Origin: Candidatus Eiseniibacteriota bacterium
GTDB lineage: Bacteria > Arandabacterota > Arandabacteria > Arandabacterales > Arandabacteraceae
Assembly (NCBI GenBank): GCA_043810925.1
Contig: JBDRNT010000017.1
Location: 1-21,996 of the forward strand
Direction: 5' to 3'
DNA length: 21,996 nucleotides
Shown here: positions 1-21,996 of the stretch, piece by piece
How the letters are laid out: every line of letters begins with the position of its first letter
Numbering within the stretch: the first letter of the stretch is position 1
Translations under genes and position numbers: made by a program
The notes under the pieces: generated by a model
The model's input: only the letters and a program-made list of their open reading frames with translations
Database searches by the model: none
Told to the model about the DNA's origin: nothing

Positions 1-18
1 CCATTGAGCTACCGAGGA
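1..18 (-). tRNA. 5' end of a tRNA (truncated by window edge), most likely tRNA-Asn
   Basis: Minus strand reads TCCTCGG-TA-GCTC-AATGG: 7-nt acceptor arm, U8-A9, D-stem and D-loop GG. A TCC- start is typical of bacterial tRNA-Asn. The anticodon is outside the window, so identity is inferred. Confidence 0.7.
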
Positions 19-119
19 ACCAGTCTATATGAACCGCACTGCCAAGCGTCTGGTTTAAGGGCAACCGTCCGTGGTCGCCCGGTGCCGGGGCACTCTGGGC
101 CTCCTGCGCACGTAAATGA

Positions 120-148
120 ATGATAGTGGATGATGCGAACACTGTCAA
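120..148 (-). promoter_or_regulatory. sigma70-type promoter (proximal, P2) upstream of the tRNA
   Basis: Minus strand TTGACA (148-143), 17-nt spacer, TATCAT (125-120); predicted TSS ~113. Confidence 0.75.
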
Positions 149-385
149 GGGTGCGCTTCTGAATGAGATCGCCGCGCTTCGCCCGCGATGACGTGGACTC
201 CTTTGGAGGCTCGCAGTTACACCGGGCGGTCATCTCGCGCAGGGACCGGACGCTACACATAGAATAGGGCCGTCGCCAGTGGTCAGCCGGCGGCGGCCGT
301 TCCCCGCTTTTATCAGGCTGGCGCCTAATCAAAGCATGGTTCGCACTCGTGCGCCTTCTAGTTACAGAACACGCAAGACTTGCGC

Positions 386-414
386 ACGATACCACAATTG
401 ACGCAGAAAGTCAA
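386..414 (-). promoter_or_regulatory. sigma70-type promoter (distal, P1)
   Basis: Minus strand TTGACT (414-409), 17-nt spacer ending TGG, TATCGT (391-386), i.e. an extended -10; predicted TSS ~379. Confidence 0.6.
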
Positions 415-443
415 TGAAAACAGCTAGTGCGACATCGTGTTGG

Positions 444-1757
444 CTACCGCGTCGCCTCCTTGAGCGGACTTCGCTCTGAGAGATGAAGGACCTCATCATA
501 GCCGATCATGTCCATGAAACCGTGGCCGCTTATGTTGAACGCTATGACCTTCTTCTCTCCTGTCTTCTTGCACTTCAGGGCCTCGTCTATCGCACATGCG
601 ATACTGTAGGCAGACTCTGGTGCAGGCAGGAAGCCCTCGGCGCGACAGAATTTCTCAGCCATCTCGAAGACATACTTCTCATCCTGCGGATAGGCAACCG
701 TGTCGATGTGCCCGGTCTTCCTCAGGAGGCTCAGGATCGGGGAGCAGCCGTGATACCGGAGCCCGTCTCCCATTATAGGCGGGAAATCCGTCTGATGTCC
801 AAGCGTATACATCTTAAGCTGTGGAGTCAACTCCCCGTGATCTGCGTAATCGTACTTGTACTCGCCCTGAAGATTGGGAGCCGCCATACTCTGAGCCGCG
901 ATAAACTTGATCTTCTTGCCCTTTGTTAGAACATCACCAACAAAGGGAAGCGCGAATCCACCGAAGTTGCTTCCTCCACCGAGACATGAGATAACCAGAT
1001 CCGGATACTCGCCGACCTTCTCAAATTGCTTCTGAGTTTCCAGACCTATTATGCTCTGATGTATCAAAACGTGATTCAAGACCGAACCGAGTCCATAGGC
1101 CGCCTTGGGATCCGCCGCTGCTTCGAGACCTTCGGATATGGCGATACTCAGCGAGCCGGGATGGTCGTTGTCTTTATCATATAGTCCCTTGCCGATCTTC
1201 GTGTTGGGACTTGGCGAGGCAAAGACCTCCGCCCCGAAGAGATTCATGAAGTTGCGCCGTGACTTCTTCCACCGGTATACCGCACGTACCCAGTAGACCG
1301 TGCACTTAAGACCGACCATCGAGCAGGCGTAAGAGAGCGCTGTCCCCCACTGGCCGGCACCCGTCTCGGTCGTGAGCCTCTCGATACCCTGCTCCTTCGC
1401 ATAGTAAGCCTGAGCCAGCGCGGTGTTCACCTTATGGCTTCCGGTAGGACTGTAGAACTCACTCTTATAGTACATTCTGGCGGGAGTCCCAAGCGCCTGC
1501 TCAAGCGCCTTTGCGCGGAAGAGGGGTCTGGGCCGACCCGCCCTCGCATAAAGATCAAGTATCCCCTGCGGAATATCAATCCAGCTCTCCTGTGACATCT
1601 CCTGTTCAAGACACTTGTGGATCATCAGGTTGGGCAGGGACTGGAGCTGCTCATCACCAATCGGAGGCGGGAGAGGCTCCGGCAGGTCAGGTATGATGTT
1701 ATACCACTGACGGGGCATCTCATCGAGTGTCAATCGCACTTGCAAAGTTTCAGCCAT
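444..1757 (-). CDS. trpB2: TrpB2-type tryptophan synthase beta-like PLP enzyme (stand-alone, no trpA adjacent)
   Basis: Motifs WYNI, SPTGSHKVNTA (PLP lysine), TTETGAGQWG, GSVLNHV, GGGSNF, GLRYHG, PAPES, NISGHG. Start placed at ATG 1757 (MAETLQ) behind SD GAGGAGG, not at 1922. Confidence 0.93.
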   Translation of the reverse strand: MAETLQVRLTLDEMPRQWYNIIPDLPEPLPPPIGDEQLQSLPNLMIHKCLEQEMSQESWIDIPQGILDLYARAGRPRPLFRAKALEQALGTPARMYYKSEFYSPTGSHKVNTALAQAYYAKEQGIERLTTETGAGQWGTALSYACSMVGLKCTVYWVRAVYRWKKSRRNFMNLFGAEVFASPSPNTKIGKGLYDKDNDHPGSLSIAISEGLEAAADPKAAYGLGSVLNHVLIHQSIIGLETQKQFEKVGEYPDLVISCLGGGSNFGGFALPFVGDVLTKGKKIKFIAAQSMAAPNLQGEYKYDYADHGELTPQLKMYTLGHQTDFPPIMGDGLRYHGCSPILSLLRKTGHIDTVAYPQDEKYVFEMAEKFCRAEGFLPAPESAYSIACAIDEALKCKKTGEKKVIAFNISGHGFMDMIGYDEVLHLSERSPLKEATR

Positions 1758-1893
1758 TATGACCTCCTCGGAAGGTGCTGATAGAAGCACATACCAATAC
1801 GCAAGGTAAACCTCGTTCTCAAAGAGAAACCGTACCAGGGGTTGCGCACGCTGGTGCGCCCTTACCCTGAGCTTCACCCGAAGCTCAGCATGG

Positions 1894-1922
1894 AATCTAC
1901 CATGAGGAACCGCAAGAGTCAA
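1894..1922 (-). promoter_or_regulatory. sigma70-type promoter for trpB2
   Basis: Minus strand TTGACT (1922-1917), 17-nt spacer ending TGG, TAGATT (1899-1894); TSS ~1887, giving a ~130-nt leader. Confidence 0.6.
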
Positions 1923-2003
1923 GCTTGGCCACGCCGGCCACGGGTGCGTATCGACCGCAGCTCACCTTTTTTTCATAAGTGTAATATTTGTTGTATTTTT
2001 AGC

Positions 2004-2032
2004 TTGCGCTCTTATTGGGGTATTGTTATCTT
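2004..2032 (+). promoter_or_regulatory. sigma70-type promoter for the lipoprotein gene/leader RNA
   Basis: TTGCGC (2004-2009), 17-nt spacer, TG-n-TATCTT (2027-2032), with an AT-rich UP-like tract at ~1967-2001; TSS ~2039. Confidence 0.6.
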
Positions 2033-2038
2033 AATTGC

Positions 2039-2123
2039 GGGCGGGTCCTAAGGAGCGTGACGGGCGAGGAACTCGCAGCTCTGCTTCCACACCTTAATGC
2101 CCTACTTCCTTACGGACCTGCCC
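2039..2123 (+). ncRNA. Candidate structured leader RNA or sRNA, family unrecognised
   Basis: GGGCGGGTCC-TAAGGAG (2039-2055) pairs with TTCCTTA-C-GGACCTGCCC (2106-2123). Inner GTG/TAC and GGGC/GCCC pairs extend the stem. It begins at the predicted TSS. Confidence 0.4.
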
Positions 2124-2234
2124 TTTGCTATATCCACTCCGTTTTACCGCACATGGTTAAACCCCCAAGTGTCGAAGTAGATAGAGAAAGGCTTTGGTTT
2201 CGATCCCACAACTCAACAACTGGAGGTGACGTGA

Positions 2235-3260
2235 ATGAGACCGATCCACTTCCTCGTGGTCGCTCTTACGGTCGGCCTGCTGGCAGGGTGTGAGATGCTC
2301 AGGCCTGACAGCAGCTACATCGACCAGACACCCGATCTTGGTGAATACGGGGGCTACACACTTAACGATGAGGCCCCCGGATTCGGAGATCTCGATCTGG
2401 TTTCAGGTTATCCGGATGACCAGCCGTTTGATGATGATATGGAAGATCATCCGGAAGTCAGGAACACCACGAGAAACGAACGCGCGAAGCACTACTCTTT
2501 GAGGATCGTCTGGGGAAATCTCGGGAGACGGGATAGCACCGTGAGCGTGGGCGAGGATTGCCCGGTCACAGACTGGTCGGGCTCGCTGACGGTGGATGGC
2601 GGAGTGGTGACCGTAAGACGGCTCATCCGGTTCGACCACGGTGACTATATCGTGAGACCGCGACCCGGCCCGCGAGAGGTTCAGTGGGTATCTTACACAC
2701 AACCGCATCTCGGCGGCATTGTCTTCCACATCAGACACATACCCAGGGCCACGACTGCAGACACAGAGGCCGCAGTTACAATCAGAACTCCCCTGTACAC
2801 CGCGAGGATACCGCTTGAGGACCTTGAAGACTACAGGGAGTTTGTGATCTACAATGACTGTAACAAGGTCTCCGTCGTTGCCACCGAGACTACGCCTTCC
2901 CATTGTCCCCGAGGCTTCCTGGAAGGAGAATGGATCGCAGAGACAGACACCTCGGGTCACTTCAAAGGCGTTTGGATCGGCGATAAGGGCGGACTCACTG
3001 GCCATGTACGAGGAAAGTTCACGATTCGAGACGGCCGCAGGGTTCTTTTCGGCAAACTGATAGGCAGATCCGGCGCCTTCGAGGCCTTACTCAGAGGAAC
3101 CTGGACTCCACTTCGCGTCGAGACCGGCCCTGACGGCTACTTCGAAGGCCGCTGGGTCAATGAAGATCTCGATGTGAAGGGTTTCTTCAGAAGCCACTAC
3201 TGCTTATGCGAGGATGGTCAGGGGTTTTTCCATGGACGGTGGGTAGAAGCCTGCCGGTGA
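2235..3260 (+). CDS. Uncharacterised lipoprotein (341 aa) with C-terminal Gly/aromatic beta-strand repeats
   Basis: SD GGAGGTGA; signal peptide II with lipobox LLAG-C19; acidic linker; repeated G-x-[FL]-x-G-x-W-like motifs at the C-terminus. Confidence 0.85.
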   Translation: MRPIHFLVVALTVGLLAGCEMLRPDSSYIDQTPDLGEYGGYTLNDEAPGFGDLDLVSGYPDDQPFDDDMEDHPEVRNTTRNERAKHYSLRIVWGNLGRRDSTVSVGEDCPVTDWSGSLTVDGGVVTVRRLIRFDHGDYIVRPRPGPREVQWVSYTQPHLGGIVFHIRHIPRATTADTEAAVTIRTPLYTARIPLEDLEDYREFVIYNDCNKVSVVATETTPSHCPRGFLEGEWIAETDTSGHFKGVWIGDKGGLTGHVRGKFTIRDGRRVLFGKLIGRSGAFEALLRGTWTPLRVETGPDGYFEGRWVNEDLDVKGFFRSHYCLCEDGQGFFHGRWVEACR

Positions 3261-3327
3261 TTCGCCCGGCGCTAAGGCCCGATCCAGCGGCCACAGCGAC
3301 CCGACGCAACATGGGCATATAAAGACC

Positions 3328-3365
3328 GAGGCAGCGAGGGTAGCCTCCTTCGCTGCCTTCTTCTT
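3328..3365 (+). terminator. Probable intrinsic terminator after the lipoprotein gene
   Basis: GAGGCAGCGAGGG / CCTTCGCTGCCTT 13-bp stem (with G-U pairs) followed by CTTCTT; lies between convergent genes. Confidence 0.6.
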
Positions 3366-3520
3366 GCCGCTTCGCTTCAGAGCGAACCCGCCACCTCGGC
3401 ACCGAACTCTACTCACAAAGCCCCTAACCGACAAGTGGGGAAATCCTCGCAACTGTCAGCCGCCGGGCCGCCCGGGAAGTGCCTTCAAGCGAGCCTGATC
3501 GCGAGGAGAGAGACCCGACG

Positions 3521-4834
3521 CTACAGGGGTGGATAACACGGGGCGAGGAGTTCGACGACGTGCATTACCTTCTGGGGGAGCCCGCTTCGCGTCAGCACAT
3601 CCTCGAGCTGCATGATACAGCTCGGGCATGATGTCGCAACAATGTCCGCGGCTGTCGCCGCGACGTAACTCGCTTTCCTTCTGCCGATCTCCTTTGAGAT
3701 ATCAGGATGAGTAAAACTGAACATACCGCTGCCGCCACAGCAGCGATCCGCTTCCTCCATCTCGATCAGATTAACATACGGGATCATCTGAAGCAGTTTG
3801 CGCGGTGCATCGGTTATCTCCTGACCCCGGCTAAGGTGACACGGATCGTGATAGGTGACATTCACTGTGCTGTGGCGTTCGTTATCGCACCTGGTCGTGA
3901 CATGTTCCGCAAGGAACTCACAGATGTCATAGATCCTGACTCCAAACGGGTTCTTCTTGAAACCGAGGATCTTCTCGTAATCACTCTTCAGTGCCACCCC
4001 GCCTGATGCACACGCTATCACAATCCCATCCAGCGTATAGGGCTCGAACGCTTTTATATTGTTAAGAGCAAGCTCCCTCGCAGTATGCCGGTCACCAGCG
4101 GTGTAAACCGGCACACCGCAGCAGCCCTGGTTTTTGGGGAGCACCACCTCTATCCCCTCACCACCAAGTATCCTCAGGACGGCCTTTCCCACATTGGTGT
4201 AAATCAGGTTGGTCGCGCACCCCACGAAGAAACCTACACGCATTCGCGGCTTGCCCTTGGGACTTACGATCTCACCGTATTCATCCATCAGTGTGCGTTC
4301 GGCAAAGATCGGTAGGACCCTGTTCCTGTCGACCTTGACCATGGGCAGGAGTATGCGATACGGGCTTGATTGCGGAAGGCATCGGAGTATCTTTCTTTCA
4401 ACAAATGCCAGTGCCTTACTCACGGGCGGAAGGAGTTTACCCCTCTTGAGCAGGTGCCTGAACACGAGTTTCTTGAGTAACGGGAACCGTCCCCGATTGA
4501 ATATCTCCGCCCTCGCTGCAAGTATAAGCTCGTCAACCTTGATTCCGCTGGGACACGCCTCCATACACGACTTGCAGTTCAGGCACTTCGACAACCGATC
4601 GCTGAAGGTGCGGCTGAGCTGAAGATCACCCGCAACGAGTGCTTCAACCAGCGCAATCTTGCCCCGCGCACACCCTGACTCATCCACAACCTCCGCAAAC
4701 ACCGGGCAGACCGAACGGCAGAGACCGCACTTGAGACATCTCTCTATTTCGGGGGCTACGGTTTCGACCGTGTTGTACCTGGCCCCATCAGCCGTTGTTC
4801 CAAAGAGATCTAACTGGCTGGAATCAGTTGTCAT
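3521..4834 (-). CDS. glcF: GlcF-like Fe-S oxidoreductase (two [4Fe-4S] motifs plus two CCG domains)
   Basis: CLKCGLCRSVCP and CLNCKSCMEACP ferredoxin motifs; GCCG, YHDPCHL, RCCGGSG and TSCPSCIMQL CCG-domain motifs; overlaps the upstream glcD-like gene by 11 nt. Substrate not established. Confidence 0.85.
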   Translation of the reverse strand: MTTDSSQLDLFGTTADGARYNTVETVAPEIERCLKCGLCRSVCPVFAEVVDESGCARGKIALVEALVAGDLQLSRTFSDRLSKCLNCKSCMEACPSGIKVDELILAARAEIFNRGRFPLLKKLVFRHLLKRGKLLPPVSKALAFVERKILRCLPQSSPYRILLPMVKVDRNRVLPIFAERTLMDEYGEIVSPKGKPRMRVGFFVGCATNLIYTNVGKAVLRILGGEGIEVVLPKNQGCCGVPVYTAGDRHTARELALNNIKAFEPYTLDGIVIACASGGVALKSDYEKILGFKKNPFGVRIYDICEFLAEHVTTRCDNERHSTVNVTYHDPCHLSRGQEITDAPRKLLQMIPYVNLIEMEEADRCCGGSGMFSFTHPDISKEIGRRKASYVAATAADIVATSCPSCIMQLEDVLTRSGLPQKVMHVVELLAPCYPPL

Positions 4835-6200
4835 AGAACATCTTCCCCGGATTCATGATGCTACCGGGATCGAGCGAACCCTTCAGTCTCTTCATAATCT
4901 CATAGCCGGCTTCCCCGACCTCCAACTTGAGAAACGGCATCTTGTCCACACCGATGCCATGCTCACCCGAGATCGTCCCCCCAAGATCTATTGAGGCGCC
5001 CATCATCTCGGCTATGGCTGCCTCCACCCGCTTAAGCTCACCCGGGTCCCTGCGGTCTGTAAGAAAAGTCGGGTGGATATTGCCATCACCAGCATGACCG
5101 AAGACTGCAACCCCAACGTCGTACTTGTCGGCAATCCTCGCTATCTTGTTGACCATGTCGGGCAGCATGCTCCGCGGCACCGTCACGTCCTCAAGGATCA
5201 CGCTCGTACAGAGGCGCGTCAGTGCGGGCAGCGCGGCACGCCTCGCTTCCCACAGTTTTGCGCTCTTCTTGCCCTTCACGTCATCCTCGATAGCGCCACC
5301 TTGCCGGGCATTGAGTATTTCTATAGCCCTGGATGCTTCTTCTTCACACAGGGATTTCGCGCCGTCGAACTCCGCCAGGAGCAGAACTCCGTCACCAAGG
5401 CTCTCCTTGAGAAATGCTCCCACGGCCTCCACCGTCTTGTGGTCCATTATCTCAAGAATCGAGGGAACGAGACCGTTCGCTGTGATCTCGGCCACGGCTT
5501 CTGCGGCGCTTGTGATATCTTCAAACCTTCCAGCAATCATCCGTCTTGCCCGCGGAAGGGGTAGCAGCCTCAGGACGGCCGAGGTCACGATACCGAGCGT
5601 CCCTTCCGATCCGACCATCAGCCGGGTCACGTCATAACCTGCCACGCTCTTAACCGTCCTGGCACCAGTCCTCAGCAGTTTTCCCTCCGGGGTTACGATT
5701 TCCAGACCGAGCACATAGTTCTTGGTTGTCCCGTACTTAAGCCCCCTGAGGCCCCCTGCGCATTCCCCGATATTTCCCCCGATCGTACACGCCGCTTGAC
5801 TTGCCGGGTCCGGCGGGTAGAAGAGTCTCTTGGCTTCAACGTCACGCCGGAAATGCTCAGTCACGACGCCGGCTTCAACAATTGCGTAGAGGTCTTCCTT
5901 ATGGATGACGGCCGGCGAGTTCATTCTCTCCATGGAAACAACGATCCCGCCCTGGATCGGAACCGATCCACCCGATAGGCCTGTTCCGGCGCCTCGTGGT
6001 GTAACCGGTATCGTCTCCTCATAGGCAAGTGTAACAACTCCGGCAACCTCTTCGGATGATCTTGGCTTGACCACCGCGTGGGGCAATGACGTATAGCGCG
6101 TGGCATCGAAAGAGTAGCAAACAAGCGATTCCTGCTCTGTAAGGACATTCTCGGGGCCGACAATGCCCTTGAGGATTTCAACTACTCCGGGATCGATCAT
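4824..6200 (-). CDS. glcD: GlcD-like FAD-binding 2-hydroxyacid (glycolate/D-lactate) oxidoreductase subunit
   Basis: PRGAGTGLSGG FAD loop, YPPDPAS, TIGGN, KYGTT, GSEGTLG, GHAGDGNIH, SGEHGIG, NPGK; SD GGGGAG. Confidence 0.88.
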   Translation of the reverse strand: MIDPGVVEILKGIVGPENVLTEQESLVCYSFDATRYTSLPHAVVKPRSSEEVAGVVTLAYEETIPVTPRGAGTGLSGGSVPIQGGIVVSMERMNSPAVIHKEDLYAIVEAGVVTEHFRRDVEAKRLFYPPDPASQAACTIGGNIGECAGGLRGLKYGTTKNYVLGLEIVTPEGKLLRTGARTVKSVAGYDVTRLMVGSEGTLGIVTSAVLRLLPLPRARRMIAGRFEDITSAAEAVAEITANGLVPSILEIMDHKTVEAVGAFLKESLGDGVLLLAEFDGAKSLCEEEASRAIEILNARQGGAIEDDVKGKKSAKLWEARRAALPALTRLCTSVILEDVTVPRSMLPDMVNKIARIADKYDVGVAVFGHAGDGNIHPTFLTDRRDPGELKRVEAAIAEMMGASIDLGGTISGEHGIGVDKMPFLKLEVGEAGYEIMKRLKGSLDPGSIMNPGKMFYDN

Positions 6201-6228
6201 CAGGCACTCCCCTAAACCGCGACCATAG

Positions 6229-6260
6229 AAAAACGCAGCCTGGTTAAAACCTCAGGCTGC
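6229..6260 (-). terminator. Intrinsic terminator at the end of the ribosomal operon
   Basis: Minus strand GCAGCCTG-aggttttaac-CAGGCTGC (8-bp stem) followed by GTTTTTCT, 30 nt after the rplQ stop. Confidence 0.75.
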
Positions 6261-6264
6261 CGAA

Positions 6265-6285
6265 TTACATGATGGGTTCCTCCTT
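6265..6285 (-). promoter_or_regulatory. Shine-Dalgarno plus ATG-TAA start-stop minigene
   Basis: Minus strand AAGGAGG (6285-6279), 8-nt spacer, ATGTAA (6270-6265), 4 nt before the terminator stem. The sequence is directly visible; function is inferred. Confidence 0.5.
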
Positions 6286-6289
6286 GTGC

Positions 6290-6751
6290 CTATTTCCCCT
6301 CCATCGCTTTGTCCTTTTCCTCGGATTTTTTCTTGGCTTCCTTCTTGGCGTCTTTCTTTGCCTTCCGCGCGGCCTTCTCGTCCTCGACTTCCTTACCCTT
6401 CTCGGTCAGCTCGAGGATAACCATGGAGGCTGCATCGCCCCGCCGCTGACCGAGCTTGATGATCCGCGTGTAGCCGCCGTCTCTGCCCTGGAGCCTGGGG
6501 GCAATCGTGTCAAACACCTTCTTTACCACGGCCGCGCTGGGTACATGACGAAGCGCAAGTCTTCTTGAGTGGAGATCGCCCTTCTTTCCCCATGTGAGGA
6601 TCTTCTCCGCCAGCTTTCTCGCCTCTTTCGCCCGCGCTTCGGTCGTCCTTATGCTCTCATTTTCGAACAGCGACGCTACCATATTACGAAGCATGAGCTC
6701 CCGGTGGCTCTTTGTACGCCCAAGCTTCCTGCCCTTCTGTCTGTGACGCAT
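6290..6751 (-). CDS. rplQ: 50S ribosomal protein bL17 with K/E-rich C-terminal tail
   Basis: [12 protein letters not shown]...[17 protein letters not shown]; follows rpoA. Confidence 0.98.
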
Positions 6752-6775
6752 CTTGAATCCTTCCCTCGAAATAGC

Positions 6776-7792
6776 CTAACTGTATTGCGCTTTGAGTTTC
6801 GCTGCGGCGTCCGCTTTTCTCTCATCCAGGTAGTAGTCGACTTCCAGTCCGAAGTGGAGGCCCATGCTCGTCAGGATGTCTGATATCTCCTTGAGCGACT
6901 TCCGTCCGAAATTCCTGAACTTCAGCATGTCCGATTCCGTCTTTTTCACCAGATCGGCGATTGTCTTTATGTTCGCGTTCCTCAGACAATTGCTCGAGCG
7001 CACGGAGAGCTCCAGCTCGTCGACGCTCCTCTCGAGAAGATCGTGTATCCTTATCCACTCATCATCGATCTCTTCGACCTCTTCCTGGGCCGGTTCCTCC
7101 TCCTTCGTTATGAAGAGTTGGAGATGGCTCTTGATAATGCTGGCCGCATAGCTGACAGCATCCTGCGGTGAAACGCTACCGTCGGTGAAGACCTCAATTA
7201 CTAACTTGTCATAGTCTGTACGCTGGCCTACTCGCGTGTTCTCGACACGGAAGTTCATACGCTTCACCGGAGAGAAATTCGAGTCCAGTGGAACCACACC
7301 GATAGGCTTGTCGCCCTCGCTCTGTGATTCGGAAAGGACAAAACCGCGGCCCGAGTCCACAGTTATCTCGACTCTCAGCTTGCCTCCCTTATCAAGAGTG
7401 GCAATCTGAACATCCGGATTGAGGATCTCGACTCCGGGTTCCCCAGTGAAACCTTCCGCAGTCACAGCCCCCGCCCCCTCGGCTTCAAGGGTCATGGTTC
7501 TGGGCTCATCAGCCTCAAATGCGAATATCAGTTTCTTGAGGTTAATGATGATCTCAGCAACATCTTCCCGAATATAGGGCAGTGTGGAGAACTCGTGCAG
7601 GGCGCCGTCTATCTTGACGCTCGTGATCGCCGCACCCTGGATCGATGAAAGCATGATCCGTCTCAGGGCATTCCCGAGCGTAGTTCCAAAACCTCGCTCA
7701 AGAGGCTCAACGATAAAGTACCCGTATGTATCCGTGGCAGATGCAGAATCGACTTCAACTGTCTTTGGCATCTGTAAGCTCTTGAATTTCAT
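6776..7792 (-). CDS. rpoA: RNA polymerase alpha subunit
   Basis: EPLERGFGTTLGNALRR, RVGQRTDYDKL, LELSVRSSNCL, NFGRKSL. Confidence 0.98.
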   Translation of the reverse strand: MKFKSLQMPKTVEVDSASATDTYGYFIVEPLERGFGTTLGNALRRIMLSSIQGAAITSVKIDGALHEFSTLPYIREDVAEIIINLKKLIFAFEADEPRTMTLEAEGAGAVTAEGFTGEPGVEILNPDVQIATLDKGGKLRVEITVDSGRGFVLSESQSEGDKPIGVVPLDSNFSPVKRMNFRVENTRVGQRTDYDKLVIEVFTDGSVSPQDAVSYAASIIKSHLQLFITKEEEPAQEEVEEIDDEWIRIHDLLERSVDELELSVRSSNCLRNANIKTIADLVKKTESDMLKFRNFGRKSLKEISDILTSMGLHFGLEVDYYLDERKADAAAKLKAQYS

Positions 7793-7832
7793 ATTACAGC
7801 CACCTCGTCCTTAGGGACCAATCCGACACCCA

Positions 7833-8453
7833 TCACTTGGAGTACAGCTCCACAATAAGCTGCTCCTGAATGGGAATGGCTATGCTTTCGCGAGTCGGAG
7901 CCTCGAGTAACGTCACCGACAGCTGCTCCGGGGAAACCTGCAGCCACGGCACGGAGTCCCCTCCACGCCTCTCAAGGCTTGCCTTGACAGCATCTTTTAC
8001 GGAATCTCTTGCGGCAACAACATCTCCAACTCTGACCGAGTAAGACGGGATGTTCACAATTCTCCCGTTTACAGTGAAGTGCCTGTGACATATCAACTGC
8101 CTCGCGGTATTCCGCGATGCCGCGAAGCCTGCACGCTGAACGATGCTGTCGAGCCGGAGCTCGAGCAGCCTGAGAAGATTCTCTCCGGTCACACCCTTCT
8201 GCCGCGAGGCCCTATCGAAGTACCGGCGGAACTGCTTCTCCAGCACCCCGTAGATTCTCTTGACCTTCTGCTTTTCTCTCAGCTGCAGACCGTATTCTGT
8301 CGTCCGTCTCCTCATGCGCTGGCCGTGCTCGCCTGGAGGGTACTGTCTCCTCTCGACCCCGCACTTAGTAGACATACAGCGGTCGCCCTTGAGGAACAAC
8401 TTCGTTACCTCCCTGCGACAAAGCCTGCACTTTGCACCAGTGTGTCTCGCCAT
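7833..8453 (-). CDS. rpsD: 30S ribosomal protein uS4 (Cys/Zn-type)
   Basis: [15 protein letters not shown]...KGDRC...KC, PPGEHG, QLREKQK, IVELYSK. Start at ATG 8453 behind SD GGGAGGGG. Confidence 0.97.
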
Positions 8454-8467
8454 CAAGCCCCTCCCTT

Positions 8468-8860
8468 TTATACCCTTCGTCTCTTGGGCGGCCGGCACCC
8501 GTTATGCGGTATGGGGGTGACATCACGTATGGCGGTGATGTCCAGCCCTGCAGCCTGAAGTGATCTTATTGCCGCCTCTCGCGCCGGACCCGGGCCCTTT
8601 ACCCTGACTTCGACTTTCTTAACACCAAAACCCAGGGCCTCTTTCGCACAGGCATCGCCGGCAAGTGAAGCTGCAAAGGGCGTGCTCTTTCTTGAGCCCT
8701 TGAAGCCAACTCTCCCTGCACTGGACCAGGCCACAACGCCACCCTTGGAATCCGTTATGGTGATAATCGTGTTGTTGAATGTAGCCTGTATATGGGCAAC
8801 CCCGTTCTCGTCGATCCGTCTGTCTTTGCGCTTGGTTCTTTTAGCCTTCGGCTTCGCCAA
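8468..8860 (-). CDS. rpsK: 30S ribosomal protein uS11
   Basis: [44 protein letters not shown] start behind GGAGG. Confidence 0.98.
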
Positions 8861-8879
8861 ATTTCATACCTCCATCCCG

Positions 8880-9263
8880 CTATGGCCTGACGTCTTTCTT
8901 CTTCCTGGTCATTACGCCCTTCTTGGGCCCTTTCCGCGTCCTCGCGTTGGTGTGCGTGCGTTGACCCCTTACTGGGAGCCCCCTTCTGTGGCGGAGGCCG
9001 CGGTAGCATCCTATATCCATCAGCCGCTTGACATTGGTGGAAACCTCAGATCTCAGCGCTCCCTCAACCTTGACATCGCTCTCAATGACTCCTCGCAGTT
9101 TTGCGGTGTCTTCCTCACTGAGATTCTTGGTCCTTACGGTCGGATCGACCCCGGTCTTGTCCAGGATTTCCTTCGCAGTCGTTCTGCCGATACCGAAGAT
9201 GTATGTAAGTGCGATCTCAATCTTCTTATCCGCCGGAAGATCTACTCCTGCAATTCTTGGCAC
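8880..9263 (-). CDS. rpsM: 30S ribosomal protein uS13
   Basis: [46 protein letters not shown] start. Confidence 0.98.
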
Positions 9264-9277
9264 TCTCCTCGCACCTC

Positions 9278-9391
9278 CTATCCCTGCTTCTGTTTATGCC
9301 TCGGGTTCTTGCATATAACGTAGACGATACCCTTGCGTTTGACGATCTTGCATTTATCACAGATCTTCTTTACCGATGCCCTCACCTTCAT
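9278..9391 (-). CDS. rpmJ: 50S ribosomal protein bL36 (Zn-ribbon type), not in the ORF track
   Basis: Hand translation [37 protein letters not shown] (37 aa); SD GAGGAG. Confidence 0.97.
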
Positions 9392-9409
9392 CTCATTCTC
9401 CTCGTGACC

Positions 9410-9628
9410 CTATTTATATCTATAGACTATACGGCCACGGTTGAGGTCATAGGGCGAAAGCTCGACCGTGACCTTGTCTCCGGGCAGTATCTTTATAAAG
9501 TGCATCCTCATCTTGCCGGACACATGTGCGAGCACCTTATGCCCACTCTCAAGCTCAACTCTGAACATGGCATTTGGGAGTGCTTCCACAACGGTACCTT
9601 CAACCTGTATATTCTCTTCTTTTGCCAT
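9410..9628 (-). CDS. infA: Translation initiation factor IF-1
   Basis: [11 protein letters not shown]...[10 protein letters not shown]...[15 protein letters not shown]...SPYDL. Confidence 0.98.
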
Positions 9629-9633
9629 ATCCC

Positions 9634-10395
9634 TCAGACCTTTGTAAGGATCTCGGCTCCGGTCTCCCCTACGGCGACCGTATGCTCGAAATGCGCCGAC
9701 AGTGCTTCATCCTTCGTCACCCAGGTCCATCCGTCTCCCCTGAGTTTGATCTCGCTCGTCCCTATGTTCACCATAGGTTCGATCGCGAGTGTCATGCCAC
9801 TTACAAGCACCGGACTGCGACCCGGTGTCACAAAATTGGGAATATGCGGATCCTCGTGCATCTGCCGTCCGATACCGTGCCCGGCGAGATCTCTCACCAC
9901 CGAGTAGCCCGCATCCTCAACAACCTCCTGAACAGCTCGCGAGATATCACGGATCCGATTCCCGTCCCTGGCCTGGTCTATACCCGCGACCAGGGCCTCT
10001 TGTGTCGTATCCAGCAACCGTATGGCGTCGTCACTTGCCGATCCCACCGGGAAAGTGGCCGCACCGTCACCATGGTATCCTTCCTTCAACACTCCGACGT
10101 CTATGCTCAGCAGGTCCCCATCCACCAACACCCTGCTACCGGGGATTCCGTGAACGACCTCGGAGTTTACCGAAGCACAAATGCTCGCCGGGAAACCCCT
10201 GTATCCCTTGAAAGACGGCACACCACCCTCCGACCTGATGAAGTCTTCAGCCGCCCGGTCGAGCTCTCCCGTCTTGACACCCGGCTTGGCCATCGATCCA
10301 AGAACGTCAAGCGTTCTGGCAACCAGCCTCGAGCTGTGTCTCATGAGCTCGATCTCTTCCCCTGTCTTGACCGTCTTCCAGTCTTTCGTCTTCAC
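9634..10395 (-). CDS. map: Methionine aminopeptidase type I
   Basis: [45 protein letters not shown] metal-ligand motifs. Exact GTG start slightly uncertain (short SD spacing). Confidence 0.96.
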
Positions 10396-10409
10396 CGCTC
10401 CCCCGGGGA

Positions 10410-11066
10410 TCAGTTCTTCCCCACCTTCGTGACTTCCTGCATCACGGCCGAAAATACGTCCTGGATCTCAGCGCTGCCATCCACTTTTCTCAGCAGACCC
10501 CTGGATTCATAGTACTCCACCAGAGGCAGCGTATCGTTGCGATAGACACCTAATCTTGTCCGAACCGTATCGTCTCTATCGTCGCTCCTTAAGATCAGAT
10601 CTACACCACACCTGTCGCATTTCTCATTCTCACGCGGAGGGTCGGCCCCAAGGTTGTACAGGGCCTTGCACTGGGGGCAGATCCGTCTCCGGGACAGCCG
10701 TCCCAGCACGACCTCGTCGTCAACATCAATAAAGACAACAGCATCAATCGCCAGACCACGCTTGCCGAGTATTTCTTCAATCCCGAGCGCCTGCGCGAGC
10801 GTCCTCGGGAAACCATCCAGCACGAAACCACTCGCGCAATCCGCCTCACCGACTCTCTTATCGACAAGGGAAAGCACGATATCGTCCGGGACAAGCCTGC
10901 CGCTGTCCAGGTATGACTTGGCTTTCTCACCCAGATCGGTCTTGAGTGCTACCGCTTCCCGCAGTATGTCCCCTGTTGATATCTGCGGCACACCCAGTTT
11001 CTCGCCGACCATGGTGGCCTGCGTCCCCTTGCCGGAGCCGGGGGGCCCGAGAAACACCAGTCTCAT
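10410..11066 (-). CDS. adk: Adenylate kinase with Cys4 zinc-type LID
   Basis: GPPGSGKGTQA, STGDILR, LDGFPRT, LID CPQC...CDRC, RSDD. Start at ATG 11066. Confidence 0.97.
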   Translation of the reverse strand: MRLVFLGPPGSGKGTQATMVGEKLGVPQISTGDILREAVALKTDLGEKAKSYLDSGRLVPDDIVLSLVDKRVGEADCASGFVLDGFPRTLAQALGIEEILGKRGLAIDAVVFIDVDDEVVLGRLSRRRICPQCKALYNLGADPPRENEKCDRCGVDLILRSDDRDDTVRTRLGVYRNDTLPLVEYYESRGLLRKVDGSAEIQDVFSAVMQEVTKVGKN

Positions 11067-11070
11067 CTGC

Positions 11071-12384
11071 TTATCTCCCCCTACCACGAAGCTTACCCTT
11101 CTTCAGGAAGCCTTCGTAGTGTCTCATGATAAGGTGTGATTCAATCTGCTGCAGCGTATCAAGTGCTACACCCACAACGATCAGGAGCCCGGTTCCACCA
11201 AAGTAGAAGGGCGCCTGGAATTTATAGATAAATATCGACGGCAGGATGGCGATAAAGGCCAGGAATATCGCGCCGGGGAGAGTGACCCTGGTAAGAACCC
11301 GATCTATGTACTCCGCAGTCTTCCTGCCCGGCCGGATACCCGGAATGAAGCCGCCATACTTTTGCATGTTATCCGCCAGATCCTGCGGGTTGAACACAAT
11401 TGCCGTATAGAAATAGGCGAAGAACACGATGATTATCCCATAGAGAATGTTATAGATCGCCGTACCCGGGCTCATCCACTGGGAAAACGTCTCCATAAAG
11501 CCTACCTTACCGAAGAAAGTGGCGATACTTGATGGAAACATCAGGATGGACTGGGCAAATATGATGGGGATCACGCCTGCGGTGTTGACCCGCAGGGGTA
11601 TATGGGTACTCTGCCCCCCGTATATCCGTCTCCCGATGACCCGTTTAGCATATTGCACCGGTATCTTTCTCATCGCCTGGGTCATGACGATAACACCTGC
11701 GATGATCATCACCATGAGCGCCATCAGGAAGATCAACGTGAAGAGCTTGAGCGATCCGACCCGGAGAGACTCGAAAGTCCGCACAAAGTCATTCGGGTAC
11801 CTGGCGATGATGCCTGTGAAAATGATCAGGGATATACCATTGCCGATGCCCTTATCGGAGATCTGCTCGCCAAGCCACATCAGGAACACCGTGCCGGACG
11901 TCAGCGTGACCATTGTCAGAAGTCTGAACGGCATGCCCCCCTGCGGAACGATCGGCGTTGAACTGGCGACCGGCATATTCTCAAGAAAGAGCGAGATCCC
12001 GTACGCCTGGACCATCGCAAGCACGACCGTTCCATAGCGCGTGAACTGCGTGATCTTCTTTCTGCCTTCATCTCCTTCTTTCTGTAGCTTCTCGAAATAT
12101 GGAATAACAGCCGTCAAGAGCTGCATAATAATCGACGCAGAGATATACGGCATTATGCCCAGCGCAAAGATGGTCGCCCTTGAGAACGCGCCGCCCGCAA
12201 ACATATCGTACAGGCCAAGAAGCGTCCCCTTCGTTCTGGAAAGCGCTTCTCCGAGCGCAGCACTGTCAATGCCGGGAACCGGAACATACGCCCCTATTCT
12301 GAAGACAATAAGAAGGGCTACAGTAAAGAGAATCTTTCTCCTAAGCTCCGGTATCTTGAAGATGTCATGGATTTTGCCAAGCAC
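11071..12384 (-). CDS. secY: Preprotein translocase subunit SecY
   Basis: IFALGIMPYISASII, MWLGEQI, GIGNGISL, AGVIPIIFA, FIPGIRPG, FGGTGLLIVVGV; GTG start. Confidence 0.98.
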   Translation of the reverse strand: MLGKIHDIFKIPELRRKILFTVALLIVFRIGAYVPVPGIDSAALGEALSRTKGTLLGLYDMFAGGAFSRATIFALGIMPYISASIIMQLLTAVIPYFEKLQKEGDEGRKKITQFTRYGTVVLAMVQAYGISLFLENMPVASSTPIVPQGGMPFRLLTMVTLTSGTVFLMWLGEQISDKGIGNGISLIIFTGIIARYPNDFVRTFESLRVGSLKLFTLIFLMALMVMIIAGVIVMTQAMRKIPVQYAKRVIGRRIYGGQSTHIPLRVNTAGVIPIIFAQSILMFPSSIATFFGKVGFMETFSQWMSPGTAIYNILYGIIIVFFAYFYTAIVFNPQDLADNMQKYGGFIPGIRPGRKTAEYIDRVLTRVTLPGAIFLAFIAILPSIFIYKFQAPFYFGGTGLLIVVGVALDTLQQIESHLIMRHYEGFLKKGKLRGRGR

Positions 12385-12387
12385 GCT

Positions 12388-12834
12388 CTATTTCCTCTCT
12401 ATCAGGTTGACCGTTCCTCCGGACTTTTCCACCATCTCCCTTGCCTTTGCCGATATCGCATGGGCCGTAATCTTCACGCCGAAACTCAGGCCCTCCGAGG
12501 CAAGGATCTTTATCTTTGCATCCGACTTCTTGACCAGGTTCTTGGCCATAAGGGCTTCCGGATTCACCTCATCGCCTTCACCGAATCTCTCGCCGATGGC
12601 CTTGAGGCTGACGATTTCATATTCCTTCCGGTTGAGAGGTTTGAATCCGCGTTTGGGCAGCCGCCTCTGAAGGGGCATCTGCCCTCCCTCGAACCATCTG
12701 TGTACCTTGCTCCTGGCTCTCTGGCCCTTGTCGCCGCGGCAGGATCGTTTGCCGTGACCGCTGCCCGAACCACGCCCGACACGTTTTCTCTTCTTAACCG
12801 CCCCGGGAGCCGGTGCCAACTCATTCAGTTTCAC
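12388..12834 (-). CDS. rplO: 50S ribosomal protein uL15
   Basis: RVGRGSGSGHGK, KGQRAR, FEGGQMPLQRRLPKRGF; GTG start. Confidence 0.97.
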   Translation of the reverse strand: MKLNELAPAPGAVKKRKRVGRGSGSGHGKRSCRGDKGQRARSKVHRWFEGGQMPLQRRLPKRGFKPLNRKEYEIVSLKAIGERFGEGDEVNPEALMAKNLVKKSDAKIKILASEGLSFGVKITAHAISAKAREMVEKSGGTVNLIERK

Positions 12835-13030
12835 TTGGTGCCTTCTCCTCCTCTATGACCTCGACGCTGATAAGATGCTTTACCTTTTCAATCATCCCGA
12901 TGATGGTGGGACCATCTCCATGCTCAACCACACTGCCTGGATGCTTGAGCCCCAACGCTCTAAGCACCCTCTTGTGGTCGCCCAATCTGCCGATGCCGCT
13001 TCGAATCTGCTTAATTCTCAGTCTCGCCAC
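12821..13030 (-). CDS. rpmD: 50S ribosomal protein uL30
   Basis: [11 protein letters not shown]...LRALGLK...[10 protein letters not shown]. Likely start GTG 13030; GTG 13039 is an alternative. Confidence 0.93.
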
Positions 13031-13814
13031 TTTGCTCACTCTCCGTGAATCCGAGAACCTCGGGCACTGTCATGCCCCGTAACTTCGCAACGTCTGACGC
13101 CCGTCTGAGTCTCGCGAGTCCGTCCATCGTTGCCTTGACGACATTGTGAGGGTTCGCTGAACCCAGACACTTGGTCAGAATATCTTTGATTCCCGCAGGT
13201 TCGACCACGCCTCTGACAGGCCCACCGGCGATAACACCGGTTCCGGGAGAAGCGGGCTTTAGAAGTACTCTACCGGCACCGCTTCTGCCGATTATCTGAT
13301 GCGGGATTGTTGTACCCAGAAGAGGGATGCTCACCATACTCTTCCTGGCGGCCTCGCTCCCTTTTCTGATTGAGTCAGCAACCTCATTGGCTTTACCGAG
13401 TCCAACGCCGACCTTACCCTTGCCGTCGCCGACCGCAACTATCGCATTGAAACTGAAGCGCCTGCCACCCTTGACAACCTTTGCAACACGGTTGATGTGG
13501 ATCACGCGCTCTATCATCTCGGGCTCATCACTTCCCCGGGTATCTCGTCCCCTCGGCCCTCCGGATCTGCCCCTGCCGAAACCAGGTCTCTGCCCACCGA
13601 GCGGTCTCGCGCCCTGACGACTCGCTGGTGCGGACCCCTGTGTCGCTGCCGGCCTGGACCCCTGCGTCGCTGCCGGCCGGGGCTCTAGCTTCGCCGCTGG
13701 TTTGGACTTCTGCTTCGCTGCCGGCTTTACTGGCTGCTCGGCAGGCTTCTTTTCTTCTGCGGCCGCTTTCGGCTCTTCAGCCCCTCCAGCCTTGTCGCTA
13801 ACCTCTTCTGGCAA
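13011..13814 (-). CDS. rpsE: 30S ribosomal protein uS5 with ~99-aa low-complexity N-terminal extension
   Basis: [46 protein letters not shown] start 20 nt after the rplR stop; alternative ATG at 13517. Confidence 0.95.
13632..13679 (-). repeat. 24-bp tandem duplication inside the rpsE 5' extension (RPAATQGS x2)
   Basis: Plus strand GGACCCCTGTGTCGCTGCCGGCCT / GGACCCCTGCGTCGCTGCCGGCCG, 22/24 identical, flanked by more degenerate 8-aa units. Confidence 0.9.
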
Positions 13815-13834
13815 AGTACAACCCCCTTCCGGCC

Positions 13835-14200
13835 TTAGAACTTGAGACCGGCTTTTCTCACAGCCTCGGCAAGGGCCTTAACCCGTCCGTGGTAGAGGTA
13901 ACCGGCTCTGTCAAATACGATTTGTGCGATTCCCTTCTCAAGTGCCATTCTTGCGATCTCATCGCCCACGGCCCGGCTCTCCGCAAACCTCTCCTTATCA
14001 CCCTTCACCTTCTCGGCTATGGTCTTGGACGATCCACACACGCCGACAACCGTCTTGCCGGCAACATCATCGACGATCTGGGCATATACATGCTTGTTGC
14101 TTCTGAACACCGCCAGTCTGGGGCGTTGTGAATCACCCCTGACCTTCTTTCTTATCCTGAGATGTCTTCGCTCTCTTCCGCCAAGTCTTTTTCCCGTCAT
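13835..14200 (-). CDS. rplR: 50S ribosomal protein uL18
   Basis: [37 protein letters not shown]. Confidence 0.98.
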
Positions 14201-14213
14201 GAAGATTACTCCG

Positions 14214-14759
14214 TTATGCTTGCGCTGCCCCCGTTTTCCCAGCTTTCCGTTTCACATATTCACCGACATACCTTATGCCCTTGCCCTTGTAAGGTTCGGG
14301 CGGGTCTATCCTCCGGATCTCGGCGGCCACCTGACCGACGAGTTCCTTATCGATGCCGCTGACGACGATCTTGGTCGGAATCGGTACCTCGACTTTGATA
14401 CCTTCCCGGACCTCATAGATCACCGGGTGTGACATGGAGAGTATCAGGGTCAGTTTCTGTCCCTGTACCTCCGCTTTATAGCCTATACCCTGTATTTCCA
14501 GATCTTTCGAGAAGCCCTCGGTTACACCGCGGATCATGTTCGCAATCAGCATCCTCGTGGTCCCGTGGAGAGCTCTGTGGAAACCCTGGTCGGTCGGACG
14601 CTCTACCCTGAGAGTATCGTTTTCGGTAACCAGCTTCATCGCCGGATGAGCCGTACGCTCAAGGCTGCCCTTAGGGCCTTTCACCCTGACAAGATTCCCC
14701 TGAACCTTGACCTCCACCCCCGTGGGAATGGTTATCGGTTGTTTTCCTATCCTCGACAT
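14214..14759 (-). CDS. rplF: 50S ribosomal protein uL6
   Basis: [27 protein letters not shown]. Confidence 0.98.
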
Positions 14760-14772
14760 ATCTTGGCCTCAC

Positions 14773-15171
14773 TTACCAGACGCGGCATATCACCTCACCG
14801 CCGATACCTTTCCTCCGTGCTTCCTTACCCGTCATGATACCCTGGGAGGTAGTGATTATCGCTACACCCAGCCCGCCCTGCACGCGCGGAAGCCTCTTGG
14901 CACCTGCGTATGTTCGCAGGCCGGGAGTGGACACACGTTCCAATCCGCCGATCACACTCTGTTCTTCATCCGTGTACTTGAGGTAGATGCGCAGTCTCCC
15001 CTGTTTTCTGTCTTCGATATACTTGTAGTTACTTATGTACTTTTCTTCCAGAAGAACCCGCAGAATCTCCCTCTTGCGGCGGGAGGCCGGTACCTCCACT
15101 CTCTTGTGACCGGCCCTGCAGCCGTTTCTTATCACCGTCAGCATATCTGCTATCGGATCAGAGATTCCCAT
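14773..15171 (-). CDS. rpsH: 30S ribosomal protein uS8
   Basis: DPIADMLTVIRN, RVSTPGLR, GLGVAI, GGEVIC. ATG 15171 preferred over TTG 15174. Confidence 0.97.
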   Translation of the reverse strand: MGISDPIADMLTVIRNGCRAGHKRVEVPASRRKREILRVLLEEKYISNYKYIEDRKQGRLRIYLKYTDEEQSVIGGLERVSTPGLRTYAGAKRLPRVQGGLGVAIITTSQGIMTGKEARRKGIGGEVICRVW

Positions 15172-15197
15172 CAAACACGCTCCTCATCTCGAATGAC

Positions 15198-15383
15198 TTA
15201 CCAGCTTGCCTTGACAACGCCGGGGATCTGACCCATGAGTGCAAGCTCCCTGAAACAGATTCTGCATATTCCGAATTTTCTCAAGAATGCTCTCGGGCGA
15301 CCACAGCGATGACACCTGTTCATCTTACGAACCTTAAACTTAGGTTCATTTCTCCACTTCTCCATCTTGGCCTTTGTTGCCAC
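15198..15383 (-). CDS. rpsN: 30S ribosomal protein uS14, short zinc-binding type Z
   Basis: 61 aa; RCHRCGRPR...CRICFRELA...[12 protein letters not shown] start. Confidence 0.97.
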
Positions 15384-15400
15384 CGATCCTCCCTCTTTCG

Positions 15401-16024
15401 CTAGCCAGATCTGAAAGGCATTCCGAGGCTCTTGAGTAACTCAAAGGCCTCTTCATCGGTCCTGGCCGATGTTTGAATCGTTATATCCATACCGCGCACT
15501 TTCGCGACCTTGTCATAGTCGATCTCGGGAAAAACAATTTGCTCCTTGATGCCGAAGGTATAGTTCCCGTGCCCATCGAAGCTGTCCGAGGAAAGCCCTC
15601 TGAAATCCCTGATCCTCGGGATTGCAACGTTGACGAGCCTGTCAAAGAACTCATACATCCGGGCGCCTCTGAGCGTGACCCGGCAACCTACCGGCATCCC
15701 CTTTCGCAACTTGAAGCTGGCGACCGACTTCTTCGCCCTCGTAACCTGGGGACGCTGCCCCGCTATGGTCATCATATCCTCAAGTGCTGCATCCTGGAGC
15801 TTCTGATCTTTAACACCGTCGCCTGTACCCATATTCACGACGATCTTCTTGATCTTGGGTATCTGGTACAGGTTCCCGTACCCGAAGTGTTTCTGCATTG
15901 ACGGCACGATTTCTTCCCTGTACCGGACGAGCAACCTGGGTACGTAGCCCTTTTCTACCCGAGTCGATGCATCAGGCTCGTCTTTGCCTTTTGCTTCTTT
16001 CTTGCCCTTTTTCTCCTCAGCCAC
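15401..16024 (-). CDS. rplE: 50S ribosomal protein uL5 with N-terminal extension
   Basis: [44 protein letters not shown] start. Confidence 0.97.
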
Positions 16025-16041
16025 TTTGCACCAATCCTCAC

Positions 16042-16359
16042 TTATGCCTTGCCGACGATCTCATTACACTTGTTGCAGACTCTCACCCTGCGTCCCTCCA
16101 CAAGCCTGGTTCGCTTGGGTCTCGTTCCTTCACCACATCGAGGACACTGAACCATCACATTTGATACATGAATGGGTGCTTCCTTCTCAATCAACCCCCC
16201 GGGCTGCATCCTCGACTTCGGTTTGGTATGACGCTTTATGAAGTTGATCCCTTCGACAATGACGCGGTGTTTACCCGGAAAAACCTTCAGAACCTTACCG
16301 GTCTTTCCCTTGTCATCCCCCGAGATAACAACCACGGTGTCATCTTTTGCCACCCGCAT
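16042..16359 (-). CDS. rplX: 50S ribosomal protein uL24 (with CxxC...CxxC)
   Basis: [20 protein letters not shown] motif, EAPIHVSNV. Start at ATG 16359 behind GGAGG. Confidence 0.96.
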
Positions 16360-16375
16360 TTCTAAGTGTCCTCCA

Positions 16376-16744
16376 TCAGACAACCTCAGGCGCAAGCGAT
16401 ATAATCTTCATGAACTGCTTGTCCCTGAGTTCCCTCGCCACTGGGCCGAAAATACGCGACGCTCTCGGTTCCTTATCGTCATTTATAAGGACGGCCGCAT
16501 TCTGATCGAAGCGGATGTATGAACCATCCGGCCTCTTGAATTCCTTCTTGGTCCTCACGACCACAGCCTTTGCCACCGACCCCTTCTTGATCTCACTGTC
16601 GGGAATGGCATCTCTAATGCTGACGACGATGATGTCGCCTAAACGCGCGTACCTCCGGAACGAACCCCCGAGTACTCTTATACATCTCGCGGTTTTCGCA
16701 CCTGAATTGTCCGCAATCGTTAGTATAGTCTCTACCTGTACCAT
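16376..16744 (-). CDS. rplN: 50S ribosomal protein uL14
   Basis: [33 protein letters not shown]. Confidence 0.98.
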
Positions 16745-16756
16745 TGCTTCCTCGCT

Positions 16757-17011
16757 CTATTCCGCTTTCTTCACTATCTGGACCACCCGCCACCTCTTCA
16801 ACTTGCTCAAAGGCCGTGTTTCCATGATCCTGACGACATCACCTTCCTGGCACTCGTTCTTGTCGTCGTGTGCATAGAAATGCGGGGTCTTCCTCACAAC
16901 TTTGCCGTAGATTGGATGTCTCAGACGCCTTTCAACCGCGACAACCACGGTATTCTGCATCTTGCTGCTGACTACAACACCCGTTCTAGTCTTTTTTGCT
17001 GTCCCCTTCAT
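16757..17011 (-). CDS. rpsQ: 30S ribosomal protein uS17
   Basis: [34 protein letters not shown]. Start at ATG 17011 behind GAGG. Confidence 0.96.
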
Positions 17012-17279
17012 TTCGCATTTCCTCTTTCTCACGCCCAGGCTTGACGCTTCCGCCGGTATGGGCTTCCGCGGAGCCTGGTAACCTCGTCCTGCCGATCTCA
17101 TCTTCCCTCAGGATCGTCAGTATTCTCGCAAGATCTCGCTTTACATGCCTGAGTCTCAGAGGGTCGTCGAGCTTCTGAGTGGATACCCTGAACCTCAGGT
17201 TGAACAACTCCTCACCGAGGTCTCGTGCCATTCGCTCAAGCTCTTCCCTGGTGAGTTCTCTGTACTTTTCGGGCTTCAT
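16986..17279 (-). CDS. rpmC: 50S ribosomal protein uL29 with ~36-aa C-terminal extension
   Basis: EELFNLRF...[18 protein letters not shown]; lies between rplP and rpsQ. Confidence 0.95.
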
Positions 17280-17695
17280 TACTTCGCACCTTCCCTAACC
17301 ATAAATCTAGTCTTGATGGGGAGCTTTCTTGCCGCCAGGGCCATCGACTCTTTTGCCAGAGCCTCATTCACCCCGGCGAGCTCGAAGAGGACTCTTCCGG
17401 GCTTCACCACCGCAACAAAGTACTCCGGGTTGCCCTTTCCCTTCCCCATCCTGGTCTCGGCGGGCTTGAATGTCACCGGTTTGTCGGGGAAAATCCTCAC
17501 CCAGAGCTTTCCACCTCTCTTGACGTGCCTGGTTATGGCCACTCTTGCAGCCTCGATCTGCTTTGCAGTTATCCAGGCCGGTTCGAGGGCCTGCAGCGCA
17601 TACTCACCGAAATCGATCGAGCTGCCCTTCCAGGCCGTTCCCCTCATTCGGCCCTTCTGCTGTTTTCTATATTTAACCCTCTTGGGACTTAGCAT
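17279..17695 (-). CDS. rplP: 50S ribosomal protein uL16
   Basis: [35 protein letters not shown]. Confidence 0.98.
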
Positions 17696-17708
17696 GCCCT
17701 AGCTCCTC

Positions 17709-18362
17709 TCAACTCTTTCCAGCTACGTCTTCCTTCTCGGGGAACACCTCTCCATGAAAGATCCACACCTTGACCCCAATACAACCGAAGGTCGTATGGG
17801 AGGTGGCTCTCGCGTAATCAACGTCGGCCCTGAGGGTGTGAAGGGGCACCCTGCCCTCCATATAGTGCTCGCACCTGGCTATTTCGGATCCGCCCAGCCT
17901 GCCCTTACACATTATCTTGATGCCCTCGGCCCCGGCCCGTCTCGATGACGCAAGTGCTTTCTTCATCGCCCTTCTGTGCGATACTCGCTGCGCAAGCTGG
18001 TGGGCGACGTGCTCTGCCACGAGCTGAGCATCGAGCTCCGGCTTTTCGACTTCCTGGATGTTGACGTGAATCTCCTTCTTGGTTATGTGCTGAAGCTCGT
18101 CCCTCAGCTGATCCACCTCCGTACCCTTTCTGCCGATGACGATGCCGGGCCTGGCGGTATGGATGGTTACAGTGATCTTCTTGGGGGCACGATCGATTAT
18201 AACCTTGGAGATACCCGCTCTGTGCAGCCTGCTGGTTATGTACTTCCTTATGAATATGTCCTCGCGAAGCAGCTCAGCGTATTCCTTCTTCGCATACCAT
18301 CGCGAGTCCCAGGTTCTTACTATGCCCAGTCTCAAACCAACAGGATTAGTCTTCTGCCCCAA
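17709..18362 (-). CDS. rpsC: 30S ribosomal protein uS3
   Basis: [47 protein letters not shown] start. Confidence 0.98.
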
Positions 18363-18374
18363 GTTTTCGCCTCC

Positions 18375-18794
18375 TTACTTCTTGCCCCGTTTGACGGTCT
18401 TCTTTGGTTTTCCTACCTTGCGCCATCTCTTCGTTTTCTTAAACTCAGGCGGCACTTCGGTCGACACGATCACTTTTATGTGACTCATCCGCTTCCTTAT
18501 CCTCGATGCTCTCCCGAAAGCCCGCGGCCGCCATCTCGGCATGATAGGCCCGGGATCGATGATCGCGTTCTTCACATACAGGTCATCCGCATCGAGCTTG
18601 CCGGTGCCTTCCTTGTCTATGGCATTGGCGATGGCTGACTTAAGAGCCTTCCCAAGGAGCGGCGCTGCTTTCTTCGGTGTATATCTCAGTATTGCTATCG
18701 CCTCGCTTACCGGCTTACCCTTTATGAGATCAGCCGTGAGCTTCGCTTTCCTTGGCGAGATGACGACAAATCTCGCGACAGCTCTTGCTTCCAT
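18375..18794 (-). CDS. rplV: 50S ribosomal protein uL22 with basic C-terminal tail
   Basis: ISPRK, LKSAIANA, PRAFGRA, KRMSHI. Confidence 0.97.
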   Translation of the reverse strand: MEARAVARFVVISPRKAKLTADLIKGKPVSEAIAILRYTPKKAAPLLGKALKSAIANAIDKEGTGKLDADDLYVKNAIIDPGPIMPRWRPRAFGRASRIRKRMSHIKVIVSTEVPPEFKKTKRWRKVGKPKKTVKRGKK

Positions 18795-18804
18795 CCGCTA
18801 TACC

Positions 18805-19092
18805 TCACTTAACCTTTGTTGTCCGCTCTGACATCTTGCCCCCGTGGCCTCTGAACGTCCTCGTCGGGGCAAACTCTCCCAGCTTGTGACCCACCATGTT
18901 CTCAGTGATAAAGATCGGGATAAACTTGTTGCCATTATGCACGGCCAGAGTGTGCCCCACGAACTCAGGAGATATCGTAGAGGCCCTTGACCACGTCCTT
19001 ATCACTCTCTTTTCCCTCGTCCTGTTGAGCTCATTGATCTTGTCAAGCAACTTCGGCCGTACAAAAGGACCCTTCTTAAGAGATCGAGGCAT
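18805..19092 (-). CDS. rpsS: 30S ribosomal protein uS19
   Basis: [32 protein letters not shown]. Confidence 0.98.
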
Positions 19093-19108
19093 ACTCGATT
19101 ATCCCTCC

Positions 19109-19942
19109 CTATTTCTTCCTTTTCTTTCTTCTTCTCACGATAAGCCTGTCAGATGGTTTTGCCTTCCTCGTCTTATAACCCTTGGTGGGCCATCCCCAGG
19201 GTGAACAGGGATGACGACCACCCGAGCTCTTACCTTCACCACCACCCATGGGGTGGTCTATCGGGTTCATCGCGACACCCCGTACCTTCGGTCTTCTGCC
19301 CAACCAGCGCGTCCTGCCGGCCTTGCCGGAGGTCAGGCTTTCATGCTCCACGTTGCCGACCTGGCCGATGGTGGCAAGACACTCAAGCCTTGCACGTCTG
19401 ACTTCGCCTGAAGGCAACCTGAGATGAGCATGTTTGCCCTCTTTCGCCACCACCTGGACAAATGTCCCCGCGCCCCTTGCCATCTGGCCTCCCTTGCCCG
19501 GGGTCAGCTCCACATTGTGGACTTCTGTTCCAAGGGGAACCTCCTTCAGCGGCATCGCATTGCCGACGCGTATGTCGCTTCCGGAACCTGCGACGATGGT
19601 ATCCCCAACCGCCACACCCACCGCCCACAGTACATAACGTTTTTCTCCATCGGCGTAGTTTAAGAGCGCGATCCTTGCAGATCTGTTCGGATCATACTCT
19701 ATGCTGGCGACCTTTGCAGGGATGCCGAACTTGTCCCTCTTGAAATCGATAATTCTGTAGCGCCGCTTGTGGCCGCCTCCCCTGTGGCGCATAGTGATCC
19801 GTCCCTTGTTGTTTCTGCCACCCGTGCGCCGGAGGCGGGACGCAAGCTTCTTCTCAGGTTTGGACTTTGTTATCTCATCAAATGAAGATGTGGTCCTGTA
19901 CCTGAGTGTCGGAGTCGTTGGTTTGTATCTTTTTATTGCCAT
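19109..19942 (-). CDS. rplB: 50S ribosomal protein uL2
   Basis: [43 protein letters not shown]. Confidence 0.98.
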
Positions 19943-19945
19943 GGT

Positions 19946-20236
19946 TTACACCTGTTCGAACAGATCGATTGACTGGCCTTCCTCAAGCGTCACGATCGCC
20001 TTTTTCCAATCCGGCCTCTTGCCCTTGAACACACCCATTCTCTTGACCTTGCCGTGCACAACCATTGTCTTCACACTCTTTACCTTAACGTGGAATATCT
20101 CCTGAACCGCTTTCTTTATCTCAATCCTGTTGGCGCTGGAGACAACGCTGAAAACGTACTTGTTGCCTGCCTCTCTCAGCCTCGAGCCTTTCTCCGTCAC
20201 CAGCGGCCGCAAGATAATCGATCTTGGATCTCTCAC
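19946..20236 (-). CDS. rplW: 50S ribosomal protein uL23
   Basis: PLVTEK, EIKKAV, WKKAIVTL; GTGA overlap with the rplD stop. Confidence 0.97.
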   Translation of the reverse strand: MRDPRSIILRPLVTEKGSRLREAGNKYVFSVVSSANRIEIKKAVQEIFHVKVKSVKTMVVHGKVKRMGVFKGKRPDWKKAIVTLEEGQSIDLFEQV

Positions 20237-20859
20237 CTTCCTAACACCTCCACAATCATACCCACGGCTTCCTTATCAATCACAATGGCATCAGAGTTCA
20301 TTATGTCGTAGACATTGACATCCTTTGCAACCGTGGTCTTGACTCCCTGGATGTTGCCGGTCGCCCTCATCATGTCTTCCCTCTTTTCCGGCAACACGAA
20401 CAGACACTTCTTGTTACTGATGCCCAGGGTCTTCATCAGTTCCGCCGCCAGCCTGGTCCTCGGCTCACTGATTCCGAGACTCTCCACCACTTTAAGTCCG
20501 CCGTCTCTTGCCTTGGCCGAAAGCGCCGCCTTGATGGCGAGTCTTCTGGCCTTCCTGGGCAGCGAATAGGAATAGTCTCGCGGCCGGGGCCCGTGCGCCC
20601 TGCCACCGCCTACCCAGACCGGGGACCCGGCCGTACCTGCTCTGGCCCTTCCGAGTCCCTTCTGCTTCCAGGGCTTTTTCCCGCTCGCCTTGACCTCAGA
20701 CCTGGTCTTGGTGGAACTGGTTCCCTGTCTCCTGTTCGCCAGGTATGACCGGACAGCCTGATGCAGAAGGTCCTTCTTGGCGCTGACATTGAAAACACTG
20801 TCGGGCAGATCGATCTTCCCCGAGCTCGTTCCCTCCCGTGTTACGACTTCGAACTCCAT
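20233..20859 (-). CDS. rplD: 50S ribosomal protein uL4
   Basis: RQGTSSTKTRSEV, KPWKQKGLGRARAG, GGGRAHGPRPRDY. Confidence 0.98.
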   Translation of the reverse strand: MEFEVVTREGTSSGKIDLPDSVFNVSAKKDLLHQAVRSYLANRRQGTSSTKTRSEVKASGKKPWKQKGLGRARAGTAGSPVWVGGGRAHGPRPRDYSYSLPRKARRLAIKAALSAKARDGGLKVVESLGISEPRTRLAAELMKTLGISNKKCLFVLPEKREDMMRATGNIQGVKTTVAKDVNVYDIMNSDAIVIDKEAVGMIVEVLGR

Positions 20860-20873
20860 CGCTATCGATTCTC

Positions 20874-21494
20874 CTATGCCTTTTCGCTCACGATCACATA
20901 GCTCTTCGGGTGTCCTGGAACAGCACCCCTTATGGCTATCACGTTTTTGTCCACATCAACCTGCACAACCTCAAGGTTCTTGACTGTGACCCTTCGGTGT
21001 CCGGCATGGCCCGGCATTTTCCTGTTCTTCCATACTTTTGCCGGGGTCGCACACTGGCCGATCGAGCCGGGCTTCCTGTGAGAACGACTACCGTGGGAGT
21101 CACCACCGCCACCAAAGCCCCATCTCTTGACGACTCCCTGGAAGCCTTTTCCCTTGGACAGTCCCGTCACGCTCACCCTGTCTCCCACCTTGAAAAGATC
21201 GGCCTTGAGCGCTTTGCCGACTTCATACCCCGACAAATCATCCACCCTCAGCTCTCTTAAGATCATCTGCGGTTCAACACCGGCCTTCTCGAAGTGGCCC
21301 GCCATAGGCTTGTTCGTCGTCTTCTTCCTACGCATACCGAAACCTATCTGCACGGCCTCGTATCCGTGTTTAGCCCTTGTCCTGATCTCAACGACGGGGC
21401 AGGGACCGGCTTCGATCACCGTTACGGGGACCGACTCTCCCTTCTCGTCAAAGATCCTTGTCATCCCTATCTTTCTACCGATAATCCCTTTCAT
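20874..21494 (-). CDS. rplC: 50S ribosomal protein uL3
   Basis: GRKIGMT, SKGKGFQGVVKRW, SHGS, PGSIG, MPGH, RGAVPG. Confidence 0.98.
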   Translation of the reverse strand: MKGIIGRKIGMTRIFDEKGESVPVTVIEAGPCPVVEIRTRAKHGYEAVQIGFGMRRKKTTNKPMAGHFEKAGVEPQMILRELRVDDLSGYEVGKALKADLFKVGDRVSVTGLSKGKGFQGVVKRWGFGGGGDSHGSRSHRKPGSIGQCATPAKVWKNRKMPGHAGHRRVTVKNLEVVQVDVDKNVIAIRGAVPGHPKSYVIVSEKA

Positions 21495-21525
21495 TCTGCC
21501 TCACCTTCCTCAAGCAGGTCGGGAC

Positions 21526-21834
21526 CTACACCTTTATTTCTATGTCAACCCCTGCCGGTAGATCGAGCTTCATAAGGGCTTCCACGGTCTGAGGCGTTGA
21601 ATCCCAGATATCGATCAGCCTCTTATGAGTTCGAATCTCGAACTGCTCCCTGGACTTCTTGTCGACGTGCGGTGAACGAAGCACCGTATAGACTGATCTT
21701 TTCGTCGGCAGCGGTACCGGTCCGGAGACTCTGGCTCCGGTATGCTTGGCAGTCCGAACTATCTCCCGGGCAGAGCGATCAACTGTAGCATGGTCATAAC
21801 CTTTTAGTCTTATTCTGATCTTCTGTCCAGGCAC
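21526..21834 (-). CDS. rpsJ: 30S ribosomal protein uS10
   Basis: [44 protein letters not shown] start behind GGAGGT. Confidence 0.98.
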
Positions 21835-21867
21835 CTAAGTTTACCTCCGTTCTTGCCCGATCTATGG

Positions 21868-21996
21868 CTATTCGAATATCTCTGCAACCACTCCCTGGCC
21901 TACCGTCCGGCCACCCTCTCGTATTGCAAAAGTCAAACCCTTCTCCATCGCTATCGGGGTTATCAACTCTATATCTACCGTCACATTGTCGCCAGG
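21868..21996 (-). CDS. tuf: Elongation factor Tu, C-terminal 42 aa (gene runs off the window)
   Basis: Hand translation [42 protein letters not shown]. Confidence 0.96.

Follow-up and report, generated by a model that had tools for sequence, protein, structure and literature searches.

A conserved candidate ribosome-binding site at the foot of the terminator downstream of rplQ in an order of Eisenbacteria

In leader-peptide attenuation of the trp type, a short translated frame lies next to an intrinsic terminator, and the position of the ribosome decides whether transcription terminates. In attenuation of the pyrBI type, the leader frame runs through the attenuator itself. A ribosome on a start codon protects the mRNA to about position +15.

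Several described systems place a ribosome on RNA without a protein product or place it close to a terminator. In the Ribo-RET study of Meydan et al., toeprints and in vivo data showed ribosome binding at start-stop sites of E. coli, which also drove reporters (10.1101/520783), and such sites are reported to occur in Campylobacter jejuni as well (PMC11955535). Because a start-stop permits no product, any role that it has must be regulatory. Li et al. (2015, PMC4824070), whose paper also mentions pyrBI, reported that in E. coli a ribosome represses a terminator nearly completely if a stop codon lies a few base pairs before the terminator, and that termination becomes more efficient with distance. 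In eukaryotes, 5'-UTR start-stop elements are described as elongation-free elements that hold the ribosome (10.1101/2021.07.26.453809, PMC13338717). The region downstream of rplQ also has a described element of its own. Specifically, the L17 downstream element (Rfam RF01708) was presented by Weinberg et al. (2010, PMC2864571) as a conserved structured RNA with GNRA loops in the rplQ 3' UTR of Lactobacillales and Listeria, and L17 feedback was proposed for the Lactobacillales element. Start-stops, ribosome-mediated attenuation, and repression of stop-codon-proximal terminators are all known kinds of system, and the suggestion in the initial annotation of the locus studied here that it was a candidate for an undescribed mechanism was too strong, as bacterial start-stops and terminator repression by a ribosome at a nearby stop had already been described. 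A full-text search of mainly non-subscription literature found no published case of a dedicated SD-start(-stop) element that gates an intrinsic or operon-internal terminator, and the supplementary tables of the start-stop papers may list intergenic cases.

The window analyzed here is a 21,996-nucleotide stretch of DNA from a Candidatus Eiseniibacteriota genome (designated G000). On its minus strand, rplQ was the last gene of an S10-spc-alpha ribosomal-protein cluster, with rpoA and rpsD upstream, and the junction that followed read, in order, rplQ TAG, 4 nt, AAGGAGG, 8 nt, ATG TAA, 4 nt, an 8-bp hairpin, and GUUUUU. The features of the junction and of the genes on either side, which were read from the sequence unless other evidence is named, were as follows:

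6290..6751, minus strand: rplQ (ribosomal protein L17), an open reading frame matching Pfam PF01196 (E 2.6e-37)
6292-6290, minus strand: rplQ stop codon, TAG
6289-6286, minus strand: 4-nt spacer, gcac, between the rplQ stop and the Shine-Dalgarno (SD) sequence
6279..6285, minus strand: SD sequence AAGGAGG, 4 nt past the rplQ stop, a complement of the 16S tail
6278-6271, minus strand: 8-nt spacer from the SD to the ATG
6265..6270, minus strand: one-codon frame ATG TAA (start-stop), with the ATG at 6270-6268 and the TAA at 6267-6265
6264-6261, minus strand: ttcg spacer from the TAA to the stem
6235..6260, minus strand: terminator hairpin (sequence and folding), 8-bp stem GCAGCCTG/CAGGCTGC with a 10-nt loop
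6260-6253 and 6242-6235, minus strand: 5' arm GCAGCCTG and 3' arm CAGGCTGC of the stem
6229..6234, minus strand: U-tract of the intrinsic terminator, a G and then UUUUU (GTTTTT)
6207..6212, minus strand: SD-like GGGGAG, located 6 nt 5' of the ATG of the GlcD-like gene
4824..6200, minus strand: gene for a GlcD-family FAD-linked 2-hydroxyacid oxidase/dehydrogenase (Pfam PF01565 and PF02913)
3521..4834, minus strand: gene for an iron-sulfur CCG-domain partner, GlcF/LdhH/GlpC-like (Pfam CCG and Fer4 families)

This anatomy agreed with the initial annotation in the SD, the N8 spacing, the ATG TAA, the ttcg, the stem, and the GTTTTT, as well as in the start of the stem at +11 of the ATG and in the identity of rplQ, which its Pfam L17 match confirmed. 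The SD, which had been called near-ideal, turned out to be perfect: in the 16S gene located in the same assembly, the 3' tail carried the canonical CCUCCUU, to which AAGGAGG is complementary over all 7 nt. The start codon of the minigene was 19 nt past the rplQ stop, and the rplQ stop was 29 nt before the stem. Counted from the ATG, the 5' arm of the hairpin occupied +11 to +18; the minigene stop codon ended 4 nt 5' of the stem. With its SD, its start codon, and its immediate stop (AAGGAGG-N8-ATG-TAA), the site was a start-stop by sequence, located between rplQ and the GlcD-like gene and not inside a gene and out of frame. Its geometry resembled that of the genuine cistron junctions of the operon (stop, SD, 7 to 9 nt, start). 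Operon genes used GGAGG-Nk-ATG motifs, whose counts in the genome had a modest peak at k = 6. Despite the likeness to a cistron junction, the following cistron was absent after the start-stop in this genome.

Among DNA contigs of four sequencing runs, one (X2, record 9) spanned 6257-6407 with two differences, both inside rplQ, and another (X1, record 3), from a relative, spanned 6224-6294 with 10 differences, two of them at 6262 and 6263 in the ttcg spacer. A look for RNA records over window positions 5600-7000 found none. On the plus strand, a 99-codon antisense frame at 6269-6568, opposite the lysine-rich rplQ tail, was judged spurious. A 341-codon frame at window positions 2235-3260 (plus strand) was convergent with the glcF-like gene and had no Pfam or NCBIfam match.

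The two genes downstream of the hairpin had been called glcD and, together, glcDF. They encode a GlcD-family FAD oxidase and a CCG/4Fe-4S partner protein, but the exact names were not supported: the GlcD-like gene scored 461 bits against TIGR00387 (glcD; cut-off, 568), and all NCBIfam matches of the iron-sulfur partner fell below their cut-offs. Because both genes scored below the NCBIfam equivalog cut-offs, we refer to them as GlcD/GlcF-like, and glcD and glcF are used below in this sense. The iron-sulfur partner gene overlapped the end of the GlcD-like gene.

In this genome, the SD-ATG-stop motif alone was not beyond chance. The motif GGAGG-N5-10-ATG-stop occurred 21 times on both strands of the 3.85-Mb genome (about 31 expected), and its AAGGAGG form occurred twice (about 1.5 expected), the expected counts being arithmetic from the genome base composition. 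Only 1 of the 21 matches, the rplQ site, was outside reading frames of at least 190 codons, and several of the others were ATGTGA sites at true GTG gene starts. Similarly, an SD-like motif with a start codon no more than 12 nt from the stem was found at 17 of 388 hairpin-plus-T sites, compared with 12.9 ± 3.6 in shuffles. As 30 of 200 shuffles reached 17, there was no enrichment in the genome. With a strict SD, 9 of the same 388 sites qualified, compared with 5.0 ± 2.4 in shuffles. No genome-wide family of SD-start-hairpin elements was found in G000. Since the motif was at chance frequency and had no family in the genome, the case for function rests on the conservation of the locus in relatives.

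Two look-alikes were seen in the same genome. On the reverse strand of contig C127, at about 1500-1580, a gene stop was followed by GGGAG-N6-ATG abutting a strong terminator hairpin, a layout that matched that of the g9 relatives. The other look-alike was on contig C69 before ndk (L129:816-945), where a 3-codon mini-frame preceded a hairpin. We rejected this mini-frame because it was not kept in the ndk leaders of 11 relatives (L131-L138, L140, L142, L144). The ndk (nucleoside-diphosphate kinase) leader itself was conserved across the order, with a promoter-like TTGC..N17..TGTTATA followed by a hairpin, GGGTYCC..GGRACCC, and a U-tract, the hairpin being 10 to 20 nt before the ndk SD and start. 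With this layout, the leader is a candidate for attenuating the transcription of a gene in NTP metabolism.

The comparison with relatives covered 18 species of the phylum, one genome each: 16 belonged to this order and represented 9 genera, and 2 belonged to a sister family. All were metagenome bins of one small phylum and, as kin, were not independent. Twelve of the 16 order members, from 8 of the 9 genera, carried the element in their rplQ 3' flanks. In each of the 12, the rplQ stop was followed by 0 to 7 nt, GGAG, 8 to 10 nt, an ATG, GTG, or TTG, and the same hairpin, which began at +4 to +11 of that start codon. The GGAG core and the lower stem were invariant in all 12 genomes, and the spacer columns between them varied. 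The start codon was never CTG, and it was TTG, a weak start, in five genomes.

The element was missing or decayed elsewhere in the order. In genus g3 (three genomes), a plain 19-bp terminator (-34 kcal/mol) stood directly past the rplQ stop, and in G011 the element had decayed to GGGGGA with a disrupted hairpin. The stretch of about 270 nt between rplQ and glcD in G011 (L006:1990-2260, plus strand) carried repeated GTTGCC(G/A)C(A/G)GGAGTGGCAA-like units and is possibly an insertion. The element was absent from both sister-family genomes, and a screen of 89 non-redundant rplQ 3' flanks from other bacteria found no case of the arrangement stop-N0-7-GGAG-N8-10-start. A metagenome scan with the L17 alignment yielded 80 loci, one of which (L031) was from this order and repeated the G014 form. 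On an L17+RpoA tree, element-bearing genomes fell into each of the three deep clades of the order, a distribution that calls for one gain and two losses.

Spacer shuffles placed a start codon at the observed spacing with a probability of 0.04 to 0.28. The product over four conservatively independent lineages was 7e-4, a value that overstates the case because the 8-to-10-nt window was picked post hoc and the genomes are kin, and that is to be read as an upper bound on significance. The version in G001, a member of the same genus, was weaker (AAGGAGA and GTG). Between G000 and G001, 2 of 25 positions differed from the SD to the ttcg, whereas 11 of 37 differed in the loop plus the downstream spacer, a marginal contrast (Fisher p 0.057). 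At rplQ third positions, the count was 32 of 153. As read from the flanks and the spacer shuffles, the conservation of the site at this locus in relatives is beyond chance.

The reading frame opened by the start codon differed from genome to genome, as follows:

G000 (this genome): ATG TAA
G001 (same genus): GTG TAA
G005: GTG TGA
G004: TTG TAG
G010: GTG ACA TAG, 2 codons, overlapping the stem
G013 and G014: 13 codons each
G008: 15 codons, ending just past the U-tract
G015: 27 codons, with its end 4 nt beyond the glcD ATG
G006: 30 codons, its stop overlapping the glcD start (GTGA)
G002: 63 codons, crossing the hairpin
G007: TTG start, no stop, in frame with glcD

Thus, the frame was a start-stop in four genomes, had 2 codons in one, and had 13 to 63 codons or was fused to glcD in seven. 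The start-stop form was found in 4 of the 16 genomes of the order and had at least two origins on the tree. In G007 (L007:2008-2250, plus strand), the GlcD protein may be longer at its N terminus by 21 residues, for which the codons would run across the terminator hairpin. Among the relatives, the hairpin was crossed in all three frames. Because the length of the frame, and the frame in which the hairpin was crossed, varied freely, the peptide is not the selected feature. Because the reading frame was not conserved, the conserved unit would be a ribosome-binding site located at the hairpin 5' arm and not the start-stop, which, as these genomes read, is one of several interchangeable ways to end the frame. 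The comparison gave good support to the view that the site is a conserved ribosome-binding site placed so that a ribosome on the start codon would cover the 5' arm of the hairpin.

These results changed the initial proposal in part. The idea that a ribosome competes with a terminator arm gained comparative support (12 of 16 genomes in the order, and none of the 89 unrelated flanks), but the start-stop, with 4 of 16, was not the conserved unit. Likewise, the search of rplQ 3' regions that had been suggested recovered an SD and start codon near a hairpin in 12 of 16 genomes, but the ATG-stop form was not general. Absence from relatives, or a full gene beginning at the ATG, had been named as findings that would count against the proposal, and both were encountered to a limited extent: three genomes of one genus lacked the element, and the G007 frame continued into glcD.

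The hairpin itself had the form of an intrinsic terminator, a G+C-rich hairpin directly before a U-tract, with its 8-bp stem and a G followed by UUUUU. Its folding energy was -14.5 kcal/mol. The 12 orthologous hairpins ranged from -13.1 to -23.4 kcal/mol and had 5 to 8 U within the first 9 nt past the stem. A consensus structure from the alignment of relatives had nine pairs, three of which, in the upper stem, showed compensatory changes on both sides. The lower stem, GCAGC/GCUGC, was invariant and without covariation, and its lower 5 to 6 pairs never varied. A simple consensus terminator scan did not list the hairpin because the scan permits loops of 3 to 8 nt only.

Other structures were considered for the intergenic region. 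A long helix closing the whole region was predicted for this window (z -2.1), but it was not kept in 10 relatives, and structure comparison with these 10 relatives found no conserved alternative (antiterminator) helix. Pairing of the SD with the U-tract, which was predicted in some relatives, spanned an internal loop of 12 to 18 nt and did not need the GGAG. We judged it to be a folding artifact of purine-rich versus U-rich sequence. A dispersed palindromic repeat was also rejected, as GCAGCC..GGCTGC had 8 matches compared with about 7 expected. An Rfam cmscan with E values up to 10 found no family, and only mir-492 and P26 were listed, far below the gathering score. P26, a Pseudomonas sRNA, was the best match (window 6227-6272, minus strand; 13.4 bits, E 2.6, gathering score 36), and this resemblance most likely reflects a chance likeness between terminator hairpins.

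The position of the GlcD-like gene bears on whether the hairpin has to be passed. This gene was next to rplQ in 16 of 18 loci, and in the other two the contigs ended too early. The order rplQ, GlcD-like gene, iron-sulfur partner (window 3521-6751, minus strand; loci L001-L020) was kept in 16 of the 18 phylum genomes, an unusual association of a ribosomal-protein operon with a 2-hydroxyacid dehydrogenase pair. The GlcD-like ATG (6200) was 28 nt beyond the U-tract in this genome, and the glcD start was 18 to 21 nt past the stem in G005 and G010. A sigma-70 scan found no promoter-like site at 5800-6900, in a phylum whose promoter grammar is known from a single conserved leader. A possible internal promoter overlapping the hairpin, TTAACC-N14-TATGGT, was rejected because it had the wrong spacing and, by eye, was kept in G001 only. 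The short gap between the U-tract and glcD, which leaves no room for a separate promoter, the lack of a promoter-like site, and the location of glcD after rplQ together suggested that glcD transcripts would have to pass the hairpin, which would then be leaky or gated.

Our preferred reading, which we hold tentatively and at a little less than an even chance, is that a bound ribosome blocks the hairpin and allows read-through into the glcD/glcF-like genes. A partial intrinsic terminator would separate the ribosomal-protein operon from the glcD/glcF-like pair, with the ribosome-binding site directly before the terminator. A ribosome finishing rplQ would sit over the SD, and a 30S or 70S ribosome could then be held on the ATG, supplied either by the rplQ stop 19 nt upstream or by fresh binding to the RNA. 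Since the layout of the junction matches that of true cistron junctions in the operon, re-initiation or fresh 30S binding is plausible. With TAA in its A site, the ribosome would not elongate and would wait for release and recycling; it could not move on because the TAA follows the ATG at once. A footprint from about +1 to +15 would cover +11 to +15 of the 8-nt 5' arm, that is, most of +11 to +18. If a ribosome were present as RNA polymerase reached the U-tract, the hairpin would be blocked and transcription would continue into glcD/glcF; if it were absent, the transcript would end after rplQ. How often a ribosome occupies the site would then determine what fraction of transcription reads through. 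In the relatives with frames of 2 to 63 codons, the same effect could be reached by translation up to or through the hairpin.

From the arrangement of the site, we infer that ribosomes bind, that the hairpin terminates transcription, and that binding lessens termination. The geometry expected of an attenuator was there in the sequences, with the stem at +11 in this genome and at +4 to +11 in all 12 genomes. No regulatory codons or stalling signal were present in the frame, which has one codon only and content that is not conserved. Points against the preferred reading include the chance-level motif, the losses in g3 and G011, the weaker version in G001, and the TTG starts in 5 of 12 genomes. 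In addition, a hairpin that had already folded would stand in the way of 30S binding, which makes the effect dependent on co-transcriptional timing. A fuller version is that the site is an elongation-free attenuator, in which a one-codon frame with a perfect SD senses free or closely coupled ribosomes and sets read-through into the metabolic genes during the second or so of hairpin transcription, and that an order of Eisenbacteria has kept this terminator under ribosome gating while the frame length drifted freely. We regard this fuller version as speculative and doubtful.

Four other explanations were weighed against this reading. The site could be a leftover or a tolerated by-product, in which an old cistron junction lost its gene and a stop after the start codon neutralizes spurious initiation, with no regulatory role. 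The chance-level frequency of the motif in the genome, the look of the site, which was identical to that of ordinary junctions, and the weaker version in G001 all fit such an origin, as does the loss of the element in g3 and G011, after which G003, G009, and G011 still had glcD downstream (the G012 contig ended 91 nt past rplQ, where the presence of glcD cannot be judged). Meydan et al. propose neutralization of this kind for some E. coli start-stops (10.1101/520783). It is harder to reconcile with a relic that GGAG was invariant and the start was at a fixed spacing in all three deep clades, while neighboring spacer columns had diverged, or that the arrangement was confined to this group when unrelated rplQ flanks were screened (0 of 89). 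Nor did any relative have a separate full gene starting at the site, the 63-codon frame of G002 having been judged spurious by eye. On balance, we consider a relic somewhat unlikely. The ribosome-binding site could also be functional but act on translation or on the fate of the RNA instead of on termination, either by melting the hairpin and handing ribosomes to glcD (translational coupling) or by shielding the 3' part of the rplQ mRNA against nucleases. A translational role fits equally well with the frames that extend to glcD (by a GTGA overlap in G006, 4 nt past the ATG in G015, and in frame in G007), the glcD SDs of the relatives were mostly weak, and the junction was built like the coupling junctions of the operon. 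However, where the frame is a start-stop or has 2 codons (five genomes, this one among them), the ribosome must halt before the hairpin and cannot reach glcD, which here has its own GGGGAG SD, and the frames in G008, G013, and G014 end 14 to 40 nt short of glcD. As for shielding, terminator hairpins by themselves protect RNA 3' ends. We judged an action on translation or RNA fate to be unlikely.

Two further explanations remained. If the site were a protein-bound structured 3'-UTR element, for example in L17 feedback, then GGAG and the lower stem would be a recognition sequence and not a ribosome-binding site. This would suit the invariance of GCAGC/GCUGC without covariation, the finding that the lower-stem motif is not a dispersed repeat, and the precedent of a conserved element after rplQ (PMC2864571). 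It is very improbable given that neither RF01708 nor any other Rfam family matched, that no conserved structure included the GGAG (the long closing helix of this window was not kept in relatives), and that GGAG 8 to 10 nt before a start codon is most simply an SD. That a small peptide is encoded at the site and was pseudogenized in this genome would agree with the 13-to-15-codon frames of G013, G014, and G008, which have similar ends, but these ends are similar because the hairpin nucleotides are shared. With G006 and G007 reading the hairpin in the other two frames and with frame lengths of 1 to 63 codons, we give the peptide almost no credence.

If gating of the terminator by a bound ribosome is true, then the site would be the simplest attenuator conceivable, with no sensing codons, alternative helices, or protein factor, in which a ribosome and a hairpin merely compete over some 8 nt of RNA. 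Bacterial start-stop sites, whose purpose has so far been uncertain, would gain a concrete job, and there would be an example of a highly expressed ribosomal operon supplying promoterless genes at a set ratio. If the site is not functional, then it serves as a useful caution, because a perfect SD-ATG-stop arises by chance about once or twice per genome.

Like leader-peptide attenuators, the rplQ site would pair a short frame with an intrinsic terminator, and the hairpin-crossing frames of the relatives resemble the pyrBI layout; unlike those attenuators, it follows the last gene of an operon, has one codon in this genome, and is without regulatory codons or a conserved antiterminator helix. 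With RF01708 it shares a conserved element 3' of rplQ, but it differs in that cmscan gave no match of the site to that family. Eukaryotic start-stops, as described in the papers cited above, act on the scanning 40S subunit and on downstream translation, not on transcription termination. The E. coli start-stops and the rplQ site are alike in their SD-like sequence, start codon, and immediate stop; the E. coli sites are described as located inside genes, out of frame, and as slightly modulating host-gene translation (10.1101/520783), whereas the rplQ site is intergenic, is at the foot of a terminator, and is a candidate for ribosome binding. In the terminator repression described by Li et al. 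(PMC4824070), a ribosome a few nucleotides before a hairpin blocks its folding, the same physical principle that would apply here. Their terminators belonged to an engineered series behind a long upstream gene, whereas the rplQ site is natural and conserved and has a separate one-codon frame with its own SD. This minigene shifts the last possible ribosome position before the stem from 29 nt, at the rplQ stop, to 4 nt.
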